In this document: positions 1 to 64,000 of the stretch, in pieces | Layout: each line of letters begins with the position of its first letter | How positions within the stretch are numbered: the stretch's first letter is position 1 | From: a virus | Virus genome (UHGV): UHGV-0373904 | Direction: 5' to 3' (one strand) | Length of the DNA: 64,000 nt | Made by a program: the position numbers and the translations under genes | Notes under the pieces: generated by a model | Database searches by the model: none | What the model saw: the letters and a program-made list of their open reading frames with translations, nothing else | Told to the model about the DNA's origin: nothing

Positions 1-95
1 TTAGTATAAAGTACTTTACAAGGGGCTTATAGTTCGATAAAGTAAGCCCCAGATAAAGAGCTTTACCACTAAATCCTAAATTGGAGAACTTAAAA
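1..95 (+). repeat. Early intergenic element copy 1 (near-identical to 806-894 and 1147-1235): hairpin ggggcttat..taagcccc plus conserved leader
   Basis: About 88-bp unit repeated 3x nearly identically. Contains TTTACA(15-20)-N17-TAAAGT(38-43) promoter-like spacing, GC hairpin 22-50 and leader ending in GGAG 9 nt before the ATG. Confidence 0.6.
15..43 (+). promoter_or_regulatory. Candidate sigma70-like promoter embedded in repeat element (TTTACA-N17-TAAAGT)
   Basis: Hexamers with 17-nt spacing seen in sequence; the same arrangement recurs in copies at 806-894 and 1147-1235. Non-canonical -10. Confidence 0.35.
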
Positions 96-500
96 ATGGC
101 TATTAATAATCGTGAATTATCAATCTTAAAAGCACGTTTGACCGTTAACCGGATTAATGTCATCACGTCATCAGCACCAGATGAAACACTGCAAAACATT
201 ATTGGAAAGATTCAAAGTGTTATCTTAGACGTTGAAAGTGTAAAAAACTCATTGGCTGACGTTGCAGCAGGTATCACGCTAGACGGTGCACAACATGAGA
301 TGTCCGACATGTTAGGCAAATCAAAGGTAATGAATAAAGAATTAGACTTGAAGATGTTTAGATTTGCTGTTAAAGTGTGGCTATCCGTCGAGTATGACGC
401 CAATTTTGCAATTGCTGATTTCTTTGCCACTTGGTTACAACGTAATTTGACAAATCATGATTTTCGTGATATCTGTGATGCAATTTATGCAGAACTCTAA
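96..500 (+). CDS. Hypothetical early protein
   Basis: ORF track gives 81..500 (TTG start); the ATG at 96 lies 9 nt after GGAG in the conserved leader. No recognisable motif. Confidence 0.55.
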   Translation: MAINNRELSILKARLTVNRINVITSSAPDETLQNIIGKIQSVILDVESVKNSLADVAAGITLDGAQHEMSDMLGKSKVMNKELDLKMFRFAVKVWLSVEYDANFAIADFFATWLQRNLTNHDFRDICDAIYAEL

Positions 501-535
501 AAAAAAAAAAACTGTTGACACTGATTTTTAGATAG

Positions 536-606
536 ATTAAATTACACATCAACGGGAGGCAATAACCTCCCTACTAAGTAAAGTCCTTAAACTAGGAGAT
601 TCTAAA
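536..606 (+). promoter_or_regulatory. Intercistronic hairpin (gggaggcaataacctccc) plus conserved leader ACTAAGTAAAGTCCTTAAACTAGGAGAT
   Basis: Same leader found upstream of ORFs at 2187, 3321, 3649; hairpin sequence differs but pairing is preserved. Confidence 0.55.
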
Positions 607-804
607 ATGGCTATTATTAACGGCTTAACCATTGAAACAACACATATCAAAGACATCAAAGTTGGTGATGTAGTCCTTTCCCACGGCGTAGAGAAAACTG
701 TCACTGCAAAGGATATCAAAGAGGATTCTTTCATGGGTAGGACTCTCTTCGGTGATTCTTATTGCTTAGGTTATCTTGCAGTTTTAAAAGTTGTCAAAAA
801 TTAA
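607..804 (+). CDS. Hypothetical early protein (65 aa)
   Basis: ORF with ATG 8 nt after GGAGAT of the conserved leader. Confidence 0.5.
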   Translation: MAIINGLTIETTHIKDIKVGDVVLSHGVEKTVTAKDIKEDSFMGRTLFGDSYCLGYLAVLKVVKN

Positions 805-805
805 A

Positions 806-894
806 TAAAAAGTACTTTACAAGGGGCTTATAAGTCTGTACAGTAAGCCCCAGATAAAGAGCTTTACACAATCCTTAAACTAGGAGATTAAAAA
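806..894 (+). repeat. Early intergenic element copy 2
   Basis: aaaagtactttacaaggggcttataagtctgtacagtaagccccagataaagagctttac...ctaggagat; loop differs from copies 1 and 3 but the stem is retained. Confidence 0.6.
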
Positions 895-1146
895 ATGATG
901 AACTATCTCAATATCCCTGATACCTGCCGACTGTTGACACGAGAAGAAAACTTGGGTAAACCTTTTCTTTACCACATGCCAGACAACACACCAAAAACTT
1001 ATAGTTACAATGTCAACCGTTTTACCGCATACGCTGCAAAGAACGGTTATAAGTTGGTCACTCAAAAAGTAATGCTGGTTACAATCGCTGACGAGATTCC
1101 TACGGTTGCAGTTAAACTAATTTTCTCAAAAAAAAAAAAAAGTTAA
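895..1146 (+). CDS. Hypothetical early protein (83 aa)
   Basis: ORF following repeat element and GGAG. Confidence 0.5.
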   Translation: MMNYLNIPDTCRLLTREENLGKPFLYHMPDNTPKTYSYNVNRFTAYAAKNGYKLVTQKVMLVTIADEIPTVAVKLIFSKKKKS

Positions 1147-1235
1147 ATAAAGTACTTTACAAGGGGCTTATAGTTCGATAAAGTAAGCCCCAGATAAAGA
1201 GCTTTACCACTAAATCCTAAACTGGAGATTCAAAA
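1147..1235 (+). repeat. Early intergenic element copy 3
   Basis: Near-identical to 1-95. Confidence 0.6.
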
Positions 1236-1799
1236 ATGAAATGCTATCACGGAACTACCCTCAAAAACTTTGTAAACCTGCTGAATGGTGGCGACAAGCC
1301 GGAAGGAATCTGGAACTGCTCATACATGGATGATTGTTTCTACGTTTACCCAATGAACAAGATTATCAAAACGGAATGTCTGGAAGATGAGGAAGATTCT
1401 TACATTCGTGAACGCTGCATTCAAAACGCTTTAGAATCTGGGCTTATTACGGCAGCTTTCCAAATGGAAACGCAGGACGTAATTGTCATTGAGATGGATA
1501 TCCCAGAGGAAGAGCTAGAGGATGATTATTCTTGTGACAACATGAGCGATATCGCCAGCTTTACCGGACACTTTGATAAAGGTTGGGTTATTGGCCTTCA
1601 CTCGACGAAATTTAGTGCGATGTATGCACCTTTCTTTGTACCAGATGCAACTAACCGCAATTTAGGTTATGTTGACGATGATTTGTTAAGTATGGCGAAA
1701 ATTGTACAGAATAGCGGTGATAGTTCCGTGTTTTGTGACCTGCTGGATAAAATTACCAATAATCTCACAGAGCGCAATTTAAAAGACTTTTTAGGTTAA
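1236..1799 (+). CDS. Hypothetical acidic early protein (187 aa); candidate DNA-mimic/anti-restriction-type protein
   Basis: ORF after repeat element; strongly acidic stretch EMDIPEEELEDDYSCDNMSD and overall D/E-rich composition. Function is inference only. Confidence 0.55.
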   Translation: MKCYHGTTLKNFVNLLNGGDKPEGIWNCSYMDDCFYVYPMNKIIKTECLEDEEDSYIRERCIQNALESGLITAAFQMETQDVIVIEMDIPEEELEDDYSCDNMSDIASFTGHFDKGWVIGLHSTKFSAMYAPFFVPDATNRNLGYVDDDLLSMAKIVQNSGDSSVFCDLLDKITNNLTERNLKDFLG

Positions 1800-1862
1800 T
1801 CAGTACAAAGACACCAACTTCCAACTTAAGGCCCATACAGGGCCATTTAAAGGGCTTAAATC

Positions 1863-2105
1863 ATGCTTACAACCGTTTATCTTATCCTTTCTATTTGTAA
1901 TGGTCATTCATGTGATTTTAAAGGGCTTGAGGAGTTTACAGGGAGTAAAGAAAATGCTATTCAAGTTTGCCAGATAGCAAGACAAGACTATCCCGCCAGT
2001 GATGATATTCAATGCTACTTTAAGACAGAAGATGAAGACGGCGTCTATTTTGACAGTGTCGATGGTCAATATGAAATTATCATTGAAAAGACTAGACAAG
2101 CCTGA
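1863..2105 (+). CDS. Hypothetical early protein (80 aa)
   Basis: ORF preceded by hairpin ggccc-atacag-gggcc. Confidence 0.45.
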   Translation: MLTTVYLILSICNGHSCDFKGLEEFTGSKENAIQVCQIARQDYPASDDIQCYFKTEDEDGVYFDSVDGQYEIIIEKTRQA

Positions 2106-2117
2106 TAAAAGTCTGTA

Positions 2118-2186
2118 AATTGTCAATCAACGGGGAGGGAATGACCTTCCCCACTAAATAAAGTCCTTAAACTAGGAGATTCTAAA
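2118..2186 (+). promoter_or_regulatory. Intercistronic hairpin (ggggagggaatgaccttcccc) plus conserved leader
   Basis: Leader CACTAAATAAAGTCCTTAAACTAGGAGATTCTAAA precedes the ATG. Confidence 0.55.
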
Positions 2187-2528
2187 ATGGCTTATGTAAC
2201 TGTAATTACCGATAAAGAAGATTCATCTTGGTCAACTCAAGTCAGTGATAAGATGTCGCCTATGCAGTGCCTAAAATACTTTGAGCAGTGGAACAAAGGC
2301 GAGGATGTCAGCCCCTTTCAAGTGATGCAAATCATCCATACAGATAACGAAGGAAACAAAACGACACTTAATAGCGAGTATTACGCAAATCGTTTTGAGA
2401 GTCGAGTTGAAACGATGAAGGGTCTGCGTGAGGCCGGATATGGGCACATTGCCGCCTTGTTATGGGATAGCCTGCTAAAAAATCAGCGTATCAGCTATGT
2501 AAAACCTGAAAAAATATTCATCAGTTAA
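2187..2528 (+). CDS. Hypothetical early protein (113 aa)
   Basis: ORF after conserved leader. Confidence 0.5.
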   Translation: MAYVTVITDKEDSSWSTQVSDKMSPMQCLKYFEQWNKGEDVSPFQVMQIIHTDNEGNKTTLNSEYYANRFESRVETMKGLREAGYGHIAALLWDSLLKNQRISYVKPEKIFIS

Positions 2529-2560
2529 TCAATAACTTACAAAAAACTTTTAAAAAAATG

Positions 2561-2589
2561 TTGACAATCCCTCTTGACATTGGTAACTT
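2561..2589 (+). promoter_or_regulatory. Candidate sigma70-type promoter (A-tract, TTGACA, 17 nt, TAACTT)
   Basis: aaaaaaTGTTGACAatccctcTTGACAttggTAACTT; tandem TTGACA and inverted repeat ccctc/gaggg across the region. Confidence 0.45.
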
Positions 2590-2726
2590 TGTTCGAGGGG
2601 GTTTATCTAAAAGGGATTCACTTAAAAGATTCTTTATAGATAAACTTAAAAATTGCTTGCAATCACTTTCTAAAAATCCTATAGTATCTATCAAGCAAAA
2701 CAACTTCCTAAACTGGAGAAATCAAG

Positions 2727-3254
2727 ATGAATAAGTTCACAGCAATCAACACTATTCGCTCAAAAGACGTAATGAAAAAGCCTGTCAAGGATACTTTCGA
2801 ATTTACCCTGAAAGATAAAACTTTTGCAGTTATCACGAAAGGGGAAGATAAGAAATATTACATACATCGCCCAAATCAGCAAATGATAACAGCTAACAGC
2901 TTTATGAAGGCCGTAGCGGTTATCCTGCCGGATTATATGGTTATCGTCGCAGAAATTCACGAAATGGCTATCAAGGCGACTAAAAACGAGCTAAACCAAT
3001 ACAAAATGGCTTATGAACGCTCTATAAAGTCTCATAACCTTTTTATTGCAATTTTCTACACTGGCGTGTCTGCTACTGGTACGGGCAATCAACAACACCC
3101 AATCTATGAAGTTGAAAAACTGTTTACAAGTGAATACAAAACAGATATCTTTAAAGTAACGTTAGGCAAGGCATTAACAGACTTAATCAAGCTTTACGAA
3201 AAATCTTTAAAAAATTTAGAAAATGCACTTGACGAAACGTTATCAAATCTTTAA
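2727..3254 (+). CDS. Hypothetical early protein (175 aa)
   Basis: ORF with RBS ctggagaaatcaag-ATG. Confidence 0.55.
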   Translation: MNKFTAINTIRSKDVMKKPVKDTFEFTLKDKTFAVITKGEDKKYYIHRPNQQMITANSFMKAVAVILPDYMVIVAEIHEMAIKATKNELNQYKMAYERSIKSHNLFIAIFYTGVSATGTGNQQHPIYEVEKLFTSEYKTDIFKVTLGKALTDLIKLYEKSLKNLENALDETLSNL

Positions 3255-3320
3255 AGTATCTATCAAGGGGAAGAAATCACTTCCCCACTAAATAAAGTCC
3301 TTAAACTAGGGGTTATCAAG
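3255..3320 (+). promoter_or_regulatory. Intercistronic hairpin (ggggaagaaatcacttcccc) plus conserved leader
   Basis: Leader CACTAAATAAAGTCCTTAAACTAGGGG. Confidence 0.55.
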
Positions 3321-3584
3321 ATGGAAAACGTAGAATTAACCACACTATTGCAGATTGCAACTGACAAAGAAGATGTAGCACTGTTTCACCGTATCGAAAG
3401 CGATTTATTCAATGGTGAAATCATCAAAGAATCTTACGAAGTTGTCGGATTCAAAGATGGTAAAACATTTGGATTCTTTGACCTCGAAAAAGGCAACGCT
3501 GTTACAAAATATGATGTTTTATCTTGTGAGATTCTTACAAAATACAACGAAAAAAGGCTTGCAACATACGCCAATATGCAGTAA
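3321..3584 (+). CDS. Hypothetical early protein (87 aa)
   Basis: ORF after conserved leader. Confidence 0.5.
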   Translation: MENVELTTLLQIATDKEDVALFHRIESDLFNGEIIKESYEVVGFKDGKTFGFFDLEKGNAVTKYDVLSCEILTKYNEKRLATYANMQ

Positions 3585-3585
3585 A

Positions 3586-3648
3586 TTACTAATTAACGGG
3601 GGATGACCTCCCCCACTAAGTAAAGTCCTAAACTGGAGAATCTAAATT
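3586..3648 (+). promoter_or_regulatory. Intercistronic hairpin (gggggatgacctccccc) plus conserved leader
   Basis: Leader CACTAAGTAAAGTCCTAAACTGGAGAAT. Confidence 0.55.
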
Positions 3649-3897
3649 ATGTCAACTATCCGCGTAACTGTTAATGCTTATGGCTGCCACGAACTTGATG
3701 CAAAATTCGATATCGGTGGAACAAATAACACCTTTGACCTTATCAAAATGCTGATTCAGCAGGTGCTACCAGATTATAACCCTACCGATGACTTTTGGAA
3801 GGACGCTGTAAAAGAAGCCATAAACGAGGAATATCACTACCACTACTGGGGAGAAAAAATTGTCTCCCTGTACTACAACAAGCAAGATTATAACTAA
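3649..3897 (+). CDS. Hypothetical early protein (82 aa)
   Basis: ORF after conserved leader. Confidence 0.5.
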   Translation: MSTIRVTVNAYGCHELDAKFDIGGTNNTFDLIKMLIQQVLPDYNPTDDFWKDAVKEAINEEYHYHYWGEKIVSLYYNKQDYN

Positions 3898-3907
3898 TCG
3901 ACGCAGC

Positions 3908-3960
3908 GGGGCTAAATAGCCCCAGATACCTGAAAAGCTCCTTCTCATAGGGGCTTTTTT
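3908..3960 (+). terminator. Tandem terminator-like hairpins ending the + strand early cluster
   Basis: ggggctaaatagcccc (3908-3923), then aagctcc..ggggct followed by T6 (3935-3960). Confidence 0.5.
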
Positions 3961-5569
3961 ACGTCTATGTAATAGCCTCTATACAACCCTTTCCCTTTCC
4001 TTCCTAGAATCTATCCCACTAATTCGATAGAATCTATCTCATACCTTAAAAAGCAATAACTCTATAGTCTACTCTATAACCTTTTATCAAATCAACTTAA
4101 ATAAAAGCCAATAACCCCAGAAAGGGGATGGCCCATTTAAACGCTCTATAAAGCTCTATAACAGCCTTATCAACCTAACTTAAGGGATTGCATTAACCAA
4201 CCTTAAAAAGCTCTTTACAGGGCTTTATAGAGGCTTAAAAGAATCTTATAAGGTTATAAGCTTTATTATCTCGTTAGCTATCTTGTGAATATCTAAAAAG
4301 GGCTTGTTAGTGTCTTAAAAGTATGTTATAGGGGCTTAAAAGTTACTTCAAAGTTACGTAAAAGAAGCTATGAAGTTACGTAAATGCTAGCCCCCTTAAC
4401 ATTTTCTTAACAATTTCTTAACAATCCCTACATAGTTATGCTTGTTAGAGACTTGTTAGCCCCTTGTTAAATCTCTGTTAAGACCACGTAAAAGCCTTGT
4501 AAGAACCTTTGACATAGCCTTTAAAGCCCCTGTAAAGCCCTATAAAGAGGTATCTGTACAGTTGGGGTGTAATTACTAGGAAGAGGCTTAAAAGGGCTTA
4601 CAAGGAGCTATAGAGAGCTTTTAAGAGGTATGTTTAAGGAATCACTAAGAAAGGAAAGGGAACGATAAGAAAGAGATAGTGACCATGTTAATAGCTTGTT
4701 AAAAAGATTAAACACTTGTTAGAGACTTGTTAATTATCTTAACAAAATAACTCTTAAAAATTAACTTGTTAGCTCTTGTTAGTCATCTGTTAAGACTCTG
4801 TAAAGACCATGTATCGACTGTTAAGAACTTGTTACAGCCTTGTTAGTTCTGTTAAGAATCTGTTAAGACCTCTGAAGAGATGTTAAGAGATTGAGAGAGT
4901 TGTTAAGAGATTGTTAAGGATATTTTAAAATTCTGCAAAGTACTTGTAAGGGAGCTGTTAAGGGCTACCAAGCAGATATACATCTTCTACAGATATTTTT
5001 CAGTTCCTTCAAAGACCCTAAAAAATGACTTGATAGTCCTATTTTATAAAAATTTTAAAAATCTGAATAATTACCTATACAGTCTTTCTAAAATACAGGT
5101 AATAACAGGCTTATAAGATACCTTGTTAGTACCGTGTTAGACCTTGTGAGATAAGGTCTGTAAAGATATTCCTGTTAAGTTTGTTAAAACAGTCTATATA
5201 GAGGCTTAGTAATACCTAGTGAACACCTATAGAGAGTGTCATAGCTGACATAGAGATTAAGAGGTGTATAGGAGCTTCTAAGAAGGTGTAGAGAGATGGT
5301 TAAGGTGATTGTATAGGTTGTTAAGAAGGATTGTTAGAAGAGTGTTTAGAAGGGCTATTTAGAAGGGCTATACAGAGGGCTATTAAGACCACTAGATAGT
5401 TACTAAGATACTATATAGTACTATATAACTATATAGAGAGTAAGATTAAGAAGGTTGTTAAGAAGGATAGATATTTTATTCACATATGATGGTGACCCAG
5501 AGGTTGGGACAACCGATAAAATTTTATAAAAATTAAAAAGCCCCCAATTAAGGAGGCTCTTAAGATATT
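3961..5569. repeat. ORF-free 1.6-kb field of degenerate YTGTTARR / CTTAACAA repeats
   Basis: No ORF of 60 aa or more on either strand; about 30 copies of ttgttaag/ttgttaga/ctgttaag in both orientations, densest at 4395-4500 and 4715-4920; stop codons in all frames. Confidence 0.8.
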
Positions 5570-6193
5570 TTAAATCAGGCTTTCTAAAACTGTCTTCAAG
5601 GATGACTTAGTTGTCTGGTAAAAATGAGTGAACCCATTATTGTTATCGAATATCTGCATCATGATATCATCTCCCTTGATTGGGTACACTCGGATATCAT
5701 AGTGAAACCCATTAAAGACAGCAGAACCATTACAGAACACACTAAAATCACTTGCTGAGATGTACTCTTCATGACCTGTGATTTTTATACAGACACCCTT
5801 ACTTGGTCTCTTAGGGTTGATATCTTCCATCACAGACATACTCTGTCCACCAAGAGATACCATAGTGACCACTTTACGGTTCTTCTGTTTAAAGTACATC
5901 TTAACTTTCTGCAAAGTGTCTTCATAGAATGGATAAGACCTTTCTACAAAGATTCCTTCAAGTGGCTCTTTACCATTTTCAACTTCTCGGTTATGCCGTA
6001 CTGCAAAGATAATTTGTTCGAACCAGTCAAGATTTTCTTCGGAGAGTGCTTCCCGAACATCCTTCCAGTCAAGTACTAAGTAGTTACCTTCAACTTCTTT
6101 TAAGTTATCTTTTTCCATATCTATCACACCATTATCGTAAAACTTGATATTCTGGTACTGCGAATTTATTACTATTGTTCTTGATGAGGTCAT
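5570..6193 (-). CDS. Hypothetical protein (207 aa)
   Basis: ORF; overlaps the next ORF by 62 nt so the true start may be internal. Confidence 0.5.
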   Translation of the reverse strand: MTSSRTIVINSQYQNIKFYDNGVIDMEKDNLKEVEGNYLVLDWKDVREALSEENLDWFEQIIFAVRHNREVENGKEPLEGIFVERSYPFYEDTLQKVKMYFKQKNRKVVTMVSLGGQSMSVMEDINPKRPSKGVCIKITGHEEYISASDFSVFCNGSAVFNGFHYDIRVYPIKGDDIMMQIFDNNNGFTHFYQTTKSSLKTVLESLI

Positions 6194-6596
6194 CCTCTGA
6201 AACTAAAAATGTAATACCACATAAGTGTCTGTAACGACTATCATACTCGAATATCTTAAACAGATATTTACCATCATGATAAACCTGTTGCACTTCACCT
6301 TCTGCAACAATCTCGCCTGTAATAAAATTTTTTAGTTTATACACATTACCAACTTTAGGTACTGTTTTCATCTCAGGCTCTTTTAGTGCTACACCTATTT
6401 TTGCATCACCGAGTAAATGAGAACTCTCAAAAGCTACGTGTTTCATATAAGCTTCTGAGCATTCCCATATAAAACAGTGTACAAGAACCTTAGCAGCATG
6501 TCTTGAGCAGTTCAACTTATCACAAATTTCTGTGTACATCTCATCTTTAGTAGAATTGTCAAGCATTGCTCTTTGCACTACTTCTTTAATTTTCAT
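6132..6596 (-). CDS. Hypothetical protein (154 aa)
   Basis: ORF in the - strand block. Confidence 0.5.
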   Translation of the reverse strand: MKIKEVVQRAMLDNSTKDEMYTEICDKLNCSRHAAKVLVHCFIWECSEAYMKHVAFESSHLLGDAKIGVALKEPEMKTVPKVGNVYKLKNFITGEIVAEGEVQQVYHDGKYLFKIFEYDSRYRHLCGITFLVSEDDLIKNNSNKFAVPEYQVLR

Positions 6597-7014
6597 AAGC
6601 TCTCCGAATAACCCTATTAAGCATCTCTAAAGTCAGCTTTCCAGATTCTAAATGTGGCATAACAAGCTTTAAAGCTTTTTCAACATCATGCACAACATCT
6701 ATTATACCTTCTGCATAGGCTTCTACAAGGATATCTTTTACATTTTGTGATTTACCTTTTTGTGGTATCACTAGACGCATATCAAACTCATTTGCTTGAG
6801 GATGGTTCTTACCACGCCAGAAACCGTCCTTATCAAAGCTTATAAAGTTATCCTCATTAAAATTAATACCACAAACCTTAAACTTATCTAAAACTATGCA
6901 GTTGAGAGGGTAATCATCACTTGCATCATTCATTCCAAGAAACTTAACAGTAGCTATATACCTCTGTGTCTTTGCATCTACAACGTCAAGCTCTTTACCT
7001 ATAAGCTCTTTCAT
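6586..7014 (-). CDS. Hypothetical protein (142 aa)
   Basis: ORF; 11-nt overlap with the downstream ORF suggests translational coupling. Confidence 0.5.
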   Translation of the reverse strand: MKELIGKELDVVDAKTQRYIATVKFLGMNDASDDYPLNCIVLDKFKVCGINFNEDNFISFDKDGFWRGKNHPQANEFDMRLVIPQKGKSQNVKDILVEAYAEGIIDVVHDVEKALKLVMPHLESGKLTLEMLNRVIRRAYEN

Positions 7015-7066
7015 TTCGCTACCTTCTAAGTTCCTACAAAGGGGCTATCAAGTAACCCCTAAGTTA

Positions 7067-7291
7067 TTACTCAGACTTTTCAGTCTTCTTATCGGATTTC
7101 TTGCTAGTCTTCTTCTCAGCTTTCTGCTCAGGTTCCTTCTCAGAAGTTGCCTTGATAACCATATCAAGAAGCTCTGATAAGTCACTCTTCAGAAGCGTTA
7201 CAGGCTGCTCATTATAGAAGTTTTTGTCAAGATAAACTTTGAACTCTTCTATAGAAGGAAATCCAAAAATTGGTACAGGTGTCTTAATCAT
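7067..7291 (-). CDS. Hypothetical protein (74 aa), Lys/Glu-rich C-terminus
   Basis: ORF; C-terminal KAEKKTSKKSDKKTEKSE. Confidence 0.4.
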   Translation of the reverse strand: MIKTPVPIFGFPSIEEFKVYLDKNFYNEQPVTLLKSDLSELLDMVIKATSEKEPEQKAEKKTSKKSDKKTEKSE

Positions 7292-7367
7292 TACTTAGTC
7301 TCTCCATAGGCATCTTTTAAGATTGCCCTGTTAATCATTTCAGCGATTGCAAAACGAACACATACAG

Positions 7368-7901
7368 CTATAATTGTAGGTTGCATTCTTTACTTACCTC
7401 TTCAAGTTTAACCTCAGAATCCTTAAGTCGTTTCTTATGAACTCTGAACCTCATTAGTGAGATGATGATACCAGCTAAAGGAACAACATACAAGTACCAA
7501 ACATCATATACCTTTGCAGTAATCTGTGTAATGGTCAAGTCTTGAGCTATGTAGCTGATTGCTGATACAGCTAGTAATGTTGCTAAGAAGAAAACCAGTA
7601 TCATAACAATATTCAGACAACCTCTGGCATGGTATTCATGCTTAATGCACTTATTCTTCTCTTCAACAACCCTGTTGTAGTCATTTGTAAAGTCTCTGTA
7701 GAAAGCTTTTAAGTATTCTTGAGTGTAGCCTTCAAAGCAACCTGTACCGTACCAATAATCACCACCAAAATGTGCTATGATACCAGTATCCCCATTTGGT
7801 TTGGTTACTCTTAGTGAAGTATGATGACCAGTCTTCTGATAATCTATCTTGTATCTTTCTTCGTAAATCATTTCCCAACCCCTCTCAATCGTTTGTTCCA
7901 C
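7368..7901 (-). CDS. Hypothetical membrane protein (177 aa)
   Basis: Two hydrophobic segments (IVMILVFFLATLLAVSAISYI and LYVVPLAGIIISLM) in the C-terminal half. Confidence 0.5.
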   Translation of the reverse strand: MEQTIERGWEMIYEERYKIDYQKTGHHTSLRVTKPNGDTGIIAHFGGDYWYGTGCFEGYTQEYLKAFYRDFTNDYNRVVEEKNKCIKHEYHARGCLNIVMILVFFLATLLAVSAISYIAQDLTITQITAKVYDVWYLYVVPLAGIIISLMRFRVHKKRLKDSEVKLEEVSKECNLQL

Positions 7902-8086
7902 TCAAGGTCAACAAGTCTTTGCAGGACTTTCCCTCTAGGTGTTACACCTTTTAAATCTGCATCGTAGCAACGGTAAAAGTCACCTTCAGCGTGTTTACCG
8001 TAGCATTTTCTGATATTCTGGCTCCTACGATACTGCTCTAACAGGGACAGTTTGTAGTAGTCTTCAACTGTAGTTAGTTTTTTCAT
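7868..8086 (-). CDS. Hypothetical protein (72 aa)
   Basis: ORF overlapping neighbours by short distances. Confidence 0.4.
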   Translation of the reverse strand: MKKLTTVEDYYKLSLLEQYRRSQNIRKCYGKHAEGDFYRCYDADLKGVTPRGKVLQRLVDLEWNKRLRGVGK

Positions 8087-8628
8087 TCTTTCACCATAGC
8101 GTTTCTGAACTGGCGTTGTGTTTCTCTTGTAATTTCGTTTGGGGTAAACCCTGCTTTTAGCATATCTCTGAAAAGAACTTCTAAATGGTTCCTCTCAATG
8201 ATGTAAATGGCATTCTGAATAGCTGTTTTGCGCTCCTTCAGGTCACTACTAATCTCTTCGCACTTACTGGTAAGCTCTGTGTCAACTTTCTTATAGACTG
8301 GCATAACATGTGCGTAGCAACCTTTATTAGTCTCCATGAAAAATTTAAAAGATTCTTCAGAGTCCTTTAGGGCAATCCCTATAAAGTTTTTGTAAGCACC
8401 TGTGAAAGATAAGGAATCAATCTCAGCAGTTGAGTATACAGTCCCTGCACACAGTCTTGCAGAAGTACTGAATGTGTGGTTTGGTGTTGTGTCAAAGTCT
8501 AAGTTCTTCAGTGGTCGGAAATAAACTGTACCATTGTGTGAGATGTGTGTTACAACAGCCTCAACACTCTTTGAAGGATTCTGTTTAACATACAAAATAA
8601 TTTTATCGTGCTCTTTCACTTTAGCCAT
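8083..8628 (-). CDS. Hypothetical protein (181 aa)
   Basis: ORF; 4-nt overlap with the downstream ORF. Confidence 0.5.
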   Translation of the reverse strand: MAKVKEHDKIILYVKQNPSKSVEAVVTHISHNGTVYFRPLKNLDFDTTPNHTFSTSARLCAGTVYSTAEIDSLSFTGAYKNFIGIALKDSEESFKFFMETNKGCYAHVMPVYKKVDTELTSKCEEISSDLKERKTAIQNAIYIIERNHLEVLFRDMLKAGFTPNEITRETQRQFRNAMVKE

Positions 8629-8700
8629 AACTATTCTCCAGAAACTAAAAAGGGAACTACCTCTCGATAGCTCCCATCATAGTCAATATTGTATACTCGG

Positions 8701-9282
8701 TCAAGAGTATTTTTTAGGCAGCAATGCACTGCGCTTGTTACTCTCTTCACTCAATAGTGCAATGAAATCATCACTTTTACCTTTCCACGGGCTGAATGAA
8801 GGGATATGCTCACGAATGGCTTCAATCACCGTTTTCAGTGCTGTATTTTTCATCCACCAATCAGAATCTGCTGATGCTACCACGTAGTATCCACCGTCAT
8901 CAGTTAAAATTGGCTCTGAAATACATGGTGAAATCAAAGTGGTGATGATTGAACCGTTGTTCATGTAGTATGTGCGCTTCATAACCTTTTCAAGAAGCTT
9001 GTGAAGGTCACCAAACAGTGTTACAAGCTCTTTGTGGTCAATGTCTTTTTCGAGGTTTGCTCGATACTTCAATAGTGCGGCATCAACCTCTCTGTCATTG
9101 AACTTGAAATATTGAACTTCTTCAACAAGGCAAACACTGATGTTGTTAACATTCATAGTCAACTTACAAACTTTTACAGGAGAGTTGATATTTGGTTGAA
9201 AAAGTGCAATACACCCTTCAATATTTCCAAAATGCTGTACCAGTGTTACTTGTGGCGTGATATTCTGTTGCTCTTCGGACAT
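8701..9282 (-). CDS. Hypothetical protein (193 aa)
   Basis: ORF. Confidence 0.5.
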   Translation of the reverse strand: MSEEQQNITPQVTLVQHFGNIEGCIALFQPNINSPVKVCKLTMNVNNISVCLVEEVQYFKFNDREVDAALLKYRANLEKDIDHKELVTLFGDLHKLLEKVMKRTYYMNNGSIITTLISPCISEPILTDDGGYYVVASADSDWWMKNTALKTVIEAIREHIPSFSPWKGKSDDFIALLSEESNKRSALLPKKYS

Positions 9283-9626
9283 TACAGTTTCCTCATTAAA
9301 TACTTTTTAAGTTGTGTGTTAGGTTTCTCAAAAACTTCTATAGAAGATATCTTGACAGACTCACCACGCATACCAGTATGTTTGAATATGTAGTACTCTA
9401 ACATCCCTATATACTTTGCTGGTAAGTCATATTTTACATACACCGTCACAGAATCTTCAAACTCAACAACCTTTGTACCATCTTTGTAGTTAAACTCTTT
9501 AGGATGGTTGTAGTTGTCTATGTCATACATTAAAAAGAGTCTTTTCCGTTGCATATCAAGCTTGTTTGTTAAAGACTCTTTGATATCTGAGAAGTTTTTG
9601 TAAACTGTGACATGGAGCTTACTCAT
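9282..9626 (-). CDS. Hypothetical protein (114 aa)
   Basis: ORF; 1-nt overlap with neighbour. Confidence 0.5.
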   Translation of the reverse strand: MSKLHVTVYKNFSDIKESLTNKLDMQRKRLFLMYDIDNYNHPKEFNYKDGTKVVEFEDSVTVYVKYDLPAKYIGMLEYYIFKHTGMRGESVKISSIEVFEKPNTQLKKYLMRKL

Positions 9627-9912
9627 CGTTAAACTCTCTGACGAAGAAATAGTTGACTTTGTTATTACCTACCATAAGGTCAAAGCAGGTATTTTCAAAA
9701 GGCTTGTTGCAGGCATCGTATGAAACATATGGGTCAGCTACTTGCTTAGTGCTTAACTTCTTACTTGATGGATTTAAGAGGCCACCATACAGCTTCTTGA
9801 TAGCCTCTTCTACAACAGACCAGATAATTTCGTCAGTAATTTCTTCGTACAGGTCAAGTTCACGCTCTAGTGAGAAGTCACAAATAGGGAAAACAACCTG
9901 TACTTTACTCAT
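9619..9912 (-). CDS. Hypothetical protein (97 aa)
   Basis: ORF. Confidence 0.45.
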   Translation of the reverse strand: MSKVQVVFPICDFSLERELDLYEEITDEIIWSVVEEAIKKLYGGLLNPSSKKLSTKQVADPYVSYDACNKPFENTCFDLMVGNNKVNYFFVREFNDE

Positions 9913-10301
9913 TAACGAACAACCTGTGAGACTTGAATTGCTTCAGTTACAGACAAATCACCAACTTTCTCTTCTTTGATAAAAGTGAAGGTGAGTTCAA
10001 CAGGCTCTTGCTCTTCTTGCTCAACTGGAATGCCATTAAGCTCATCGCGGATTGATTGAGTTGTCCAGTCTTCTCCACCATCTGGATAATGGATGGCGTA
10101 AAGAGGAAACTCCATGTCATACCAGCCAAATACAGGGCAACCATCTGCATCATCTCGCATTCTGCGAAGGGTGCTACCTGAGCCTGTAAAGCGAAGACTA
10201 ATATTCCCATTACACTCAAAAATCACTGCGTCAGCAAGTCCAGCATCTTCTCGACCATCATGGCCAAAGGTGTCAACTTTTACTTGAATCTCTTTATTCA
10301 T
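9912..10301 (-). CDS. Hypothetical protein (129 aa)
   Basis: ORF. Confidence 0.5.
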   Translation of the reverse strand: MNKEIQVKVDTFGHDGREDAGLADAVIFECNGNISLRFTGSGSTLRRMRDDADGCPVFGWYDMEFPLYAIHYPDGGEDWTTQSIRDELNGIPVEQEEQEPVELTFTFIKEEKVGDLSVTEAIQVSQVVR

Positions 10302-10692
10302 AAAAACCTCTCTCTGCTTGTTCTATTTTTGCTCTTAAAGCTTCGCAATGTTGTAAATGATAGTTAGCTTCTTGTTCATGTGTTGCTAACTGCCTTTCCA
10401 GAACAGTTTTATAATAACTTGCGAGTTGCTCTTTTGTCAATGGGTGCTCTGAAATAATATCAAGTCCACTTTCGCCAAGAGGGTTGAATTGTCCATGTTC
10501 GTTGACATTGTAAGTCTCAAACTTGAACAGGCCATTGTTCACAGACTCAATAGGTGACAGTTCAACAAGCTCTACAGTAAACCGTGTATATACTTTGTCA
10601 CCTCTTGAAACCACATTGTTCCCGACAATGCGTACAAGCGAGCCATTACGAGTGTACTTAAAAGTTCCAAAGTCACTAGCCCAAAGTTTCAT
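10294..10692 (-). CDS. Hypothetical protein (132 aa)
   Basis: ORF immediately upstream of the terminator. Confidence 0.5.
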   Translation of the reverse strand: MKLWASDFGTFKYTRNGSLVRIVGNNVVSRGDKVYTRFTVELVELSPIESVNNGLFKFETYNVNEHGQFNPLGESGLDIISEHPLTKEQLASYYKTVLERQLATHEQEANYHLQHCEALRAKIEQAERGFYE

Positions 10693-10704
10693 AATTTTCT
10701 CCTT

Positions 10705-10734
10705 AGAAAATAAAAAAGGCTCCCGAAGGAGCCT
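10705..10734 (-). terminator. Rho-independent terminator (- strand) after lysozyme gene
   Basis: On the - strand: aggctccttcgggagcct hairpin followed by tttttttatttt. Confidence 0.7.
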
Positions 10735-10743
10735 ATGAAGATA

Positions 10744-11208
10744 TTACTTTGGATATACACTGTCAAGATAAATGTCAGCTTCCATTCTACGTCTGTTTTT
10801 CAGGCCGTTTGAAGTGACCTTCTTACCTTTGACTGTAACCTTGTTCCACCACTGCATAGCTTCTGCACAACCGACCTTATTACCAGCATTGTGGCGCTTG
10901 ATAAATGTAGAATCCTGCATAGCTGTGATACCGATGTTGTATGTTTCACTTACAAGTGCATCGAACTCGTTCTGAGAAGTTGGAACCTTGATAGCTTTAT
11001 TCACTGCTGCAACGAACTTCTCAACATCTGCAAGAAGATACTGTTCAGCTTGTTCAGCAGTAATTTTCATACCCATCTTAACAGGTTTTCCGTCAATACG
11101 GATTGTCCCATACCCGATTGTTGGGATTCCTGCAGAGTCTTCGTAAGCCTCTAACTTCAGACCTTCAAAGAACTTAATAGCCTCTAAACCTTTTCTTGAG
11201 AGTTGCAT
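10744..11208 (-). CDS. Endolysin, T4-lysozyme-like glycoside hydrolase family 24
   Basis: N-terminal FEGLKLEAYEDSAGIPTIGYG matches the catalytic E..D..T region of T4/lambda-type lysozymes; size 154 aa. Confidence 0.85.
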   Translation of the reverse strand: MQLSRKGLEAIKFFEGLKLEAYEDSAGIPTIGYGTIRIDGKPVKMGMKITAEQAEQYLLADVEKFVAAVNKAIKVPTSQNEFDALVSETYNIGITAMQDSTFIKRHNAGNKVGCAEAMQWWNKVTVKGKKVTSNGLKNRRRMEADIYLDSVYPK

Positions 11209-12341
11209 TATGCCTCCCCTGCTGGGTTAACTGTAACTGTTGCTGCATTAGATGTTACAGAGCCACCTGCACCAGTAACTACACAGGTGTAGCTTCCTGA
11301 ATCAGCAGCGGTTGCACCTTCTTTAGTGTAAGTTGCAGCGGTTGCATCAAGGATATCTTCCTCACCTTTCTTCCACTGGTAACCTGTTGCACCTGTTGCC
11401 ACAACATTCAGTGTTAAGGTCTCACCTTCATTGATTTCTTGATTGGTTGGCTGTTGAGTGATTACCGGAAGTGCATTCACAGTAACTGTTGCTGCGTTAG
11501 ACGTTACAGAGCCACCTGCACCTGTTACAACGCAAGTGTATGAACCTGCATCTGCTGGCAGAGCACCAGACTTGCTATAGGTATCATTTGTAGCTGAAGG
11601 AATGTCAGAGCCATCTTTCTTCCACTGGTAACCTGTTGCACCTGTTGCAGTAACTGCTAAGTTGATGTTTCCACCTTCATTAATAGTCTGGTTAGAAGGT
11701 TGCTTGGTAATCACAGGTAGTGCGTTCACAGTCACTGTTGCTGCATCTGAGGTAACACTTGTTCCACCTTCTCCAGATACAACACAAGTGTATGAACCAG
11801 CGTCAGAAGGTGCTACTGACTGTTTTGTGTAAGTTGCAGAATTGGCACTAGGGATGTCCTCACCATCCTTTTTCCACTGATATCCAGTGGCGTTAGTTGC
11901 TAGAATGGTTAGAGTAAGTGTGCCACCCTCATTAACTGTTTGACCTGTTGGCTGCTGAGTAATTGCTGGTGGCTTGATAGCATCCTTCAACTTAGCATTC
12001 AACATTGAGAACGGCTTAACTCTTGCCAACCATTCACAGTAAATTGTGTCAACATCTTTACCATTGATGATTGCATACTGCAAATCCATGAAGAAATCAG
12101 CAGTTCTCATCTGTGCACCAACACTGTAAAGCAATTCATCACTAAATGGAACTTTGTAGTCTGGTTTGTAGTCAAACTTCTCAACTTCTGCGATATCAGC
12201 TTCAGGCCAATATGAACTATAGGTAAGTGGTAAAATAGCTTCTTGATATGTTCTAAAATCATATCTCTTACCAGCCTTTACATTTGCAATGAAGCCCTTT
12301 ACAAATTCTTTGAAGTCTGGGTAAGTCTTTGCTTTAATCAT
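11208..12341 (-). CDS. Protein with three tandem Ig-like repeats
   Basis: C-terminal half has three ~90-aa repeats (..QPTxQTxNEGxxLTLxxxATGATGYQWKKDGxDIPSAxxxTYxxxxAxxxDxGSYTCVVxGxGGxVTSxAATVTVN). N-terminal ~120 aa is paralogous to the product of 12338..12709. Confidence 0.7.
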   Translation of the reverse strand: MIKAKTYPDFKEFVKGFIANVKAGKRYDFRTYQEAILPLTYSSYWPEADIAEVEKFDYKPDYKVPFSDELLYSVGAQMRTADFFMDLQYAIINGKDVDTIYCEWLARVKPFSMLNAKLKDAIKPPAITQQPTGQTVNEGGTLTLTILATNATGYQWKKDGEDIPSANSATYTKQSVAPSDAGSYTCVVSGEGGTSVTSDAATVTVNALPVITKQPSNQTINEGGNINLAVTATGATGYQWKKDGSDIPSATNDTYSKSGALPADAGSYTCVVTGAGGSVTSNAATVTVNALPVITQQPTNQEINEGETLTLNVVATGATGYQWKKGEEDILDATAATYTKEGATAADSGSYTCVVTGAGGSVTSNAATVTVNPAGEA

Positions 12342-12709
12342 TTCTTTTTAGCCTCTAAACGTGCGTTTAATCTAAAATAGCCTTTATGTTGTGGAGATAC
12401 ATCACTAACAACAATACCTTCAACTTTATAACCCTTGCCAATTACATACTGGATATCCATAAGAAACGTACCAAGCCCAACAATGTGGAACATCGGGTAT
12501 AGTAACTTATCTGAATCTGGGAGTTTAATTTCTGGGTTATAGGTGGGTTGTTCGGCAGTTGGTGTAATATCCTCTTCAGGCCATTTACTCATTCTCCATG
12601 TTAAAGGTGATGCAATAACATCGTTGAGATTATATCTTTCACCATTCTCTACGGAGTGGATATAGGATTGTAGGAAGCAGTAAAAGTCTTTTGCACTCTT
12701 AGCCTTCAT
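12338..12709 (-). CDS. Hypothetical protein, paralog of the N-terminal domain of the Ig-like repeat protein
   Basis: Shared motifs (W..KWPEEDI, DxQYxIxxG) with the N-terminus of 11208..12341. Confidence 0.55.
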   Translation of the reverse strand: MKAKSAKDFYCFLQSYIHSVENGERYNLNDVIASPLTWRMSKWPEEDITPTAEQPTYNPEIKLPDSDKLLYPMFHIVGLGTFLMDIQYVIGKGYKVEGIVVSDVSPQHKGYFRLNARLEAKKK

Positions 12710-12733
12710 TAAACATCCTTATAAATAGAGAAA

Positions 12734-12752
12734 GGGGCATCAGCCCCTGTTT
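12734..12752 (-). terminator. Terminator-like hairpin (aggggc-atca-gcccct)
   Basis: Perfect GC hairpin between convergently arranged ORFs; followed on the - strand by a T-rich run. Confidence 0.45.
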
Positions 12753-12756
12753 ATAC

Positions 12757-13347
12757 TCAAGCTTTGGTCTTAAGTAGGTTCTTAAGTTTTTTGAGATTCA
12801 TGCTCTCGTCAAACTTAAAACCAAATCCATTGACATAATCAATGAACTCGGATTTCTTACTCAGTGATAGTGCGTAACTCATATCGAAGTTATTACTTGT
12901 TTCTGCATCTGGACTAGAGTTCACATCAAATGAAATTTCTGTAGACTCTTGCTTGATACTTCTCATATTATCAATCAATAGACAGGTATAGTTTGCTGGA
13001 TAGAAGTTAACACTGCCATCAACATATCCATACTTGTTATTGTGAATAAGGCTGGAAAATACCTTAAGAAATGTTTCTGAGTCGTGGCATACAAGTTTGA
13101 ATTGACTGCATTCTCCAAGAGCCACTAAAGAGTAAGGACTTTCACTATCAATGTCGTAGTTTGGGTTTGATGTTGTAACCGTCACACGCATCAGGTTATT
13201 TGCAATAGTCTTCTGCTTTAAAGAATTTGGAACATAGTGAAGACCTCTATCACACTGATTAACTAGCTCTTTCAATAGGTCATTTGCATATGGTGAATTA
13301 ATTGATACAGAGCCATCACTATTATAATTAAAACTTACTGTTAACAT
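12757..13347 (-). CDS. Hypothetical protein (196 aa)
   Basis: ORF. Confidence 0.5.
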   Translation of the reverse strand: MLTVSFNYNSDGSVSINSPYANDLLKELVNQCDRGLHYVPNSLKQKTIANNLMRVTVTTSNPNYDIDSESPYSLVALGECSQFKLVCHDSETFLKVFSSLIHNNKYGYVDGSVNFYPANYTCLLIDNMRSIKQESTEISFDVNSSPDAETSNNFDMSYALSLSKKSEFIDYVNGFGFKFDESMNLKKLKNLLKTKA

Positions 13348-13574
13348 TTTTCAGTTCTCCTGCGATTTATGATTTTGCTGCAATAGAGAAACGAAGTAAA
13401 CTCACTGGAAGAAACCATTAAGTGTTGTTCACTAGATTGAGCCATTGCCCTGAAATACATTCCAGTCAAAGCATCATAGTGACTATTCTTTCCAATTGAG
13501 GTTATATAGCCATGACTCTTTGCAGTTTTATATAAATCTATAATATCTGCGATTTCTAATTGGGAACTACACAT
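13341..13574 (-). CDS. Hypothetical protein (77 aa)
   Basis: ORF at the head of the - strand block. Confidence 0.4.
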   Translation of the reverse strand: MCSSQLEIADIIDLYKTAKSHGYITSIGKNSHYDALTGMYFRAMAQSSEQHLMVSSSEFTSFLYCSKIINRRRTEKC

Positions 13575-13815
13575 AGATAATCCTCTTGTCTTCTGTAATT
13601 TTGAAAGAACAGGTACAGACCAATTTCAGAGGATGAATAGTAGAGTAACTCTACCCTTTTTGATTCCTTACAGTGATTGGTATTTTTACCTTTCTTCGGG
13701 TTATTTGATTTTCTCATTAAGTCTCCTTTGTAGAACAAGGCAGACCTACAGCTTAAGTAAGATGGTACAGTAATCCATACAACAAGTCAAGAACTATTGC
13801 AAGTTAAAAAAGTTG

Positions 13816-13856
13816 TTGACAAAGTACTTGACAAGGTGTAGGCTTATAAATACTTA
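13816..13856 (+). promoter_or_regulatory. Conserved tandem-TTGACAA element in divergent promoter region (second copy at 56649-56675)
   Basis: agTTGACAAagtacTTGACAAggtgt followed by tataaa; a near-identical 27-mer occurs at 56649-56675 in the other divergent intergenic region. Confidence 0.45.
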
Positions 13857-13965
13857 GAAGATAACTTAAAAGGTTCCTCTAAAAAGGCTATTTAAACAGA
13901 TATCTTTCTGGATATCTATCTTTTATCTTAAAAGCCTTTTAAGAGGTCTTATAAGAGGCATACCA

Positions 13966-14337
13966 ATGAAAAACAGAACAAACAAAGGCCAGTTTAAAAA
14001 AGGCCAGTCTGGAAACCCATCTGGAAGACCAAAAGGCTCTCGTAACAAAAGCTCACTCGTAAAAGCTCAACTGACCATTGATAATTCTGCTGAGTTTGCT
14101 GCAAAGCTGTTTGAGGCGATTGTTACAAGGGATGCTGCTAAGCTTGCAGAGTTCGGGTTAAACACAGACGATGTAACCATCAAGAGTATGATTGAGGTCG
14201 GTAAAACTATCATGACTCACTCAGCAGGTGAGATGAAAGCAATTGCAGCAGACACTAAGAAGGCTCCTGATAACGGTGGTCAGTCTCAGACAGACAACAA
14301 ACCAACGTTCTCTGCTGTTGCAACCCTTAAAAAATAA
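13966..14337 (+). CDS. Hypothetical protein (123 aa), basic Gly/Pro-rich N-terminus
   Basis: ORF; N-terminus KGQFKKGQSGNPSGRPKGSRNK. Confidence 0.5.
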   Translation: MKNRTNKGQFKKGQSGNPSGRPKGSRNKSSLVKAQLTIDNSAEFAAKLFEAIVTRDAAKLAEFGLNTDDVTIKSMIEVGKTIMTHSAGEMKAIAADTKKAPDNGGQSQTDNKPTFSAVATLKK

Positions 14338-14349
14338 TTTTAAAAGATG

Positions 14350-14378
14350 TTGACAGACTCTATAAAGTTACTCTAAAG
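14350..14378 (+). promoter_or_regulatory. Candidate promoter with embedded 9-bp inverted repeat (tgacagact / agtctgtca)
   Basis: aaaagatgTTGACAgactctataaagttactctaaagtctgtca; the -35 hexamer forms one arm of the palindrome. Confidence 0.45.
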
Positions 14379-14418
14379 TCTGTCACATCAAACAACAAAT
14401 GAGAGAAGAGAGTAAAAT

Positions 14419-15834
14419 ATGAGCGAGTTATTTAAACATGCGCACCTTCATGCAGGTCGAACTGAAAATGGTGCTGTAAACCATACTTCATCAATGTCTG
14501 CTCTTGTAGATTTTTACAAAGCTGCTGGTTCAAGCCGTAGCAATGTAGAAATCTTACCAGACTTGTTCTACAAAGCTTTGCGTGAGGATGTTGATGTTGC
14601 AGTTCGTATTTTGCTTCACATGCGAGATGTACGAGAAGGTATGGGTGAGCGTAAAGCCTTCAGAACTGTTTTACTTCAAGCAATCGAAGACAAAGTTTTA
14701 GAGCCTACACAGGTTCTTCGTATTATGGATAAGATTGCAGAACTTGGTCGTTTTGATGACTTCAAAATCTTCGTAGGTACTCGTTTTGAGACAGATGCCT
14801 TTAAGCATTTAGAAGCAGCATTACTAGACCATGAGACAGCAGGTTTAGCAGCCAAGTGGTTACCACGAGTAAAACCACGACACAAACAGTTTGTAAAACG
14901 TTTCTGCAAGTTTGCTAACTTGAGTGAGAAAGAGTACCGCACACTGCTATCTGCACTGTCTGATACGGTTGAGCAAAAAATCTCTGCTAATGAGTTTGGT
15001 AAGATTGATTACAGCAAGATTCCTTCACTTGCTGCTGCACGTTACCAAAAACTGTTTAACCGTAAAGATGGAGAGCGCTACAAAGCTTACATCGAGTCCT
15101 TATCAAAGGGTGAGACTAAGATTAATGCTGGTGCTGTTTACCCATACGATGTGATTAAATCTGTTAAGTATGGTAATGCAGATGTTGCTAATGAGCAGTG
15201 GAAAGCACTACCAAACTGGATGGCAGAGGGTGAAAACATTCTATGTATGTCTGATGTTTCAAGTTCAATGTCTTGGGTGAATTTTGGTTCAATTACTGCT
15301 CTTGATATTGGTGTTTCACTTGCATTGTATGTAGCAGAACGTAATACAGGTTGCTTTAAGAATGAGTTGATGGTTTATTCAACAAACCCTCACTTCATTG
15401 AACTGAGTGGTGATTTACGAAACCGTCATCGTCAGGTAATGCGTCATGTTGAATACGGTTCAACTAACTTACAAGCAGCTTTTGACCGCATTCTTGAGAC
15501 AGGTAAGAGAAACAACTTGACTCAGAAAGATATGCCAAGTAAGCTTATCATCTTCTCTGATATGGAGTTCAATCAGGTTGACGGTGCAAATGGTCGTACA
15601 AACTTTGAAGCAATTCGTAGTAAGTACAAAAAAGCTGGATACGAAATGCCACAACTGGTATTCTGGTACTTAGCAAACCGTAGTGGTACTTGCGAAGTAT
15701 CTGTTAAGGATAACGGTGTAGCAATGGTATCAGGGTTCTCTCCAGCCACTTTAAAAGCTCTTCTTGGTGGTGAGAAGTTTGACCCAATCAGCGTAATGCT
15801 CAAAGCAGTAATGATTGACCGTTACATCTGGTAA
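14419..15834 (+). CDS. vWA-like (MIDAS motif) domain protein, 471 aa; TROVE/Ro60-like RNA-binding protein is a hypothesis
   Basis: C-terminal half has DxSxS in ILCMSDVSSSMS followed by hydrophobic strands (LIIFSDMEF); N-terminal ~260 aa looks helical. Sits directly upstream of the tRNA array. Confidence 0.55.
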   Translation: MSELFKHAHLHAGRTENGAVNHTSSMSALVDFYKAAGSSRSNVEILPDLFYKALREDVDVAVRILLHMRDVREGMGERKAFRTVLLQAIEDKVLEPTQVLRIMDKIAELGRFDDFKIFVGTRFETDAFKHLEAALLDHETAGLAAKWLPRVKPRHKQFVKRFCKFANLSEKEYRTLLSALSDTVEQKISANEFGKIDYSKIPSLAAARYQKLFNRKDGERYKAYIESLSKGETKINAGAVYPYDVIKSVKYGNADVANEQWKALPNWMAEGENILCMSDVSSSMSWVNFGSITALDIGVSLALYVAERNTGCFKNELMVYSTNPHFIELSGDLRNRHRQVMRHVEYGSTNLQAAFDRILETGKRNNLTQKDMPSKLIIFSDMEFNQVDGANGRTNFEAIRSKYKKAGYEMPQLVFWYLANRSGTCEVSVKDNGVAMVSGFSPATLKALLGGEKFDPISVMLKAVMIDRYIW

Positions 15835-15851
15835 AAAGTTTTAAAAAGGGT

Positions 15852-15880
15852 ATTGACAATGTGTTTAATACCCTTTAATA
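15852..15880 (+). promoter_or_regulatory. Sigma70-type promoter (TTGACA-N17-TAATAT) overlapping a 9-bp perfect inverted repeat
   Basis: aaaaagggtaTTGACAatgtgtttaataccctTTAATAT; inverted repeat aagggtatt / aataccctt spans -35 to the spacer. Confidence 0.65.
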
Positions 15881-15943
15881 TGTTCTACATAGAAACGAAA
15901 TGAGAGCTTTTCTAAGATACTGAAAAATATTTTAAAAAAGTTC

Positions 15944-15972
15944 TTGACAACCACTAAAAAATAATGTTAAAG
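15944..15972 (+). promoter_or_regulatory. Candidate promoter upstream of first tRNA (A-tract, TTGACA) with inverted repeat aaccact/agtggtt
   Basis: aaaaaagttcTTGACAaccactaaaaaataatgttaaagtggtt; -10 ambiguous. Confidence 0.4.
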
Positions 15973-15999
15973 TGGTTACATAGAGTTTGAAAAGTTTAT

Positions 16000-16076
16000 C
16001 TCTGTTTAGCTCAGCTTGGTAGAGCGTTCCGTTTGGGGCGGTAAGGCCGGAGGTTCAAGTCCTCCAACAGAGACCA
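16000..16076 (+). tRNA. tRNA-Pro (anticodon TGG)
   Basis: Manual fold: acceptor ctctgtt/aacagag, T-arm ggagg-ttcaagt-cctcc, anticodon loop ttTGGgg, encoded CCA. Confidence 0.75.
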
Positions 16077-16083
16077 AATTAAT

Positions 16084-16161
16084 GTTCCAGTAGACAAAAT
16101 GGTAAAGTCACCACTCTTTCAAAGTGGATATCTGAGGGTTCAAATCCCTTCTGGAACGCCA
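16084..16161 (+). tRNA. tRNA-Glu (anticodon TTC)
   Basis: Acceptor gttccag/ctggaac, anticodon stem ccact/agtgg, loop ctTTCaa, T-loop ttcaaat, CCA. Confidence 0.8.
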
Positions 16162-16162
16162 G

Positions 16163-16252
16163 TTTTGACAGAAGACCAATTACAGCAAACTTAATCTTAT
16201 TCATCTGAAGGTAAATCGGACAAAGAAGAGATTTGGTCTGGTCATTAAGAAT
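16163..16252 (+). repeat. tRNA-array spacer element copy 1 (CAGAAGACCAAT...ATTTGGTCTGG hairpin-bounded)
   Basis: 5' cagaagaccaattacagcaa and 3' tttggtctgg can pair (agaccaa/ttggtct). Confidence 0.55.
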
Positions 16253-16329
16253 TGCGGGTATAGAGAAAGGGCGTCTCACATGTCTCATTAGCATGGTATC
16301 GGCAGGTTCGACTCCTGCACCCGCCTCCA
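16253..16329 (+). tRNA. tRNA with anticodon CAT (Met or Ile2/lysidine type)
   Basis: Acceptor tgcgggt/acccgcc (1:72 mismatch), anticodon stem catgt/gcatg, loop ctCATta, T-arm gcagg-ttcgact-cctgc, CCA. Confidence 0.65.
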
Positions 16330-16330
16330 A

Positions 16331-16403
16331 TTTTGCAGAAGACCGTATTCAGCAACAAAATACTTTTGCGGATAAAAGAAAAAACACGGTCTGGCAATGT
16401 ATT
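16331..16403 (+). repeat. tRNA-array spacer element copy 2 (CAGAAGACCGT...ACGGTCTGG)
   Basis: Same flanking motif with compensatory change (agaccg/cggtct). Confidence 0.55.
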
Positions 16404-16405
16404 AA

Positions 16406-16482
16406 GGTTAGGAAGCACATAAGGTATGTGCGGTCGCCTGTTAAGCGAATGGCACAGGGTTCGAATCCCTGACTAACCGCCA
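16406..16482 (+). tRNA. tRNA-Asn (anticodon GTT)
   Basis: Acceptor ggttagg/actaacc, D-stem gcac/gtgc, anticodon loop ctGTTaa, T-arm caggg-ttcgaat-ccctg, CCA. Confidence 0.8.
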
Positions 16483-16490
16483 AATTAAAT

Positions 16491-16578
16491 GTGTCGTTAT
16501 CCCGTAGATGGTAGCGGTGGGGACTGTAAATCCCTTGTCATTGAGACTCGGTAGGTTCGACTCCTACACGGCACACCA
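16491..16578 (+). tRNA. tRNA-Tyr (anticodon GTA), long variable arm
   Basis: Acceptor gtgtcgt/acggcac, anticodon stem gggga/tccct, loop ctGTAaa, 15-nt variable arm, T-arm gtagg-ttcgact-cctac, CCA. Confidence 0.8.
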
Positions 16579-16583
16579 ATAAA

Positions 16584-16660
16584 GGCTATGTAGTTTAACT
16601 GGAGAAAATACTCCCCTGTCACGGGAGATGATGTGAGTTCAAGTCTCATCGTAGCCGCCA
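16584..16660 (+). tRNA. tRNA-Asp (anticodon GTC)
   Basis: Acceptor ggctatg/cgtagcc, anticodon stem ctccc/gggag, loop ctGTCac, CCA. Confidence 0.8.
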
Positions 16661-16720
16661 ATTTTGAGAGGGCTATTTAGCCCCTCCCTTAAAGGGTTCT
16701 TACGAGTATCCTTTAAAGGA

Positions 16721-16800
16721 GCAGAAGACCAAATACAGCAAGAACGTATGAAAATTTCAAGCCAATTTAATTTTGAAAAATTTAAAACTTGGTCTGGCTC
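16721..16800 (+). repeat. tRNA-array spacer element copy 3 (CAGAAGACCAAATACAGCAA...TTGGTCTGG)
   Basis: Same motif; preceded by terminator-like hairpin agggc-tattta-gccct and a TTAAAGG..CCTTTAA palindrome (16661-16716). Confidence 0.55.
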
Positions 16801-16940
16801 AACAAATTTACAGAAGACCGTTTACAGCAAAACTTAAACAATCTATTTCTCGGTAAAGAAAAGGCGAAGGTTCGATTCCTTCACTCGGCAGATGTCGAGT
16901 TGGTGTAATGGTAGCACTTAAGATGATAAACAACGGTCTG
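16801..16940 (+). repeat. tRNA-array spacer element copy 4 (CAGAAGACCGTTTACAGCAA...AACGGTCTGG) enclosing tRNA-like fragments
   Basis: 8-bp closing stem agaccgtt/aacggtct; the interior holds a T-arm plus 3' acceptor-like segment next to a 5' acceptor plus D-arm-like segment. Confidence 0.55.
16863..16920 (+). pseudogene. tRNA-like fragments (T-arm gaagg-ttcgatt-ccttc plus actcggc, then gtcgagt plus D-arm-like tggtgtaatggtagcac)
   Basis: A canonical T-arm with 3' acceptor-like strand is followed 4 nt later by a complementary 5' acceptor-like strand and a D-arm; no complete cloverleaf could be folded in normal order. Confidence 0.4.
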
Positions 16941-17090
16941 GTAATTATCTTTGTAGATAAGTTATTAAGCTTACCTGTGAGTATGCGACCACAAAGGGTG
17001 AAAGGGTAAATTCTAGATTTAAACCCAAAAAGGCACATCGCTACAGACCTTAAGCAAGTCTGGGTAGCTTATCTGCAAAGATAATTTAAT

Positions 17091-17166
17091 GGAAGTGTAG
17101 CAGAATGGTGATGCGGCAGACTTTTAATCTGACAGGCGATGGGTTCGAATCCCTCCACTTCTACCA
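17091..17166 (+). tRNA. tRNA-Lys (anticodon TTT)
   Basis: Acceptor ggaagtg/cacttct, anticodon stem gcaga/tctga (one mismatch), loop ctTTTaa, T-loop ttcgaat, CCA. Confidence 0.7.
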
Positions 17167-17244
17167 AATTCACCCTTAACTGAGAAACACCTGCGCGGCT
17201 GGAAACACCCACTCAACAGTTTCTCTAACTAGGGTACTTATTCT

Positions 17245-17321
17245 GGTTCAGTCGCAGATAAGGTAATGCAGGGGTTTCATAAGCCCTATGAATGTGGGTT
17301 CGATTCCCATCTGAACCTCCA
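17245..17321 (+). tRNA. tRNA-Met (anticodon CAT); GGG/CCC in the anticodon stem is initiator-like
   Basis: Acceptor ggttcag/ctgaacc, anticodon stem ggggt/gccct, loop ttCATaa, T-arm gtggg-ttcgatt-cccat, CCA. Confidence 0.75.
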
Positions 17322-17322
17322 A

Positions 17323-17398
17323 GCTGGTATAGTTAAGAAGGTTATAACACTCCCCTGATAAGGGAACATCGGTGGTTCGATTCCACCTACCAGCACCA
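17323..17398 (+). tRNA. tRNA-Ile (anticodon GAT)
   Basis: Acceptor gctggta/taccagc, anticodon loop ctGATaa, T-arm ggtgg-ttcgatt-ccacc, CCA. Confidence 0.75.
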
Positions 17399-17413
17399 AT
17401 TTCAATAAAGTTG

Positions 17414-17442
17414 TTGACATTGAGATGTGACTACTTTATAGT
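17414..17442 (+). promoter_or_regulatory. Sigma70-type promoter inside the tRNA array (TTGACA-N17-TATAGT)
   Basis: aaagttgTTGACAttgagatgtgactacttTATAGT. Confidence 0.65.
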
Positions 17443-17445
17443 AAC

Positions 17446-17733
17446 TAAAACACTTCATAATATGTATAATTCAAACACCAATACATGAGCGTTAGACGTA
17501 ACACAATGTGGGGAAATTTGTTGTACATATTCTGAATAGTTTTCGTTGCGTAGCGTCTATTTTGAAAATTTAAAATAAATGCAAACGACAATGTTTTTCT
17601 GGCAGTAGCTTGATAGGCTAAACACCAGTGAGGTCTTCCAATCCCTCATCAAAGAATTTGGCGTACTCGCCCACGGTATGATTAATAAGGTGGGCATCTT
17701 TAAGGGCTTTCTAAGAGAGTCTTTAAAGATAAT
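17446..17733 (+). other. ORF-poor 290-nt segment downstream of a promoter inside the tRNA array; candidate non-coding RNA locus
   Basis: No tRNA fold found, no ORF of 60 aa or more; lies between promoter 17414-17442 and tRNA-Arg. Confidence 0.35.
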
Positions 17734-17810
17734 GCACCCTTAGTTCAATTGGATAGAGCAACGGTCTTCTAAATCGTTAGTTACAGGTTCGAATCCTGTA
17801 GGGTGTACCA
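17734..17810 (+). tRNA. tRNA-Arg (anticodon TCT)
   Basis: Acceptor gcaccct/agggtgt, D-arm gttcaattggatagagc, anticodon stem acggt/atcgt, loop ctTCTaa, T-arm acagg-ttcgaat-cctgt, CCA. Confidence 0.8.
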
Positions 17811-17952
17811 AATAGTTAGCAGATTACTTAGACGGCCTTAGCGGGTCTTCCTGTAGGGAGGTGGTCTGTATCTCATGTTTTCCAGAACATGTAAATAATC
17901 TGAGAAGAGGCTTGACAGTGTTGAGATAACAGGGTAAGCTTCGAATTATAAT

Positions 17953-18035
17953 ATGGGACGATGTTAAGACTCTAAGGCATGAGCAACGGCCTCCAAAACC
18001 GTTTCAAAGGGGTTCAACTCCTCCGTCCCATGCCA
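17953..18035 (+). tRNA. Non-canonical tRNA-like gene (possible anticodon CCA, Trp) with expanded D region and enlarged anticodon loop
   Basis: Perfect 7-bp acceptor atgggac/gtcccat plus GCCA end and T-arm agggg-ttcaact-cctcc; anticodon stem aacgg/ccgtt encloses a 9-nt loop cctccaaaa; D region is about 6 nt too long to fold canonically. Confidence 0.4.
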
Positions 18036-18048
18036 AAGTCTTATTAGG

Positions 18049-18136
18049 GGTAGGTAGCGGCTAATGGTAGCCAAACTGTCTTGAAAACAGTTGCCACTGT
18101 AGAGATACGGTGAGGGTTCGACTCCTTTACTTACCG
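18049..18136 (+). tRNA. tRNA-Ser (anticodon TGA), class II with long variable arm
   Basis: Acceptor ggtaggt/acttacc, anticodon stem actgt/acagt, loop ctTGAaa, ~20-nt variable arm, T-loop ttcgact; CCA not encoded. Confidence 0.75.
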
Positions 18137-18289
18137 CCTAATAAGATTTACTCCGTCCATGCTTGTTCGCATTGTCGGTTTATCCCTCGTGTATTGTCGT
18201 ACACTGTCAAAGCACCTAGTAGGTGTCACGGAGAAGAGATAATATCAAGCTCTCCAAAGGTTCTAGTCACCGGATTAAACAAGACTATG

Positions 18290-18312
18290 CAAAGACCTAT
18301 TTAGGTCTTTTT
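18290..18312 (+). terminator. Rho-independent terminator inside the tRNA array
   Basis: agaccta-ttt-aggtct perfect hairpin followed by ttttt. Confidence 0.6.
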
Positions 18313-18391
18313 AGAGGGCTTCTAAGGTTATTACAGCTTGTTGTGGAACCTTGTTGCTTAGGTTCTTAGAAGTTCTCTAAAAAGATTTAAT

Positions 18392-18468
18392 GCACCTATA
18401 GCCCAACTGGTAGAGGCAGCAGACTTAGAATCTGCTCAGTGTGAGTTCGAATCTCTCTAGGTGTACCA
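18392..18468 (+). tRNA. tRNA with anticodon TAG (Leu by code) but short variable region
   Basis: Acceptor gcaccta/taggtgt (close paralog of tRNA-Arg TCT), anticodon stem gcaga/tctgc, loop ctTAGaa, 5-nt variable region, T-loop ttcgaat, CCA. Confidence 0.6.
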
Positions 18469-18475
18469 AATTAAT

Positions 18476-18551
18476 GCAGGTGTAGCAAAATGGTTATGCG
18501 GCTGACTCTTAATCAGTAAGACGATGGGTTCAATTCCCTCCACCTGTACCA
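18476..18551 (+). tRNA. tRNA-Lys (anticodon CTT)
   Basis: Acceptor gcaggtg/cacctgt, anticodon stem gctga/tcagt, loop ctCTTaa, T-loop ttcaatt, CCA; paralog of tRNA-Lys TTT. Confidence 0.65.
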
Positions 18552-18557
18552 AACATT

Positions 18558-18633
18558 GGGGTCATAGTTTATATGGTTAAAATTCGAGTTTTGCAAACTT
18601 GGGAACTGAGTTCAATTCTCAGTGACTCCACCA
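18558..18633 (+). tRNA. tRNA-Ala (anticodon TGC)
   Basis: Acceptor ggggtca/tgactcc (G3-U70), anticodon stem cgagt/acttg, loop ttTGCaa, T-arm ctgag-ttcaatt-ctcag, CCA. Confidence 0.75.
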
Positions 18634-18639
18634 ATTAGT

Positions 18640-18714
18640 GCATCCATAGTTTAAACGGGAAAATTACAGTCTTCCAAACTGAGGTTGAGGGTTCGATTCC
18701 CTCTGGATGCTCCA
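18640..18714 (+). tRNA. tRNA-Gly (anticodon TCC)
   Basis: Acceptor gcatcca/tggatgc, anticodon loop ctTCCaa, T-arm gaggg-ttcgatt-ccctc, CCA. Confidence 0.7.
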
Positions 18715-18721
18715 AATTAAT

Positions 18722-18797
18722 GCTCCTATCGTATAATTGGCTATTACGGTTGCCTTGTAAGCAACTTATCAGGGTTCGAATCCTTGTGGGAGCACCA
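18722..18797 (+). tRNA. tRNA-Thr (anticodon TGT)
   Basis: Acceptor gctccta/tgggagc, anticodon stem gttgc/gcaac, loop ctTGTaa, T-arm caggg-ttcgaat-ccttg, CCA. Confidence 0.8.
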
Positions 18798-18887
18798 ATT
18801 CAGAGGTCAAGTGAAAGACCGCTTTGAGTCAACTGAAGACCGTAACAAATTCCACGGAGTTGAGTTAGCGGCACAACTCCAGACCTC
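18793..18887 (+). repeat. Structured spacer (agaggtc ... gacctct outer stem, inner hairpin ggagttg..caactcc, GAAGACCG motif)
   Basis: Nested inverted repeats; contains ctgaagaccgtaacaaa related to the CAGAAGACC spacer family. Confidence 0.45.
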
Positions 18888-18893
18888 TTTCAT

Positions 18894-18968
18894 ACTCGCT
18901 TAGTTTATATGGTAAAACATCACCCTTACAAGATGAAGAAAAAGGTTCAAGTCCTTTAGTGAGTACCA
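18894..18968 (+). tRNA. tRNA-Val (anticodon TAC)
   Basis: Acceptor actcgct/agtgagt, D-stem gttt/aaac, anticodon loop ctTACaa, T-arm aaagg-ttcaagt-ccttt, CCA. Confidence 0.7.
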
Positions 18969-18969
18969 T

Positions 18970-19047
18970 GTTCCAGTATCCCAATTGGCAGAGGATGCAA
19001 GCTCAAACCTTGTACTAGTGACGGTTCGAATCCGTCTTGGAACACCA
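18970..19047 (+). tRNA. tRNA with anticodon CAA (Leu by code) but short variable region
   Basis: Acceptor gttccag/ttggaac, anticodon stem gcaag/cttgt, loop ctCAAac, 6-nt variable region, T-arm gacgg-ttcgaat-ccgtc, CCA. Confidence 0.65.
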
Positions 19048-19052
19048 ATTTT

Positions 19053-19128
19053 GCAGGATTAGTTCAAATGGATAGAGCAACAGTCTACGAAGCTGTTAGT
19101 AGGGGTTCGAATCCCTTATCCTGCGCCA
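19053..19128 (+). tRNA. tRNA-Arg (anticodon ACG)
   Basis: Acceptor gcaggat/atcctgc, anticodon stem acagt/gctgt, loop ctACGaa, T-loop ttcgaat, CCA. Confidence 0.75.
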
Positions 19129-19146
19129 GATAAGCAAGAGGAATTT

Positions 19147-19389
19147 ATGCAAACATTAATCGTCGTTGAACATGAAAATCCCAATAGTATTGAGTTTGTA
19201 AGGGTTCCCACTATAGATACTCACATTTTCTTGAAAGTCGGATGGGAATGCGACCCGATAAAAGTAGGAAAATTTCTTGGTCATTACTTTGGTGGAAGAC
19301 AATTTAAAAGTATCAATTTTGAGACAGTATTACCAGAAAACTCAGAAACAGACAATAATACTTACCTCCTTACGAGGATTAGACAATGA
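19147..19389 (+). CDS. Hypothetical protein (80 aa) embedded in the tRNA array
   Basis: ORF with upstream aagaggaa RBS-like sequence. Confidence 0.4.
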   Translation: MQTLIVVEHENPNSIEFVRVPTIDTHIFLKVGWECDPIKVGKFLGHYFGGRQFKSINFETVLPENSETDNNTYLLTRIRQ

Positions 19390-19943
19390 GATACTTAAAA
19401 TATGTTTCATGGATTTTCTTAGCTTTGTTAGAACCATTTGCAGCAACCCTAGCAGTCATCTTAGCACCTTTCGTAGTTCCATTCTACAGTGAGAAGAAAG
19501 GGCATCTACCTTTTGGATTCAGATGGACGGAGACCTATGACAACCCTATTGATGGTGACAAAGGCCACGTTGAGAGATGGGCTAAGATTAGAAAGATTGG
19601 TAAGCTTGGTGTCTACATGCAGAGAGTTGGATGGCTCTGGAGAAACAAAGCTTATAACTTCTCTTACCATGTATTAGGAAGAGATGTAAAAGACGTTACT
19701 AAGTGGAAAGGTAATATCAACGTAAGTTCTAACCCTGAAGATAATCAAACAGGTTATCTCCTAATGTGGAACAGTAATGCTTGGGGATTATTCGCTTTTA
19801 TCCCATCAATTAAAATCTTTGGTAAACAGTTTTACTGGAGAATTTATATTGGATGGAAACTTAAAAGTGTTGTCCCAGAAGAAAGAGCATTCTCAAGGGA
19901 AAGAGTTATGTTGGCATTCTTTATTCATCCACTGAGAAAGTAA
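19386..19943 (+). CDS. Hypothetical membrane protein (185 aa) embedded in the tRNA array
   Basis: N-terminal hydrophobic segment WIFLALLEPFAATLAVILAPFVVPF; 4-nt overlap with the upstream ORF. Confidence 0.45.
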   Translation: MRYLKYVSWIFLALLEPFAATLAVILAPFVVPFYSEKKGHLPFGFRWTETYDNPIDGDKGHVERWAKIRKIGKLGVYMQRVGWLWRNKAYNFSYHVLGRDVKDVTKWKGNINVSSNPEDNQTGYLLMWNSNAWGLFAFIPSIKIFGKQFYWRIYIGWKLKSVVPEERAFSRERVMLAFFIHPLRK

Positions 19944-19951
19944 AGATTTAA

Positions 19952-20027
19952 AGGGGATTAGTTTACAAGGTTAAAACCTCGGTCTTTGAAATCGAAGAAG
20001 TTGGTTCAATTCCAACATCCCCCGCCA
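19952..20027 (+). tRNA. tRNA-Gln (anticodon TTG)
   Basis: Acceptor aggggat/atccccc (1:72 mismatch), D-stem gttt/aaac, anticodon stem tcggt/atcga, loop ctTTGaa, T-arm gttgg-ttcaatt-ccaac, CCA. Confidence 0.7.
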
Positions 20028-20029
20028 AT

Positions 20030-20108
20030 GCTCCATTACTCCAATTGGCAGAGAGGCCAGACTTAAAATCTGTGTTATGTATCGGTTCGAATCCGATATG
20101 GAGTACCA
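20030..20108 (+). tRNA. tRNA with anticodon TAA (Leu by code) but short variable region
   Basis: Acceptor gctccat/atggagt, anticodon loop ctTAAaa, 7-nt variable region, T-arm atcgg-ttcgaat-ccgat, CCA; paralog of the CAA tRNA at 18970. Confidence 0.65.
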
Positions 20109-20113
20109 AATTT

Positions 20114-20189
20114 AGCGGTATAGCATAACTGGCAATGCAACAGTCTCTGAAGCTGTCCTATTAAGGTTCAAATCCTTATGCCGCTGCCA
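20114..20189 (+). tRNA. tRNA-Gln (anticodon CTG)
   Basis: Acceptor agcggta/tgccgct, D-stem gcat/atgc, anticodon stem acagt/gctgt, loop ctCTGaa, T-arm taagg-ttcaaat-cctta, CCA. Confidence 0.7.
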
Positions 20190-20220
20190 CTTCTAAGGAT
20201 TCTTACGAGAGTCCTTAAAT

Positions 20221-20296
20221 GTGGCCTTATCATAAAAGGTAATGACCCATGCTGTGAACATGGTCTATACGGGTTCAAATCCCGTAGGTCACCCCA
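20221..20296 (+). tRNA. tRNA-His (anticodon GTG)
   Basis: Acceptor gtggcct/aggtcac, D-stem tcat/atga, anticodon stem ccatg/catgg, loop ctGTGaa, T-arm acggg-ttcaaat-cccgt, CCA; no encoded G-1. Confidence 0.75.
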
Positions 20297-20301
20297 ATTT
20301 A

Positions 20302-20378
20302 TAGTCCAAGTAGCTTATATGGTTAAAGCGCGTGTCTGAAAAACATGAGAAGAGGGTTCAAATCCCACTGGACTACCA
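20302..20378 (+). tRNA. tRNA-Phe (anticodon GAA)
   Basis: Acceptor tagtcca/tggacta, anticodon stem cgtgt/acatg, loop ctGAAaa, T-loop ttcaaat. Confidence 0.7.
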
Positions 20379-20394
20379 ATTTCAAAGGTGCTTA

Positions 20395-21129
20395 ATGAAA
20401 GAGATGACAGAACAAGGTAAGGAGATTTTTAATCTCTTAAAAACTGGTAAAGGGTTTTCTAACCCCCTTATTACTGGTGCAGCAGTTCTCGGTGGAACCG
20501 TAGCTGCCTCTACATCACTTGTAAGCTCTATTAGCTCTGTATCAGACCCTACAGTAAAGGATAAGCTTGTTGCTGCTGGACTTACAACAGTTCTGCTTAA
20601 CAGCTTTACCACGAGTCTGACAAGCACTACATCAACTACCAAAACACTAACAGATTACGGTCAAAAGTCCATTGATGAGTTTTCATCACGTATGCAGGTA
20701 GCAAAAGGTTACTCTAATGTTATGGGTGCAGCAGGTGAACAAGTTGGCTGTACACCGTTTAGTGGTATTATGGGCGTTGCTACAGAATATGGTCAAAAAG
20801 CTATTGACACAATTAACAGTGCACTAGATGTCGTTAATGATGTATTAAGTGACTTACAAGATGCTATTGACAAAGGTCTTGATACTATTTCTGATTTAGC
20901 TAACCAAGCTGTTAGTAAGATTAATGAAGGTATTTCGAAGATTACAGCTTATGCAGATGAAGTTGTGCAGATGATTGAAGAAGAAGCTGCTCTTATTGCA
21001 GAGTACCTTAAAACGAATATCAATGGGTTCTTAGCAGGTATCTTACCAGACTGGTTTGATGATGCTTGTAAAACTGGTGTGATTGACACTATTGCAACAC
21101 CAGAAATGAAGAACGCATTACAGAAATAA
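20395..21129 (+). CDS. Hypothetical Ser/Thr-rich protein
   Basis: ORF track start 20332 lies inside tRNA-Phe; the ATG at 20395 is preceded by aaagg. Ser/Thr-rich low-complexity N-terminal region. Confidence 0.5.
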   Translation: MKEMTEQGKEIFNLLKTGKGFSNPLITGAAVLGGTVAASTSLVSSISSVSDPTVKDKLVAAGLTTVLLNSFTTSLTSTTSTTKTLTDYGQKSIDEFSSRMQVAKGYSNVMGAAGEQVGCTPFSGIMGVATEYGQKAIDTINSALDVVNDVLSDLQDAIDKGLDTISDLANQAVSKINEGISKITAYADEVVQMIEEEAALIAEYLKTNINGFLAGILPDWFDDACKTGVIDTIATPEMKNALQK

Positions 21130-21130
21130 T

Positions 21131-21223
21131 GGAAGATTAACCCTAAAAGGTAAGGGAGCAGTTTGCTAAACTGCCAGTAGCTGAGAAATCGGTGTACCAG
21201 TTCAAGTCTGGTATCTTCCTCCA
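21131..21223 (+). tRNA. tRNA-Ser (anticodon GCT), class II
   Basis: Acceptor ggaagat/atcttcc, anticodon stem gcagt/actgc, loop ttGCTaa, 21-nt variable arm, T-arm accag-ttcaagt-ctggt, CCA. Confidence 0.8.
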
Positions 21224-21227
21224 ATTT

Positions 21228-21303
21228 GAATCCGTGACAGAAATGGCTATGTGCCTGTCTGCAAAACAGGTTTATAAGGGTTCGAGTCCCTTCGGATTCT
21301 CCA
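21228..21303 (+). tRNA. tRNA-Cys (anticodon GCA)
   Basis: Acceptor gaatccg/cggattc, anticodon stem cctgt/acagg, loop ctGCAaa, T-arm aaggg-ttcgagt-ccctt, CCA. Confidence 0.8.
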
Positions 21304-21340
21304 AGTTATTTTACTCTCTCTCAATTAAAATAATAATAAT

Positions 21341-21400
21341 GCCCTGCTATAAGTATTCTTCCTTTCGCTACCGAAGAGTATTTTTAGACAGGGCTTTTTT
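21341..21400 (+). terminator. Rho-independent terminator ending the tRNA array
   Basis: Long imperfect hairpin gccctg...cagggc followed by tttttt. Confidence 0.6.
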
Positions 21401-21525
21401 ACAGAGCTATACTTTATAAGAAGACTTATACAGTATGTCTCTGACGTACATTGTGGTTTCTCCTTGACGGTCTCTGTGCCGTCTTTTTTAAGGGGAAACA
21501 TGGTTAATTATTTGGAGAAAACATA

Positions 21526-21726
21526 ATGAGCGAGACCGTTTATAAAGAACTTTATGAAGCTAACAAGAAGCTAGAATTTATGCAGAATACTATCATGGCA
21601 ATTGCAGACAGATTATCTGTAGCAACAGGCATTGATATTAAAGAAGCATCTATGGATGCACTTCTTGATGCTGTTGATGCAAAGTTCGAAGTTAAGAAAG
21701 AAGAGACTGCTACAGACTCTGAATAA
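21526..21726 (+). CDS. Hypothetical small protein upstream of terminase (66 aa)
   Basis: ORF preceded by ggagaaaacataATG; too small for a typical small terminase subunit. Confidence 0.45.
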   Translation: MSETVYKELYEANKKLEFMQNTIMAIADRLSVATGIDIKEASMDALLDAVDAKFEVKKEETATDSE

Positions 21727-21747
21727 TTCTATTTGCGGAGGTGCTTA

Positions 21748-23349
21748 ATGGACTTAAATGCTGTTAAGCAGAAGCGAGTGGAAGATGTTAGGAAAGTCCT
21801 AGCTGGAGAGTTGGGGCTTTCTGATGAAGTAAAAGAAATTATCAAATCATTCGGTAAAGACCCCTCTAAATTCCTTCCAACTCAAATTCTGACTTTATTA
21901 AGATACACACCAGACCAAGTTCGCCTTATCTTTAAATTGATGACTGATAAGAACTATGTAGCCCCTCAGCCGGGTTCTCAAGAGGTCTTTTTAAATACTA
22001 ATGCTGACTTGGTTCTTTATGGTGGTGCTGCTGGTGCTGGTAAAACTGCTGCATTGTTAATGGACTCTTTAAGATTTATTGAAGACCCTAACTATAATGC
22101 TGTATATTTCCGTCGAAATACAACACAGTTACAAGGTGGTTTATGGCCTGCTGCAAAGAAACTATTTGGTAAGTTTGGTGGGATTCCTCACGAGCAGAAA
22201 ATGACTATTACATTCCCTTCTGGGGCAACTATTAAGTTTACCTACCTAGAACTTGAAAAGCACGCTGAAGGTCATCAGGGTATTGAATACTCAGCTATTT
22301 ACTTTGACGAAGGTACACATTTCTCTGCTTCACAGATTTCATACCTACAAACACGTCTACGTTCTGGTGCTGAAGGTGATTCATACATGAAGATTTCCAT
22401 GAACCCAGACAGAGACCACTTTATTTACGATTGGGTAGAACCATTCTTAGATGAAGAAGGTTATCCAGACCCTGAAAAGTGTGGTCGTATTCGTTGGTAT
22501 GTAATGAATGACGGTGTGATGGTTTCTGATTGGGAGAGAGACAAGATTCTTGAAATGTTCCCTCTTGAGATTCCTCAAACATACACCTTTATCTCTGGTA
22601 CGATTGATGATAACCCAATCCTTGACTTCTTAGAGCCTAAGTACCGTGGTAAGTTGGAAAACAACACCCCTGTAAACGTTGCAAGACTTCGTTTCGGTAA
22701 CTGGAAGGCTCGTGCAGAAGGTTCAAACTATTGGCAAAGACAATGGTGTGAGATTGTTGATTCACTCCCAGAAGATGTATTCGATGTTAGAGCATGGGAC
22801 TTAGCAGCAACTTTACCATCTGAGGTTAACCCTAATCCAGACTGGACAGCAGGTGTTAAGATGGGTAAATCTAAAAAAGACGGTTGCTATTATATCATTG
22901 ATGTAGTAAGATTTAGAGATAGACCCTCTGGAGTCGAAACACAAATTAATTTGACTGCTGAAAGTGATGGTAAGCGAACTGGTATTTTTATCCCTCAAGA
23001 CCCAGGCGCTGCTGGTAAATCCTACGCAACATCCCTCATCAGGAAACTTGCCGAGAAAGGCTATCGTGCAAGAGCTAAACCAACAAATAAAGATAAAGTT
23101 ACCCGATTTGCGGGGTTTTCTGCTGCTTCTGAAGCTGGACTTGTAAAAGTCTTGAGAGGTAGTTGGAATGAAGCTTACTTTCAAGAGCTTGAAGGCTTTT
23201 GTGGTGATGGCAAAACTAAAGATGACCAAGTGGATGCTACCAGTGATGCTTTCAACAGTCTTAACGAAGTTAAATTATTCAAGCCACCATCAATGGGTGC
23301 TCACACAGACTTAGTGAGAGGAAACCCATATGAGGGGCTTAGACGTTGA
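21748..23349 (+). CDS. Terminase large subunit
   Basis: Walker A YGGAAGAGKT near the N-terminus, size ~530 aa, sits directly upstream of portal. ORF track start 21733 is TTG; ATG at 21748 follows GGAGG. Confidence 0.85.
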   Translation: MDLNAVKQKRVEDVRKVLAGELGLSDEVKEIIKSFGKDPSKFLPTQILTLLRYTPDQVRLIFKLMTDKNYVAPQPGSQEVFLNTNADLVLYGGAAGAGKTAALLMDSLRFIEDPNYNAVYFRRNTTQLQGGLWPAAKKLFGKFGGIPHEQKMTITFPSGATIKFTYLELEKHAEGHQGIEYSAIYFDEGTHFSASQISYLQTRLRSGAEGDSYMKISMNPDRDHFIYDWVEPFLDEEGYPDPEKCGRIRWYVMNDGVMVSDWERDKILEMFPLEIPQTYTFISGTIDDNPILDFLEPKYRGKLENNTPVNVARLRFGNWKARAEGSNYWQRQWCEIVDSLPEDVFDVRAWDLAATLPSEVNPNPDWTAGVKMGKSKKDGCYYIIDVVRFRDRPSGVETQINLTAESDGKRTGIFIPQDPGAAGKSYATSLIRKLAEKGYRARAKPTNKDKVTRFAGFSAASEAGLVKVLRGSWNEAYFQELEGFCGDGKTKDDQVDATSDAFNSLNEVKLFKPPSMGAHTDLVRGNPYEGLRR

Positions 23350-23365
23350 TAGCTAGGTGAGAAGA

Positions 23366-24832
23366 ATGGCAGAAATTACAGAAACACAAGAAAGCTTACC
23401 ACCATTTAGAATGGGTGAAGTAGGTTCTTTGGGTCTGAAGGTTAAGAATGGAAGAATCTATGAAGAACCTCGTCAGGCACTAAGGTTCCCTGAAAGTATT
23501 AAAACTTTCCAATTAATGATGCGTGACCCTGCTGTAGCAGCATCTGTGAATATTATTAAGATGTTTGTCAGAAAAGTCAACTGGAGATTCGTACCTCCAA
23601 AGGGAAAAGAGCAAGACCCTAAAATGCTTGAAAGAGCAGACTTCTTTAATTCTTTAATGGATGACATGGAGCATGATTGGGCAGATTTTATTAACTCTGT
23701 AATGTCATTCTGCACTTATGGGTTCTGTGTTAACGAAAAGGTTTATAAGAAACGTCAGGGTAAAAAAGGAAAGTACCAGTCAAAATTTGATGATGGTCTA
23801 ATTGGGTGGGCTAAATTACCAATCAGAAACCAGTCAACACTTGATAAGTGGTATTTTGACGAAGACTTTAGGAAAGTTACTGGTGTTAGACAGAATCTGA
23901 GAAATGTTTCACATATTGCTGGAGCAATTAATCTTGGAGAAAGACCTCTAACAAGAAAACTTCCACGAGCTAAATTCATGCTGTTTAAGTATGACGATGA
24001 ATATGGAAATCCAGAAGGTCGTTCACCACTACTTAATGCTTATGTACCGTGGAAATATAAAGTACAGATTGAAGAGTATGAGGCTGTTGGCGTTTCAAGA
24101 GACTTAGTAGGTATGCCAAAGATTGGTTTACCACCAGACTATCTAGATGAAAATGCAGAACCTGAAAAGAAAGCTTTCGTACAATACTGCAAAACTGTTG
24201 TTAACGATATGATTGCTAATGATAGAGCAGGTTTAATCTGGCCTAGATATATCGACCCAGATACTAAAGAGGATATTTTTGAGTTCTCATTAGTTTCTAG
24301 ACAGGGTGCTAAAGCATACGATACAGGTTCTATTATTGACAGATATTCCAAGCAGATTATGATGGCATTTATGTCAGATGTTCTTGCTATGGGTCAGTCA
24401 AAATATGGTTCATTCTCTCTTGCAGATTCTAAGACGAGTTTACTAGCAATGTCAGTAGATATTCTGCTGAAGCAAATTAAGAACGTAATTAACCGTGATT
24501 TAGTTGCACAGACTTATGCTCTTAATATGTGGGATGATGAAGAACATGTACAAATCACATATGATGATATCGAAACTCCAGACCTTGAAGCAATTGGTTC
24601 TTATATTCAGAAGACTGTTGCAGTAGGTGCTTTGGAAGTTGACAAAGAGCTATCTAACAAACTTAGAGAGCATATTGGTCTCCCTCCTGCTGATGAGTCT
24701 CAGCCAGTATCTGAAAAGCTTTCTCCAAATAGCCAAAGCCGCTCAGGAGATGGTTATAAGACCGCTGGAGAAGGTACTGCAAAGACACCTTCAGCGAAAG
24801 ACCCAAGCACAGCAAATAAGGCAAATAAATAA
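23366..24832 (+). CDS. Portal protein (candidate)
   Basis: ~490-aa ORF immediately after terminase, acidic C-terminal region; call rests on position and size. ORF track start 23357 is GTG; ATG at 23366. Confidence 0.65.
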   Translation: MAEITETQESLPPFRMGEVGSLGLKVKNGRIYEEPRQALRFPESIKTFQLMMRDPAVAASVNIIKMFVRKVNWRFVPPKGKEQDPKMLERADFFNSLMDDMEHDWADFINSVMSFCTYGFCVNEKVYKKRQGKKGKYQSKFDDGLIGWAKLPIRNQSTLDKWYFDEDFRKVTGVRQNLRNVSHIAGAINLGERPLTRKLPRAKFMLFKYDDEYGNPEGRSPLLNAYVPWKYKVQIEEYEAVGVSRDLVGMPKIGLPPDYLDENAEPEKKAFVQYCKTVVNDMIANDRAGLIWPRYIDPDTKEDIFEFSLVSRQGAKAYDTGSIIDRYSKQIMMAFMSDVLAMGQSKYGSFSLADSKTSLLAMSVDILLKQIKNVINRDLVAQTYALNMWDDEEHVQITYDDIETPDLEAIGSYIQKTVAVGALEVDKELSNKLREHIGLPPADESQPVSEKLSPNSQSRSGDGYKTAGEGTAKTPSAKDPSTANKANK

Positions 24833-25332
24833 TGGCTGAAGTTATCTCTATTTCAAATGCTACACGAGTGCATTCGTATAGGGGTGTCCTTATCATTACT
24901 GCCAAGTTATCTGTAGAGGCTGGCTCAAGGGTCAGTCTTTCAGGTTATGTAAGTGATGGTGGAACCTCTGACGTTTTCACTATTTGCAGGTTACTTGATG
25001 CACCAATGAGTGGAAAACCGTTTATTTTAGGAAATTGTAGTGAAATTGTTAAAATTCCATTTGACAGTTCATGCCTTTTGGGTGTAAAGTTATATAACTG
25101 CGAGAATAAACGTATCAATGTTAATAGCATTGAAGCCGCTTTCATTACCCTCGACACTGCATTTCAATCTCCAATGACAGTTAATAAAGAAACAAACAGA
25201 CTTGAATACATTTTTTCACAAAATGATTACAAAGTACTTGTCAAAGGTAAAGTATATGCTATGATTGTAAATGTGGTAGATGAATCTGGTAACCATTCAA
25301 CAGTCCTTAAACAAAAAGTAAGGTTTAATTAA
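24832..25332 (+). CDS. Hypothetical head-module protein (166 aa)
   Basis: ORF between portal and prohead protease. Confidence 0.5.
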   Translation: MAEVISISNATRVHSYRGVLIITAKLSVEAGSRVSLSGYVSDGGTSDVFTICRLLDAPMSGKPFILGNCSEIVKIPFDSSCLLGVKLYNCENKRINVNSIEAAFITLDTAFQSPMTVNKETNRLEYIFSQNDYKVLVKGKVYAMIVNVVDESGNHSTVLKQKVRFN

Positions 25333-25664
25333 TGGGAACATTAACTATTGATGGTAAGAATAAAATCCTCGCCACGCTAAACCCAACGACTATTATTTTA
25401 CACAATGTAGACCCAACGGCAGACCCTACAGCAAATAAGGTTACTCAGCCAGTGGCTATTTATTTTTCTGAACCGGATAATGGCTTAATTGCCTCAGAAG
25501 ACACAGTTAATATTACTGTTCCAGCTTCTGCAACGGTCTCACACTATAGCTTGTGGGATGCTAACGATAAATGCGTGGCAACTGGTGCTCTTAGCAAACC
25601 TCAATTCTTTGCTGAAGAAGGTATCTATGTTATCTCTTCAGTCTCTGTAGATTTAAACAAATAG
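25332..25664 (+). CDS. Hypothetical head-module protein (110 aa)
   Basis: ORF; start overlaps the stop of the upstream ORF. Confidence 0.5.
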   Translation: MGTLTIDGKNKILATLNPTTIILHNVDPTADPTANKVTQPVAIYFSEPDNGLIASEDTVNITVPASATVSHYSLWDANDKCVATGALSKPQFFAEEGIYVISSVSVDLNK

Positions 25665-25675
25665 GGTGAGTAAAA

Positions 25676-27022
25676 ATGAGTTCGAATATCTTCAGACTTG
25701 CTGATAGATTATTCAACCAACCTTTACTAGCCACTGAATCATTAGCTCACTCAGCAGCAACTTATGTGAATAACAGATTGCTGGGTGATGTCCAAGCAGC
25801 AGTAAACTTTGATAAACCCAAAGGTGATGCAAGAAGTCTTTTAAAAGTAAAAGATGACATTGCTATTATCCCTATTATGGGTGGTTTAACCCATCGTATG
25901 ACATTCATTGATGCAATGTGTACAGGTGGATTAAGCTCTTATGAAGGTTTACGTAGAGGCTTTGATGAAGCTTTAGCAGATGAGTCAATTAAGACTATTG
26001 TTCTGCATATTGATTCTGGTGGTGGTGAAGCTTCAGGTTGCTTTGAATTAGCACGTCACATCATGGCTTCAAGAGGCCAAAAGAAAATTATTGCTTATGT
26101 AGATGAGTTCGCTTGTTCCGCTGCATATGCTCTTGCATCTTCTGCTGAAGAAATTATTGCATCACCAGATGCAGATGTTGGTTCTATTGGTGTAATCATG
26201 GTTCATCAGGAATTAACTAAGGCATTTGAAAAGAATGGCGTAACAATTAACGTCATCAAAGCTGGTGAGTTTAAAGGTATGGGTTCACCATTCCAAGCAC
26301 TTTCAGAAGAAAGCAAAGAAAGACTTCAAAAGAGAATTAATGATACCTACTCAACCTTTACAGGCTTTGTAGCTGAATCGCGTAATCTCTCTGAAGAAGC
26401 TGTAAAGAATACTGAGGCGAATGTTTATTCTGCTCAGGAAGCTCTTGAACTTGGTTTAATTAACTCAATCATGTCTCAAGATGATTTCTTAAATTACTTA
26501 CAAGGTTCTGAAGAGGCTCCTGTAAGTTTAAACGTTAACAATTCAGGTGAAGAAATGACTGAACAAGAAAAGCAAGAACTAGAAGCTTTGCGTCTTCAGG
26601 TTGCTCAAATGAAAGCTAAAGAACAGGAAGCTGCTTTGTCAGATTTGACTAATAAGATTTCTGCTTCTGCTGAAGCTTTTGGGTTTGATGCAAAAGAAGC
26701 TGCAACGACTATTTTAGGTGCTGGTCTTGATAACCCTCTGAGCGTTCTGTTTATGAATGCTATGGAAGGTGCTAACCAGAAACTTAATGAAACTATCGCG
26801 TCCCATGCTTCTGCAATGGAAGAAAAAGAATCAGAAATTACCAAGCTGAAAGAAACTGCTGGTGCTGTTCTTGAACATTCTAATGCTATGGAAGAAATGG
26901 GTAATGACGGCGAAGCTGATTTGGTTGAAGAAGAAAAAGAACCAGCTAAGAATGCTTCCGAAGACACCGCTGAACAACGCAAACTGGCTCTCCAGAATGC
27001 TCTAAAATCTCTTATCAAATAA
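25676..27022 (+). CDS. Prohead protease (S49/ClpP-like) fused to scaffold-like C-terminal domain
   Basis: IVLHIDSGGGEASG and FACSAAYALASSAEEIIASP resemble SppA/ClpP-family active-site regions; C-terminal 150 aa is Ala/Glu-rich and coiled-coil-like. Confidence 0.8.
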   Translation: MSSNIFRLADRLFNQPLLATESLAHSAATYVNNRLLGDVQAAVNFDKPKGDARSLLKVKDDIAIIPIMGGLTHRMTFIDAMCTGGLSSYEGLRRGFDEALADESIKTIVLHIDSGGGEASGCFELARHIMASRGQKKIIAYVDEFACSAAYALASSAEEIIASPDADVGSIGVIMVHQELTKAFEKNGVTINVIKAGEFKGMGSPFQALSEESKERLQKRINDTYSTFTGFVAESRNLSEEAVKNTEANVYSAQEALELGLINSIMSQDDFLNYLQGSEEAPVSLNVNNSGEEMTEQEKQELEALRLQVAQMKAKEQEAALSDLTNKISASAEAFGFDAKEAATTILGAGLDNPLSVLFMNAMEGANQKLNETIASHASAMEEKESEITKLKETAGAVLEHSNAMEEMGNDGEADLVEEEKEPAKNASEDTAEQRKLALQNALKSLIK

Positions 27023-27033
27023 GGAACACAATA

Positions 27034-27411
27034 ATGGCATATGAAGGTTTTACTCACTTAGGTAAAAGAGAACCTCTGAATGATATCATTCTTTGGGAAC
27101 AGGTTACCCCAACAGGTCACTCTCGCAAAGAGTACACTCCAGTTGCTTCAACAGAATACCGTGTAGGTGAAGTCCTGAAAGCAGATGGTACTAAAGTTGC
27201 AGCAGGGGAAGAAGCTCAGGCTGATTCTGTATGTATCGTTAACTTTTATGCAGACCTGCAACTGTCTTACCACGGTCAGTTGAAAGTCGTTGGTATTTAC
27301 CGCGACGCAGAACTGAAAGACATGCTTACTCTTGAGTCTGGTGTTAATGCTGAGAACGTCAAGAAAGCTCTGGCTGCTAAAGGTATTGATTTCGTACCAA
27401 CTGGCCTGTAA
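27034..27411 (+). CDS. Hypothetical head protein; decoration protein is possible by position
   Basis: 125-aa ORF between protease/scaffold and major capsid gene, as gpD sits in lambda-like head modules; no motif evidence. Confidence 0.35.
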   Translation: MAYEGFTHLGKREPLNDIILWEQVTPTGHSRKEYTPVASTEYRVGEVLKADGTKVAAGEEAQADSVCIVNFYADLQLSYHGQLKVVGIYRDAELKDMLTLESGVNAENVKKALAAKGIDFVPTGL

Positions 27412-27444
27412 TAACAATAATAAGACATTCTGGAGAATTTTACA

Positions 27445-28557
27445 ATGTTGACTAATTCTGAAAAAAGCAGATTTTTCCTTGCTGACCTGACTGGTGAAGT
27501 CCAGTCTATCCCAAATACTTATGGGTATATTTCCAACTTAGGTCTGTTCCGTTCAGCACCAATCACCCAAACTACTTTCCTTATGGACTTGACTGATTGG
27601 GATGTTAGCTTGCTTGATGCGGTAGACCGTGATAGCCGTAAAGCAGAGACTAGCGCACCTGAGCGTGTCCGTCAAATCAGCTTCCCAATGATGTACTTCA
27701 AAGAAGTTGAAAGCATTACTCCTGATGAGATTCAGGGTGTACGTCAGCCAGGCACTGCAAACGAACTGACTACTGAAGCTGTAGTACGTGCTAAGAAGCT
27801 GATGAAGATTCGTACCAAGTTCGATATTACTCGTGAGTTCTTGTTTATGCAAGCTCTGAAGGGTAAAGTTGTTGATGCTCGTGGTACTCTGTATGCTGAC
27901 CTGTACAAGCAGTTCGACGTTGAGAAGAAGACTGTTTACTTCGACCTTGACAACCCTAATGCTGACATCGACGCTTCTATTGAAGAACTGCGTATGCACA
28001 TGGAAGACGAAGCTAAGACTGGCACTGTAATCAACGGTGAAGAAATTCACGTAGTTGTTGACCGTGTGTTCTTCAGCAAACTGGTTAAGCATCCTAAGAT
28101 TCGTGACGCTTATCTTGCACAGCAGACTCCACTGGCTTGGCAGCAGATTACTGGTTCTCTGAGAACTGGTGGTACTGACGGCGTTCAGGCCCACATGAAC
28201 ACTTTCTACTACGGTGGTGTTAAGTTTGTCCAGTACAACGGTAAGTTCAAAGACAAGCGTGGTAAAGTTCACACTCTGGTTAGCATTGATGGTGTTACTC
28301 AGGATGGAACTGTAGGTGTAGGACATGCTTTCCCTAACGTTTCTATGCTGGGTGAAGCAAACAACATCTTCGAAGTGGCATATGGCCCATGTCCTAAGAT
28401 GGGTTATGCGAATACACTTGGTCAGGAACTATACGTATTCGAATACGAAAAAGACCGTGACGAAGGTATTGACTTTGAAGCTCACTCTTACATGCTGCCA
28501 TACTGCACACGTCCTCAGTTGCTGGTAGACGTTCGTTCTGACGCTAAACCAGACTAA
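27445..28557 (+). CDS. Major capsid protein
   Basis: 370-aa ORF downstream of protease/scaffold with strong RBS; size and position typical of HK97-fold or lambda gpE-like capsid proteins. Confidence 0.7.
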   Translation: MLTNSEKSRFFLADLTGEVQSIPNTYGYISNLGLFRSAPITQTTFLMDLTDWDVSLLDAVDRDSRKAETSAPERVRQISFPMMYFKEVESITPDEIQGVRQPGTANELTTEAVVRAKKLMKIRTKFDITREFLFMQALKGKVVDARGTLYADLYKQFDVEKKTVYFDLDNPNADIDASIEELRMHMEDEAKTGTVINGEEIHVVVDRVFFSKLVKHPKIRDAYLAQQTPLAWQQITGSLRTGGTDGVQAHMNTFYYGGVKFVQYNGKFKDKRGKVHTLVSIDGVTQDGTVGVGHAFPNVSMLGEANNIFEVAYGPCPKMGYANTLGQELYVFEYEKDRDEGIDFEAHSYMLPYCTRPQLLVDVRSDAKPD

Positions 28558-28578
28558 TATTCTTAAGGAGGGTTATGA

Positions 28579-29028
28579 ATGTGTTATACAGGCGACCCAG
28601 CCAATAACCCTCTTGATAGAGTAAGAATCCTCTGCACAGACACCAATAATGATGAAATTCTTATTGAGCAGTCTGTGCTAGAGTGGTTCTATCTAGAATC
28701 TGGAAAGGATGAAAAGAAAGCAGCCATCAAAGCTCTTAAATATTTACTCTTTCAAGTAGCCAAGATGGGAGATGAGAAAGTTGGTGGTGTCTATTTACGT
28801 AACTCTTCCAGATTCAAATCTCTGAAAGCTGTTTATGACGACCTTGTTAAAAGCTCTGTTTCAGGACTACCCTATGCAGGTGGTATTAATCAGTGTGATA
28901 TTGACATGCGTCGTCAGAATCCTTGCTCTGTCAAGAAATACACAGAATATGGTGATGCTGCCAGATACGAAGGCAGAGATTACTGCAACCGTGTTAATGG
29001 CGTATTTATTATCGAGCGAGATGAATAA
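28579..29028 (+). CDS. Hypothetical head-tail joining protein (149 aa)
   Basis: ORF between capsid and tail genes; function by position only. Confidence 0.45.
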   Translation: MCYTGDPANNPLDRVRILCTDTNNDEILIEQSVLEWFYLESGKDEKKAAIKALKYLLFQVAKMGDEKVGGVYLRNSSRFKSLKAVYDDLVKSSVSGLPYAGGINQCDIDMRRQNPCSVKKYTEYGDAARYEGRDYCNRVNGVFIIERDE

Positions 29029-29510
29029 TGGTTAAAAGGGTTATTCACCCCGCTAGAGCAAAATTAGTCGGGGCTATGAAGAACTTGCAAACGGCTAATG
29101 CTCAAGTTGGGTATTTTCAAGAACAAGGTCAACATAGCTCTGGTTTTTCTTATCCTGCTTTAATGTATTTACAAGAAGTTATTGGAATCCCTTCAGCTTC
29201 TGGTAAAGTATATCGTAGGTTGTTTGAAATCACTATGATGCTAAACAGACAGACCTTGTTAGAGCAGACTAAGAAGAATCTATATAAGCAACTTAGCAGT
29301 CTCAACACAGACCCTTCAAATACCTTAGAAGCATTTGCAAAGAATGCTCAAAAGGTAATTAAAAGAGGTTTTGGTAATTCTGCTATCCTCCCTCCTAACG
29401 CACCTTCCACAGTCAAGAAAAAAGGCTTTAATGCACCTCTTGTTGAGACAGGTGACTTAAGGGATAACCTTGCTTATAAAATTTCTACTAAGAAGGGTAT
29501 TAAGAAATGA
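29028..29510 (+). CDS. Hypothetical head completion/connector protein (160 aa)
   Basis: ORF, translationally coupled to neighbours. Confidence 0.45.
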   Translation: MVKRVIHPARAKLVGAMKNLQTANAQVGYFQEQGQHSSGFSYPALMYLQEVIGIPSASGKVYRRLFEITMMLNRQTLLEQTKKNLYKQLSSLNTDPSNTLEAFAKNAQKVIKRGFGNSAILPPNAPSTVKKKGFNAPLVETGDLRDNLAYKISTKKGIKK

Positions 29511-29908
29511 GACTCTTAAACAGACACAGCTTTGTAGTAAAGCGTAAAGTCTCTGAAGACGGTTATTATAACGATGATGGTGATTGGGTAGCTTCGCAAG
29601 ATATTGTAGAGGTCAACTGTAAAGGTAATATCCAGCCATATATCAAAGGTTCTGTAAAGAATGGTACACAGATTGCTTTACCGGAAGGTATTAGGCTTAC
29701 TGATACAAGAATCCTGTATACCACATATAAGCTTAGAACTTCAGATGATGTAGAGTGGAATGAGTCTGACATTGTTATGATTGATGGTCATGAGTATGAA
29801 GTATTTATGACTATGGATTGGTCACAGCAATTAGCCCATACGTCCCATTATGAATATATCATTATTAGAAGGGATAAAATGAATGCAGTTAGAAACAGCA
29901 GAACTTGA
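29507..29908 (+). CDS. Hypothetical tail completion protein (133 aa)
   Basis: ORF, 4-nt overlap with the upstream ORF. Confidence 0.45.
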   Translation: MRLLNRHSFVVKRKVSEDGYYNDDGDWVASQDIVEVNCKGNIQPYIKGSVKNGTQIALPEGIRLTDTRILYTTYKLRTSDDVEWNESDIVMIDGHEYEVFMTMDWSQQLAHTSHYEYIIIRRDKMNAVRNSRT

Positions 29909-30482
29909 AAAAAGTCTAGTTAGAACCTTAGTGGATGTTATTGGTCACAGACTAGCTCGTGATAAGAATAATAGACCAAATGTAATTAGAGCTTACCCTT
30001 CTGATAACTCAAATGACAAAGGTTTAAAACCTGACCAGCCATTTATCACCGTATACTGTCAAGATGCTGCAACACCTTATGGTTGGGTTCTTGATAAGTT
30101 TGTTGAGGATGATGTAGTTTGCTACAGAATTGCTTTTCAGATTCCAGTGTTAATTACGGTGAATGGTAAAGGTGCTCACAGTATTATGCTTGAGCTTAAA
30201 CAACGATTAGAGATGAGTTCAGTCAGAGATTTAATCCTTGAAGAAACAGGAGCTACAGTACTGGACACTGGAGCAATCCCAAATGATTACACTTATCTCA
30301 ATACAGATTTCGAAAATTCTGCACCTCTTGTTGTAACTCTTGTAAAAAACTCAGTCCTGAAAGATGAACGTGGAAGTATTATTGAGCGTGTCATTGTTGA
30401 TGGTGAGTTAGTTTATGAAGAAGGACAAGAGCCACCAGAATATACTATCCATCTAGATGTAGACTCCAAAGGGGTAAAATAA
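29883..30482 (+). CDS. Hypothetical tail protein (199 aa)
   Basis: ORF ending immediately before the sheath gene. Confidence 0.45.
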   Translation: MQLETAELEKSLVRTLVDVIGHRLARDKNNRPNVIRAYPSDNSNDKGLKPDQPFITVYCQDAATPYGWVLDKFVEDDVVCYRIAFQIPVLITVNGKGAHSIMLELKQRLEMSSVRDLILEETGATVLDTGAIPNDYTYLNTDFENSAPLVVTLVKNSVLKDERGSIIERVIVDGELVYEEGQEPPEYTIHLDVDSKGVK

Positions 30483-31835
30483 ATGTGGAATCCAATTGTT
30501 AATGTAGATATTACATTGAACACCGCAGGAACTACAAGAGAAGGTTTTGGTTTGCCACTATTCTTAGCTTCAACAGATAACTTTGAAGAAAGAGTCCGTG
30601 GTTACACTTCCTTAACTGAAGTTGCTGAAGATTTCGATGAAAACTCTGCTGCATATAAGGCTGCTAAACAACTTTGGAGTCAGACTCCTAAAGTAACTCA
30701 GCTTTATATTGGTAGACGTGCTATGCAGTACACTGTATCAATTCCTGATGCCGTTACCGAAAGTACAGACTACTCAATTACTGTAGCTGCTGGCGGTGGA
30801 ATTTCTCAACCATACCAGTACACAGCACAAGACTCAGACACTGCTGAGGTAGTGTTGCAACAGTTTAAAACACAGATTGAAGCTGACCCAACAATCAAAG
30901 ATAAGGTTTCTGTGAATGTAACTGGTAGCAATGGCTCTGCCACAATGATTATTACCAAAGCTGGTGATAATGACTTTGTGAAAGTAACAACCACAGCACA
31001 GACTGTATACATTGCAAGTACAACTGCCGATACAGCATCAACTGCTCTGGCAGCTATCGAAGCTTATTCTACTGACTGGTATTTCATTGCAGCAGAAGAC
31101 AGAACTCAACAGTTTGTCTTAGCAATGGCTTCTGAGATTCAGGCTCGCAAGAAAATCTTCTTTACGGCTAACTCAGATGTAGCAGCACTGCAAGGCACAG
31201 AATTAGCCAGTGCAAATGATGTTCCAGCACAGCTTGCTAAGAATATGTACACTCGTACAGTTTGCTTGTGGCATCACACAGCAGCAGAAGATTATCCAGA
31301 GATGGCATACATTGCTTATGGTGCTCCATATGACGCAGGTTCGATTGCTTGGGGTAATGCTCAGCTAACTGGTGTAGCAGCTTCTCTACAACCATCTAAT
31401 CAGAGACCTCTGACAAGTATTCAGAAGTCTGCTTTAGATGCACGTCACTGTAACTTTATTGACCTTGATGGTGGTGTTCCAGTGGTTCGTAGAGGGATTA
31501 CTTCTGGTGGGGAATGGATTGATATCATCCGTGGTGTTGACTGGTTAGAATCAGACCTGAAAACTTCTCTGAGAGACTTGCTAATTAACCAGAAGGGTGG
31601 TAAGATTACTTATGATGATACTGGTATTACTCGTATTCGTCAAGTCATTGAAACCTCTCTGCAAAGAGCAGTCAACAGAAACTTCCTGTCATCTTACACA
31701 GTTAATGTTCCTAAAGCCTCTCAAGTTGCTTTAGCAGACAAGAAAGCACGTATCCTGAAAGACGTTACCTTCGCAGGTATCTTAGCAGGGGCTATCTTGG
31801 ATGTTGACTTGAAAGGTACAGTGGCTTACGAATAA
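30483..31835 (+). CDS. Tail sheath protein (candidate)
   Basis: 450-aa ORF immediately followed by a 148-aa ORF and a tape-measure gene, the sheath-tube-chaperone-TMP order of contractile-tail phages; no motif evidence. Confidence 0.6.
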   Translation: MWNPIVNVDITLNTAGTTREGFGLPLFLASTDNFEERVRGYTSLTEVAEDFDENSAAYKAAKQLWSQTPKVTQLYIGRRAMQYTVSIPDAVTESTDYSITVAAGGGISQPYQYTAQDSDTAEVVLQQFKTQIEADPTIKDKVSVNVTGSNGSATMIITKAGDNDFVKVTTTAQTVYIASTTADTASTALAAIEAYSTDWYFIAAEDRTQQFVLAMASEIQARKKIFFTANSDVAALQGTELASANDVPAQLAKNMYTRTVCLWHHTAAEDYPEMAYIAYGAPYDAGSIAWGNAQLTGVAASLQPSNQRPLTSIQKSALDARHCNFIDLDGGVPVVRRGITSGGEWIDIIRGVDWLESDLKTSLRDLLINQKGGKITYDDTGITRIRQVIETSLQRAVNRNFLSSYTVNVPKASQVALADKKARILKDVTFAGILAGAILDVDLKGTVAYE

Positions 31836-31850
31836 TAGAGGTAAATTGGA

Positions 31851-32297
31851 ATGGCTATGTATCAGCAATATTCCCCTAAAGACGTTGTATGTAGCTGGAA
31901 TGGTATTGCCATTGAAGGCTTTGCCCCAGATTCATTCTTGCGTCTACAGAGAACATCACCACTTGTGACACCAGTTGTTGGTGCAGGTGGTCAAGTTGCT
32001 CTGACAAGAAATGCAGACAAGACAGGTACTATTGAGATTGAGTTAATGCAGACTTCTCTCTCTAACCAGATGCTTTCTGCAATTCAAGCTAAACAAGACA
32101 ATATGGAACTTGAAGAAGATATCTCTTCTAACTTCGTAATCTACGACCCATCAGGCTCTGTTCTGGCAACTGGTATTAATGCTTGGTTGCAGGAATTACC
32201 GCAGATTGAACTTGGTCGTGACCAGAACTCTAAAACTTGGATTTTTGGTTGTGAGAAGCTAGACTACACTTCTACAATTCCAGCGTCAAGTGTTTAA
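31851..32297 (+). CDS. Tail tube protein (candidate)
   Basis: 148-aa ORF downstream of the sheath candidate, followed by a strong terminator. Confidence 0.55.
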   Translation: MAMYQQYSPKDVVCSWNGIAIEGFAPDSFLRLQRTSPLVTPVVGAGGQVALTRNADKTGTIEIELMQTSLSNQMLSAIQAKQDNMELEEDISSNFVIYDPSGSVLATGINAWLQELPQIELGRDQNSKTWIFGCEKLDYTSTIPASSV

Positions 32298-32310
32298 TAA
32301 ATCCTATAAG

Positions 32311-32342
32311 GGGGAGACTTTAAAAGGTCTTCCCCTTTTTTG
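32311..32342 (+). terminator. Rho-independent terminator inside the late operon (after tube gene)
   Basis: ggggagac-tttaaaa-ggtcttcccc hairpin followed by ttttttg. Confidence 0.8.
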
Positions 32343-32370
32343 TTTCTTTTAAAAGTATTAAGGAATCACA

Positions 32371-32769
32371 ATGAAAACAGAATCTAGAGTAATTAATGGT
32401 AAGAAAGTAAATATCGTTCTGCTTGGGGCGAGAGATGGTATTAAGATGTCTATGAAGTTGGGTAAAATTGTTGTTCCAACTTTTGCACAGATGCTGTCAA
32501 GTCTGACTGACAAGGGTAAGAAAGAAGCTCCAATGGTTCCATTTAAAGAACTTGTTGAAGCTTGTTTTGACAGAATTGAAGAAATTAACCTTGAAGAAAT
32601 GGCTACCCTGTTATTTCAAGGGGCAACTGTTGATGACTTCCCACTTAATATTGATACGTACTTCCAAGCAAACTACGGTGAGTTTATTGATTACTTAGCA
32701 TTTGCGCTGGAGGCAAACTTCGGAAGTTTTTTCGAAGCAAGCATTTTCAAAAGCCTAACTTCTCAGTAA
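32371..32769 (+). CDS. Tail assembly chaperone (candidate)
   Basis: 132-aa ORF directly upstream of the tape measure; the following 79-aa ORF is in a different frame, as in chaperone pairs. Confidence 0.45.
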   Translation: MKTESRVINGKKVNIVLLGARDGIKMSMKLGKIVVPTFAQMLSSLTDKGKKEAPMVPFKELVEACFDRIEEINLEEMATLLFQGATVDDFPLNIDTYFQANYGEFIDYLAFALEANFGSFFEASIFKSLTSQ

Positions 32770-32771
32770 AC

Positions 32772-33010
32772 ATGGGTAACACTCTACAGACACCACTAAC
32801 TGATGCTGCTGTAGAGGCAACCTATGAAGAAGCAGACGAGATGAAATTTGTGCTTGCTATTTATGGTATGGAAGGGTGTAAAGAAACACTTGACCAACTC
32901 TTTGCTATGACATTCTCTGATTTATTATCATTGAGACAATTTCTTGAGATTCAGAGGTCGTATAAAGAGGAAATTGCTTACAACGAACTTAGAAGAGCAG
33001 GAAAAATGTA

Positions 33011-33011
<1 letters not shown>
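32772..33011 (+). CDS. Hypothetical protein (79 aa), possible second chaperone product
   Basis: ORF between chaperone candidate and tape measure; stop overlaps the tape-measure start. Confidence 0.4.
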
Positions 33012-41036
<8,025 letters not shown>

Positions 41037-41038
41037 TA

Positions 41039-42226
41039 ATGGCGGTAGGTGAAATTCAAATTAGTGCCTTGCCTCAAGCAGCCTTACCAATTGACCTTAG
41101 TGATATCTTCCATCTTAAGCAGGGTATTGAGGATAAGAGATGTACTCTTGAGCAATTACTTGCTCCACACTCAAGCCTAAGAAATAACCCTCATGGTGTG
41201 ACTAAAACACAAATTGGTTTAGATAACGTTATTAATGCTCTTCAGTTAGTCGCTGCAAATAACTTATCAGATATTGTTAATGTAGCTGAGGCAAGAGCAA
41301 ATCTACAGATTATGTCTTCAGAAGAGGTTAATAACCTTGTTCAGCAACATATCAAGGACAAGAGTAACCCACACAATACAACTAAGGCACAGGTTGGTTT
41401 AAGTAATGTTCAGAACTGGACAACATCTAACCTGTATAATGAAGATGCAGATAAGTATGCTACAGCAAGAGCAGTAAATAACTTGTACAAGGCTGTTCAG
41501 GCTTCTTATCCAGTAGGTACTATCCATCTTTCTATGAACTCTGCAAACCCTTCTACATACTTAATTTGTGGAGGTACTTGGGAGTTGGTTTCAAAAGGTA
41601 GGGCATTGGTTGGCTATGACTCTGATACAAGGCCAGCAGGTTCTGTATTTGGTGCTTCGACTGTCACTTTGTCAGTTAATAACATGCCTCAACACTCACA
41701 CTCTGTATCTCTTAGTGGTGGTGGTCACACTCATAATGCAACTGTTTCAATTTCAGCTTTTGACTATGGGACTAAGACTACCAACTCTTTTGACTATGGA
41801 ACAAAGACTACTAACACAACTGGTAACCACAATCACGTTGGTAGTGGGTCAACAAGTGCTGCTGGTGCTCACAACCACAGATTGACCTATGAAGCGGGTG
41901 GTGGCCTATCGGAGAGACCTGCAATGGTTTGGTCTACAAGAAATGACCAATCATGGTACTCAGCAGATGCTGTCTGTGAAGTCGCTGGTTCGCACACCCA
42001 CTCTTTTAGCGTTACCACTAACACAACTGGTAACCATAATCATACGGTGGGTATTGGTGCTCATAGCCATACAGTTGGTATTGGTTCACACACACACAAT
42101 GGTACTGTGGCAGTTTCTTCTTCTGAGCATACACATAGTGGAAACACTAATAGTGTTGGTGGTGGACAAGCTTTCAACATTGAGCAGCCATCATTCGTGC
42201 TGTATGTATGGCAGAGAACAGCTTAA
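41039..42226 (+). CDS. Tail fibre protein with His-rich GxHxH repeats
   Basis: N-terminal repeats NPHGVTKTQIGLDNV / NPHNTTKAQVGLSNV; C-terminal HSHSVSLSGGGHTHN, GNHNHVGSG, GAHNH, GSHTHSF, GNHNHTVGIGAHSHTVGIGSHTHNG; ends ..VLYVWQRTA. Confidence 0.7.
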   Translation: MAVGEIQISALPQAALPIDLSDIFHLKQGIEDKRCTLEQLLAPHSSLRNNPHGVTKTQIGLDNVINALQLVAANNLSDIVNVAEARANLQIMSSEEVNNLVQQHIKDKSNPHNTTKAQVGLSNVQNWTTSNLYNEDADKYATARAVNNLYKAVQASYPVGTIHLSMNSANPSTYLICGGTWELVSKGRALVGYDSDTRPAGSVFGASTVTLSVNNMPQHSHSVSLSGGGHTHNATVSISAFDYGTKTTNSFDYGTKTTNTTGNHNHVGSGSTSAAGAHNHRLTYEAGGGLSERPAMVWSTRNDQSWYSADAVCEVAGSHTHSFSVTTNTTGNHNHTVGIGAHSHTVGIGSHTHNGTVAVSSSEHTHSGNTNSVGGGQAFNIEQPSFVLYVWQRTA

Positions 42227-42235
42227 TTTCTTTAC

Positions 42236-42257
42236 AGGGGCTTTATAGCCCCTTTTA
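42236..42257 (+). terminator. Terminator-like hairpin between the two tail-fibre genes
   Basis: aggggcttt-ata-gcccct followed by tttaag. Confidence 0.45.
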
Positions 42258-42272
42258 AGAGGAAAATTTATA

Positions 42273-44654
42273 ATGGCAGATTACAAGTTGAGTGAATTAA
42301 ACTCAATCGATACAATCCGTTCAGATGACCTTCTTCATGTCAGAGTTAAAAAGAGACCTGAAATGCTGGGTGATGAAGACCGTCGAATGACCTATCAAGA
42401 TTTCTTAGCATCTTTTAAGCTTGAGAGATTTGTTCAGATTATTGGTAGTACCATGACGGGTGATTTAGGTATTGTTAAGTTACTTTATGGTGGTAAGACA
42501 GTATTTGACCCTACAGGCTCTTCTGAGATTAATATTGGGGATGTTTTAAAGACTTTTAAAATTAACGCAAACGGTCTTAAGCTAACTATTGCAGATGCTT
42601 CAAGGTCGGCAACTGTTTATCATACCCTGAATAAGCCAAGTCCTAATGAGCTTGGGATGAGAACTAATGAAGAGAATGATGCAAGATACTCAAGATTAGC
42701 TGCAAATAACATCTTTACCTTCCAACAGGTTATTCAAGCAAATGGCGAAGCTATTAGACTAAAAAATTCTTCTGAGAACTCACCGTTGTATATTAGAGGT
42801 CAGGACAGCACTGGTGCTAATAGGTGGTATGTAGGTAATGGTTCAGGGAATGATGATGTTATTATCCACAACTACAAGACAGGTTGTGAAGTGAATCTGT
42901 CTAGTGTTGCTGCTATCAGTAAAACACTTAGAATCACTGGTCAAGTCCAACCTTCTGACTTCTCTAACTTAGATGCTAGATACTTCACACAGACAGTTGC
43001 TAATCAGAGATTTGCACAGTTAGCTGCTAATAACAATTTCACTGGCACTAACACGTTTAGCAGAAACCTACTTATTATTAGTGACAGTGCTGCTTTAAGG
43101 TTGAAAAATACTGTAGCAAATGCTGCACTATACGTTAAAGCCGAAGCTAATGATGGTTCTGGTAAGTGGTATGTAGGAAATGGTGATAATACACCTGCTG
43201 TATTCATCAGCAACTATGTGTATGGTTCTTATCTTAGACTTGACAATGGTCATGTCGCAGTAAACAAGGACTTCAGAATCACTGGTCAAGTTCAACCTTC
43301 AGATTGGGCTAACATTGACTCTAGATACATCCCAGCAGCAACTTTGAGTAACCTACCTAAACTTAATGTTGCTAACACATTTGTGAATGTGCAAACTATT
43401 GTATCAAATAATGAAGGCGTAGTATTAAGAAACTTAACACAGGGACAGCCACAATATATCCGTGGTGTTGATACCCAGAATGTATCTAGGTGGTGGGTAG
43501 GTGTGGGTGGCGCAAATTCTACTGATGTGGCATTAAACAACAGCTACTCTGGGACTCAAATTACTCTTATGCCCTCAGCGATTAAGGCTAATAAGAATCT
43601 AACCATTACTGGTCAAGTACAACCTTCTGATTGGTCTAACTTAGATGCTAGATATTTCTTAAAAACAAAACTGTTAAACCAACCTTTAATGATAAGGACA
43701 ACTAATAGGCTGGATGACCCATCAGCATTCAATAAAGATTTTTCAGGGTTTGTAAGAAACAACGGTATTGAGCAGGGTCTGAAAGATTTAGCCATCCATG
43801 TAGCACATTCTGCTGGTATTGCTCATGCCAGAGGTATTGCTTTTACATATGGGTCTAAAGGTCTTGATGTCTTCACATATGCTTATGGGTCAGATGGAAC
43901 ATATGTTGGAGAGGCACAGTTGTATTCAACGGCATTTAAACCAACCCCTTCAGATATTGGTGCATACACTAAATCAGAAACTGACCAGAAGATTGCACAG
44001 GCAATTAGTGACTCTACAGACCTTAACAAAATCTATCCAGTAGGTATTGTAACATGGTTTAACAGTAATGTTGACCCTAACACAGCGTTGCCTGGGTTAA
44101 CTTGGACGTACCTGAATAATGGTGTTGGTAGAACTATCAGAATTGCAGCAGCAAACGGTTCAGATGTTGCTACAACTGGTGGTTCAGATTCTGTGACGTT
44201 AGCTGTTGGGAACTTACCATCACATACCCATAGCTTCTCTGCTACCACTTCATCTTTTGATTATGGTACGAAGGGAACTAACAGTACTGGTGGTCATTCT
44301 CACTCTGTAAGTGGTACAACAAGTGCTGCTGGCAACCACGCTCACCACTTAGGTCTGTTATTAGTTAATGGTGGTGATGCTCAGTATGGTTACACAACTG
44401 TTAGCAACAGCAAGACAAGAACTCTTGACTGGCTTGATAGAAAAGATAACAAGTTCCCTAACACTAACACAACTGGTAACCATACACACACGTGGTCTGG
44501 TACTACAAGCGGTGCTGGTGACCATTCCCACTCTGTAGGTATTGGTGCTCACACTCATACAGTTAGTGGTAACACTGGTGGTACAGGTTCTGGTTCGGCA
44601 TTCAGTGTTACTAACCAGTTCTACAAGTTAATGGCTTGGGTAAGAACTGCTTAA
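42273..44654 (+). CDS. Tail fibre protein, three internal ~110-aa repeats and His-rich GxHxH C-terminal domain
   Basis: Three repeats each containing ITGQVQPSD(F/W)(S/A)N(L/I)D(A/S)RY; C-terminal [43 protein letters not shown]; ends ..KLMAWVRTA, similar to the end of 41039..42226. Confidence 0.7.
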
Positions 44655-44733
44655 TCCCTTGTTGACTGATTGTTAAGATGGTGTTAATATTCTTTATGGG
44701 TATTCTCACCATCTTGGCTGATGAGGTGATTAA

Positions 44734-44928
44734 ATGCCTACAATCCTAGCAATTCTTCTAAAAAATCTAGGTAGCTTCTTCTGGAAACTCATTTTATCCC
44801 TTCTAAGTGAATACATGATTGAGAAAGTGTTCTTTAATCTTGCAAGATACCTTGCGAGTAAAACAGACACACCTATTGATGATGAGTTCGTAGATAACTT
44901 AGAAAAAGCTTTTAAGGGGGAGAAATAA
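44734..44928 (+). CDS. Small hydrophobic protein (64 aa); holin-like candidate
   Basis: N-terminal hydrophobic segment PTILAILLKNLGSFFWKLILSLL with charged C-terminus; sits after tail-fibre genes. Function is inference. Confidence 0.35.
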   Translation: MPTILAILLKNLGSFFWKLILSLLSEYMIEKVFFNLARYLASKTDTPIDDEFVDNLEKAFKGEK

Positions 44929-45300
44929 ATGAAGTGGCTAGAGGAAGCTTTTAAAAATAATATTGGTGCAATTGTAGTTGGTATTTTTAGTGTTATTGGG
45001 ATGTATACCACGATGCAGGTTTCAAGTGGTAAACAAGAAGTGTCTGTCACAACAAAGTTACAGCAGCTAGATAATTATTCCAAAAGTAACTATTCAGCTA
45101 TTCGTGATTTACAGTCTGACATGAGACTGATTCAGCTAGGGATGGAGAACCAGAAAGTTCAGTTAGAGAATGTTAAGGGTGAAAACGCAAAACTTACCAA
45201 AACTCTTGATAAATTCTCTGACAGTGTGAACAATCTGGCTCAATCAGTATCAGCCCTCCAAGCTATTACTGAAAAGAACACAAAGAATACTGAAAAATAA
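44929..45300 (+). CDS. Membrane-anchored coiled-coil protein (123 aa)
   Basis: N-terminal hydrophobic segment IGAIVVGIFSVIGMY followed by heptad-like polar sequence. Confidence 0.4.
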   Translation: MKWLEEAFKNNIGAIVVGIFSVIGMYTTMQVSSGKQEVSVTTKLQQLDNYSKSNYSAIRDLQSDMRLIQLGMENQKVQLENVKGENAKLTKTLDKFSDSVNNLAQSVSALQAITEKNTKNTEK

Positions 45301-45307
45301 AGTTTAA

Positions 45308-45335
45308 GGCTCCTTTTTACGGGAGCCTTTTTTTG
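45308..45335 (+). terminator. Rho-independent terminator at the end of the late operon
   Basis: ggctcc-ttttta-cgggagcc followed by ttttttt; lies between convergent + and - gene blocks. Confidence 0.8.
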
Positions 45336-45337
45336 TT

Positions 45338-46237
45338 TTATTTACCTACTGACAAAGGTGCTTCAATCTTTCCTGCATGTTGATAGTTGCTAATACCACC
45401 GATAAAGTCACTTGCAGTAAGATGTTTTAAGTCACTTAAAGTGTTAAGCTGTACACCAATCTCAAAAGTAGGTGCATGGAACTCTTCATTGTTTATCAGT
45501 TCATAAACCTGCTTCATATGGTTCTGATAAATCTGAGTATCTCCAAAGACACCTATCAAGTACCGTGGAGTGTATCCAGTCATCTTGCAAAGAACTTCTA
45601 AGATGAAGCCATAAGACGCAATGTTGAATGGAAGTCCTAAAAAGGTGTCTACAGAACGCTGATACCATTGCAAATCCACTTCACCTTCATTAGTGATATA
45701 AATCTGAAACAGAACATGACAAGGTGCTAAAGCCATTGAGTTTGCTGCAATATCTGCTGCATTCCAAGCATTAACAAGCATGTAACGGTCTGTGATATCA
45801 CCCTTCATCTTCGTTACTAAGGCCTCTAACTGGTCTACAACACAACCATTATGACCTTCGAAGTTTCTCCACTGAACCCCGTAGATTCTCCCACCTGCAT
45901 CTTCTAACCAGTCTTGCTCAGAAGAATAGTTAGAGCTTAACCAACGTTTAAAATCATCTGACCAGATAGTCCAACGTTCTCCATCATTTTCACCCCAAGT
46001 GCGATAACGGAGTTCACCAAGTTTATTCTCACCATTCAGGAACCATAAAGCTTCCCCAATGACTTGCCGTGTAAACACCTGTTTAGATGTTAAGAGTGGG
46101 AAACCAGTACGCATATCAAAACGAAACTGTGGTGGAGCAAATGCAGAGATAACATCTCCAGTTCGTGTAGTACGCAGTTCACCAACGGATAAAACATGGT
46201 TCAGGATATTTTTGTAACTTGAATCTGCTTGTGACAT
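45338..46237 (-). CDS. thyA: Thymidylate synthase (ThyA/Td family; a related pyrimidine hydroxymethylase cannot be excluded)
   Basis: MALAPCHVLFQIYI (active-site Cys region, compare LPPCH), YGVQWRNF (compare YGxQWR), GDTQIYQNH (compare GDxHxYxNH). Confidence 0.8.
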   Translation of the reverse strand: MSQADSSYKNILNHVLSVGELRTTRTGDVISAFAPPQFRFDMRTGFPLLTSKQVFTRQVIGEALWFLNGENKLGELRYRTWGENDGERWTIWSDDFKRWLSSNYSSEQDWLEDAGGRIYGVQWRNFEGHNGCVVDQLEALVTKMKGDITDRYMLVNAWNAADIAANSMALAPCHVLFQIYITNEGEVDLQWYQRSVDTFLGLPFNIASYGFILEVLCKMTGYTPRYLIGVFGDTQIYQNHMKQVYELINNEEFHAPTFEIGVQLNTLSDLKHLTASDFIGGISNYQHAGKIEAPLSVGK

Positions 46238-46238
46238 A

Positions 46239-46784
46239 TCAAAAGTGTCCTTTTACTTGTGGAACATAAATTTCAAAAGTTGCTTTACCATCCTCTGATG
46301 GTTTTGACTGTACCTTTGTAAATACACGGTTATCATACAGCTTCTCAAAGAAGTTTTCAAAAGGTAAATGCACAGTAGCCTCTTCAGTAACTTTATGGAA
46401 GACTGTATGGAACACCACACCAGCATACGGTAAAGCATTGACAAGGACACCTGCACCACCAATTACAAAGACATCTTCATCAATAGAGCTATCAAGATAC
46501 TTCAAAAATGCTCCAAAGGATTCTTTGCTGGCCTTAGCATACATTACACCATCTTTGCCAAAATCTATACCTAAGTATGGTACAGAATTTGTTAAGATTA
46601 GGTTTGCACGTTCTGGTAGAGGTTTACTACCCAGAGTCTTAAAAGTCTCATTACCCATGACTACTAAGTTATTTTTAGTGAGTCTCTTAAACTCTTGCAT
46701 GTCCTGTTTATGTCGAGGCCACGGCATACCAGTTGGAGTACCAAACTCCCCATTTTCACCACTTGCAAAGATTAATTTAATCAT
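46239..46784 (-). CDS. folA: Dihydrofolate reductase
   Basis: N-terminal MIKLIFASGENGEFGTPTGMPW and LVVMGNETFKTLGSKPLPERANLILT match the DHFR fold pattern; adjacent to and overlapping thyA. Confidence 0.8.
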   Translation of the reverse strand: MIKLIFASGENGEFGTPTGMPWPRHKQDMQEFKRLTKNNLVVMGNETFKTLGSKPLPERANLILTNSVPYLGIDFGKDGVMYAKASKESFGAFLKYLDSSIDEDVFVIGGAGVLVNALPYAGVVFHTVFHKVTEEATVHLPFENFFEKLYDNRVFTKVQSKPSEDGKATFEIYVPQVKGHF

Positions 46785-47041
46785 TTTGTAAATCCTTTCT
46801 TAATGAACCAGTTGATAACATTCTTCACGGCTTTATTGCTATGGTATATTAGGTGTGGTGTAGGTTGGTATGAACCATAAGCCCAGAATGATAGATGCTC
46901 ACCACAACCAACACATGTAGTACTTTCTTCAGCTATATGACCATTAACAATCACATGAACTTCACCTTGTAAGTCTGTACACCCACAATGTGGACATCGG
47001 ATAGGTGTCCCATCAGACTCATAGCAGTGTTCAATTTTCAT
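46781..47041 (-). CDS. Zinc-ribbon protein (86 aa)
   Basis: CPHCGC ... CVGCGEH cysteine pairs. Confidence 0.5.
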   Translation of the reverse strand: MKIEHCYESDGTPIRCPHCGCTDLQGEVHVIVNGHIAEESTTCVGCGEHLSFWAYGSYQPTPHLIYHSNKAVKNVINWFIKKGFTK

Positions 47042-47557
47042 CTATTTAACCTCAAAAACTGGTTCAAGAACCAATATAAAGTCTACACAGTCATCTTCTT
47101 CATCCAGAATACCATCAAAGTTCTTAGGTACAAAGTCGAAGAGGCTCATAGAATATCGGTCAGAAGTAACCCTGATAGTGTTCCCTATATTCTCTACAGT
47201 TAATATTGTACGGCTTTCTGTTACCTCACTTAGAAGATTACTCACAAAGTCATCTAAGAAGTGTTTCATCAGTGACTTGAAGCCTTTAGGGTAATCTGTA
47301 CCAGAGTATGTTTCAATCTGAGGAACAAGCTTAACATTTATACTAGTCTTTGTTAAGAACGTTTTAGAGAACATGCTATCAGGTAGCTTACAAACAGTCT
47401 TTCCAGTACCTTCATGTTCAATCTCAACAAAACCAGCTTCGTCGCCACATGTAACTATTTTAAAAGATGCTTCATTCTCATACTGTGAAGCCATAAACTT
47501 TTTAAGCATTTCTTTAAGGAAATCTGCATGAGCATCTTGTAAGTAGATATCAATCAT
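47042..47557 (-). CDS. Hypothetical protein (171 aa)
   Basis: ORF, tightly packed with neighbours. Confidence 0.5.
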   Translation of the reverse strand: MIDIYLQDAHADFLKEMLKKFMASQYENEASFKIVTCGDEAGFVEIEHEGTGKTVCKLPDSMFSKTFLTKTSINVKLVPQIETYSGTDYPKGFKSLMKHFLDDFVSNLLSEVTESRTILTVENIGNTIRVTSDRYSMSLFDFVPKNFDGILDEEDDCVDFILVLEPVFEVK

Positions 47558-47570
47558 AGTTAATCACCTA

Positions 47571-47930
47571 TTATGGGAACAAGCACTTAATGTCATCATT
47601 TTTGAAAACAAAACTTGTGTAGTTATGACCATCAACATCCAGCCAAACAGCCTGAACATCTACACCATCAAGGTTGTGGTAAAGCTCTTTGATGAAGTGG
47701 TCTTTTACAATCTGGCTGCTAGTTGTTTCCAGCTTAATGTTTGAGATTGCTGAACCTACAGCCATATAGCCCATGACACGTTTCTTCTCAGTATGCTTAA
47801 TCTTACCATCTTTGTAAGCCATAATGAGATTGGAGAGAATCTTCACACCATAATACTTTTCAAGGTGAGTAGGTACACCATAAAAGCCTAATGCAAAGTT
47901 TTCAGAGTGGATAATGTTTTCACGTTTCAT
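47571..47930 (-). CDS. Hypothetical protein (119 aa)
   Basis: ORF. Confidence 0.5.
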   Translation of the reverse strand: MKRENIIHSENFALGFYGVPTHLEKYYGVKILSNLIMAYKDGKIKHTEKKRVMGYMAVGSAISNIKLETTSSQIVKDHFIKELYHNLDGVDVQAVWLDVDGHNYTSFVFKNDDIKCLFP

Positions 47931-47931
47931 A

Positions 47932-48261
47932 TTAATCTGCCAACCTTAAATTAAAATTAACACCAAATTTTTCACATACTTCCAACATATACTCAAGAGA
48001 GACATTCCCAGTGAGGTGGATTATGTTGGATACACGAGCTTGAGAGATGCCACAAATTTTAGCGACTTGCTCTTGAGAAAGACCTCTAGATTTAATCTCT
48101 CTCTTAAAACGATGTGCAACGAAGTCTCTCATTTCGTCTACATCCATTGGACAAATATAACTCTCCATTTCAGCCTCTCTATCAGCCTCCCAATCATCTT
48201 GTGGAGCATAAGGGTCAAAAACCTCATTCATCTTTCTTCTTCCGTTTACGTGAAGTATCAA
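47932..48261 (-). CDS. Helix-turn-helix DNA-binding protein (candidate)
   Basis: LSQEQVAKICGISQARVSNI resembles an XRE-type HTH. Confidence 0.5.
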   Translation of the reverse strand: MILHVNGRRKMNEVFDPYAPQDDWEADREAEMESYICPMDVDEMRDFVAHRFKREIKSRGLSQEQVAKICGISQARVSNIIHLTGNVSLEYMLEVCEKFGVNFNLRLAD

Positions 48262-48436
48262 TCAATGAGTCTATGTTTGTAGCTCTGACCTTTTCACGTT
48301 CATCATTAAGATAATCGTCAAGAGCCTTTTCAATCTGTGAATCATCCTGACAGATGACTGTAAAGACTGTAAAGCCGTCTGTATCGTCAATTATCTTACC
48401 ATAACCGCTTCTGGGATGTAACTTTTTAAGAGCCAT
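48224..48436 (-). CDS. Hypothetical protein (70 aa)
   Basis: ORF; C-terminal RKRKKKDE. Confidence 0.4.
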   Translation of the reverse strand: MALKKLHPRSGYGKIIDDTDGFTVFTVICQDDSQIEKALDDYLNDEREKVRATNIDSLIDTSRKRKKKDE

Positions 48437-48437
48437 A

Positions 48438-48821
48438 TCAAATACCTGTGCAGCTTCTGTTTTCTAAGAAATACTCAACACCATACATAGCTTTTTGCAT
48501 CAAATCTTCTTTAAACTGGATACGATGATTGAGCATAGCCTGTACATCAATATCATCAGGGTGCTTCTCTTTAATATTTGCAGATTGCAGGAAATACTCT
48601 GCAAGAACACGATACTGATAGTCAGTTACCTTATCAGTCATCTCTGTTAAAGACTCTTCAGAGATTGGTTTAAGTAGTTCACCTTTAGATAGGGCAACAC
48701 CTTTAACAATCTGGCAAGTGTCTTCTGGAACACCTGATAAGTCCACATTTGGAAGTTCTGTTGCATTGACTGGTAAATTCATTGCCATAACCATTGCAGC
48801 AGCTAATAAAATCTTTTTCAT
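48438..48821 (-). CDS. Secreted/periplasmic protein with signal peptide (127 aa)
   Basis: N-terminal MKKILLAAAMVMAMNLPVNA has signal-peptide character (positive n-region, hydrophobic core, A-x-A-like cleavage site). Confidence 0.55.
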   Translation of the reverse strand: MKKILLAAAMVMAMNLPVNATELPNVDLSGVPEDTCQIVKGVALSKGELLKPISEESLTEMTDKVTDYQYRVLAEYFLQSANIKEKHPDDIDVQAMLNHRIQFKEDLMQKAMYGVEYFLENRSCTGI

Positions 48822-48865
48822 AATGACCTCAAAGTTATATTAAATTTTGTATTACATTGAGTATA

Positions 48866-48894
48866 AAAATAAGCTATAACACCTGACTTGTCAA
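48866..48894 (-). promoter_or_regulatory. Candidate sigma70-type promoter (- strand) for the secreted-protein gene
   Basis: - strand reads aaaatctgTTGACAagtcaggtgttatagctTATTTT, with A-tract upstream. Confidence 0.5.
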
Positions 48895-48940
48895 CAGATT
48901 TTATAGCTTATTTGGCAGATTTTTTATAAGGCTACTGCCA

Positions 48941-49015
48941 TCCTTCCAAACTATACCAAACCTAACCCCACCTAACCCCACCTAACCCTACCACACCAGA
49001 CCTAGCCTAACCTTG
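48941..49015. repeat. CA-rich, G-depleted low-complexity tract (CCTAACC / ACCAGACC-type heptamers)
   Basis: cctaaccccacctaaccccacctaaccctaccacaccagacctagcctaacc; almost no G on the + strand. Confidence 0.7.
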
Positions 49016-49048
49016 TTAAAAGACCCTCTTAAAGACCTTTTAAAAAGG
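49016..49048. repeat. Conserved 33-bp intergenic core, copy 1 (TTAAAAGACCCTCTTAAAGACCTTTTAAAAAGG)
   Basis: Identical 33-mer at 49148-49180 and 50427-50459; degenerate copy at 50590-50617. Confidence 0.75.
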
Positions 49049-49085
49049 TAAGTCTCATTTTAATGTAGCTGAGACTAACTACCCA
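49049..49085 (-). terminator. Hairpin agtctca..tgagact with T-run on the - strand
   Basis: On the - strand: agtctcagctacattaaaatgagact followed by tacctttttaaaa; repeated at 50460-50495. Confidence 0.5.
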
Positions 49086-49147
49086 TACCAGACCCTACCT
49101 TACCAAACCAGACCTCACTCTACCCCACCATACCGTATACTACCTCA
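49081..49147. repeat. CA-rich, G-depleted tract
   Basis: acccataccagaccctaccttaccaaaccagacctcactctaccccaccatacc. Confidence 0.65.
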
Positions 49148-49180
49148 TTAAAAGACCCTCTTAAAGACCTTTTAAAAAGG
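49148..49180. repeat. Conserved 33-bp intergenic core, copy 2
   Basis: Identical to 49016-49048. Confidence 0.75.
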
Positions 49181-49200
49181 AGCCTCCGAAGAGGCTACCT
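49181..49200 (-). terminator. Rho-independent terminator (- strand) after ORF 49208..49648
   Basis: On the - strand: agcctc-ttcg-gaggct (UUCG-type tetraloop) followed by cttttt. Confidence 0.6.
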
Positions 49201-49207
49201 AGTCAAC

Positions 49208-49648
49208 TTAGAAAGGTTTTCTGCGTTGCTTGTTAATGTTAGCTTTCATAGCAGCTAAGTGGTTTTGCTGTTCAATTAGTCGTGAACGTTCTTGGTGGCT
49301 AAGTGCCATAGTGTTCACATTCTCAATTGCTTGAGTAGCTTGCTTTAAAGCACGACCAATTTTACCAGACATTTTACGTTTTGCAATAGTTGCTTGATGC
49401 TTAGGTTCAACCACACGATAACCAACACCCATTGAAGCAACCAGATAAATCTTCTCTTCTTTAAGAAGCTTCTCAATAAACTTCTCAAGTCGGTTTAGAC
49501 GTGTAAGCGCATAAGCCTTCATTTCATCTTCGTACTTAACAATGTCACCTTGATAAGTTGGCTTCACAATACCTAAGAAGGTGTCCATCTCAGAGTGTGA
49601 TACAGTGTCACCGTAACTAAACTTTGCTGCTAATGCTTTTGTATTCAT
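49208..49648 (-). CDS. Hypothetical protein (146 aa)
   Basis: ORF; basic C-terminus. Confidence 0.5.
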   Translation of the reverse strand: MNTKALAAKFSYGDTVSHSEMDTFLGIVKPTYQGDIVKYEDEMKAYALTRLNRLEKFIEKLLKEEKIYLVASMGVGYRVVEPKHQATIAKRKMSGKIGRALKQATQAIENVNTMALSHQERSRLIEQQNHLAAMKANINKQRRKPF

Positions 49649-49650
49649 AA

Positions 49651-50256
<606 letters not shown>

Positions 50257-50330
50257 TTAGTTGATTGTTAAGTTGTTTGTAAAGAACCCTCAACAGAAGA
50301 CTCTTTAGAAACTTGGTAGATTTTTAACGT

Positions 50331-50426
50331 GGCTACTACCATCCACCCATACCATACCGAACCTTACCTTACCAAACCAGACCGCGCCTTACCAAACCAG
50401 ACCAAACATTACTTTACCCTACCTTA
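50331..50426. repeat. CA-rich, G-depleted tract
   Basis: ccacccataccataccgaaccttaccttaccaaaccagaccgcgccttaccaaaccagacc. Confidence 0.65.
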
Positions 50427-50459
50427 TTAAAAGACCCTCTTAAAGACCTTTTAAAAAGG
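50427..50459. repeat. Conserved 33-bp intergenic core, copy 3
   Basis: Identical to 49016-49048, followed by the same 37-bp hairpin unit. Confidence 0.75.
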
Positions 50460-50495
50460 TAAGTCTCATTTTAATGTAGCTGAGACTAACTACCC
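50460..50495 (-). terminator. Hairpin agtctca..tgagact with T-run on the - strand (second copy)
   Basis: Same unit as 49049-49085, downstream of the ligase gene. Confidence 0.5.
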
Positions 50496-50589
50496 GCACT
50501 TTACCGCACCGGACCTTACCGGACCGCACATCACCGCACTAAACCAGACATCACATTACCTGACCACACCAAACCAAACATCACATTAC
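50491..50589. repeat. CA-rich tract with ACCGCAC / CATCACATTAC words
   Basis: cgcactttaccgcaccggaccttaccggaccgcacatcaccgcactaaaccagacatcacattacctgaccacaccaaaccaaacatcacattac. Confidence 0.6.
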
Positions 50590-50835
50590 TTAAAAACCCT
50601 CTTAGAAGACTCTTAAGTGATGTTGGTGAGTACCCGTTGGTTTATGCTGCTCAGTATACTCACCAAATTTTCTATGTCAACAACTTTATATAAAAGTCCT
50701 GATAACTATATGCGTTACAAAACAGAAGATTGTGAACAAGACACCCATTGCAAAGGATGTGTTCAAAAGCTTACTTGTGATGTAAGACAACACAAAGATA
50801 ACTAATGCAAACAGAATGATTGTACTTAACATAGT

Positions 50836-51972
50836 TTATTCATAATCCCTAATAACTAGCCCGACAGGGAACTGTAAAGAACCCTTACGAGTCATCTTCT
50901 GGAACTGAACCGTTAAAGGCTTCCCGATAAACTCATCAGGATGCTCAGCAAGATACTGTTTCTTCTCATGAGTAGTCTTCCATGAGACATCTACAAAGAC
51001 ATTAGGAAGAGTCTCTACAACGAACTTGCCATGACCACGTTTATCAGTCTTGACACCAGTCACTTTAAACTCTTCAGTGTGCATCTTCTTGTGCTTAATC
51101 AAGAAGTACGAACGGTGACAACACTCATAGAAGGAGTCTTCAGAGATTGAACGGTACATTGCACCTTCAAACTTAGCTTCAACCCACTTATCATGAGCTT
51201 CATCAAACTCTTCCCAAGAGTTAACACGACGAGACTTAACAGGGACAACTTTACAGCCGTCTCTGAAGTCATTCAATGGTGAAGTCTCAATAATATCTCT
51301 ACGCTCAGGCCACGTCTTAGCACTGTCACAGATATCATACCAGTAGAACTGGAGTAGATGTCGGTCTGGATTGTCAGCATTCTTAATCATAGACACAATA
51401 TCTTCTAAGTCCCAACCATGAGCATAAATCTCACCATCAAAGTCTTCGACTTGTGGATGTAATTTAAGCAACAAAAGCAAATCTGGGATTAGTTCTACTG
51501 GGACGTTGTAAACAGTATTCTCACGAGAATAAGCCGTGAAGCTAACTGAATCAGTATCTCTTGAAATTCTACAACGAACACCATCAAGTTTTGGTTGAGC
51601 ATCAGCAGGGAACTTCAGATACTTTGCATGACTAACCTTTGCAGCATCATGAGCAAGCTGTACACCTACCTTCTCAGTATTCTGTGCAGACTCTTTTGTG
51701 TAAGCATAACCTTTGCGGTCAACTTGCTTTTTATACTTAGCAGCAACTTCAAAGAGAGCTTGCTGTTCAGCGTTACGCTCATTCTTTTTACCGATGTTTT
51801 TAGGTTCTGCTGTATACTCTTCAAACATCATCTTGCCATTTTCTTTACCGTAGGTTGTGATAACTTTGTCGCCTACAGCAACACATGACCAGACGTTGAA
51901 GGAACCATCTTTATTTTGTTTGTACAGAATTGTCATTTTTAACCTCTGAGTGATACCAAGTATTGCAAGCAT
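50836..51972 (-). CDS. ATP-dependent DNA ligase
   Basis: KLDGVRC adenylation motif (KxDG), downstream EGAMYR; size consistent with T7-type ligases. True start may be the internal Met (MTILYKQ, about 51936). Confidence 0.8.
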   Translation of the reverse strand: MLAILGITQRLKMTILYKQNKDGSFNVWSCVAVGDKVITTYGKENGKMMFEEYTAEPKNIGKKNERNAEQQALFEVAAKYKKQVDRKGYAYTKESAQNTEKVGVQLAHDAAKVSHAKYLKFPADAQPKLDGVRCRISRDTDSVSFTAYSRENTVYNVPVELIPDLLLLLKLHPQVEDFDGEIYAHGWDLEDIVSMIKNADNPDRHLLQFYWYDICDSAKTWPERRDIIETSPLNDFRDGCKVVPVKSRRVNSWEEFDEAHDKWVEAKFEGAMYRSISEDSFYECCHRSYFLIKHKKMHTEEFKVTGVKTDKRGHGKFVVETLPNVFVDVSWKTTHEKKQYLAEHPDEFIGKPLTVQFQKMTRKGSLQFPVGLVIRDYE

Positions 51973-52129
51973 TACATGCGTAAAGCTCTAAGTCATTTTT
52001 ATCTGGTTTATGGAAACAGTTTGACCCACAACGACACCGGAATAACTTACCATCAACACGAAGAATGAATGTTTCAAGCTCACCATCTTCTGTAAGAACT
52101 GCGTTCTGAAATTTATTATCTTTACCCAT
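51911..52129 (-). CDS. Small zinc-finger-like protein (72 aa)
   Basis: CRCGSNC ... CNACN cysteine clusters. Confidence 0.45.
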   Translation of the reverse strand: MGKDNKFQNAVLTEDGELETFILRVDGKLFRCRCGSNCFHKPDKNDLELYACNACNTWYHSEVKNDNSVQTK

Positions 52130-52285
52130 TTGTACTCTCGCCTGTGTCAGATTTTATATAAGACCTATCACTACGTCTTTTAATGAAATGTACAACGCAT
52201 TTTGGTGTATTTTTTGCATCTTTAATGTGCAACCTTTCGAAACTGTGTACTGTGAAGGTTGCATCTGTCATTGTTTGCTTAGGTT

Positions 52286-52591
52286 TCATTTTCTCTTACC
52301 ACCAATCTCTACGTCGATAACTTGAACATCACCAGCAACATCAAACTTATGAATGATACTTTCCACAGTGTAAGTCCAACCCTCAATGCGAACCAATTCA
52401 CCTTCTCGTGGGACGATTGGGTTACGTTGAGCTACGGTTGTAGTGGAGTGAACAACATCATAACAATAGATATAGTTTACTAGGGCTTCCATCGTGAAAA
52501 CCTCACTCAATAACCGTAGTATGTGATTGACCATTTTTGCCATAGCTATAAGATGTTGTTGTTTGAGAGTTTGGGCATCTGACAACAACAA
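52286..52591 (-). CDS. Hypothetical protein
   Basis: ORF; overlaps the lipoprotein gene as drawn, so the true start is probably the internal Met (MEALVNY, about 52492) preceded by GAGG. Confidence 0.4.
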   Translation of the reverse strand: MLLSDAQTLKQQHLIAMAKMVNHILRLLSEVFTMEALVNYIYCYDVVHSTTTVAQRNPIVPREGELVRIEGWTYTVESIIHKFDVAGDVQVIDVEIGGKRK

Positions 52592-52760
52592 TATCTCTGC
52601 TTATAGCATCACCATTGAGTTTGTAGATTTTGCAGTCTTGCATCTCTGGAGGGAGGCTGTAAGAAGCATCTTTGTTTTCATAAGATGGGTTGCAGCCAGC
52701 CAGAAAAATTACTCCAAGTGCAACCATTGCTTTCACACAACTCTTAACCTTATTGTTCAC
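52503..52760 (-). CDS. Lipoprotein (85-aa precursor) with LAGC lipobox
   Basis: MNNKVKSCVKAMVALGVIFLAGC: basic n-region, hydrophobic core, lipobox L-A-G-C. Confidence 0.6.
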   Translation of the reverse strand: MNNKVKSCVKAMVALGVIFLAGCNPSYENKDASYSLPPEMQDCKIYKLNGDAISRDIVVVRCPNSQTTTSYSYGKNGQSHTTVIE

Positions 52761-52892
52761 GATAGTCTACCTCTCTGTATGTTTTTAAATAGTGAGTGAT
52801 GAGTTCTGGTAATTCACTACGTTTAACGTTTGAACGAAGAAGTGTCCAGTCAAAACCTTTACCAACCCTCCCCCAGAGACTGTACATTTTCT

Positions 52893-53126
52893 TCATAGCA
52901 ACTCCAGAATATCAATACGTTCACCTTTGAGTACTCCAGTACGGTCTTTTGCAATCTTACCTTCAACAATAAGAATGTGTGCAGACCTTAAAGTGTCGCT
53001 GTTAAAGGTTTTTACGAACCTACTAGGCATGACTACAATGCACATCTCCTGAATTAACTCTGGAGTGTAGCAGTTATCATGAAGTTGCTGAATAACGTCT
53101 GCAAGTGTCATTTTTGATGTCTCCAA
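52893..53126 (-). CDS. Hypothetical protein (77 aa)
   Basis: ORF. Confidence 0.4.
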   Translation of the reverse strand: METSKMTLADVIQQLHDNCYTPELIQEMCIVVMPSRFVKTFNSDTLRSAHILIVEGKIAKDRTGVLKGERIDILELL

Positions 53127-53317
53127 TATTCAATATCTACAAGTTCTTGTGCAATGCTTTTCAGATTACCTTTCAAGAAAACCTTCTCAGAACCTGAAAG
53201 AGATGAATTGTCAATTAACCTGTTCATTCTCTCAAACAACTTCTGCTTACGATTTTTGATAGTTTCCTTTGAAGCACCTTTCATCATTGCTGCATGGGTT
53301 CTTCCACGGTGGCTCAT
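53108..53317 (-). CDS. Hypothetical basic protein (69 aa)
   Basis: ORF; Lys/Arg-rich. Confidence 0.4.
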   Translation of the reverse strand: MSHRGRTHAAMMKGASKETIKNRKQKLFERMNRLIDNSSLSGSEKVFLKGNLKSIAQELVDIEYWRHQK

Positions 53318-53368
53318 AAGCCCTCCTATACAAGATGTAGTATAAGGTACTCCTCCATGAGCACCTTG

Positions 53369-53920
53369 TCAACTTAGTTTTGCAAACTCTCCGTGGAGTT
53401 TCACAGCAGCTTCACAGTAAGCTTTATGGGCTTCTTCTGGTGTGTCAAACATACCAAGATGATAGTTTTTACCTTGTAAACGTATCATTGCTCGAAACCT
53501 TTTACTTATCTTCTGTACACCTTTTGGCAACCCAGATGGGGACTCTCTTGACCGATTGCAAGAGTTTTGTGAAGCTGTACAAACCCTTAAATTCAAGTAC
53601 CTATTGTCCCAACCGTCCCCATTCTTATGGTCAACCTGTAAGGTTTTATCAGGTAGATATCCATCCATATACAAGATAACTAAACGATTTGCTTGGTAAC
53701 CCCTTCCATCAATCAGCAACTGAACTGACTTGTGTCCATCAGTATTTGTTCTGTAGTTTCCAGCCCTCTTACCTCCAAATCTAGAGTTAAAGTTTGCATT
53801 ACCTTCTCTAAACTTCCAAGTAAAGACCCCTGTTTCGGGGTCGTAGTCCAATAGCTCCTTAAGACGAATTTCTGTAATCATTTCAACACCATCAATGTAC
53901 TTCCAACCAGCTCTTACCAA
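53369..53920 (-). CDS. HNH endonuclease with AP2 DNA-binding domain (homing endonuclease-like)
   Basis: HNH core LQVDHKNGDGWDNRYLNLRVCTASQN; C-terminal GVQKISKRFRAMIRLQGKNYHLGMFDTPEEAHKAYCEAAVKLHGEFA is AP2-like. Start may be the internal Met (about 53881), removing the overlap with the polymerase. Confidence 0.8.
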   Translation of the reverse strand: MVRAGWKYIDGVEMITEIRLKELLDYDPETGVFTWKFREGNANFNSRFGGKRAGNYRTNTDGHKSVQLLIDGRGYQANRLVILYMDGYLPDKTLQVDHKNGDGWDNRYLNLRVCTASQNSCNRSRESPSGLPKGVQKISKRFRAMIRLQGKNYHLGMFDTPEEAHKAYCEAAVKLHGEFAKLS

Positions 53921-56621
53921 CCTTACCTGTGCCAGTTACAAGCGTCTCACTCTTCAAACCTAAATTCTTAGATGCCTGACCATACATCCAGTCAGTTATG
54001 GCTTTAACTTCTTGAGTCATACTTTCTGGGCATTCCCAACTGTTTTCATCGTGGTATGCCAGCAAAAGCCTAGCACCAATTGCTGGTTTTCGTCCATTTA
54101 ATTTTGTCAATCCTTCTTCACATGCTCTTCTACAAGCAAGGTTAATTGCCTCATTTTGAATCTGAGCCTCTGAACCCATGAGCAAATAATTCAATAACTT
54201 ATGTGGAGATTTACACCACAACCAAGCTCCAGCAACCTTTACAAAACCCCCTTTAGAGATTGCAGCAGTCTTACCAAACACCTCTTCAAGTGCCTTTTTA
54301 GTTGCTTTGTAGTCAGCTTCCAAGTCATCTAGTAGCTTCTTAATTTTAGGCAAACGAATAAAGTAAGTTTGTTTAGTCAGTGCACCTTCCTGAGTAGTTG
54401 CAGCTTTAATCGTCTTAGCAAACTTCTCATCCCCTGCACCGAACAGCAGTGCATAGATACCATTCTTAGCTTTCTTACGACCTTTACTAATCTCATGAAG
54501 AAGATTCTCATCCTGAGTAGCTCGACAAGTCAAGATATCCTGCTCATCATTCAAGCTAAAGTAAATACTGTTCAGTGTGTGTGCATCAGTCCCTGAATAG
54601 ACAACGTAAAGGTCATTCTCAGAGTCATAGCGAAGGTACTTATCAATCTCTGGATTGAGGTACTCATCAAAATGTTTGCAGTAATAGCGTCCATCTTCTT
54701 GACGAATAAACTCAATCTCTTCTTTACCTTGCGTCACCGCTTTGGTGAAGTCTTTGTCACCCATAAAGTTACAAAGAAGAACTAGCTGGGCTGAGTTCAT
54801 GTCTACAGAGACGACGTTAGTACCTTCTTCACAAATCCACACTGCCCTCATTGGTTCCCCATAGACAGCAGCACCAGACGGTACGTTTACAATACCATAT
54901 TGTGTCATACGTCCAGTTGAAGTACCAAACACCATTGCACCAGCACTAAGGCGACCATCAGGACGAATCTGGTTCAACCAACCTTTTTCATCATCCTTTG
55001 AGTTCTCAATAGTTCTACGTCGGTGCATCAAAGTATAGTATTTAGCAATCTTCTGTCCAAGCTCGCCTTCAATCGTATCATAAGATGATTCAGTAAGTTT
55101 TGGTGAAGTACGGATTAAGCAAGGCTCAAGCAAATCTGTGTACTTCTTCACAGACCAGTTATGCTCAATGTACTGGACACCTTCATGTTCAACATAACTC
55201 AAGCCACACCGTTCAACCATCTCCTGCCACTTAGGATGCTTTGTAATCATCTTTTTGTTGTCTTTGAAACGACAAACTTTGACAGGGCGACCATCTGAGT
55301 CTTTCTTGTAGTTCCAGTCATCTGGAATCCAACCAACTGATTTCAAGTAGTCTTTAACAACTGCTACCTGAGTCATACGAGAAACTTCGAACTCAATTGG
55401 TGTATATGGTGCATCAATCAATCCTGTGTAGCGACTTGACTCAAGTTCAAAGTGGTTAACAACATGGCTGTTATAGTACTTCACAGTTTTAACAGTTTTT
55501 ACTGGCTTCCAGTCTTTGCATTTCTTACCAATCTTTGCATTCAACTCGTTGCAAATTGCACGGGCATCCTTCATTGCTACAAAGCCTTCCTTGTACTCTT
55601 CACCAGTTACAGAGTTGGTTGGTGTATAGCAATTTCTCTTTTCAATGTTAAAAATCTTTGTAGTTGGCTTACCAAATGGTTTTATTTCATAAGTCTGCAT
55701 CTCGCCATTACGTACCTGCTGACGATACTTTGTCTTAGGGTACTTGGTAATTCTTTTCAGTCCATCTGCATGACCAAATGCTTCAACATACTCATTCCAA
55801 GCTTTTGCAAACTCTTCTCCAGTCACTTTACCTTTGGTCTTAATAGTTGGAGGTAGGTGTGGTTCAACCTCTGAAGCAAGTTCGTTAGTTAACTTGTCAA
55901 GTTCCTTTACATGAAACTCCATAAGCTCTTTATCAGCTTTCCAACCATTGATAGCCTGTTGACTCATCCAGAAAGATGTCTCTTTAGCTCGCATGTAAGT
56001 TTCATAAGTGTCTATGCCACACTTCTTAAGCTTGAGATACTCGTTATCAAGTGCCCGTTTGGTTTTGGCGTTAATACGGATATCTTCTACAACACGAGTG
56101 AAGATTTCTGCATTCCACACACCCCAGTGTTCAATCTCTGGTTTACGAACACCAACACGAGCACCCCATGCAGCCAAACCATGAGCACCTTTATAACCCT
56201 TTGGAGTTGGTCTATCCATCCACTGAACACGAGACTGGATAAGAGAATCCTGAAAGAAATTACTCCACGGCTTACATTTTGGATTATCAAAGTTCCATAA
56301 ATCCGGTGCAATGTGATTGAAAACCCACCAGTCATAACCGAGACCATTATGGATACAAAGTCGTTTTGCCTTCAACGCAAACTCAATACCTTCACGTAAT
56401 CCACCCTTGATGTACTTAGTGTACTTGTGACCGAGAATAGGTTCATCAGTAAAGACCCATACTGGTGGTTCTTCGTCGTCAGATTTGTAGTCTGCGAAAG
56501 CCATTACGTGAACTTTAGTGAACTCAAGGAGTAAACCATCAGTTTCTGTATCACCAACTAAATGTAAGTTTTTAAAATCTACGTTTTCCATTTTTACTCC
56601 CTCTAAAATCATTAACCTCAT
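53892..56621 (-). CDS. DNA polymerase, family A with 3'-5' exonuclease domain
   Basis: Exo I motif DTETDGL; SVDMNSAQLVLL (motif A-like), KNGIYALLFGAG (motif B-like), LLAYHDEN (motif C). Likely true start is ATG at 56591 (MENVDF..) preceded by AGGGAG. Confidence 0.9.
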   Translation of the reverse strand: MRLMILEGVKMENVDFKNLHLVGDTETDGLLLEFTKVHVMAFADYKSDDEEPPVWVFTDEPILGHKYTKYIKGGLREGIEFALKAKRLCIHNGLGYDWWVFNHIAPDLWNFDNPKCKPWSNFFQDSLIQSRVQWMDRPTPKGYKGAHGLAAWGARVGVRKPEIEHWGVWNAEIFTRVVEDIRINAKTKRALDNEYLKLKKCGIDTYETYMRAKETSFWMSQQAINGWKADKELMEFHVKELDKLTNELASEVEPHLPPTIKTKGKVTGEEFAKAWNEYVEAFGHADGLKRITKYPKTKYRQQVRNGEMQTYEIKPFGKPTTKIFNIEKRNCYTPTNSVTGEEYKEGFVAMKDARAICNELNAKIGKKCKDWKPVKTVKTVKYYNSHVVNHFELESSRYTGLIDAPYTPIEFEVSRMTQVAVVKDYLKSVGWIPDDWNYKKDSDGRPVKVCRFKDNKKMITKHPKWQEMVERCGLSYVEHEGVQYIEHNWSVKKYTDLLEPCLIRTSPKLTESSYDTIEGELGQKIAKYYTLMHRRRTIENSKDDEKGWLNQIRPDGRLSAGAMVFGTSTGRMTQYGIVNVPSGAAVYGEPMRAVWICEEGTNVVSVDMNSAQLVLLCNFMGDKDFTKAVTQGKEEIEFIRQEDGRYYCKHFDEYLNPEIDKYLRYDSENDLYVVYSGTDAHTLNSIYFSLNDEQDILTCRATQDENLLHEISKGRKKAKNGIYALLFGAGDEKFAKTIKAATTQEGALTKQTYFIRLPKIKKLLDDLEADYKATKKALEEVFGKTAAISKGGFVKVAGAWLWCKSPHKLLNYLLMGSEAQIQNEAINLACRRACEEGLTKLNGRKPAIGARLLLAYHDENSWECPESMTQEVKAITDWMYGQASKNLGLKSETLVTGTGKVGKSWLEVH

Positions 56622-56648
56622 ACATTACTGCAAAAAATTATAAAAAGC

Positions 56649-56690
56649 AAGTTGACAATGTACTTGACAAGGTGTTAATCTTTGCGAAGT
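56649..56690 (+). promoter_or_regulatory. Conserved tandem-TTGACAA element, second copy, in the divergent region between polymerase and + strand genes
   Basis: agTTGACAAtgtacTTGACAAggtgt, matching 13813-13839 at 25 of 27 positions. Confidence 0.45.
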
Positions 56691-56848
56691 GGGTTTTTAC
56701 TTAAAAGGTTACTTAACAGTTTAACTATACAGATACTTTAAAACTCTTAAAAGATTATTTAATAGCTTTTAAAAAGCTTTAAAGTATAACGTATAGAATA
56801 CGTTAAGATAAAAGATTAAAACTTAATAGCTACTTAAAAGAGGCTTAC

Positions 56849-57271
56849 ATGCAGAAAATGTTTGTTCACCCAGACATAGCTGACTTTGTTAGAGCTTTGC
56901 AGAAGTTGGAAGAACTTGACATTGCTGCTCAACGGGAATATGCTCACCATCACAGGAGAATGGTTGATATACAACATGAAATAGAGTTGTCTGAAGACTA
57001 TGAAGATGACTTAAAATGCTCTGTATTTGAGCATATGAAAGATGTTGCTACAGCGAGACGTAAAGCTAAAGACACAGTTGCTTTACTAGATTCTCTTAAA
57101 AAGAGGTTGCAAAGTGGTACAGACCTGTGTAATCTAGCATCACTGATTAACGATGTTGAAACTTCTTGGGATAGGCACTATTATCCACGTTCTGAAAAGA
57201 CACTTGACTTTTCTTCATCTGAAAACTTAAAATGTTCTAGAAAGAAACTTAACCAACTGAGAGAGAAATAA
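56849..57271 (+). CDS. Hypothetical protein (140 aa)
   Basis: ORF with RBS aaagaggc. Confidence 0.5.
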   Translation: MQKMFVHPDIADFVRALQKLEELDIAAQREYAHHHRRMVDIQHEIELSEDYEDDLKCSVFEHMKDVATARRKAKDTVALLDSLKKRLQSGTDLCNLASLINDVETSWDRHYYPRSEKTLDFSSSENLKCSRKKLNQLREK

Positions 57272-57272
57272 T

Positions 57273-58073
57273 ATGAATATCGATGTAGAAAAGATGCTTG
57301 AAGAGAAAGGTGTTGATGAAGCATTCTTAATCAATGCCGTAGAAAGCATGGCTATGATTCTTCGTGGTAATAACTACACAGAACAGTTTATGCCTGCAAG
57401 CTATAACTTGCCTGAAGACAAGTCTGATAACGGTGCTTTTGCAGAACAGGTTAATATGATGTTGACAGACACTACACTTGCTCTGGCATCTATTGCGGTT
57501 GGTGTTGATGCACTTGCTGAGTTCATTTTTTATGAAATGCAAAAGAATGACTATATCAGGATGTCAGACGAAGATAAGGAACTGTTGCTGACTAAGGACA
57601 CAGATTTCATTATTGATACGCTTATCTCATCAACGAGTGCTGTTATGGCTGCTCTTGAGAAGCGAATGGAAGAGAAGCTGTCACGATATGAAAAGCTTGA
57701 TTGGGGTGTAGAGGAATTAAACCCACGAATCAAAGAGATTATCCAGCAAACCAAAGATTCTTTGGAAGAAGCTGTAAAAAATGATTCTGTAGCTGACATA
57801 GAACCACTTCAGGTGAAAGTTGCATTGATGATTCCAGCCATCTCTACGATGATGAATATCGTTGCACTAATCCAGCTTTCACAGATGATGGGCACAAGCA
57901 TTGAGTTCATTGAGAGTATGACTGGTGGTGTTAGTATGCAAGCAATCAATGATGTTCTGGTGAGCATTGGTGCTTCAATCATTGAAGAGAAGCTTCGCAT
58001 TAACTTTGGTGATGATTTTGTGAAGCAAATCTCAGCTATGGCTGAAAAAGAGTCTGCTGAGCAACTGCACTAA
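57273..58073 (+). CDS. Hypothetical protein (266 aa)
   Basis: ORF, coupled to the upstream ORF. Confidence 0.5.
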   Translation: MNIDVEKMLEEKGVDEAFLINAVESMAMILRGNNYTEQFMPASYNLPEDKSDNGAFAEQVNMMLTDTTLALASIAVGVDALAEFIFYEMQKNDYIRMSDEDKELLLTKDTDFIIDTLISSTSAVMAALEKRMEEKLSRYEKLDWGVEELNPRIKEIIQQTKDSLEEAVKNDSVADIEPLQVKVALMIPAISTMMNIVALIQLSQMMGTSIEFIESMTGGVSMQAINDVLVSIGASIIEEKLRINFGDDFVKQISAMAEKESAEQLH

Positions 58074-58091
58074 GTCTTTATAAATCTTACA

Positions 58092-58115
58092 AGCCTCCTT
58101 AGTTGGGGGCTTTTT
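58092..58115 (+). terminator. Terminator-like hairpin
   Basis: agcctcc-ttagtt-gggggct followed by ttttag. Confidence 0.45.
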
Positions 58116-58134
58116 AGTAATTAAGGGAGATAAA

Positions 58135-58878
58135 ATGAGTAATATTATCGCATTTACTGGAAAGGCACGCTCTGGAAAAGACACCTCATGTTCTATTGTG
58201 AAGAACATCTTAGAGGATGAGTACGGCTACAATGTTGCTGTAATGGCCTTTGCAGACAACCTTAAACTGTCTGCATCAAAGATATTTGACCTGACTTGGA
58301 ATGACCTGTATGGTGAAACTAAAGAGACTCCACAGGTATTTGACTTATCATATCCTGAACTGATGTTTAAAGTTACGGAAGCTATGGAGTTCACCTTCAG
58401 AGATGAACGTTACCATATGGACTTCAAGCTTATGTCAGAGTTAACCGGACGATTAATCATGGAGCTTAAGAAGGTTGCTAAACCTACCCTATTAACACGT
58501 CTGGGATTTAGTAAAAAGTATAAATTCTCATCAAGACAAATTCAACAGATTTGGGGTACTGAAGTTGTCCGTAAAGTAATGGGCGACAAGTTCTGGTCTA
58601 AAGACCTTGAAAAAAGAATGGTTAGATTCCATGAAATGTGCTCACTTAGAAATCAATATGGTTTTGTCTTAATCAGTGATTTAAGATTTGACTCTGAAGC
58701 TGAATGGCTGAGTAGATTTGCACACCAAACTATTGAAGTAAAAAGAGACAATGTGGACAAAGTTTCATCACATGTTTCAGAAAATGGGATTTCTACAAAA
58801 TATGAGCGTGACATTATTCATAATAATGGTACTCTTGCAGACCTTGAGAACAAGCTAAGAGCCATCATTAAAGTTTAA
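58135..58878 (+). CDS. Deoxynucleoside monophosphate kinase-like P-loop protein
   Basis: N-terminal IIAFTGKARSGKDT closely resembles the P-loop of T4-type dNMP kinase (LSGVKRSGKDT). Confidence 0.6.
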   Translation: MSNIIAFTGKARSGKDTSCSIVKNILEDEYGYNVAVMAFADNLKLSASKIFDLTWNDLYGETKETPQVFDLSYPELMFKVTEAMEFTFRDERYHMDFKLMSELTGRLIMELKKVAKPTLLTRLGFSKKYKFSSRQIQQIWGTEVVRKVMGDKFWSKDLEKRMVRFHEMCSLRNQYGFVLISDLRFDSEAEWLSRFAHQTIEVKRDNVDKVSSHVSENGISTKYERDIIHNNGTLADLENKLRAIIKV

Positions 58879-58886
58879 AAGAGAGA

Positions 58887-59087
58887 ATGAAGATGAGAGT
58901 AAAAGACAATTTTAAAGTTATTGACCACCGTTTAGTGGAACTCTCATCTCTTTCCAATGAGGTAATGATTGAACGTCTTAAGAGAGTTGAATCACGAAGG
59001 AAAGAGATTGCAGATGAAATTCATGAACTGGATAAGATTGAAAATGGATTGAAGGCAGAACTACAACGAAGAGGTGCTAATGTCTAA
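58887..59087 (+). CDS. Hypothetical small protein (66 aa)
   Basis: ORF; coiled-coil-like, charged. Confidence 0.4.
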   Translation: MKMRVKDNFKVIDHRLVELSSLSNEVMIERLKRVESRRKEIADEIHELDKIENGLKAELQRRGANV

Positions 59088-61065
59088 AGGTCGTAAATTG
59101 AAAGAGGCTGGTCAGTTTGTTGGCCATTGCGCATGTCCACGTTGTGGTTCATCAGATGCTGGTTCAATCTATCATCATGACGATGGTTCTTATTCAATGA
59201 CTTGCTTTAGTTGTAACAAAGGTTTCCCAGAGTGGGATTTTGATAAAGGACAAATCGTGAGCACTTATTCTACTGGTTCAGACAATAAAAACCGTACATT
59301 CCGTGGAATGGATTTAGACGATGTGAAAGAAAACCTTGAAGCAATGGACTTGAAAGATAGGAAGATTCCTGCAAAAGTCCTTGAACGCTTAGGTATCAAG
59401 GTTGACATTGACAGTGACGGTGAAATTGATGCGCACTTCTATCCAACTTACAAACGTAATGAAGATGGTAAGCTAGAACATGTTGGCTACCGTGTTCGTC
59501 ACCGTTACCCAGAAGACCATCCAAAAGAGCACCTACGTGGTAAGCTAAAAGACTTTTCAGGTGGTGTTGGAGACATTAAAGGTGAACTGGCAATGTTCGG
59601 TTCATGGATTGCTCCAGAAGGTGGTAACCGTCTATTCATCTGGGAAGGTGAGATGGAATGTGCGACAGCAATCTATATGACCTCTCTTGCGATTAAAGAC
59701 AAGTCTCGTCGTAAGAATTACTGTCATGTATCTGTTCCGTCAGGTGCAAACATCAAGTCTATCAAAGATAACTATCAGTACATCACATCATTTGATGAAA
59801 TTTACTTGTGCTTTGATAACGATGAAGCAGGTGCTAAAGCTACCAAAGAGGCCGCTGGTATCTTACCTATTGAGAAGGTTCGTTTATTCCAGTATCCAGA
59901 GGGTGTAAAAGACCTTAACGAATGGTGGACAAAGTTCTATAAAGAGAAAGACACAGTTCTGGAAGGATTTAAGCAGCGTATCTACAACGCACCTCGTTAC
60001 TGTCCTGCTGGTATCAAGAACTTTGCAGATGGTTTTGAGGCAATGAAGAATCGTGGTCAGATTCCATTGATTCCTTTCCCAGAATCTTTCGGGGATTTGA
60101 ACAGACTGACTTACGGTGGTTATGGTTTGGGTGAGATTACAACTATTGCAGCACCATCTTCAGTAGGTAAGTCAGCTTACACTCGTGAGATGATTTATTC
60201 AGCTTGGAAAGAAACTGATTATAATATCGGTGTAATTCCTGTAGAAGATACTTACGAAGAACTTATGGAAATGCTCTGTGCAATCCACCTGAGCAAGCAG
60301 ATTTCTGAGATTCCTTATGACGAACGTGATTGGGATGAACTAAAAGGGGCACACGCAGAACTGTCTAAAGGTCGTCGTATCCACATCGTTGACCATCAAG
60401 GGGCAATTGACCAAGATAACCTGCTGGAATTTGTTGACTATCTTGTTAACAGTTTAGATTGCAAGATTATCATTCTTGACCCTATCACGTTAGCTCTGTC
60501 ACGTTCAGATACGGATGAAGAGGAAGTTTTGTCTGAGCTATTGCGTCGTTGCAAACGCTACCAGTATGCGCAGGTAAACGTATGTCACGTTCGTAAGAGT
60601 GCAGGTGGTCAGAAAGCTAACTCTGAAGGTGGAGATATCTCTGAAGAGGATATCAAAGGTTCTGGTGCGTATTTTCAGATTTCTATGAATAACATTCTGT
60701 TAATGCGTAACAAGGTTGACCCAGACCCAGTTAAGAAAAACTTGACAAAAATCAAGTTAACTAAGTGTCGTCGTCATGGTAAGTCAACTGGTATTGCTGG
60801 TCATACTTGGTACAATCCAGATACAGGACGTCTCATTAAAGCCTCTGGTTGTGGAGTTGACATTGATGGCGCAGCAGAAAATATTCGCCAACAGTTTGGT
60901 ATTGGTGAAGCTGAAGACCATTACGATGACTCTTTGCCACATTATGAGGATGAAGTATTTGACCGTGAGACTGGTGAAGTCTATACTGAAGAGCAGCGTC
61001 AAAGCTCAACGATTCCACCTGTATTAAGTGAGGATGCAGATGACTGCCCATTCGAAACTGAGTGA
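59074..61065 (+). CDS. Primase-helicase (zinc-ribbon primase N-terminus plus DnaB-like helicase)
   Basis: N-terminal CACPRCGSSD...CFSCNKG zinc-binding motif; central acidic primase-like region; Walker A AAPSSVGKSAYT. Confidence 0.85.
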   Translation: MLMSKGRKLKEAGQFVGHCACPRCGSSDAGSIYHHDDGSYSMTCFSCNKGFPEWDFDKGQIVSTYSTGSDNKNRTFRGMDLDDVKENLEAMDLKDRKIPAKVLERLGIKVDIDSDGEIDAHFYPTYKRNEDGKLEHVGYRVRHRYPEDHPKEHLRGKLKDFSGGVGDIKGELAMFGSWIAPEGGNRLFIWEGEMECATAIYMTSLAIKDKSRRKNYCHVSVPSGANIKSIKDNYQYITSFDEIYLCFDNDEAGAKATKEAAGILPIEKVRLFQYPEGVKDLNEWWTKFYKEKDTVLEGFKQRIYNAPRYCPAGIKNFADGFEAMKNRGQIPLIPFPESFGDLNRLTYGGYGLGEITTIAAPSSVGKSAYTREMIYSAWKETDYNIGVIPVEDTYEELMEMLCAIHLSKQISEIPYDERDWDELKGAHAELSKGRRIHIVDHQGAIDQDNLLEFVDYLVNSLDCKIIILDPITLALSRSDTDEEEVLSELLRRCKRYQYAQVNVCHVRKSAGGQKANSEGGDISEEDIKGSGAYFQISMNNILLMRNKVDPDPVKKNLTKIKLTKCRRHGKSTGIAGHTWYNPDTGRLIKASGCGVDIDGAAENIRQQFGIGEAEDHYDDSLPHYEDEVFDRETGEVYTEEQRQSSTIPPVLSEDADDCPFETE

Positions 61066-61321
61066 TAGTTATAAAAGAGAGGGGTTCACACCCTTCTTTG
61101 AAGAAAAAAGTTTAAATAAATTTCAGGAAGAGTGTTTGACAAAGATTGATAGGTTCTATAGAATGCTCTACATGAAATGTGATGGTGGCGTTGAGGTAGA
61201 AGAAAAGTTCCATCACAGTATTATCACAGTCACTATTACTATACCTGAACATAATATTGGTTGGCTGTTTATAATGAAAGAAAATGTGTTTGAATATCAA
61301 GTATATCGGAGAATATCATGA
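61028..61321 (+). CDS. Hypothetical protein (97 aa)
   Basis: ORF overlapping the 3' end of the primase-helicase gene; coding status uncertain. Confidence 0.35.
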   Translation: MRMQMTAHSKLSDSYKREGFTPFFEEKSLNKFQEECLTKIDRFYRMLYMKCDGGVEVEEKFHHSIITVTITIPEHNIGWLFIMKENVFEYQVYRRIS

Positions 61322-61467
61322 AACACTCTAAAGCATTTGAAAAAGTTTTTGGGGACTCTTTAAAAGCCACTGCTGGAAAACCAGCAAAATACTATGAAGA
61401 AAAACGTGTAAGAACTGGAAAAACTGCACGTAAAGCAGCTTCTAAAGATAAGCACAACTTCCAGTAA
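61318..61467 (+). CDS. Small basic protein (49 aa, candidate)
   Basis: ATG-initiated ORF MKHSKAFEKVFGDSLKATAGKPAKYYEEKRVRTGKTARKAASKDKHNFQ, below the ORF-track threshold; Lys-rich. Confidence 0.3.
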   Translation: MKHSKAFEKVFGDSLKATAGKPAKYYEEKRVRTGKTARKAASKDKHNFQ

Positions 61468-61539
61468 TTAATGTTTGACAATAGAGTATCAACAAATTAG
61501 AATTGGTACTCTTCATAAATTGAGATAGAGGTTTAAATA

Positions 61540-62397
61540 ATGTCTAAAGTTGTTAAAATGAAAGCTCCGGTAGAGAAGTACAACGGTACTGAACGTCAAA
61601 CTCTGCGTTACCTGCTGAAAGATGTCTGGTTTTATTACCTGAATACTTCACCACGTCCGGGAAAAGGTAAGTCTATTGATAAGAAATTCCCAGGAAAAGA
61701 TTGTAACTACAGCGTATCAATTCTGGCAGAAGACGGTAACAAACTGTTTAAAGAGTTTACTAAGTCTAAGAAAAATCCAGAAGGATGGGATAAAGTTACT
61801 ACTGAAGCAGTTGATGCAGACGACTTCGAAGAGAAGTTTGGTTGTAAACCACCTTTTGAAGCAGACACTTACTACATCTTGAAAGTAAGTCGTGCAGCAG
61901 CTTATAAAGATGGTGCTGTATGGACAGCTAAACAGTCATTCCCTGTAATGCTGATTGAAGAAGTAAATGGTAAGCGTGTAGCTGTTAAGCAGCCGATGAA
62001 GAAAATCAAAGCTCAAGCATCTGACAAACATGAAGATGATAAGAACTATGATGTAATTCATCCAGATATTGCAGTTGGTAACGGTTCTTTTGGTAGTGTG
62101 ATTCTTTCTACTCACTTCTACACTTTTGAGAACAATGTCTTGACAAAGCCTATTCAGGAACAGTTTATCATTGATACTCTTGTACCTTACACTGGTGGTA
62201 ACGGTGCTAACGGTGAACCTGAACTGGATGAAGATGAACTGGCTATGCTTGGTCTTGATGGTGTCGAAGATAACGGTGAAATCACTGAAGAAGACGCAAC
62301 AGACCATAAATCTTCGAATGATTCTGATGATGGTGACGATGAAGACTTGCCAGACCCAGATGACGAAGAAGATGAAGACTTCGATACAGAAGACTAA
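61540..62397 (+). CDS. Single-stranded DNA-binding protein (candidate) with acidic C-terminal tail
   Basis: C-terminal DDGDDEDLPDPDDEEDEDFDTED resembles the acidic tails of phage SSBs; located in the replication module. Confidence 0.55.
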   Translation: MSKVVKMKAPVEKYNGTERQTLRYLLKDVWFYYLNTSPRPGKGKSIDKKFPGKDCNYSVSILAEDGNKLFKEFTKSKKNPEGWDKVTTEAVDADDFEEKFGCKPPFEADTYYILKVSRAAAYKDGAVWTAKQSFPVMLIEEVNGKRVAVKQPMKKIKAQASDKHEDDKNYDVIHPDIAVGNGSFGSVILSTHFYTFENNVLTKPIQEQFIIDTLVPYTGGNGANGEPELDEDELAMLGLDGVEDNGEITEEDATDHKSSNDSDDGDDEDLPDPDDEEDEDFDTED

Positions 62398-62416
62398 TCT
62401 CTAAAAGTTACTTTAA

Positions 62417-62445
62417 AGCCCTGTACTTAGTATGGGGCTTTTTCA
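62417..62445 (+). terminator. Terminator-like hairpin after SSB-like gene
   Basis: agccc..ggggct followed by ttttt. Confidence 0.45.
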
Positions 62446-62459
62446 TATGGAGAGTCACA

Positions 62460-63500
62460 ATGGAGAAGTACACATTAAAAAAACTTCCCGATTCAGTTAC
62501 ACATGTCTTTATTGACTCTGACAGCATTGCCTATAAAGGTGCTTGTGTAGTTGAGAAAGCAAAGTATAAATACGTTAATAAACTCACAGCAGAAGAATCT
62601 GAATCATTTGATAATGCAAAAGATGCTGCAAGATGGTTAGCAGACCAGAGAATCCTTGTAGAAGAGCTTGGCCTAGCATTTGATGAAGATGAATGGGAAA
62701 GACAGACTTGGAAAGAAGCTAAGAGTGAAAAAGAAGCTATCATGGCTACTCAGCAGGTTCTTCAGGAATGGCTTAAGGTTGTTGGTAAAGAAAGAACTTG
62801 GGTAGGTTATTTGACAGAGAAGGGTGTGCATAAACATAAAGATGTGAAAGGTCTTGAGCACCAATATCAAGGTAACCGTAAAGATGCTGTCACACCAACA
62901 CATTTAGTCGCTTGTCGTGAGTATCTTCTGTCAAGACCAGAGTTCAAACTCTTAAAGGGAGGATTCGAAGCCGATTCAATCGTAATTGCTAAAGCTGAAA
63001 AGATGGGTAAGAAGGCTGCTCTCATGAGTATTGACAAAGACCTTCGACAAGCTGAAGGGACTTATTGTATTGATATGACTTATGAAAAGTCACCACTAAT
63101 TTTTATTGCTGATAGTAATGTTGGTGATATCTGGGATTGTCCTATCAAATCAAAACCAAAAGCTGCAAAAACAGTTGGTGTAGGTTTTAAATTTTTGTGT
63201 TATCAGGCTGTTGCTGGAGATAATGCAGACAACTACTTCGGCCTTAAAGGTGCTGGTAAAGTAGCTGTGATGAATGCTTTAGAGGGTAAAGAGACCTATA
63301 AAGAGTGTCTTGATGCTATCTATGAACTCTATGCTAAAAAAGACTCTTACACCTATGTATCATGGGATGGACAGACTGTTACAAAGACACCGTTAGAGCT
63401 AATGGAACAGCATTTCTGGATAGCTTATCAAGAAAGAAATCCAAAAGATAATTTCTCTTTTAAGAAATATAATTGGGAGCCGTGTATGAATGAAGATTAA
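62460..63500 (+). CDS. 5'-3' exonuclease / flap endonuclease (FEN/RNase H-like)
   Basis: N-terminal FIDSDSIAYKGA, central GGFEADSIVIAKA (compare GxEADD), SIDKDLRQ (compare DKDL); typical placement beside primase and SSB genes. Confidence 0.75.
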   Translation: MEKYTLKKLPDSVTHVFIDSDSIAYKGACVVEKAKYKYVNKLTAEESESFDNAKDAARWLADQRILVEELGLAFDEDEWERQTWKEAKSEKEAIMATQQVLQEWLKVVGKERTWVGYLTEKGVHKHKDVKGLEHQYQGNRKDAVTPTHLVACREYLLSRPEFKLLKGGFEADSIVIAKAEKMGKKAALMSIDKDLRQAEGTYCIDMTYEKSPLIFIADSNVGDIWDCPIKSKPKAAKTVGVGFKFLCYQAVAGDNADNYFGLKGAGKVAVMNALEGKETYKECLDAIYELYAKKDSYTYVSWDGQTVTKTPLELMEQHFWIAYQERNPKDNFSFKKYNWEPCMNED

Positions 63501-63987
63501 AGGATTTGGCAATTGCCCCACCTATGGTCATTGGGTATCTTTATGTGGGGAAGTTGACCCCACTAAACATTTTGGTTTTATCTATTTAGTACACTGTAAG
63601 AAGACTGGACAATATTATATAGGAAAGAAACAGCTTAATAGTGTGACTAAAAGAAAAGTTGCTGGCAAGACTCGGAAGAAGGTAGTCACTAAGGAGAGTG
63701 ATTGGATGACTTACGAAACCTCTTCTGAGTATATTAAAAAAGATATTGAAAGCTTTGGAAAAGAATCTTTTGATTTTTACATTATTCAAACCTACTACAC
63801 AAAAGGTGGTCTAGTCTATGGTGAAGCAAACCTTCAACATAAATTCGATGTAATGACAAAAAGGATTGACTCGAAGCTCAGGCTCTTCTACAATGCCAAT
63901 ATTGCAGCAATTAAGTTTATTACTAAAGAAACTTATGAAGATGCTGAAAAAAGAATCCATAAGGTAATGAAAGCAAACTGTGCTTGA
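63490..63987 (+). CDS. GIY-YIG nuclease domain protein
   Basis: FGFIYLVHCKKTGQYYIGKK gives GIY, ten residues, YIG; downstream Arg and Glu/Asn residues consistent with the catalytic core; 165 aa. Confidence 0.75.
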   Translation: MKIKGFGNCPTYGHWVSLCGEVDPTKHFGFIYLVHCKKTGQYYIGKKQLNSVTKRKVAGKTRKKVVTKESDWMTYETSSEYIKKDIESFGKESFDFYIIQTYYTKGGLVYGEANLQHKFDVMTKRIDSKLRLFYNANIAAIKFITKETYEDAEKRIHKVMKANCA

Positions 63988-64000
63988 TAACTATTGAGAG

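What the first reader, a model, noticed from the sequence alone, without database searches (positions are those of the whole stretch)
16000..21303. Large tRNA array (about 27 genes) with atypical members
By manual folding the array encodes tRNAs for nearly all amino acids, including two CAT tRNAs. Three tRNAs carry Leu-type anticodons (TAG 18392-18468, CAA 18970-19047, TAA 20030-20108) yet have only 5-7-nt variable regions instead of the long arm expected of tRNA-Leu. The TAG tRNA is a close paralog of tRNA-Arg(TCT) at 17734, and the CAA and TAA tRNAs are paralogs of each other. A further gene (17953-18035) has a perfect acceptor stem and CCA end but an oversized D region and a 9-nt anticodon loop. 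These could be anticodon-shifted derivatives of other isoacceptors with altered charging identity, frameshift-type tRNAs, or decoys.
Basis: partly seen in the sequence, partly recalled or inferred. Interest (0 to 1): 0.55.

Follow-up and report, generated by a model that had tools for sequence, protein, structure and literature searches.

The report
Felix O1-type phage tRNA array
This is the usual tRNA gene cluster of a Felix O1-like phage: its three short leucine tRNAs belong to a widespread short type that the host enzyme should still charge with leucine, and the one truly odd member is a conserved, never-annotated tryptophan-type tRNA.

Summary
ARAGORN finds 26 tRNA genes at 16000-21303. 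A 27th tRNA-like gene lies at 17953-18035. The three Leu-anticodon tRNAs are 77-79 nt with 5-7-nt variable loops.

The identity-switch reading is not supported. All three keep the features E. coli LeuRS uses: A73, A15/U48, G18G19 and the 3-bp D stem with loop CAAYUGGYAGA. The long arm and anticodon are not E. coli leucine identity elements. The same short design occurs throughout Ounavirinae, in an Aeromonas T5-like phage, in at least 119 IMG/VR contigs, and as single chromosomal genes in Actinomycetota. Ser and Tyr tRNAs stay long. Published tRNAscan-SE isotype scores for near-identical Mooglevirus genes rank Leu first. Their anticodons read UUA, UUG and CUA; UUA and CUA are over-used by the phage.

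The Trp-like gene is real and unusual. It occurs in 236 phage records and none annotates it as a tRNA. Eight of its 20 pairs show compensatory changes. CCA, G73 and the 3' CCA never vary. It has a 9-nt anticodon loop, as T5 tRNA-Trp does, and a 9-nt connector where tRNAs have two.

In passing: the array gaps hold four Y-RNA-like elements, one a permuted tRNA mimic, downstream of a Ro60-fold gene.

The parts
16000..21303 (+). tRNA gene array of a Felixounavirus: 26 ARAGORN tRNAs, one non-canonical Trp-type gene, three small ORFs and several non-coding gaps
   Evidence: 96% identical to Escherichia phage pEP20. 216 phage records cover at least 80% of the array.
18392..18468 (+). tRNA-Leu(UAG), 77 nt, 5-nt variable loop, 3-bp D stem with loop CAACUGGUAGA, A73, CCA encoded
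   Evidence: The same slot in Suspvirus and Mooglevirus holds an unrelated short Leu(UAG) gene (55.7% identity).
18970..19047 (+). tRNA-Leu(CAA), 78 nt, 6-nt variable loop, D loop CAAUUGGCAGA, A73
   Evidence: It differs by 1 nt from the SUSP2 and Sf15 genes.
20030..20108 (+). tRNA-Leu(UAA), 79 nt, 7-nt variable loop, D loop CAAUUGGCAGA, A73
   Evidence: At least 99% identical in 216 phage records.
17953..18035 (+). Non-canonical tRNA-Trp-like gene. Features: A1-U72, G73, encoded CCA, anticodon CCA in a 9-nt loop, a 9-nt acceptor-to-D connector GAUGUUAAG, a 3-bp D stem and a 5-bp T stem with an A.C first pair.
   Evidence: present in 236 phage records, none of which annotates it as a tRNA. 8 of 20 pairs show compensatory changes and 94% of cells are paired.
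17734..17810 (+). tRNA-Arg(UCU), the proposed relative of Leu(UAG). It has a 4-bp D stem and loop AAUUGGAUA (A20). Its discriminator is A73 here and G73 in relatives.
16253..16329 (+). First CAU tRNA. It has a U1.C72 mismatch, U73 and U37. The Rfam tRNA model does not recognise it.
   Evidence: Isotype scores for the Sf14 orthologue are inconsistent.
17245..17321 (+). Second CAU tRNA, 2 nt upstream of tRNA-Ile(GAU). Its isotype (Met, fMet or Ile2) was not resolved.
16491..16578 (+). tRNA-Tyr, 88 nt, keeps its long variable arm
18049..18138 (+). tRNA-Ser(UGA), 90 nt, keeps its long variable arm
21131..21223 (+). tRNA-Ser(GCU), 93 nt, keeps its long variable arm
16810..16941 (+). E4: a permuted tRNA-like (YrlA-like) RNA module. 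In order: an anticodon-like hairpin, a T arm, a capped acceptor-like hairpin and a D arm, all closed by the helix AGACCGUU/AACGGUCU.
   Evidence: The acceptor-like hairpin is replaced by a different complementary sequence in SUSP2 and Sf15.
16168..16241 (+). E1: a short element with the same 5' motif RCAGAAGACCNNNUWCAGCAA and the same 3' GGUCUGG closing helix
16335..16394 (+). E2: same element type; its closing helix covaries (CGU/ACG)
16721..16797 (+). E3: same element type
14419..15834 (+). Ro60-fold protein gene (DUF2828 + DUF7788, phrog_850 'RNA-binding protein'), ending about 165 nt before the first tRNA gene
   Evidence: The AF2 model has pLDDT 85. Foldseek hits Ro60 of Thermus phage phiLo, Xenopus Ro60 and Deinococcus Rsr (E 1e-7 to 2e-6, TM up to 0.66).

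Best explanation
The region is the standard tRNA gene array of a Felix O1-like (Felixounavirus) phage of enterobacteria.

The three Leu-anticodon genes are genuine leucine tRNAs of a short-variable-loop design, not re-purposed tRNAs. They keep what bacterial LeuRS reads: discriminator A73, the A15/U48 pair, and G18G19 in a Leu-type D loop on a 3-bp D stem, with a normal T loop. LeuRS of E. coli uses neither the anticodon nor the long variable arm, so they should be leucylated by the host enzyme. That step is inferred, not shown. They would then read UUA, UUG and CUA. The AT-rich phage uses UUA and CUA about twice as often as the host.

The long arm is lost only in the one long-arm family whose synthetase does not need it. 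Ser and Tyr tRNAs keep theirs.

The gene at 17953-18035 is most likely the phage's own non-canonical tRNA-Trp. It supplies the one amino acid otherwise missing from the array and keeps the TrpRS determinants CCA and G73. It has an expanded 9-nt anticodon loop and an enlarged acceptor-to-D connector, so its efficiency and exact role are uncertain.
For: Identity of the region:
- 96% identity to Felixounavirus genomes, with 369 phage records matching.

Structure and identity elements of the Leu tRNAs:
- All three have A73, U at the last variable position, and a 3-bp D stem with the 11-nt loop CAAYUGGYAGA. The five E. coli tRNA-Leu have RAAUYGGUAGA, a 3-bp stem and A73.
- The review PMC9976931 states that in E. 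coli A73, A15-U48, G18G19, A20a and the D/T tertiary contacts define leucine identity. It also states that the anticodon and long arm do not, and that arm-less tRNA-Leu variants stay active.
- ArgRS determinants are absent from the TAG tRNA.

Distribution:
- Every Leu tRNA in the six other Ounavirinae phage genomes sampled is 77-79 nt, while Ser is 89-93 nt and Tyr 83-89 nt. Acceptor and anticodon stems differ but stay paired.
- Three 77-nt Leu tRNAs occur in the Aeromonas phage AhP_Mru1 (Demerecviridae).
- There are 161 unique short Leu tRNAs in 119 IMG/VR contigs. 94% have A73 and 160 of 161 have U48; neither feature was part of the search pattern.
- There are 145 short Leu tRNAs in 120 cellular loci, and 87 pattern matches lie in loci with no other tRNA. 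The examples printed (Nocardia, Mycobacterium, Rhodococcus, Gordonia) have the D arm UAGCCCAAUUGGCAGAGGC.

Isotype and decoding:
- tRNAscan-SE isotype scores published for Sf14 put Leu first: 49.1, 60.2 and 67.4.
- Codon usage, phage versus E. coli sample: UUA 0.29 vs 0.14, CUA 0.11 vs 0.04, CUG 0.14 vs 0.44.
- TTA, TTG and CTA codons in a conserved gene align with Leu in 45-58% of distant homologues, against an 8% background.

Trp-like gene:
- Present in 236 records.
- 8 of 20 pairs are compensatory, no shuffle of 500 reaches the observed values, and slid controls give 27-52% paired.
- CCA anticodon, G73 and the 3' CCA are invariant.
- ARAGORN finds no tRNA-Trp in the window, and the Sf14 paper counts 19 amino acids for that related array.
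- T5's annotated tRNA-Trp has the same C-CUCCAAA-A loop.
Against: - No aminoacylation or expression data exist for these genes. Charging by LeuRS and TrpRS is inferred from identity rules.
- For the window's own TAG tRNA no isotype-model score is available, because the Sf14 TAG gene is a different sequence. In Sf14 the Leu score (67.4) is barely above Ile2 (65.7).
- Plain sequence identity of the D region to a 17-tRNA E. coli panel does not single out Leu.
- Bas63 tRNAs were mostly dispensable on laboratory hosts, so any benefit is conditional.
- For the Trp-like gene, the 9-nt connector should disturb the U8-A14 core, the first T-stem pair is A.C in all copies, and both tRNA finders reject it.
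Confidence: 0.78

Rival explanations
1. The Leu-anticodon tRNAs are anticodon-shifted derivatives of other isoacceptors (for example Arg) and are charged with a non-leucine amino acid, recoding Leu codons.
For: TAG and Arg(TCT) share 5 of 7 acceptor pairs and are 71.6% identical overall. Both have G1.U72 and A73 in this window.
Against: - The D arm, variable loop and T arm of the TAG tRNA are of the Leu type, and it is 75% identical to a Nocardia chromosomal tRNA-Leu.
- It lacks A20 and C35, the ArgRS determinants.
- Relatives carry G73 in Arg(TCT) but A73 in every Leu tRNA sampled from Ounavirinae.
- Leu codons sit at conserved Leu positions.
- Isotype models rank Leu first for the orthologues.
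Confidence: 0.03
2. The short arm was selected, not merely tolerated. Removing the variable arm (together with the altered anticodon-loop positions 32, 37 and 38) would make the phage Leu tRNAs invisible to a host or phage tRNA-targeting nuclease or toxin that recognises long-arm (class II) tRNAs. Translation would then continue when host tRNA-Leu is attacked.
For: - Short Leu tRNAs recur in unrelated phage lineages.
- The Sf14 paper lists anticodon-loop differences from host tRNA-Leu at positions 32, 37 and 38.
- The toxin MenT3 uses a long variable loop as an anchor on tRNA-Ser.
- Phage tRNAs are known counter-defence tools (literature cited).
Against: - No nuclease specific for the tRNA-Leu variable arm is known in enterobacteria.
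- Actinomycetota carry the same short design as ordinary chromosomal genes, which shows it needs no defence context.
- 28 viral contigs carry both short and long Leu tRNAs.
Confidence: 0.12
3. The 17953-18035 gene is not a working tRNA-Trp. It could be a decaying pseudo-tRNA. It could instead be a tRNA-like RNA with another role: a partner of the Ro60-like protein, a decoy, or a +1/+2 frameshifting tRNA by virtue of its 9-nt loop.
For: - ARAGORN rejects it, and Rfam RF00005 gives no hit while tRNA-Sec scores only 23 bits.
- It has a 9-nt connector, a conserved 31.39 mismatch (C.A, or C.C in Arno18) and an A.C pair in the T stem.
- A Ro60-fold gene and tRNA-mimic RNAs lie in the same cluster.
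Against: - Compensatory changes in all four helices argue against a pseudogene.
- The invariant CCA anticodon, G73 and 3' CCA fit TrpRS recognition.
- It fills the only missing amino acid.
- T5's annotated tRNA-Trp shares the loop.
- No frameshift or readthrough candidates were seen in the window.
Confidence: 0.3

Closest known systems
Short-variable-loop tRNA-Leu of Actinomycetota and of mycobacterial tRNA clusters
   Same: - Length 74-78 nt with a 5-nt variable loop ending in U.
- U8 A9, then a 3-bp D stem with loop CAAUUGGCAGA.
- A73 and Leu anticodons.
- The D arm UAGCCCAAUUGGCAGAGGC differs from the window's Leu(UAG) D arm at only two loop positions.
- The literature notes in passing that only three of the M. 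tuberculosis tRNA-Leu have long loops. It also notes that a cluster-encoded mycobacterial tRNA-Leu(TAG) has a short loop.
   Different: Here the genes sit in a phage array of a Gram-negative host whose own five tRNA-Leu are all long-armed (85-87 nt). The variable loops are 5, 6 and 7 nt rather than a uniform 5.
E. coli tRNA-Leu (long-arm, class II) and its arm-less minimal variants
   Same: A73, A15/U48, the G18G19 placement, a 3-bp D stem with an 11-nt loop, and the T loop UUCGAAU. Arm-less variants are still leucylated according to the review.
   Different: There is no long variable arm. Positions 8-9 are UA rather than UG, position 13 is C, and the anticodon loop starts with C32 and ends AA or AC.
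Bacteriophage T5 tRNA region (tRNA-Trp and 'tRNA-like stable RNAs')
   Same: - A large array of phage tRNAs interspersed with small ORFs and stable RNAs of unknown function.
- T5 tRNA-Trp has the same 5-bp stem closing the loop C-CUCCAAA-A, and ARAGORN also misses it.
   Different: T5 keeps a long-arm tRNA-Leu (85 nt). Its tRNA-Trp is shortened (71 nt, tiny D arm), whereas the window gene is lengthened (83 nt, extra connector). The two are 58% identical.
YrlA-type bacterial Y RNAs with Ro60/Rsr
   Same: E4 has a T arm, a D arm and a capped acceptor-like stem in permuted order. Its 5' and 3' ends form a helix, and it lies about 1 kb from a Ro60-fold gene. The shorter companions E1-E3 recall YrlB.
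   Different: Rfam YrlA does not score it. The proposed Ro-binding motif GNCGAAN0-1G is only approximated by GCAGAAG. The protein is DUF2828 rather than Pfam TROVE by sequence.

Membership tests
tRNA-Leu recognised by bacterial (E. coli-type) LeuRS | Discriminator A73 | tested here: met
   All three window genes have A73. So do all other Leu tRNAs sampled from Ounavirinae, and 152 of 161 short viral Leu tRNAs.
tRNA-Leu recognised by bacterial (E. coli-type) LeuRS | A15-U48 pair, G18G19 placement and A20a in the D loop (review PMC9976931) | tested here: met
   By sequence only. The loop C-A-A-Y-U-G-G-Y-A-G-A matches E. coli R-A-A-U-Y-G-G-U-A-G-A position for position, and the last variable base is U in all.
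tRNA-Leu recognised by bacterial (E. coli-type) LeuRS | T-loop residues for the G18:U55, G19-C56 and U54:A58 contacts | tested here: met
   The T loop is UUCGAAU in all three.
tRNA-Leu recognised by bacterial (E. coli-type) LeuRS | Long variable arm (the long-arm, class II shape) | tested here: not met
   The variable loops are 5, 6 and 7 nt. According to the review this arm is not a leucine identity element in E. coli, so its absence bears on shape class, not on charging.
tRNA-Leu recognised by bacterial (E. coli-type) LeuRS | Actual leucylation and use in translation | not testable with these tools
   Only indirect evidence: codon usage, Leu codons at conserved Leu sites, and published isotype-model scores for orthologues.
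tRNA-Arg (for the TAG tRNA) | A20 and C35, the ArgRS determinants | tested here: not met
   The TAG tRNA has U after G19 and A35. The array's two Arg tRNAs have GGAUA (A20) and C35.
Canonical tRNA-Trp | Anticodon CCA and discriminator G73 | tested here: met
   Invariant in 8 of 8 distinct sequences.
Canonical tRNA-Trp | A1-U72 pair (the E. coli feature) | tested here: met
   A-U in 7 of 8 sequences, G-C in Arno18.
Canonical tRNA-Trp | 7-nt anticodon loop closed by a 31-39 pair | tested here: not met
   C.A in 7 sequences and C.C in Arno18, while the five stem pairs covary. 48 of 51 ARAGORN-called phage tRNA-Trp have the pair.
Canonical tRNA-Trp | Two-nucleotide connector (positions 8-9) and recognition by general tRNA models | tested here: not met
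   The connector is 9 nt (11 in Arno18). ARAGORN makes no call, RF00005 gives no hit, and tRNA-Sec scores 23 bits against a gathering score of 47.
Frameshift-suppressor tRNA | Expanded (8-9-nt) anticodon loop | tested here: met
   The 9-nt loop is conserved.
Frameshift-suppressor tRNA | Genes that need quadruplet decoding or frameshifting at UGG-containing sites | tested here: inconclusive
   Only readthrough of stop codons was screened, and nothing notable was found. No frameshift-site search was done.
YrlA-type Y RNA (element E4) | tRNA-like domain (T arm, D arm, capped acceptor-like stem) with the RNA ends forming a helix | tested here: met
   Shown by the minimum-energy fold (z = -2.1), a partial RF00005 alignment, and replacement of the hairpin by a different complementary sequence in SUSP2 and Sf15.
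YrlA-type Y RNA (element E4) | Encoded next to a Ro60 orthologue | tested here: met
   The Ro60-fold ORF is at 14419-15834 and E1-E4 lie 0.3-1.1 kb downstream.
YrlA-type Y RNA (element E4) | Match to the curated model RF02553 and the GNCGAAN0-1G motif | tested here: not met
   There is no RF02553 hit at E <= 10. The motif is only approximated by GCAGAAG.
YrlA-type Y RNA (element E4) | Binding to the Ro60-like protein | not testable with these tools
   Needs RIP-seq or gel shift.

The most novel reading that the evidence does not exclude
The array would be more than a codon-supply cluster. Under this reading the four repeated elements E1-E4, including the permuted tRNA mimic E4, are the missing Y RNAs of the phage Ro60 homologue. 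In Bas63 that protein is gp130, which counters the Ppl defence. The unannotated 83-nt Trp-type RNA with its 9-nt anticodon loop would have a specialised job, such as non-standard decoding or acting as a decoy or ligand, rather than being a plain tRNA-Trp. Felix O1-like phages would then carry a Ro60/Y-RNA ribonucleoprotein system embedded in their tRNA array.
Probability: 0.3. Interest if true: 0.6.

Novelty: new member of a known kind. Interest (0 to 1): 0.35.

Why it matters
- Annotators and readers should not treat short-armed Leu tRNAs in phages as mis-folds, pseudogenes or identity switches. They form a coherent, widespread family.
- That family is a natural counterpart of the in vitro result that E. 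coli LeuRS needs neither the anticodon nor the long arm. Only Leu loses the arm; Ser and Tyr, whose synthetases use it, do not.
- Two things in the array may be worth experiments. One is a conserved Trp-type tRNA that standard tRNA finders miss in more than 200 deposited genomes. If it works, the array covers all 20 amino acids rather than 19.
- The other is the set of candidate Y RNAs for the phage Ro60 homologue, a protein recently linked to counter-defence. The Bas63 authors only guessed that such RNAs were hidden among the tRNA genes.

Tried and rejected
- Percent identity of the D region (positions 8-26) against a 17-tRNA E. coli panel did not discriminate Leu from Trp, Gly or Arg. The loop architecture and sequence, not raw identity, carry the signal.
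- tRNAscan-SE isotype models were not available. I used published scores for the Sf14 orthologues instead, and these do not cover the window's own TAG gene.
- Lowering ARAGORN thresholds or allowing introns did not recover the Trp-like gene and only produced spurious calls.
- A regular-expression screen for Trp anticodon arms with a 31.39 mismatch was too noisy. It was replaced by a count on ARAGORN-called tRNAs.
- Rfam YrlA did not score E4 even on a 171-nt search.
- A profile search of PDB sequences gave Ro60 only at E = 0.84. The fold search was needed.
- Sigma-70-like sites in the array are no more frequent than in shuffles, 14 against 13.0, so transcription units were not defined.
- A stop-codon readthrough screen gave nothing convincing.
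- Four literature searches for a description of short-armed phage tRNA-Leu found only passing remarks.
- Whether phages lacking the Ro60-like gene (phiEa104, Arno18) also lack the E elements genome-wide was not settled. Only the array loci were checked.

Full report
**What the window is.** The 5.3-kb stretch is 94-97% identical to the tRNA region of many Felix O1-like phages. The best match is Escherichia phage pEP20 at 96.4%. In all, 369 phage records match and 216 of them cover at least 80% of the stretch. GC content is about 40%. The array lies between a 471-aa ORF (14419-15834) and the large terminase gene, as in annotated relatives.

**Check of the observation.** ARAGORN finds 26 tRNA genes, all on the + strand, from 16000 to 21303. 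Rfam's tRNA model confirms 24 of them above threshold.

The three Leu-anticodon genes are at the stated coordinates. They are 77, 78 and 79 nt long with variable regions of 5, 6 and 7 nt. The array's Tyr (88 nt) and Ser (90 and 93 nt) tRNAs keep long arms.

An all-against-all comparison of the 26 genes gives a mean identity of 57.7% (sd 5.1). CAA/TAA reach 72.5%, the third-highest pair. TAG/Arg(TCT) reach 71.6%, but TAG/Lys(TTT) reach 70.9% and TAG/Leu(TAA) 70.0%. The first paralogy claim holds. The second is overstated: the resemblance is highest in the acceptor stem (80% identity, against 76% in the D region and 61% in the T arm).

The gene at 17953-18035 has the described perfect acceptor stem, G73-CCA end, oversized D region and 9-nt loop. 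ARAGORN and Rfam RF00005 both fail to call it.

**What the Leu tRNAs are.** I fetched the five E. coli K-12 tRNA-Leu isoacceptors and other host tRNAs and split all genes into domains.

- Every E. coli tRNA-Leu has U8 G9, a 3-bp D stem, the 11-nt loop RAAUYGGUAGA, U48 and A73.
- The three phage genes have U8 A9, a 3-bp D stem, the loop CAAYUGGYAGA, U at the last variable position, the T loop UUCGAAU and A73.
- The array's Arg tRNAs have a 4-bp D stem, the loop AAWUGGAUA (A20) and C35.

The 2023 review of tRNA identity states the rule for E. coli. A73, the A15-U48 pair, G18G19, A20a and the D/T-loop contacts are the leucine determinants. The anticodon and the long variable arm are not, and tRNA-Leu variants lacking the arm remain active (PMC9976931). 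The three genes therefore keep what LeuRS reads and lack what ArgRS reads. Charging itself is inferred, not shown.

**Conservation and distribution.** All Leu tRNAs are 77-79 nt in the six other Ounavirinae phage genomes sampled: pEP20, FG1m, SUSP2, Sf15, phiEa104 and Arno18. Ser and Tyr stay long, and acceptor and anticodon stems differ between lineages yet stay paired.

The TAA gene is at least 99% identical in 216 records. The TAG slot is filled by two unrelated short Leu(UAG) genes in different genera (55.7% identity).

Outside the subfamily, the Aeromonas phage AhP_Mru1 (Demerecviridae) has three 77-nt Leu tRNAs of the same build. T5 itself keeps an 85-nt one.

A pattern scan of IMG/VR hit its 120-locus limit. 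ARAGORN found 161 unique Leu tRNAs of 74-80 nt in 119 loci, with all six Leu anticodons. Of these, 94% have A73 and 160 of 161 have U48. Neither feature was in the pattern. Ser and Tyr in the same loci remain long, and 28 loci carry both short and long Leu tRNAs.

The same scan of cellular genomes also hit its limit. It returned 145 short Leu tRNAs, mostly from Actinomycetota and mostly alone in their locus: 87 pattern matches lie in loci with a single tRNA. The examples printed (Nocardia, Mycobacterium, Rhodococcus, Gordonia) have the D arm UAGCCCAAUUGGCAGAGGC and variable loops such as ACAGU. The window's Leu(UAG) D arm differs from this at only two loop positions.

The literature mentions this only in passing. 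Only three of the M. tuberculosis tRNA-Leu are said to have long loops. A cluster-encoded mycobacterial tRNA-Leu(TAG) is noted as short-looped. I found no paper that describes the phage family as such.

**Function of the Leu tRNAs.** The phage uses UUA (0.29 vs 0.14), CUA (0.11 vs 0.04) and CUU (0.28 vs 0.13) more than an E. coli gene sample does. It uses CUG far less (0.14 vs 0.44). It also uses AGA more (0.42 vs 0.07), and the array has a tRNA-Arg(UCU) for that codon.

In the conserved Ro60-like gene, TTA, TTG and CTA codons align with Leu in 45-58% of residues from homologues at most 64% identical. The background Leu frequency is 8%. These codons therefore mean leucine.

A 2025 study of Mooglevirus Sf14 ran tRNAscan-SE isotype models. 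Sf14 was not fetched here; the CAA and TAA genes of its Mooglevirus relative Sf15 differ from the window's by one base each. Leu was the top score for Leu_CAA (49.1), Leu_TAA (60.2) and Leu_TAG (67.4), and that paper never mentions the variable arm. The caveat is that the window's TAG gene is a different sequence from Sf14's.

The simplest reading is that loss of the arm is tolerated only where the cognate synthetase does not need it. A selective reason, such as escape from a factor that recognises long-arm (class II) tRNAs, is possible but has no direct support.

**The Trp-type gene.** BLAST finds it in 236 phage records. None annotates it as a tRNA; it is either unannotated or overlapped by a 'hypothetical protein'.

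Eight distinct sequences were aligned: window, pEP20, SUSP2, Sf15, FG1m, Sf17, Moogle and Arno18. On a four-helix cloverleaf, 94.4% of cells are paired and 8 of 20 pairs carry compensatory double changes. No shuffle of 500 reaches these values. Slid controls give 27-52% paired and no compensatory pair.

- The anticodon stem changes wholesale: AACGG/CCGUU, GUAAG/CUUAC and GUAGG/CCUAC.
- The flanking 31.39 position stays unpaired (C.A, or C.C in Arno18), so the 9-nt loop C-YUCCAAM-M (consensus C-CUCCAAA-A) is real.
- CCA, G73 and the 3' CCA are invariant.
- The D arm is near normal: 3 bp, covarying CUC/GAG to CAC/GUG, with an 8-nt loop containing GG.
- The excess length is a 9-nt connector, GAUGUUAAG, between the acceptor and D stems. 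It is invariant and is 11 nt in Arno18.

The T5 gene annotated as tRNA-Trp has the same loop on an AUGGG/CCCAU stem, and ARAGORN also misses it. phiEa104 has a canonical 76-nt tRNA-Trp. Among 51 ARAGORN-called phage tRNA-Trp genes, 48 have a normal 31-39 pair.

ARAGORN finds no tRNA-Trp among the 26 genes, and the Sf14 paper counts 19 amino acids for that array. The most economical reading is therefore a non-canonical phage tRNA-Trp. A decoy, Ro60-partner or frameshifting role is not excluded. A screen for stop-codon readthrough found nothing notable.

**What else is in the array.** Four gaps hold repeated elements: E1 16168-16241, E2 16335-16394, E3 16721-16797 and E4 16810-16941. Each starts with RCAGAAGACCNNNUWCAGCAA and ends with GGUCUGG. 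The ends form the helix AGACCNN/NNGGUCU, whose variable bases covary. The elements are conserved in pEP20, SUSP2, Sf15 and FG1m. They are absent from the array loci of phiEa104, Arno18, T5 and AhP_Mru1.

E4 folds into a permuted tRNA (z = -2.1). In order it has an anticodon-like hairpin, the T arm GAAGG-UUCGAUU-CCUUC, a capped acceptor-like hairpin ACUCGGC-AGAU-GUCGAGU and the D arm. In SUSP2 and Sf15 the acceptor-like hairpin is replaced by ACACG-UUACGG-CGUGU. Rfam's tRNA model aligns the first half of E4 as a 5'-truncated tRNA.

This is the topology described for YrlA-type Y RNAs. However, the Rfam YrlA model does not score it.

The ORF just upstream (14419-15834) carries DUF2828 and DUF7788 and matches phrog_850 'RNA-binding protein'. 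Its AlphaFold model has pLDDT 85. The best structural matches are Ro60 of Thermus phage phiLo, Xenopus Ro60 and Deinococcus Rsr, with E 1e-7 to 2e-6 and TM up to 0.66.

A 2024 preprint on the Felixounavirus Bas63 reports that the equivalent protein, gp130, is Ro60-like and counters the Ppl defence. It speculates that some annotated tRNA genes might be Y RNAs, and it finds the tRNAs mostly dispensable on laboratory hosts. The candidates found here lie between the tRNA genes, not among them.

**Verdict.** The array is a known feature of a well-known phage group. The three short Leu tRNAs are ordinary members of a widespread but little-discussed short-armed tRNA-Leu family, and there is no evidence of altered identity. 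The conserved, unannotated Trp-type tRNA with a 9-nt anticodon loop is the one atypical member that deserves an experiment. The Y-RNA-like elements next to the Ro60-fold gene are the most promising lead seen in passing.

Noticed in passing
window 16168-16241, 16335-16394, 16721-16797, 16810-16941: Four repeated non-coding elements between tRNA genes. Each has the 5' motif RCAGAAGACCNNNTWCAGCAA, a 3' GGTCTGG and a covarying closing helix. The longest (E4) is a permuted tRNA mimic: T arm, capped acceptor-like hairpin, then D arm, the topology of YrlA-type Y RNAs.
   Followed up: partly
window 14419-15834 (+): The ORF just upstream of the array (DUF2828/DUF7788) has the Ro60 fold. It matches Ro60 of Thermus phage phiLo, Xenopus Ro60 and Deinococcus Rsr. 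Homologues occur in 710 phage records, including mycobacteriophage 'Ro-like RNA binding protein'. The Bas63 homologue gp130 is reported to counter the Ppl defence.
   Followed up: yes
window 16253-16329 (+): The first CAU tRNA has a U1.C72 mismatch, U73 and U at position 37. It gets no Rfam tRNA hit even at E <= 10. Published isotype scores for its Sf14 orthologue are inconsistent (Cys above Met). Whether it acts as an initiator, an elongator Met or an Ile2 tRNA is unresolved.
   Followed up: partly
window 17572-17667 (+), downstream of the sigma-70-like site at 17414-17442: A non-coding stretch between tRNA-Ile and tRNA-Arg(UCU) matches about-157-kb Kuttervirus-size Salmonella phages (bering, UTK0004) at 80-84%, where it is unannotated. 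It follows the best promoter-like site of the region (11 of 12 matches) and may be a small RNA.
   Followed up: no
window 18722-18797 (+): Most of tRNA-Thr(UGU), about 80 nt, is 96% identical to tRNA-Thr of about-145-kb phages (Antha, VEcB, JLBYU50). This suggests exchange of single tRNA genes between unrelated phage groups.
   Followed up: no
L014 (Salmonella phage FG1m) 4999-5076: This Leu(CAA) gene is a chimera. Its 5' part is the CAA tRNA and its T arm and 3' acceptor strand come from the TAA tRNA. That implies a deletion by recombination between the two paralogues, and it leaves a mismatched acceptor stem.
   Followed up: no
window 17734-17810 (+): tRNA-Arg(UCU) has discriminator A73 in this window, but G73 in pEP20, SUSP2, Sf15 and phiEa104.
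   Followed up: no
L003 (SUSP2) 2046-2170 and 2400-2577: SUSP2 has two extra inserts flanking the Trp-like gene. They contain T-arm and acceptor-like sequences ending in GCCA, and ARAGORN does not call them. They may be further non-canonical tRNA-like genes.
   Followed up: no
window 16690-16716, 17696-17730, 18301-18390, 20190-20220: Similar hairpins of the type CTTTAAGGG...TCTTTAAAG / TTCTTACGAG lie just upstream of several tRNA genes or blocks. They may be processing or regulatory hairpins.
   Followed up: no
L139-L258 (cellular genomes): Single-copy chromosomal tRNA-Leu(UAA/CAA/UAG) genes of 74-78 nt with a 5-nt variable loop are common in Actinomycetota. Genera include Nocardia, Rhodococcus, Mycobacterium, Corynebacterium, Arthrobacter and Bifidobacterium.
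   Followed up: partly

Follow-up and report, generated by a model that had tools for sequence, protein, structure and literature searches.

Ro60-Y RNA particles are found in animals, in some bacteria and in a few phages. Metazoan Y RNAs have separate genes and are RNA polymerase III transcripts; in these RNAs, as in Yrn1 of Deinococcus radiodurans (which also has a T-arm), a terminal helix with a bulge or internal loop is the Ro60 site, and a variable loop is the effector. Phage tRNA arrays are thought to counter tRNA-targeting defences, and the tRNA cluster of phage T4 also yields stable non-tRNA small RNAs (species 1 and 2, or RNA C and D) that are co-transcribed and excised; we know of no Ro60-like partner for them. 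YrlA and YrlB, from Salmonella, Mycobacterium smegmatis and 22 TROVE-encoding phages, are bound by Rsr (Ro60) (Chen et al. 2014, PMC4201824). The Ro60 of Thermus phage phiLo has been demonstrated to bind Yrl1 and Yrl2 (PMC12135203; PDB 9KOP, 9L5Y), and the proposed role of the complex is to hijack host RNA enzymes against defence. Gp130 of Escherichia phage JohannRWettstein (Bas63) is described as Ro60-like and counters the Ppl defence system (PhageMaP preprint, 10.1101/2024.10.10.617714); Y RNAs for gp130 are only guessed at in the preprint, which names no RNA.

The window analysed here is a stretch of 64,000 nucleotides of virus genome UHGV-0373904, a Felix-O1-type phage. A preliminary description had singled out four hairpin-bounded spacers in its tRNA array and had offered three roles for them: processing signals of the tRNA precursor, small RNAs, or remnants of a mobile element. 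The four spacers are indeed there, all on the plus strand. The pattern GAAGACC-N(30-60)-GGTCTGG has 3 matches in the window against 0 expected (100 shuffles), copy 4 having a longer interior than this spacing permits; AGAAGACC occurs once per element, at 16170, 16337, 16723 and 16812; and repeat detection puts all four 5' modules in one family (D13) and three of the 3' modules in another (D20). The elements and their parts are as follows.

16166-16244, plus strand: element 1, proposed short Y-like RNA, in the spacer between tRNA-Glu and tRNA-Met
16166-16169/16241-16244 and 16173-16179/16233-16239, plus strand: outer and inner helices of element 1
16170-16172 and 16240, plus strand: AGA and G of the internal loop of element 1
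16183-16188, plus strand: CAGCAA of element 1
16204-16220, plus strand: internal hairpin of element 1 (5 bp, 7-nt loop)
16333-16397, plus strand: element 2, proposed short Y-like RNA, in the spacer between tRNA-Met and tRNA-Asn
16333-16336/16394-16397 and 16340-16346/16386-16392, plus strand: outer and inner helices of element 2
16350-16355, plus strand: CAGCAA of element 2
16719-16800, plus strand: element 3, proposed short Y-like RNA
16719-16722/16797-16800 and 16726-16732/16789-16795, plus strand: outer and inner helices of element 3
16736-16741, plus strand: CAGCAA of element 3
16808-16944, plus strand: element 4, putative YrlA-like tRNA mimic
16808-16811/16941-16944 and 16815-16821/16933-16939, plus strand: outer and inner helices of element 4

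The four elements share a common plan: the outer helix has 4 bp and the inner helix 7 bp (AGACCNN/NNGGUCU), an internal loop, AGA/G, separates the two, and the 5' strand of the inner helix is followed by single-stranded YWWCAGCAA (the 5' strands read CAGAAGACC, then YWWCAGCAA). The proposed closing stem is part of the minimum-free-energy fold of every copy (4/4). Folding also brings out the outer helix, which does not figure in the preliminary description: UGAC/GUCA, UUGC/GCAA, GAGC/GCUC and UUAC/GUAA in the four copies. The interiors are AU-rich, which keeps the single-sequence folding z-scores modest (-1.1 to -2.1). Against covariance model R1, elements 1, 2 and 3 score 51.3 (E 2e-9), 47.4 and 38.8 bits, respectively. 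Each element lies 3-8 nt from the adjoining tRNA or element; most tRNA junctions of the same array (5-8 nt spacers) have no such element. Of 26 tRNAs called by ARAGORN and the Rfam tRNA model, 0 overlap the elements, and no Rfam family besides tRNA was returned when the array was scanned at E<=1 and element 4 by itself at E<=10; as to curated Rfam membership, there is no match near a gathering score, and only the annotated tRNAs are recognized.

The apparent covariation of the closing stems, which the preliminary description had taken to imply selection on pairing rather than chance similarity, is borne out among relatives. Across 13 Felixouna- and Mooglevirus genomes, 52 copies give 14 distinct termini, and in these 92% of the cells in the closing helices are paired, as against 21-45% with slid partners. 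The outer helix is 100% paired, and three of its four pairs differ on both sides between copies; in the inner helix, two pairs show such double changes and another three vary by G-U wobble. Element 2, for example, has outer-helix alleles UUGC/GCAA and UUAC/GUAA in relatives, a compensatory change. The wobble substitutions (AGGCC, AGACU, GAG/UUC) retain pairing only in plus-strand RNA: read on the opposite strand, they are A-C mismatches. The same spacers between the same tRNAs are occupied throughout the Felixouna- and Mooglevirus genomes. Elements 1-4 are conserved structured RNAs under selection on pairing. Among Felix-like genomes, element 1 has a hypervariable 7-nt loop, anticodon-like and fast-evolving, and without U33. 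In Salmonella virus VSe102, elements 2 and 3 are gone together with three tRNAs, and elements 1 and 4 are retained.

Element 4 alone contains a tRNA-like domain (YUAY, V, T, AS, D), comprising these parts.

16822-16830, plus strand: UUAC-AGCAA (UUAC at 16822-16825)
16846-16861, plus strand: V hairpin
16866-16882, plus strand: T-arm
16883-16900, plus strand: closed acceptor-like (AS) hairpin
16903-16917, plus strand: D-arm

The hairpin order V, T, AS, D is that of a permuted tRNA, not a truncated one. The T-arm matches positions 43-63 of the Rfam tRNA model as a fragment hit of 14.9 bits; neither ARAGORN nor the tRNA model calls a tRNA gene in element 4. All 27 of its 27 pairs are 100% paired in eight distinct orthologs, and three pairs of the AS helix are changed on both sides, giving the compensatory variants ACUCG/CGAGU, ACACG/CGUGU and ACCCUUC/GAAGGGU. 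The sequence GGCGAAGG, whose sole occurrence is in the T-stem of element 4, is unconserved (FO1a has GGAGAGGG). The preliminary description missed this permuted domain, as it did the gene that lies directly upstream of the elements, on the same strand.

14419-15834, plus strand: Ro60-like gene; the 471-aa product has a ring of helical repeats and a C-terminal vWA domain whose MIDAS motif is DxSxS

The elements begin about 332-974 nt downstream of this ORF. Its product matches Pfam DUF2828 and DUF7788, with no Pfam TROVE match, and phrog_850 ('RNA-binding protein'); a phmmer search against PDB sequences found nothing relevant, and identity to solved Ro60 structures is only 11-17%. The AF2 model (pLDDT 87, pTM 0.87) tells more: the top 11 Foldseek matches in the PDB are all Ro60/TROVE chains, full length, at E 3e-8 to 1e-6 and TM 0.47-0.67. 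The model aligns over 515-552 columns with Ro60 structures 9KOP, 9L5Y, 2NVO, 1YVR, 2I91 and 9NFA, its best match being the Ro60 of phage phiLo. D279, S281, S283, T349 and D381 are invariant in 35 homologs. Membership of the protein in the Ro60 family thus rests on predicted fold, not on sequence. Full-length comparison gives 31-34% identity to mycobacteriophage proteins that carry the annotation 'Ro-like RNA binding protein', and the protein is the ortholog of Bas63 gp130. Homologs are present in 710 phage records, and metagenomic homologs number in the thousands.

How closely does this locus resemble those already described? As with YrlA and YrlB (PMC4201824), the RNA genes share a strand with a Ro60-type gene and lie no more than a few kb from it (about 4 kb); in all four copies the 5' and 3' ends pair in a helix interrupted by a bulge or internal loop, and a YUAY-type motif follows the 5' strand. 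Element 4 has the V, T, closed acceptor-like and D hairpins of YrlA in the same order, and is accompanied by shorter RNAs that lack the tRNA-like domain (elements 1-3, compare YrlB). The differences are as plain: the Ro-binding motif proposed for YrlA and the phiLo Yrl RNAs, GNCGAAN0-1G or CGAA, is absent and an AG...CUG-closed helix with CAGCAA stands in its place; the partner is a DUF2828/DUF7788 protein (phrog_850) rather than a Pfam TROVE protein; and the RNAs, in four copies, are embedded in a tRNA array instead of standing alone. With phiLo the locus shares a phage-encoded Ro60-fold protein and small Y-like RNAs adjoining its gene (two in phiLo). The phiLo RNAs, however, lie upstream of the gene and are picked by CGAA in a large internal bulge, neither a tRNA-like domain nor a tRNA array is reported for that phage, and binding, demonstrated there, is inferred here. 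The terminal helix with its internal loop and the variable interior also recall metazoan Y RNAs and Yrn1 (the latter in its T-arm as well, as regards element 4), from which the elements differ in having no sequence similarity, in a GGUC/GACC helix of opposite polarity relative to the loop and, in the metazoan case, in their array setting. Relative to the Bas63 preprint, the candidates proposed here are four unannotated spacers and not annotated tRNAs.

We consider it likely that elements 1-4 are Y-RNA-type small RNAs and that they bind, as partners, the Ro60-like protein encoded at 14419-15834. RNAs and protein together most likely constitute a new variant of the Ro60/Y-RNA system in which the one would be held by the other. 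Among the roles offered initially, that of small RNAs comes closest; those of processing signal and mobile-element remnant are not supported.

The linkage of gene and RNA extends well beyond the Felix-like phages. In 77 DUF2828 loci (1.0 Mb) whose homologs are 34-54% identical, a strict "AG-stem-CAGCAA...stem-CUG" signature is found 66 times on the strand of the gene and a single time on the opposite strand; a control motif yields 1 and 0. Of the 64 elements outside the gene, 39 are no more than 1 kb away from it, and most copies are within 400 nt, also in phages that have no tRNAs nearby. Stem covariation at these loci would be circular evidence, because the signature is partly defined by pairing; the strand and position statistics are not circular. 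Covariance model R1, which also matches the copies in the window, gives 50 hits at E<=0.01 in distant loci, 50:0 on the gene strand, and 28 of these are outside its training set. In Mycobacterium phage Archie, three elements of the same design directly follow the Ro-like gene at a locus without tRNAs, and the middle one has T, AS and D arms, as do long elements in loci L016, L035, L040, L064 and L013. What the distant loci have in common is CAGCAA together with the AG...CUG-closed helix; a search of them for the exact Felix motif (AGAAGACC...GGTCTG, one mismatch per part) gave nothing convincing.

The reverse test, in which viral loci of IMG/VR were searched with a 22-base composite pattern, returned 43 loci, all with 7-9-bp stems. 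The gene is within the stored stretch in 17 of them; 16 of these have a BLAST-level match, and in 15 of the 16 the strands agree. Of the other 26 loci, 24 are in arrays of 1-23 tRNAs (most with at least 6), and many members of the family either belong to tRNA arrays with the gene several kb away or come from stored stretches that do not include it. A 14-base pattern, AAGGATNNNWTACAGCAA, was too unspecific: its 120 IMG/VR loci, none with the gene, are mostly chance matches with neither the CCUG tail nor the closing stem. Linkage of the upstream DUF5681 gene (13966-14337) is confined to Felix-like phages, and this gene falls outside the general module. Pairing of a Ro60-type protein with Y-like RNAs most likely recurs in many unrelated phages.

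A route from gene to particle can be proposed. Two promoter-like sequences lie between the Ro60-like gene and the elements.

15853-15881, plus strand: sigma-70-like promoter (consensus match only, 10/12)
15944-15973, plus strand: sigma-70-like promoter (consensus match only, 10/12)

The next strong promoter is at 17414-17442, and no plus-strand terminator-like site was found in 16000-17400 or before that promoter; the elements themselves are not intrinsic terminators of the usual form, a GC-rich hairpin with a U-tract behind it. Transcripts from ~15853 and ~15944 would carry the elements within a polycistronic tRNA precursor (the first array block). The elements lie within 3-8 nt of their neighbours, and therefore ordinary tRNA 5' and 3' end processing should release them, as RNAs of 65-137 nt with their ends locked in the terminal helix. 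The shared module (outer helix, AGA/G loop, AGACC helix and single-stranded YWWCAGCAA) would be the protein-binding site, corresponding to the bulged helix through which Y RNAs are held by Ro60, and the variable interiors would be effector modules: in element 4 the permuted tRNA-like body, as in YrlA, and in elements 1-3 small hairpins, as in YrlB. The ribonucleoprotein would probably recruit or block host RNA-handling or defence factors.

A more ambitious version, which we regard as a rather improbable guess in its full extent, is that DUF2828 (phrog_850) proteins and CAGCAA-type RNAs form a widespread, undescribed phage ribonucleoprotein system of tRNA arrays, in which the constant module docks on the protein and exchangeable loops mimic parts of host tRNAs (the body of element 4, tRNA-Lys(UUU) stem-loops, the element 1 loop), serving tRNA-targeting defence nucleases or sensors as decoys or as baits that cannot be cleaved. 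Such decoys would account for the anti-defence score of the protein in Bas63. Mimicry could also dispense with the protein: the elements might be small RNAs of the tRNA array that act alone, for example as mimics of tRNAs or anticodon stem-loops that titrate host nucleases directed at tRNA, or host tRNA-modifying enzymes; they would then be near DUF2828 only because this gene, too, tends to reside beside tRNA arrays. Three distant elements with the exact E. coli tRNA-Lys(UUU) anticodon stem-loop are in keeping with this, as are the hypervariable loop of element 1 and the tRNA-array setting of the pattern loci whose stored stretch lacks the gene; a tRNA starts within 1 kb downstream of the gene in 16 of 49 homolog loci scanned. 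We nevertheless think it unlikely. Among 17 viral loci where tRNA genes are absent to a distance of about 7 kb, at least 11 have an element flanking DUF2828, and in Archie, too, the elements adjoin the gene where there are no tRNAs; no fewer than four of the 'no gene' loci belong to contigs in which the gene is a few kb away; and an invariant module fits one common partner better than it fits varied targets.

Partnership with the Ro60-like protein is also to be preferred over the two other roles suggested at the outset. That the elements are cis-acting processing or spacing signals of the tRNA precursor (for endonuclease entry, for instance), without function once excised, would account for their filling tRNA spacers to within a few nucleotides of the tRNA termini, and for the use of identical spacers across the subfamily; it is very unlikely, since the same design flanks DUF2828 genes where there are no tRNAs, most junctions of the same array manage without an element, a cleavage signal needs no tRNA-like domain kept by compensatory change, and VSe102 dropped elements 2 and 3 with three tRNAs and yet kept 1 and 4. 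DNA-level repeats, whether mobile-element remnants or recombination or protein-binding sites spread through the array, are harder still to credit. Their best credentials are two identical 26-nt 5' modules, one in element 4 and one in the Bas63 allele of element 2, which are joined exactly by the ~475-bp deletion in VSe102, and the entry of homing-endonuclease genes into the array in relatives; against them stand the confinement to one strand (66:1 and 50:0), compensatory change with wobbles that the other strand could not pair, positions fixed between the same tRNAs in 13 genomes, the absence of target-site duplications and of terminal inverted repeats beyond the helix itself, and the conserved RNA motifs (T-arm, D-arm) of the interiors. 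A reading of element 4 and the adjoining sequence as a tRNA pseudogene in decay, or as coding sequence for a small protein (ORF 16808-17038, minus strand, 76 aa), can barely be entertained: the T-arm does score as a tRNA fragment, the minus-strand ORF is present and short minus-strand CDSs are annotated here in the Bas63 and VSe102 records, but the arms T, AS and D are permuted rather than truncated with all helices paired across genera, a 1-nt indel (CUCGGU here, CUCCGGU in Bas63) would shift the frame, and ARAGORN and the Rfam tRNA model give no tRNA.

Elements 1-4 provide concrete candidate partner RNAs for a Ro60-like protein with an anti-defence phenotype in a model phage, Bas63, and a protein family is seen to travel with a recognisable RNA family that is missing from Rfam. 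Such RNAs are overlooked in genome annotation or overwritten by spurious ORFs; in the Bas63 record, two of the four spacers are overlaid by minus-strand 'hypothetical protein' CDSs. The link now made between Y-like RNAs and phage tRNA arrays opens a route for testing Y RNA tRNA mimicry in phage-host conflict.

Two further places in the window had been tied to the family. The nested hairpin reported near 18793-18887 exists, as a stable and conserved hairpin with GAAGACCG at 18798-18893 (z = -3.8), but with no compensatory change, CAGCAA or R1 hit it is not a member. CCAGACC words do recur in the CA-rich tracts of 48941-50589 (at 48996-49114 and 50377-50403); they lie in opposite orientation inside ACC-rich runs, and the tracts, without CAGCAA or an R1 hit, are not members either. 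R1 hits at 57730-57792 (in ORF 57273-58073) and 14998-15057 (in the Ro-like ORF) are weak and coding. The 'tRNA-OTHER' annotations of relatives, considered as possible elements, are tRNA-Glu and tRNA-Tyr.

This region of the window has matches, 83-99% identical, in 260 phage records from Felixounavirus and its relatives (the Felix-O1 group). ARAGORN places 26 tRNA genes on the + strand at 16000-21303, and four hairpin-bounded elements fill spacers early in this array, all of which motif search and folding find as the preliminary description had stated. The pattern GAAGACC-N(30-60)-GGTCTGG occurs three times in the window and not once in 100 shuffles; copy 4, with its longer interior, falls outside it.

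16166-16244, + strand: element 1, including outer helix UGAC/GUCA
16333-16397, + strand: element 2, including outer helix UUGC/GCAA
16719-16800, + strand: element 3, including outer helix GAGC/GCUC
16808-16944, + strand: element 4, including outer helix UUAC/GUAA

Elements 1 and 2 start 3-4 nt 3' of the preceding tRNA, and end 8 nt 5' of the next one; 7 nt separate elements 3 and 4. When each spacer is folded alone, the closing stem originally proposed is part of the minimum-energy structure, together with an outer helix of 4 bp whose sequence is different in each of the four copies; between it and the inner AGACC helix lies an asymmetric internal loop (5' AGA, 3' G). The covariation claimed for the closing stem is borne out on 14 distinct termini, where the two-helix structure is 92% paired, as against 21-45% with slid partners. 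Pairing in the outer helix is complete (100%), and three of its four pairs carry changes on both sides; the inner helix has two such pairs, plus three others that vary through G-U wobble. Read on the opposite strand, these wobble variants become A-C mismatches; the structure is therefore maintained at the level of + strand RNA rather than duplex DNA. Element 2 has two alleles, with outer helices UUGC/GCAA and UUAC/GUAA. The same spacers hold all four elements in 13 Felixounavirus and Mooglevirus genomes, and also in a Suspvirus. What is shared and invariant is a module of two helices, the AGA/G loop and single-stranded CAGCAA.

The proposed protein partner of these elements is encoded by ORF 14419-15834 (+), which ends 332 nt from the start of element 1 and carries Pfam domains DUF2828 and DUF7788 and the PHROGs annotation 'RNA-binding protein'. 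For the AlphaFold model of its product (pLDDT 87, pTM 0.87; 35 homologs), each of the 11 best PDB matches is a Ro60/TROVE protein with a full-length alignment (E 3e-8 to 1e-6), among them Thermus phage phiLo Ro60, Deinococcus Rsr, and Xenopus and human Ro60; the matches ranked below these 11 are to vWA domains only. The MIDAS residues of the protein's vWA domain are invariant. The ORF is the ortholog of gp130 of Bas63 (Escherichia phage JohannRWettstein), described in a PhageMaP preprint (10.1101/2024.10.10.617714) as Ro60-like and as countering the Ppl defence system; the preprint speculates that some downstream 'tRNA genes' may be Y RNAs, naming none. Mycobacteriophage homologs (31-34% identity) are annotated 'Ro-like RNA binding protein'. 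A DUF5681 gene (13966-14337, +) lies immediately 5' of the Ro60-like gene, a position kept in Felix-like phages, Yersinia phage P778 and viral contig L013, whereas more distant loci lack this arrangement.

Mycobacterium phage Archie has three elements directly 3' of its Ro-like gene, each fitting GUGGAC(NN)-YUA(A)CAGCAA ... (N'N')GUCCAG; T-arm, closed hairpin and D-arm are all present in the middle one. The Felix-specific AGACC is accordingly not part of the common signature, which consists of a closing helix with CAGCAA after it. Pairing was one basis on which the distant elements were chosen, and independent support comes from strand, position and motif statistics only: in 77 distant loci (1.0 Mb; homologs at 34-54% identity), a strict signature (a closing helix of 6 bp or more whose 5' strand opens with AG, CAGCAA no more than 6 nt further on, and a 3' strand that ends in CU and is followed by G) has 66 copies on the gene's strand and one on the opposite strand (control motif, 1 versus 0), and 39 of the 64 elements outside the gene are within 1 kb of it, many at 25-400 nt. 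R1, a covariance model trained on 26 short elements, scores elements 1-3 of the window at 39-51 bits and matches element 4 partly; its two other matches in the window, weak (14-20 bits) and inside ORFs, were rejected. Applied to the 77 loci, R1 yields 50 matches (E<=0.01), none of them on the strand opposite the gene; 28 were absent from model building. T-arm, closed hairpin and D-arm recur in long elements of several distant loci.

A reverse search with a 22-base composite pattern found 43 viral loci, all with 7-9-bp helices (5 bp had been specified). Counted within the stored stretch, a contig fragment, and not the whole contig, the gene is present in 17 of the 43; a BLAST-level match was obtained in 16 of these, and in 15 of the 16 gene and element share a strand. 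Of the 26 remaining loci, 24 are tRNA arrays, and at least four come from contigs known to have the gene a few kb away. The main alternative, that the elements have a role in tRNA arrays independent of any protein, we regard as improbable. The proposal that they are processing signals for the tRNA precursor is contradicted, since an element lies beside the gene in at least 11 of 17 loci whose flanks have no tRNA gene; a role limited to such processing is thereby ruled out. Also contradicted is an origin as mobile-element remnants, by the extreme (66:1) strand bias and by fixed positions, the same spacers being occupied in relatives.

Among IMG/VR viral loci with homologs of the gene (L013-L087), many unrelated phages have a tRNA array directly 3' of the DUF2828 Ro60-like gene on the same strand; a tRNA lies within 1 kb downstream in 16 of 49 loci scanned, and tmRNA genes lie within 7 kb in several (L033, L038, L051, L055, L071, L078). 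Elements of ~100 nt upstream of the gene in L014, L015, L019, L022 and L045 share an internal hairpin, CUUUC-UGGAGGG-GAAAG. In L069 (6734-6834) the arms inside the family closing module follow the normal tRNA order (D-arm, anticodon-like arm with CUUGUAA, T-arm), a layout nearer to that of Deinococcus Yrn1 than to YrlA.

Element 4 is a permuted tRNA mimic, with four interior hairpins.

16846-16861, + strand: small V hairpin
16866-16882, + strand: canonical T-arm GAAGG-UUCGAUU-CCUUC, matching Rfam tRNA model positions 43-63
16883-16900, + strand: closed hairpin
16903-16917, + strand: D-arm GUGU-AAUGGUA-GCAC

YrlA, a tRNA-mimicking bacterial Y RNA, has a YUAY motif followed by V, T, acceptor-like stem-loop and D (Chen et al. 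2014, PMC4201824); the hairpin order of element 4 after its own YUAY motif, UUAC, is identical. All 27 pairs of element 4 are intact in eight distinct orthologs, and in the closed hairpin three pairs differ at both positions (Felix types have ACUCG/CGAGU, Sf14 and Sf19 have ACACG/CGUGU, and Michonne and Mijalis have ACCCUUC/GAAGGGU). A tRNA pseudogene is contradicted by arms that are permuted yet fully paired. A 76-aa ORF (16808-17038, -) overlaps element 4 and the hairpin after it, and short hypothetical proteins are annotated there in Bas63 (bas63_0137, bas63_0138) and Salmonella virus VSe102 (vse102_041); a minus-strand gene is contradicted by a 1-nt indel between the window and Bas63 that shifts the frame, and these CDSs are probably artefacts of ORF calling across structured RNA genes. 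In VSe102 (L090 2840-2980) the 5' module of element 2 is joined to the body of element 4: recombination between the two elements' identical 26-nt 5' modules has deleted ~475 bp (element 2 body, tRNA-Asn, tRNA-Tyr, tRNA-Asp and element 3). The repeated modules are substrates for recombination that remodels the tRNA array, a side effect at the DNA level.

We infer the transcription, release, binding and downstream function of the elements from evidence that is comparative and structural throughout. They are probably co-transcribed with tRNA-Pro to tRNA-Ile, because two predicted sigma-70-like promoters (15853-15881 and 15944-15973) precede the array and no terminator-like site was found on the + strand before the next strong promoter at 17414. 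Maturation of the tRNAs at their 5' and 3' ends would release the elements as well, and the terminal helix would protect the element ends. The invariant module is a natural candidate for the protein-binding site and would correspond to the bulged helix that Ro60 grips in Y RNAs, with the variable interiors as putative effector modules. The system would work like Ro60 with YrlA/YrlB (Chen et al. 2014, PMC4201824) and phiLo Ro60 with Yrl1/Yrl2 (PMC12135203), although the GNCGAAN0-1G (CGAA) motif of YrlA-type RNAs is absent from the window's elements. The product of ORF 14419-15834 has no match to the Ro60 family in Pfam (TROVE) or in a PDB sequence search; the survey of Chen et al. was limited to genomes annotated with a TROVE protein, so that DUF2828 phages fell outside it. 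Our literature search found no paper tying DUF2828, Felixounavirus or Bas63 to specific Y RNAs, and an Rfam scan of the array and element 4 found no family matching the elements. On these grounds the RNAs and protein probably constitute a variant of the Ro60/Y-RNA kind not yet described in the literature searched.

Element 1 has an internal hairpin (16204-16220) whose 5-bp stem, UCUGA/UCGGA, is invariant and whose 7-nt loop is hypervariable among 38 Felix-like genomes, the flanks barely differing: AGGUAAA (12), CACGAAA (11), AAGUUAA (2), CAGUUAA, AGAUAAA and AGCUAAA, with GCGCAUA in Moogle types. The form NN-NNN-AA resembles an anticodon loop lacking U33. Short elements of three distant viral contigs (L013 10795-10862, L036 6797-6863, L064 6750-6821) share UUGACUUUUAAUCAA, which is exactly the anticodon stem-loop of E. 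coli tRNA-Lys(UUU), found in 5426 of 5426 E. coli genomes; the anticodon stems of the phages' own tRNA-Lys(UUU) genes differ from it. L016 (5726-5787) has a GCA-type loop (CUGCAAA), and both may mimic host anticodon arms.

Between element 4 and tRNA-Lys, a ~145-nt segment (16943-17086, +; z = -5.1) with a ~22-bp closing helix contains CUACAGACC...GUCUGGGUAG and is conserved in Mooglevirus, where six pairs carry changes at both positions and the interior has diverged; it has no R1 match and is a separate candidate structured RNA. The nested hairpin that the preliminary description had related to the elements (18793-18887) does exist as a stable 96-nt structure (18798-18893, +; z = -3.8) between tRNA-Thr and tRNA-Val; it contains no CAGCAA, and is near-identical across Felixouna- and Mooglevirus, hence without covariation. 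The CA-rich modules at 48941-50589, in which CCAGACC-type words had been noted, are unrelated to the Y-like elements: they are intergenic C/A-rich quasi-repetitive tracts (48941-49190 and 50330-50600; ACC-rich on the + strand) flanking minus-strand ORFs, each followed by a near-identical block, UUAAAAGACCCUCUUAAAGACCUUUUAAAAAGG. Long non-tRNA spacers in the array (17399-17733, 17811-18048, 18139-18391), which include the strong promoter (17414-17442), a weak tRNA-like match (17955-18029, 23 bits) and a 26-nt inverted repeat (18301-18390), may hold further small RNAs or degenerate tRNAs.

Follow-up and report, generated by a model that had tools for sequence, protein, structure and literature searches.

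The stretch of DNA analysed here (the window, 64 kb or 64,000 nucleotides) comes from a FelixO1-like phage (Felixounavirus), and the 601 bases around the site under study match 252 phage records, mostly at 95–99% identity. ARAGORN placed 26 tRNA genes, tRNA-Thr among them, between positions 16000 and 21303, each on the plus strand. The site lies in a 430-nt spacer of this array, between the end of tRNA-Asp (16660) and the start of tRNA-Lys (17091). Upstream, a plus-strand gene for a 471-aa protein (14419–15834) is followed by two tandem sigma-70-like promoters on the same strand (TTGACA-17-TAATAT and TTGACA-18-TAAAGT, 15853–15973), and the blocks upstream of these promoter-like sites are repeated (repeat family D12). 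The tandem promoters probably drive the array of tRNAs and the small RNAs described below. Further along the array, Rfam gave a weak ‘tmRNA_permuted’ match at 17340–17613, which begins inside the T arm of tRNA-Ile.

The 471-aa protein combines a helical ring with a vWA domain, as assigned from its AlphaFold model, Foldseek and Pfam. Pfam identified DUF2828 and DUF7788 and did not call TROVE, and PHROG 850 carries the label ‘RNA-binding protein’ for this product. When the AlphaFold model (36 homologs, mean pLDDT 88) was compared with the PDB by Foldseek, the top 10 matches were all full-length Ro60/TROVE structures (E 5e-8 to 4e-6, TM 0.5–0.64), with Xenopus, human, Deinococcus Rsr and Thermus phage phiLo proteins represented, and only isolated vWA domains were found below them. 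This comparison shows that the predicted model has a Ro60 fold, and fold comparison alone was able to do so: identity to the Ro60 structures is just 10–16%, and a phmmer search against the PDB sequences returned nothing relevant. The DxSxS MIDAS motif (D279/S281/S283) is invariant among the homologs. By synteny with bas63_0130, the protein is the ortholog of Bas63 gp130, which was described as Ro60-like by structure comparison and counters the Ppl defence system (10.1101/2024.10.10.617714). The authors of that PhageMaP preprint also speculated that Y RNAs might be present among the annotated tRNA genes (10.1101/2024.10.10.617714). The Bas63 gene has the same position directly upstream of a tRNA array, and the candidate RNAs reported here occupy inter-tRNA spacers that are annotated in Bas63 as the minus-strand hypothetical proteins 0137 and 0138. 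A search of the literature on DUF2828, DUF7788 and Ro60 or Y RNA in Felixounavirus turned up no account of these RNAs.

Between 330 and 1100 nt downstream of the Ro60-like gene, with unit 1 at the near end, lie four tandem units of a common design, CAGAAGACC..TWCAGCAA...GGTCTGG. Each has a 4-bp lower stem, an AGA/G internal loop, a 7-bp upper stem and, after 1 nt, the octamer T[A/T]CAGCAA. The lower stem differs from unit to unit and is always complementary (TGAC/GTCA, TTGC/GCAA, GAGC/GCTC and TTAC/GTAA), while the upper stem reads AGACCNN/NNGGTCT, where NN covaries as GT/AC or AA/TT. Units 1 to 3 are short plus-strand elements with 38–55 variable nucleotides inside. Unit 1 (16166–16244) has the stems TGAC/GTCA and AGACCAA/TTGGTCT around AGA/G and the motif TTACAGCAA; unit 2 (16333–16397) has TTGC/GCAA, AGACCGT/ACGGTCT and ATTCAGCAA; and unit 3 (16719–16800) has GAGC/GCTC, AGACCAA/TTGGTCT and ATACAGCAA. 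As seed members of the covariance model R1 introduced below, they score 45.8, 43.7 and 40.1 bits, respectively. Units 1 and 2 begin directly after a tRNA 3′ end. The first-pass annotation had placed the oddity inside a ‘spacer copy 4’, and this copy is real, as the four units share both stem and motif.

Unit 4 (16808–16944, plus strand), defined by its minimum free energy (MFE) fold and by alignment, is the long form, with 137 nt. Its lower stem pairs TTAC (16808–16811) with GTAA (16941–16944), its upper stem pairs AGACCGT (16815–16821) with ACGGTCT (16933–16939), and the AGA/G internal loop separates the two. Directly 3′ of the 5′ strand of this closing stem comes the single-stranded motif TACAGCAA (16823–16830, plus strand, consensus T[A/T]CAGCAA), a motif type that is invariant in alignments A3 and A5. 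A fifth, minimal unit, CTAC-AGAC-CTTAAGCAA-GTCT-GG-GTAG, may be present at 17041–17067 on the plus strand. This tentative assignment was read from the sequence and the alignment; its Mooglevirus counterpart is a compensatory version, AAACC-CTTTAGCAA-GGTTT, and R1 did not detect the candidate. A hairpin-ribozyme-like reading of CAGAAGACC/GGUCUGG was ruled out, since the segment behaves as a covarying helix, and another motif-plus-stem match at 41452–41563 was taken as chance, with coding-looking surroundings and no R1 match.

The tRNA-like module is housed within unit 4. It starts with a hairpin, TTTCT-CGGTAA-AGAAA (16846–16861, plus strand, seen in the MFE fold and the alignment), with a 5-bp stem and a 6-nt loop, which occupies the place of an anticodon arm, is aligned as such by the Rfam tRNA model, and corresponds to the ‘V’ stem-loop of YrlA RNAs. 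A T arm follows at 16866–16882 on the plus strand, read directly from the sequence (GAAGG 16866–16870, TTCGATT 16871–16877, CCTTC 16878–16882). With zero gap, like tRNA positions 65/66, the T stem is abutted by a capped acceptor-like hairpin (16883–16900, plus strand) made of ACTCGGC (16883–16889), the loop AGAT (16890–16893) and GTCGAGT (16894–16900), with seven pairs, one of them G-U. Next come a U8-like TG (16901–16902) and a D arm of GTGT (16903–16906), AATGGTA (16907–16913) and GCAC (16914–16917), together spanning 16901–16917 on the plus strand. The D loop includes GG; in tRNA, the GG of the D loop contacts the T loop. The order of elements originally noticed here, a T arm, ACTCGGC, a 4-nt gap, GTCGAGT and a D arm, was thus borne out by the sequence (16866–16917).

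The MFE fold of unit 4 yields both closing stems, the V hairpin, the T arm, the capped acceptor and the D arm, and the same architecture was independently predicted for Mordin, Silverhawkium, two units of the distant locus L084 and one of L066. With this succession of arms, the module is an inside-out tRNA cloverleaf whose acceptor end is closed and whose opening lies between positions 26 and 27. Both strands of the 64-kb window were scanned for the combination of a T arm, an abutting hairpin of at least 6 bp and a D arm; there was a single such site, which is this module, and the scan was not triggered by any of the 26 true tRNAs. A junction pairing in the MFE fold (CUUAA/UUAAG), which looked anticodon-stem-like, was discarded because Mooglevirus does not conserve it, and the module does not keep the Levitt 15-48 pair.

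The first-pass annotation had failed to fold a complete cloverleaf in normal order, and we came to the same result: ARAGORN called no canonical tRNA at the module, the Rfam tRNA model matched a partial 3′ portion with 15 bits, and the putative anticodon loop, CGGUAA, has 6 nt, not 7. It had also proposed that the two halves could pair as an acceptor stem only if the gene were circularly permuted or the RNA ends joined. The permuted order stands; the need for circularisation or joined ends does not, as the stem is capped by a loop and the RNA ends enter the closing stem. At the unit 4 termini, no bulge-helix-bulge was found, and the 7-bp stem, the AGA/G internal loop and the conserved motif are present instead. 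Traits of two-piece tmRNAs were also absent from unit 4, which has no G3:U70 pair (G1-C72, U2-G71 and C3-G70 are found), no CCA and no tag reading frame, and ARAGORN predicted no tmRNA.

We also weighed whether the module could be a genuine permuted or split tRNA, in which RNase P would cut 5′ of GTCGAGT, 3′ trimming and CCA addition would follow, and the two-piece molecule would be aminoacylated and used in translation or in tmRNA-like rescue. A drawing with all four tRNA arms is possible, the acceptor stem has the usual 7 bp, and the loop of the V hairpin, CGGUAA in the window and CCGGUAA in two close relatives, is a canonical 7-nt CUGGUAA in Silverhawkium, PC79-13 and KMM2 (Mooglevirus/Suspvirus). 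Against this, the window loop has 6 nt and its CCA is not encoded, the loop sequence drifts among relatives (GGU, UAU and a 5-nt loop in Mordin), the G3:U70 pair and an ARAGORN tmRNA call are lacking, the long extensions at positions 26/27 would get in the way of decoding, and tRNA-Thr is already encoded in the array. The distant phages considered below add evidence on both sides.

To follow the module in related phages, the Asp-to-Lys spacer was aligned from the window, FelixO1, five metagenomic Felixounavirus contigs, Mooglevirus (Sf14, Silverhawkium, KMM2, Mordin and Michonne) and Suspvirus (PC79-13). In this alignment, the T and D arms do not vary, and the acceptor hairpin occurs in three fully complementary types across the three Ounavirinae genera (ACTCGGC/GTCGAGT, ACACGTT/GGCGTGT and ACCCTTC/GAAGGGT). 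In 10 Ounavirinae sequences, all 27 of 27 pairs are kept (270 cells, 100% paired, against 34–48% in slid controls), and three acceptor-hairpin pairs are compensatory, changed on both sides. These data show that the structure is conserved and that it covaries.

The simpler reading offered at first sight was a recombination scar or decayed tRNA, that is, two truncated, once-tandem tRNA genes without function. T-loop to T-loop recombination does occur here: phage SP116 lacks the module, and its T loop is fused to the T loop of tRNA-Lys. In phage ESCO49, unit 3 is missing together with most of unit 4. As both are natural variants without the module, it is accessory and dispensable for growth. An intact tRNA at the homologous position, which would have been expected in relatives of a deletion derivative, was looked for and not found; the relatives carry either the permuted module or a deletion. 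T-loop recombination hence deletes the module rather than having created it, and the compensatory changes of the hairpin across genera also speak against a scar.

The same alignment bears on the small proteins annotated on the minus strand, FelixO1 ORF94 (window 16808–17038) or Bas63 0137 and 0138, as an explanation of the region. Such ORFs are annotated in some records, and a 76-aa ORF exists. The ORF is split differently in Bas63, however, indels of 1, 2 and 4 nt fall inside it among relatives, and the substitutions preserve RNA pairs instead, so we consider a coding role extremely unlikely.

To extend the analysis beyond Ounavirinae, IMG/VR was scanned for relatives of the Ro60-like protein, giving at least 589 loci, of which 75 at 39–47% identity were studied. 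In these distant loci, the octamer T[A/T]CAGCAA is found in tandem, on the strand of the gene and right beside it. A closing stem of at least 7 bp accompanies 89 of the 147 plus-strand motifs, compared to 16 of the 93 on the minus strand, and 17% of the motifs after shuffling of the downstream sequence. An initial criterion of 6 bp was too lax, as 47% of the shuffles passed, and was replaced by 7 bp. The consensus of the distant units is (U)AG-N5-N-UWCAGCAA ... N5-CUG. Up to 1 kb from the gene, on both sides, there are 0.45–0.47 units per kb; farther out, the density is ~15-fold lower at 0.03 per kb, and inside the gene it is 0.02.

The covariance model R1, built from 27 short units, was then searched against both strands of 945 kb (E ≤0.1). 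It gave 73 matches, all on the strand of the gene, spread over 49 of the 75 loci; within the window, its matches were units 1 to 3 and the 5′ part of unit 4 and nothing else. Depending on the descriptor used, a unit was recognised in only 42–49 of the 75 loci. For the R1 seeds (alignment A5), pair statistics are inflated, as seeds were chosen for their stems, a bias that does not touch the enrichment figures. Together, strand and distance show a genomic linkage between the RNAs and the gene.

One could argue that the units have nothing to do with the upstream protein and serve the tRNA operon as spacers or in processing (for instance as guides for RNase E, RNase III or RNase P), and in Ounavirinae they do lie between tRNAs, with units 1 and 2 placed right after tRNA 3′ ends. 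However, an Rfam search showed that units are also present in loci without any tRNA, where the same units flank the DUF2828 gene, and therefore they are tied to the gene and not to tRNA arrays. With the ~15-fold fall in density past 1 kb from the gene, this makes a role in tRNA processing quite improbable.

The module itself recurs in these distant phages. The structural scan found 11 modules of T-AS-D order on the strand of the gene and none on the other strand, each with a different acceptor hairpin. Matches of R2, a model made from Ounavirinae only, include L036 (44.9 bits), L084 (36.5 bits) and L066 (34.3 bits). An alignment of 12 distant modules, fitted to the model in replacement of a structurally inconsistent MAFFT alignment (A4), has 97.5% of its cells paired, with compensatory changes in 14 of the 16 pairs. 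All seven acceptor-hairpin pairs covary, and five of the 12 members lack the acceptor hairpin. A further model, R3, was built from these 12 modules with zero Ounavirinae sequences and, when run on the window, returned 16861–16919 with 60.4 bits (E 4e-11), a statistic that is not fully independent, since the R3 seeds were found with the Ounavirinae-derived model; the same holds for the stem-selected A5. The next best sites in the window reached at most 30.9 bits and were junctions of tandem tRNAs, aligned with the hairpin deleted. On an unseeded 148-kb contig, L091, the gene comes first, two short units follow, and two T-AS-D modules (54.9 and 48.8 bits) stand last.

Tandem tRNA junctions thus do match the module model weakly, which counts in favour of a scar, but the gap between 60 bits for the module and at most 31 for real junctions is large. 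Moreover, the distant modules have unrelated sequences and are always nested in a stem-plus-motif unit on the strand of the gene. The compensatory changes across genera and this recurrence in unrelated phages overturn the earlier preference for a recombination scar or decayed tRNA, which we now regard as very unlikely.

In several distant phages and in Mordin, N-CCA stands directly after the 3′ strand of the acceptor, inside the loop (GCCA in Mordin and L066, ACCA and CCCA in L084, and ACCA in L052); no CCA is encoded in the window copy. Since the YrlA of Mycobacterium smegmatis is cleaved by RNase P and receives CCA, the analogy suggests that RNase P may open some family members to give a two-piece form with a CCA end. 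Both the encoded N-CCA and this precedent would be compatible with a permuted tRNA, whereas the acceptor hairpin is wholly absent in some family members, which speaks against one. Taken with the loop, CCA and identity-pair evidence given above, a functional permuted or split tRNA appears improbable. The ‘permuted tRNA’ reading is right in topology and wrong in implication.

We propose instead, with a probability of roughly 0.75, that the module is the tRNA-mimicking domain of a Y-type small non-coding RNA that partners the upstream Ro60-like protein. The unit 4 RNA (~137 nt) would be transcribed together with the phage tRNA array, and its ends would pair as a bipartite closing stem, leaving UWCAGCAA single-stranded directly beside it. 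Stem and motif, common to the four units, could then form the binding site for the Ro60-like ring protein. The interior would fold inside out into an anticodon-arm-like hairpin, a short variable loop, the T arm, the capped 7-bp acceptor and the D arm, so that the T-loop/D-loop elbow can form, and the open ends at tRNA positions 26/27 would continue as the protein-binding stem. If YrlA and Ro60 are a guide, the stem module may be held by the ring protein while the tRNA shape is offered to a factor that recognises tRNAs, for example RNase P, the CCA-adding enzyme, an exoribonuclease or a nuclease of host defence. Such a particle might serve as an adaptor or a decoy during infection, and physical binding, processing and target are all conditional parts of this scheme. 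Such a role fits with the reported Ppl-countering role of the ortholog Bas63 gp130.

If this interpretation holds, an odd-looking sequence becomes a concrete, testable RNA–protein system, and a Ppl-countering Ro60-like phage protein gains candidate RNA partners with definable motifs, located where records annotate spacers or spurious small ORFs. The DUF2828/DUF7788 clade of Ro60 is common in large phages, and tRNA-mimicking Y RNAs would be extended to this second, sequence-divergent clade, which would use a different protein-binding signature.

We compared the candidate RNAs with known systems. With permuted tRNA genes (the red alga Cyanidioschyzon and others) and two-piece tmRNAs, cleavage at the acceptor end releases a functional RNA that can be charged; before this, permuted tRNAs pass through a circular form, which eukaryotic or archaeal enzymes make at a bulge-helix-bulge. 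Like these genes, unit 4 places the T arm and the 3′ acceptor strand before the 5′ acceptor strand and the D arm, with a short linker between them. Unlike them, it has no alanine identity pair, no CCA and no 7-nt anticodon loop.

The short units resemble another class of RNA. Dicty_Class_I (RF01414) was the sole Rfam family that repeatedly matched them, at 13–22 bits in the window (19.7 for unit 1 and 22 for unit 2; threshold 41.5) and at 25–29 bits in five tRNA-free loci, where its matches are the best four among 4227 families. Each of these lies at the first unit after the gene, where the family was the top Rfam match in four of the five loci. As in the Class I RNAs of Dictyostelium, the phage units have (CC)UUACAGCAA directly after the 5′ stem strand, an A/U-rich variable interior and a 3′ ...C-UG, and the short phage forms measure 45–65 nt. 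DdR-21 (GTTGACCTTACAGCAA...GTCAACTG) and the phage units share the 5′ G, a 6-bp stem joining the ends, the motif, the terminal CUG and the size. The window units have 8–9 of the 11 nt of the Class I motif CCUUACAGCAA (UUACAGCAA and AUUCAGCAA), and several distant phage units have the full 11-nt CCTTACAGCAA. A sequence profile derived from the phage units placed 13 of 14 Class I RNAs above 1400 shuffles, with low scores.

There are also differences: the Rfam scores are below threshold, the long phage forms carry tRNA-like or other inserts, and Class I RNAs have no known link to a Ro60-like protein, unlike the phage units, which lie beside a Ro60-like gene. Eukaryotes also have DUF2828 proteins. 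Class I RNAs, a class reported from dictyostelids alone, are equipped with a polymerase promoter of their own (DUSE), and the direct binder known for them is an RRM protein (PMC7919456). A DdR-21 pull-down gave four proteins, one of which, DDB_G0281243, is of no known function. It is possible, and we offer this tentatively, that the stem-plus-UWCAGCAA RNAs and the DUF2828/DUF7788 proteins make up a hitherto unrecognised RNP family, widespread in phages (at least 589 IMG/VR loci), whose eukaryotic counterpart would be the Class I RNAs, as Y-RNA-like partners of a Ro60 paralog. If the resemblance reflects a shared protein partner, it would open a first way to the mechanism of these abundant eukaryotic RNAs, whose function has been unknown since 2004.

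Among the closest known systems is YrlA, which has a V hairpin upstream of elements in T-AS-D order, paired RNA ends and a location beside the Ro60 gene (Chen et al. 2014, PMC4201824; Rfam RF02553). RNAs of this family are bound by Ro60 and modified by TruB and DusA, and phage YrlA examples with a canonical Ro60 were already known. The Rfam YrlA model (RF02553) gave no match in the window up to E 10, and with permissive thresholds, Rfam assigned neither YrlA, a ribozyme nor any other family to unit 4. On units of the relatives (L026 and L084), the same YrlA model reached 29–39 bits (best 39.2 and 38.9, E ~4e-5; threshold 69).

In design, the correspondence is close. Like YrlA, the interior of unit 4 consists of a V hairpin, a T arm, an acceptor-like stem-loop and a D arm, and the ends are paired in a stem. 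The protein encoded next to the phage RNAs has the Ro60 fold in its predicted model. As in YrlA of M. smegmatis, the acceptor stem has 7 bp and some phage members contain CCA, and as in YrlA loci, several Y RNAs occur per locus, with a shorter, YrlB-like form beside the tRNA-like one. Unlike YrlA, the putative partner protein is DUF2828/DUF7788 and not Pfam TROVE, the window RNAs are embedded in a phage tRNA array, and the stem module carries UWCAGCAA and lacks GNCGAAN0-1G. The sole GNCGAAG string in unit 4 (16863–16869) falls at the junction of the variable loop and the T stem and is not conserved in FelixO1 or L013. The best reading of this comparison is that the RNAs of the window would work like YrlA yet stand apart from its family, with UWCAGCAA as their motif and a protein that is not TROVE by sequence.

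One of the distant phage loci compared with the window carries a unit with a tRNA-like insert in normal order (L052 5734-5833, plus strand). The insert runs from the D arm through an anticodon arm, with the loop CUUGUAA, to the T arm, and the place of the acceptor stem is taken by the closing stem of the family. The normal order of this insert therefore indicates that one scaffold takes tRNA mimics of both topologies. Another distant phage contig has a group I intron (L026 11696-11922, plus strand), which scores 71.5 bits and so passes the Rfam threshold; it is located a few kilobases downstream of the DUF2828 gene.

Two natural deletion variants affect unit 4, which holds the tRNA-like module in the window. 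In Salmonella phage SP116 (L008 762-797), unit 4 and tRNA-Lys(UUU) are fused at their T loops; the acceptor hairpin and D arm are gone, and so is the 5' portion of tRNA-Lys. Phage ESCO49 (L009 580-773) has neither tRNA-Asp nor unit 3 and is missing most of unit 4. In public annotations, units 3 and 4 are overlain by minus-strand hypothetical proteins, namely bas63_0137 and bas63_0138 in Bas63 (L090 2681-2955) and ORF94 in FelixO1 (L001 1707-1937), all three of which are probably spurious calls atop RNA genes.

The interval separating the Ro60-like gene from the first tRNA holds, on the plus strand, two copies of a 27-nt A/T-rich block, 91 nt apart (15833-15859 and 15924-15950). The block has TTGACAA at its end, and each of the two copies provides a promoter-like site with its -35 element.

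Further small hairpins were found on the plus strand of the tRNA array. At 16667-16716, a GC-rich hairpin (GAGAGGGCT-ATTT-AGCCCCTC) is followed on its 3' side by a second one (AAGGGT-TCTTACGAGTA-TCCTT), a copy of which lies at 20195-20219 with 84% identity; related GGTTCTTAG... blocks are present at 18361 and 21026. These hairpins may represent a further type of small structured element that recurs in the array. A minimal hairpin at 17041-17067 (CTAC-AGAC-CTTAAGCAA-GTCT-GG-GTAG) has a loop similar to the UWCAGCAA motif and a compensatory counterpart in Mooglevirus (AAACC-CTTTAGCAA-GGTTT). This hairpin may represent a fifth unit in degenerate form.

Two long plus-strand stretches of the array, at 17399-17733 (~335 nt) and 18139-18391 (~253 nt), contain neither a tRNA nor a convincing ORF. 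The former is overlapped by weak Rfam matches to tmRNA (13.5 bits) and tmRNA_permuted (24.5 bits), for which the tRNA-Ile T arm is probably responsible. Tryptophan is the only amino acid absent from the 26-tRNA set. At 17955-18036 (plus strand) lies a tRNA-like sequence whose anticodon is CCA (Trp); ARAGORN makes no call there, and Rfam yields just a weak match to tRNA-Sec (23 bits). In its fold, a 6-bp acceptor stem and a T arm are accompanied by an anticodon loop of 9 nt (CCUCCAAAA) and a long, aberrant D region; the 3' CCA is shifted by 2 nt.

Class I RNAs have been reported solely from dictyostelids. The phage short units, comprising units 1-3 of the window (16166-16800) and single units at L023 7410-7470, L047 7689-7748, L033 7399-7456 and L028 1535-1592 in other phages, resemble these Dictyostelium RNAs (RF01414) in their stem and motif and also in size and at the termini.

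Follow-up and report, generated by a model that had tools for sequence, protein, structure and literature searches.

A tmRNA-derived RNA without a tRNA-like domain in enterobacterial phages

Within a stretch of 64,000 nucleotides of viral DNA (UHGV virus genome UHGV-0373904, the whole of which is called the window below), positions 17449-17733 of the plus strand encode a predicted promoter-driven, structured non-coding RNA. Comparison across phages and with transfer-messenger RNA (tmRNA), which rescues ribosomes in bacteria, identifies it as a tmRNA-derived RNA without a tRNA-like domain, one that is widespread in enterobacterial phages and has gone unannotated. The identity and the structure of the module at its heart are well supported. 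We describe below the transcription unit and its surroundings, the tag frame and fold of the module, its kinship with tmRNA and its distribution, and finally what it may do in the infected cell.

The transcription unit and its surroundings

The window contains the tRNA array of a Felixounavirus (Felix O1-like myovirus): region 16600-18400 matches 284 phage records at 80-99% identity, and ARAGORN places 26 tRNAs, all on the plus strand, within 16000-21303. Between tRNA-Ile (17323-17398) and tRNA-Arg-UCU (17734-17810, plus strand, recognized by both ARAGORN and Rfam), ARAGORN found neither a tRNA nor a tmRNA, and the longest ORFs overlapping the gap are of 48 and 46 aa on the minus strand and 38 aa on the plus strand. 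The preliminary description of this DNA had pointed to a near-consensus promoter at 17414-17442, followed by about 290 nt free of any tRNA fold or ORF of 60 aa or more, and both observations hold. The promoter is of the sigma-70 type, with TTGACA (17414-17419) and TATAGT (17437-17442) separated by 17 nt on the plus strand and a predicted start at ~17449. It scores 11/12, which makes it the top match across 14000-23000, and it is kept in Felix-like relatives, even in those where the upstream tRNA is a different one. Promoter-like sites as a class showed no enrichment in the same interval (22 found versus 19.2 expected). The Rfam scan suggested in the preliminary description was run on the gap (17399-17733) and returned no family at gathering score.

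We observed that the fold predicted for 17449-17733 is far more stable than expected, with -82.1 kcal/mol versus -56.4 +/- 4.4 in dinucleotide shuffles (z -5.86, none of 200 as good). The 5′ end of the RNA is probably set by the promoter and its 3′ end by RNase P, whose 5′ processing of tRNA-Arg(UCU) would fix it immediately upstream of the tRNA.

Two further stretches of the array, given in the preliminary description as 16941-17090 and 18137-18391, had also been called structured and unassigned. They proved to be so, and both are non-coding and confined to Ounavirinae. The first (16936-17090, plus strand) adopts a multi-branched fold with a closing stem of ~24 bp (z -4.98, none of 200 shuffles as good). 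Its closing stem covaries (UAGAUAAG/CUUAUCUG versus CAGUGAC/GUUACUG), as does an inner hairpin (CAGAC/GUCUG versus CAAACC/GGUUUG), these compensatory changes distinguishing Felixounavirus from the Moogle and Susp viruses; no homologue was found beyond Ounavirinae. The second (18139-18391, plus strand) is a non-coding, conserved stretch trailing tRNA-Ser (z -2.89, 2 of 200 shuffles as good). As far out as Mooglevirus its core is conserved at ~95% and shows a 1-nt indel, and beyond Ounavirinae only the tRNA-Ser was matched. It contains small hairpins and a terminator-like hairpin with a T run (18290-18312), and then a long hairpin ahead of tRNA-Leu. The terminator-like element had been described as a clean terminator: a 7-bp stem (3 G-C pairs) followed by a T run is indeed present, but the element is absent from the list produced by a terminator scan. 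In the MFE fold, its T run doubles as the 5′ strand of the next long hairpin. Neither segment has an Rfam match.

For all three segments, indels that are not multiples of three occur among relatives and no ORF is conserved on either strand, and the covariation analysis across related phages found compensatory changes in each. The proposal that the tRNA cluster of this phage includes non-coding RNA loci driven by promoters is supported, all three stretches being non-coding and structured with compensatory changes. Homology to short conserved protein genes had been named as the finding that would speak against it. The annotation of some relatives does place a minus-strand 'hypothetical protein' at the module (ORFs 17445-17591 and 17557-17697 in the window), which would make the locus one of small protein genes. 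This reading we regard as next to negligible and have rejected, since neither the length nor the frame of the annotated ORFs is conserved: among 34 homologues the longest minus-strand ORF varies from 1 to 65 aa (median 12), indels of 1, 5 and 8-10 nt fall inside it, and the substitutions track base pairing and a frame on the plus strand.

The tag frame and the fold of the module

The conserved part of the RNA opens with a leader (17539-17580, plus strand), in which a conserved 5′ box, GUUUUCG, precedes an A-rich single strand that ends in AUAAAU before a resume-type codon. The box bears a loose resemblance, judged by eye and without statistics, to the UUCGAC box of tmRNA; in short-variant Felix-like phages the promoter lies 8 nt 5′ of it. 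A small (U)CG..CG(A) hairpin was also noted in the leader, upstream of the resume codon. ATAA at positions -6 to -3 of this codon is invariant in the aligned sequences (33 of 33). The frame that follows (17581-17613, plus strand), GCA AAC GAC AAT GTT TTT CTG GCA GTA GCT TGA, reads ANDNVFLAVA* and is directly followed by a second in-frame stop, TAG (17614-17616). Six codons 5′ of the frame lies an in-frame TGA (17563-17565), and no start codon occurs between the two.

This tag frame shows codon-like evolution. Among 34 homologues, 22 distinct versions were obtained; each opens with GCA or GCT, runs for ten sense codons to a stop and has a hydrophobic end in ..LAVA, ..LMAA or ..RVAA (examples are ANDDQFLAVA, ANEEMYLAVA, ANDNTFLAVA, ANDDVVLMAA and ANDSEMRVAA). 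All ten third codon positions vary, versus 10 of the 20 first and second positions (Fisher p 0.011). Similarly, pairwise differences number 940 at position 3 versus 383 and 407 at positions 1 and 2. Two positions of the tag show conservative replacements (D/E and F/Y), and UAA, UGA and UAG are each used as the stop codon. The other two frames contain internal stops in 20 and 15 of the 22 versions, respectively.

The end of the frame is folded into a hairpin, H5 (17599-17628, plus strand), composed of CUGG..CCAG and an inner 3-bp stem, whose loop contains the stop codon and the codons just before it. Its outer stem changes from CUGG/CCAG to CUGA/UCAG in N4-like phages, and one inner pair is C-G in 19 sequences and U-A in 8. 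Two H-type pseudoknots follow, with covariation in all four of their stems. The first, PK-A (17629-17661, plus strand), pairs UGAGG (17629-17633) with CCUCA (17644-17648) in S1 and CCAA (17638-17641) with UUGG (17658-17661) in S2. Variants of S1 are UGAGG/CCUCA, CAAGG/CCUUG and CGAGG/CCUCG, together with CGUGG/CCACG in the Chaseviridae phage SKA49 and CAGGG/CCCUG in Moogle and Sf17, while S2 occurs as CCGA/UCGG, CCAG/CUGG or CCAA/UUGG. The second, PK-B (17662-17695, plus strand), pairs CGUAC (17662-17666) with GUAUG (17676-17680) in S1 and GCCCAC (17669-17674) with GUGGGC (17690-17695) in S2, and has a conserved loop, GRURUGAUUAAUAA. S1 is paired in 100% of the sequences, with a closing pair of C-G (26), U-A (5) or G-C (2), and S2 exists as at least six different complementary stems.

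We scored the named structure on 33 distinct sequences, using as controls pairing partners slid by 1-3 columns and 500 shuffles. Standard pairs occupied 98.4% of the cells versus 32-42% in the slid controls, two-sided changes were present in 9 of 21 pairs, and the observed pairing and covariation were reached by none of the 500 shuffles.

The flanks of this core are more variable. On the 3′ side, a hairpin (17696-17730, plus strand; AUCUUUAAGGGCUUUCU..AGAGAGUCUUUAAAGAU) abuts tRNA-Arg, and relatives carry in its place a different, likewise self-complementary one. On the 5′ side, an optional domain (17449-17541, plus strand) forms a long irregular hairpin, not a pseudoknot, with a 7x7 internal loop and an apical GACG tetraloop. 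Many Felix-like relatives lack this domain (query coverage 73%, in two pieces), the window representing the long variant. It is found again upstream of the module in SKA49, with the same predicted fold and compensatory changes.

Kinship with tmRNA and distribution among phages

The conserved core (~17539-17700) is, on well-supported grounds, a homologue of the mRNA-like half of tmRNA. The tag of E. coli ssrA reads ANDENYALAA and that of the window ANDNVFLAVA. Rfam tmRNA models were the recurrent best sub-threshold matches at the module in four lineages: the tmRNA model gave 13.5 bits in the window, beta_tmRNA 21.8 bits at locus L005 (E 7e-5 in 600 nt), tmRNA_permuted 25.2 and 25.6 bits at loci L005 and L085 and 20.5 bits in SKA49 (L104), and alpha_tmRNA 17.7 bits in the latter. 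Such scores (13.5-25.6 bits) remain far below the gathering thresholds of these models (47-84), and none is significant alone; the case rests on their coinciding with the tag, hairpin and pseudoknots. The beta_tmRNA and tmRNA_permuted alignments, the best ones, lay the resume region and the tag of the module onto the model, as in UAAAUGCAAACGAUGA...GCCUAA. Conversely, a covariance model made from the phage family detected a single copy in the 64-kb window (17563-17706, 126.5 bits, E 4e-24) and copies on which it had not been trained in Moogle, SUSP2 and Sf17 (127-128 bits). Its top match outside the family was E. coli ssrA 67-141, the tag region, at 17 bits and E 0.15. Global alignment to E. 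coli ssrA showed that, outside the tag, nucleotide similarity is no better than in shuffles.

Compared with one-piece tmRNA (ssrA; RF00023), the module shares an Ala resume codon placed after an A-rich stretch with U(-5)A(-4), the context being AAUAGUC before GCA in E. coli ssrA and the invariant ATAA in the module. U(-5)A(-4) sets the reading frame on E. coli tmRNA, where U-5 and A-4, close to the resume codon on its 5′ side, are reportedly conserved (Williams et al. 1999; Miller et al. 2008). Also shared are a ten-codon tag without a start codon, with an AND... onset and a hydrophobic end (..AA/..VA), a stop codon in a hairpin loop (as in helix 5) and pseudoknots 3′ of the stop. In contrast, the module has no acceptor stem, T arm, CCA end or G3:U70, and it lacks the long helix 2; upstream of the resume codon, no convincing PK1 was seen. 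Only two pseudoknots are present, versus PK2-PK4 downstream of the tag in tmRNA. The phage RNA is also shorter (~160-285 nt versus 363 nt), and its tag ends in LAVA, MAA or VAA instead of ALAA.

The tRNA-like domain is absent by several measures. The tmRNA search of ARAGORN was negative in the window and ~100 related loci, the E. coli control being detected; no T arm appeared in the alignment of the conserved module; and the Rfam permuted models found 18-25 nt where an acceptor piece of 111-118 nt was expected. Lacking this domain, the module is not a tmRNA gene but the mRNA-like half only. Two-piece (permuted) tmRNAs, which occur in alpha- and beta-proteobacteria, cyanobacteria and phage Melnitz (PMC9004378; Rfam RF04321, RF01850 and RF01849), likewise have a separate RNA that bears the tag frame. 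Their coding piece, however, starts with a 5′ acceptor strand that pairs with an acceptor piece encoded just upstream. For the module, no acceptor-piece partner of the GUUUUCG box (CGRRRRC beside a T-loop motif) was found in the window and 8 loci.

Two other pairings were considered. A closing helix between the long hairpins upstream and downstream of the module is rejected, for it conflicts with loci L053 and L090, in which the compensatory changes fall within each hairpin; in lambdoid phages and Kuttervirus, the long hairpins bracketing the module pair internally, not with one another. As for pairing of the module with host tmRNA, the 7-nt complementarities noticed by eye are within chance expectation.

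Other tRNA-like elements were observed to adjoin the module. Some Felix-like phages have a D-arm-less tRNA-like RNA with G3:U70, A73 and CCA at this place, Kuttervirus a minihelix-like tRNA mimic ending in CCA, and some lambdoid phages hairpins bearing a T arm. These neighbours differ by lineage; some loci have none, and there is none in the window.

We examined the distribution of the module with a sensitive blastn search of a phage collection, using 17399-17733 as query. It matched 615 records, many of them only over query positions 174-298 (window 17572-17696) at 71-87% identity. When the whole array was compared with ~70 non-Felix loci, the module was the sole shared stretch, apart from an occasional tRNA-Arg. 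It is a self-contained unit of ~160-175 nt, present in at least eight unrelated phage groups. Among its carriers are the lambdoid phage HK633 (Hendrixvirinae), with the module placed after Q/PR′ and before the holin gene; Kuttervirus Cba120, in a 2-kb unannotated gap close to tRNAs; the N4-like phages (Schitoviridae) Pollock and FSL SP-058; the Aeromonas siphovirus pIS4-A (Roufvirus); the Chaseviridae phage SKA49; and a 110-kb Klebsiella phage. It is also carried by 137 of 5426 complete E. coli genomes, in prophage DNA and again unannotated. It always occupies the transcribed strand, either within or adjacent to tRNA clusters or, in lambdoid prophages, in the interval from Q/PR′ to the lysis genes. 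In lambdoid phages it follows PR′ and tR′ on the strand of the late transcript. Same-strand promoters were found upstream of it in three lytic lineages in all, with promoter-like sites TTGACA-16-TAGATT in pIS4-A and TTATCA-16-TATAGT in Cba120. A search of 596 Gb of genome contigs with a 17-base PK-A pattern gave 69 matches, about the chance number, of which one is real (a prophage of Pseudocitrobacter faecalis).

Two rival explanations tie the module to the tRNA genes beside it. According to the first, the module would have no role in ribosome rescue and be a processing scaffold or relic, an ancient fragment of phage or host tmRNA kept in tRNA-array cassettes as a structured spacer that aids RNase P, RNase III or RNase E in cutting the polycistronic tRNA transcript. 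Its location in tRNA clusters suits this idea, and the long hairpins bracketing it resemble processing sites. Phage tRNA regions are moreover known to yield stable RNAs other than tRNAs: T4 has its species 1 and 2, and the T5 region has RNAI, RNAIII, RNAIV, RNA2H and RNAX, to which no function is assigned. RNAX even resembles the phage RNA in lying between a promoter and tRNA-Arg, but the T5 stable RNAs have no sequence or motif match to the module, and the phage-family covariance model found no copy in RNAX or the remaining T5 tRNA region. We consider the scaffold unlikely: in a spacer, the tag frame, the resume context and the two covarying pseudoknots would not persist across eight lineages (71-87% identity) whose flanking DNA is all unrelated, and the module has its own promoter in lytic phages.

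According to the second, the module would be a cis-regulatory leader of the downstream tRNA or tRNAs, for example sensing ribosome or tRNA status for read-through into tRNA-Arg(UCU). This tRNA indeed comes next after the module in the window, and several other lineages also carry it on the downstream side. The neighbouring tRNAs of Pollock are nevertheless on the opposite strand, HK633 has no tRNA nearby, and the fold of 17449-17733 showed no terminator/antiterminator alternative, all of which makes such a leader very improbable. The scaffold, the leader and the minus-strand protein genes fit the data worse than the readings considered below.

Possible roles in ribosome rescue

The constraint acting at codon level suggests that the tag is decoded. 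As decoding a frame that has no start codon is what trans-translation does, we favour, with a probability of roughly 0.45, the reading that the RNA is a tmRNA-derived 'coding piece' that would engage host trans-translation. Once in the host pathway, the phage RNA would offer its tag frame as the template on which rescued ribosomes of the infected cell continue translation, and their products would end in a C-terminal tag specified by the phage (..LAVA, ..MAA or ..VAA), in place of or in addition to the ..ALAA tag of the host. An alanine-charged, tRNA-like entry module would have to be supplied by another RNA, which might be host tmRNA-SmpB or one of the D-arm-less tRNA-like RNAs adjoining the module in several lineages. 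No case of trans-translation in which the coding piece is unlinked is known to us.

More doubtful is the proposal that a free-standing tmRNA 'coding cassette', present in many phage lineages, reprogrammes the ribosome rescue of the host although no tRNA-like domain is covalently attached to it. Such a cassette might join non-covalently with an adjoining D-arm-less, alanine-type tRNA-like RNA. Alternatively, ligation of the RtcB type might splice it into cleaved host tmRNA; ssrA is reportedly the commonest substrate of RtcB, according to a passage of PMC11090510 that cites Kotta-Loizou 2022.

The main rival of the coding-piece reading is a decoy or inhibitor, that is, an untranslated mimic of the mRNA-like and pseudoknot part of tmRNA that would damp host trans-translation during infection. 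It would titrate ribosomal protein S1, SmpB on the ribosome or RNase R, or it would occupy rescued ribosomes. Such a decoy explains why the tRNA-like domain is absent, since without it the RNA would be unable to enter the A site alone, and it agrees with the conservation of the pseudoknots and of the U(-5)A(-4) context. There is also a phage precedent for half a tmRNA: mycobacteriophage DS6A has a remnant consisting of the tRNA-like domain only (Hudson, Lau and Williams 2014, PMC4131195), and a molecule of this kind, mostly tRNA-like domain, inhibits tmRNA (PMC4131195). DS6A resembles the module carriers in having only one half of tmRNA. The decoy would be its mirror image, for DS6A keeps the tRNA-like domain without a tag, whereas the module keeps the tag and pseudoknots without the tRNA-like domain; moreover, the DS6A remnant is known from one phage and the module from many enterobacterial phage lineages. 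By analogy, these cases suggest that phages may manipulate trans-translation with partial molecules. Against the decoy, binding to proteins needs neither a constant ten-codon frame nor a third-position bias, and there would be no need for conservative replacements, interchangeable stops or a hydrophobic tag end. We therefore hold the decoy to be possible, with the odds clearly against it.

An exhaustive census of ssrA placed phage-borne ssrA only in mycobacteriophages and Bacillus phage G (PMC4131195), and a partial literature search found no report of a tmRNA-like phage RNA that lacks the tRNA-like domain.

The array of the window contains other RNA elements of interest. The gene directly upstream of it (14419-15834) encodes a protein with DUF2828 and DUF7788, listed in PHROG as 'RNA-binding protein'. 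The structural model of this DUF2828 protein (pLDDT 87) has as its nine best full-length PDB matches Ro60/TROVE structures exclusively (probability 1.00, TM 0.5-0.64), so that, as judged from the predicted model, the gene product is a structural homologue of Ro60. A sequence search of the PDB with the protein gave no match, and the relation is visible only by fold search. Four modules of the array share the arrangement 5′-NNC-AGA-AGACCnn...nnGGUCU-GNN-3′, with covarying N positions (CAGAAGACC..GGUCUGG), and are Y RNA-like. The fourth (16809-16944) encloses, in this order, a T arm, a closed acceptor-like stem-loop and a D arm, and the closed stem covaries among relatives. YrlA of S. Typhimurium has the same circularly permuted tRNA architecture (bioRxiv 10.1101/312249). 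The fourth module resembles this Y RNA in its terminal stem, which has a bulge and a conserved 5′ strand, in its internal order and in the adjoining Ro60 gene on the same strand, but the Rfam YrlA model does not match 16809-16944, and its membership of the YrlA type is therefore by architecture only. Besides its tRNAs, the Felix-like array thus seems to carry a tmRNA-like coding RNA as well as Y RNAs together with a Ro60 partner. The presence of a Ro60 homologue and Y RNA-like modules in the same array suggests that Felix-like phages may bring a whole RNA quality-control toolkit beyond tRNAs.

The carriers of the module include phages used in therapy or biocontrol (Felix O1-like phages, Kuttervirus) and prophages of pathogenic E. 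coli, and in ~600 phage records it stands unannotated or under the label of spurious 'hypothetical proteins'. tmRNA is not known to act other than as a tRNA-mRNA hybrid, and this present model does not accommodate half a molecule that is conserved and selected at the level of codons. Either a linked tRNA-like domain is dispensable for the use of a coding piece, or the tag template is being mimicked by phages. Since at least eight unrelated groups of phages carry the module, ribosome rescue may be subject to phage interference of a hitherto undescribed sort, and the question is raised whether phages rewrite the host degradation tag on aborted proteins. If the coding cassette acts as proposed, the products of stalled ribosomes in infected cells would receive a phage-specified ..LAVA tag and meet an altered fate, and trans-translation would have gained a further, new mode, with the module as the first of a new class of RNAs for viral takeover.

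A Ro60-like protein gene and Y RNA-like modules in the tRNA array

Directly 5′ of the tRNA array lies a 471-aa gene (14419-15834, + strand) with the Pfam domains DUF2828 and DUF7788, whose product is labelled 'RNA-binding protein' in relatives. A PDB sequence search with this protein gave no match. Its AF2 model reached a pLDDT of 87, and in a Foldseek comparison with the PDB the best nine matches were all Ro60 or Rsr, with E of 4e-8 to 1.5e-6 and TM of 0.5-0.64. Judged by this predicted fold, the protein is a structural homologue of Ro60/TROVE.

Four Y RNA-like modules were located between tRNAs of the array on the + strand, at 16167-16244, 16334-16397, 16720-16800 and 16809-16944 (modules 1 to 4 respectively). 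All four share the conserved 5′ strand CAGAAGACC and a terminal helix of the form NNC-[AGA bulge]-AGACCnn / nnGGUCU-GNN, whose N positions covary. Inside module 4 a T arm occupies 16866-16882, followed by a closed acceptor-like stem-loop at 16883-16900 and by a D arm at 16903-16917, all on the + strand; this order is that of a circularly permuted tRNA, as in YrlA. We observed covariation of the closed stem in the relatives Sf17, SUSP2 and Moogle; the module was undetected by the Rfam YrlA model.

Annotated proteins and other elements of the array

Minus-strand CDS annotated as 'hypothetical protein' lie over the tmRNA-like RNA, a homologue of the mRNA-like half of tmRNA, in the relatives PP886229 (L001 2278-2545) and MZ501086 (L002 2377-2517); further CDS cover the segments with Y RNA-like modules and the tRNA-Ser trailer. 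The ORFs are not conserved, and all these CDS are probably artefacts of annotation.

The gap between tRNA-Lys and tRNA-Met is occupied by a long hairpin, ACCCUUAACUGAGAAAC...GUUUCUCUAACUAGGGU (17167-17244, + strand); in the same two relatives the hairpin is absent and these tRNAs are 4 nt apart. A tRNA-like sequence at 17952-18036 (+ strand) received no ARAGORN call, and among Rfam families it matched only tRNA-Sec (23 bits). Its acceptor stem of 7 bp is followed by a discriminator G and CCA; it also has a 9-nt anticodon loop (CCUCCAAAA), an irregular D region, and a T loop identical to that of E. coli tmRNA, UUCAACU. Poorly spaced TTGACA/TATAAT-like hexamers are found 5′ to it.

We also examined the tRNA region of T5 (NC_005859 24000-44000), where eight 'stable RNA with unknown functions' are annotated. 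One of these, RNAX (719 nt), is located between promoter P16-17 and tRNA-Arg, and the tmRNA-like RNA likewise lies between a promoter and tRNA-Arg. The tmRNA-like model matched none of the eight T5 stable RNAs, RNAX included.

Hairpins and tRNA-like elements beside the module in other phages

In L003 (2376-2452 and 2627-2722) and in many lambdoid loci (L005-L095), the tmRNA-like module is flanked on both sides by long hairpins that follow the pattern (CA)GGUAAGAGCAUUG...CAGUGCUCUUUCC(R). Their interiors are highly variable, with a T arm inside some, and compensatory changes are internal to each hairpin. Located just 3′ of tR′, they resemble cassette boundaries of the RNase III or RNase P type.

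In L085, a viral contig carrying the module with the tag ANDQTFLAVA, an RprA-like sequence (7371-7464; 63.9 bits against a gathering score of 70) was found just 3′ of a tRNA-Ser, itself downstream of the module. In the Chaseviridae phage SKA49, the module stands at the start of a stretch of 1 kb that is unannotated, seems to be non-coding and ends with a tRNA-Leu(CAG) bearing a D-loop insertion of about 23 nt (L104 1789-1885).

Kuttervirus loci, such as that of Cba120 (L004, about 2664-2733), carry a cassette of about 100 nt some 35 nt 3′ of the module. This tRNA-like mimic without anticodon combines a T arm of sequence GAAGG UUCGAGU CCUUC with a hairpin capped by GAAA and the end ..CUCCAAUC-CCA. 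The cassette is precisely absent from L049, and more tRNA-like elements with NCCA ends are found 3′ to it.

Finally, some Felix-like relatives (L054, 3881-3965; also L029 and L065) have a D-arm-less tRNA-like gene, with no ARAGORN call, in place of the canonical tRNA-Arg(UCU) after the tmRNA-like RNA. Its acceptor stem, CGGGGCG/CGCCUCG with G3:U70, is followed by A73 and CCA; the anticodon loop carries UCU, and the extra arm is long. This RNA may be an alanine-type acceptor.
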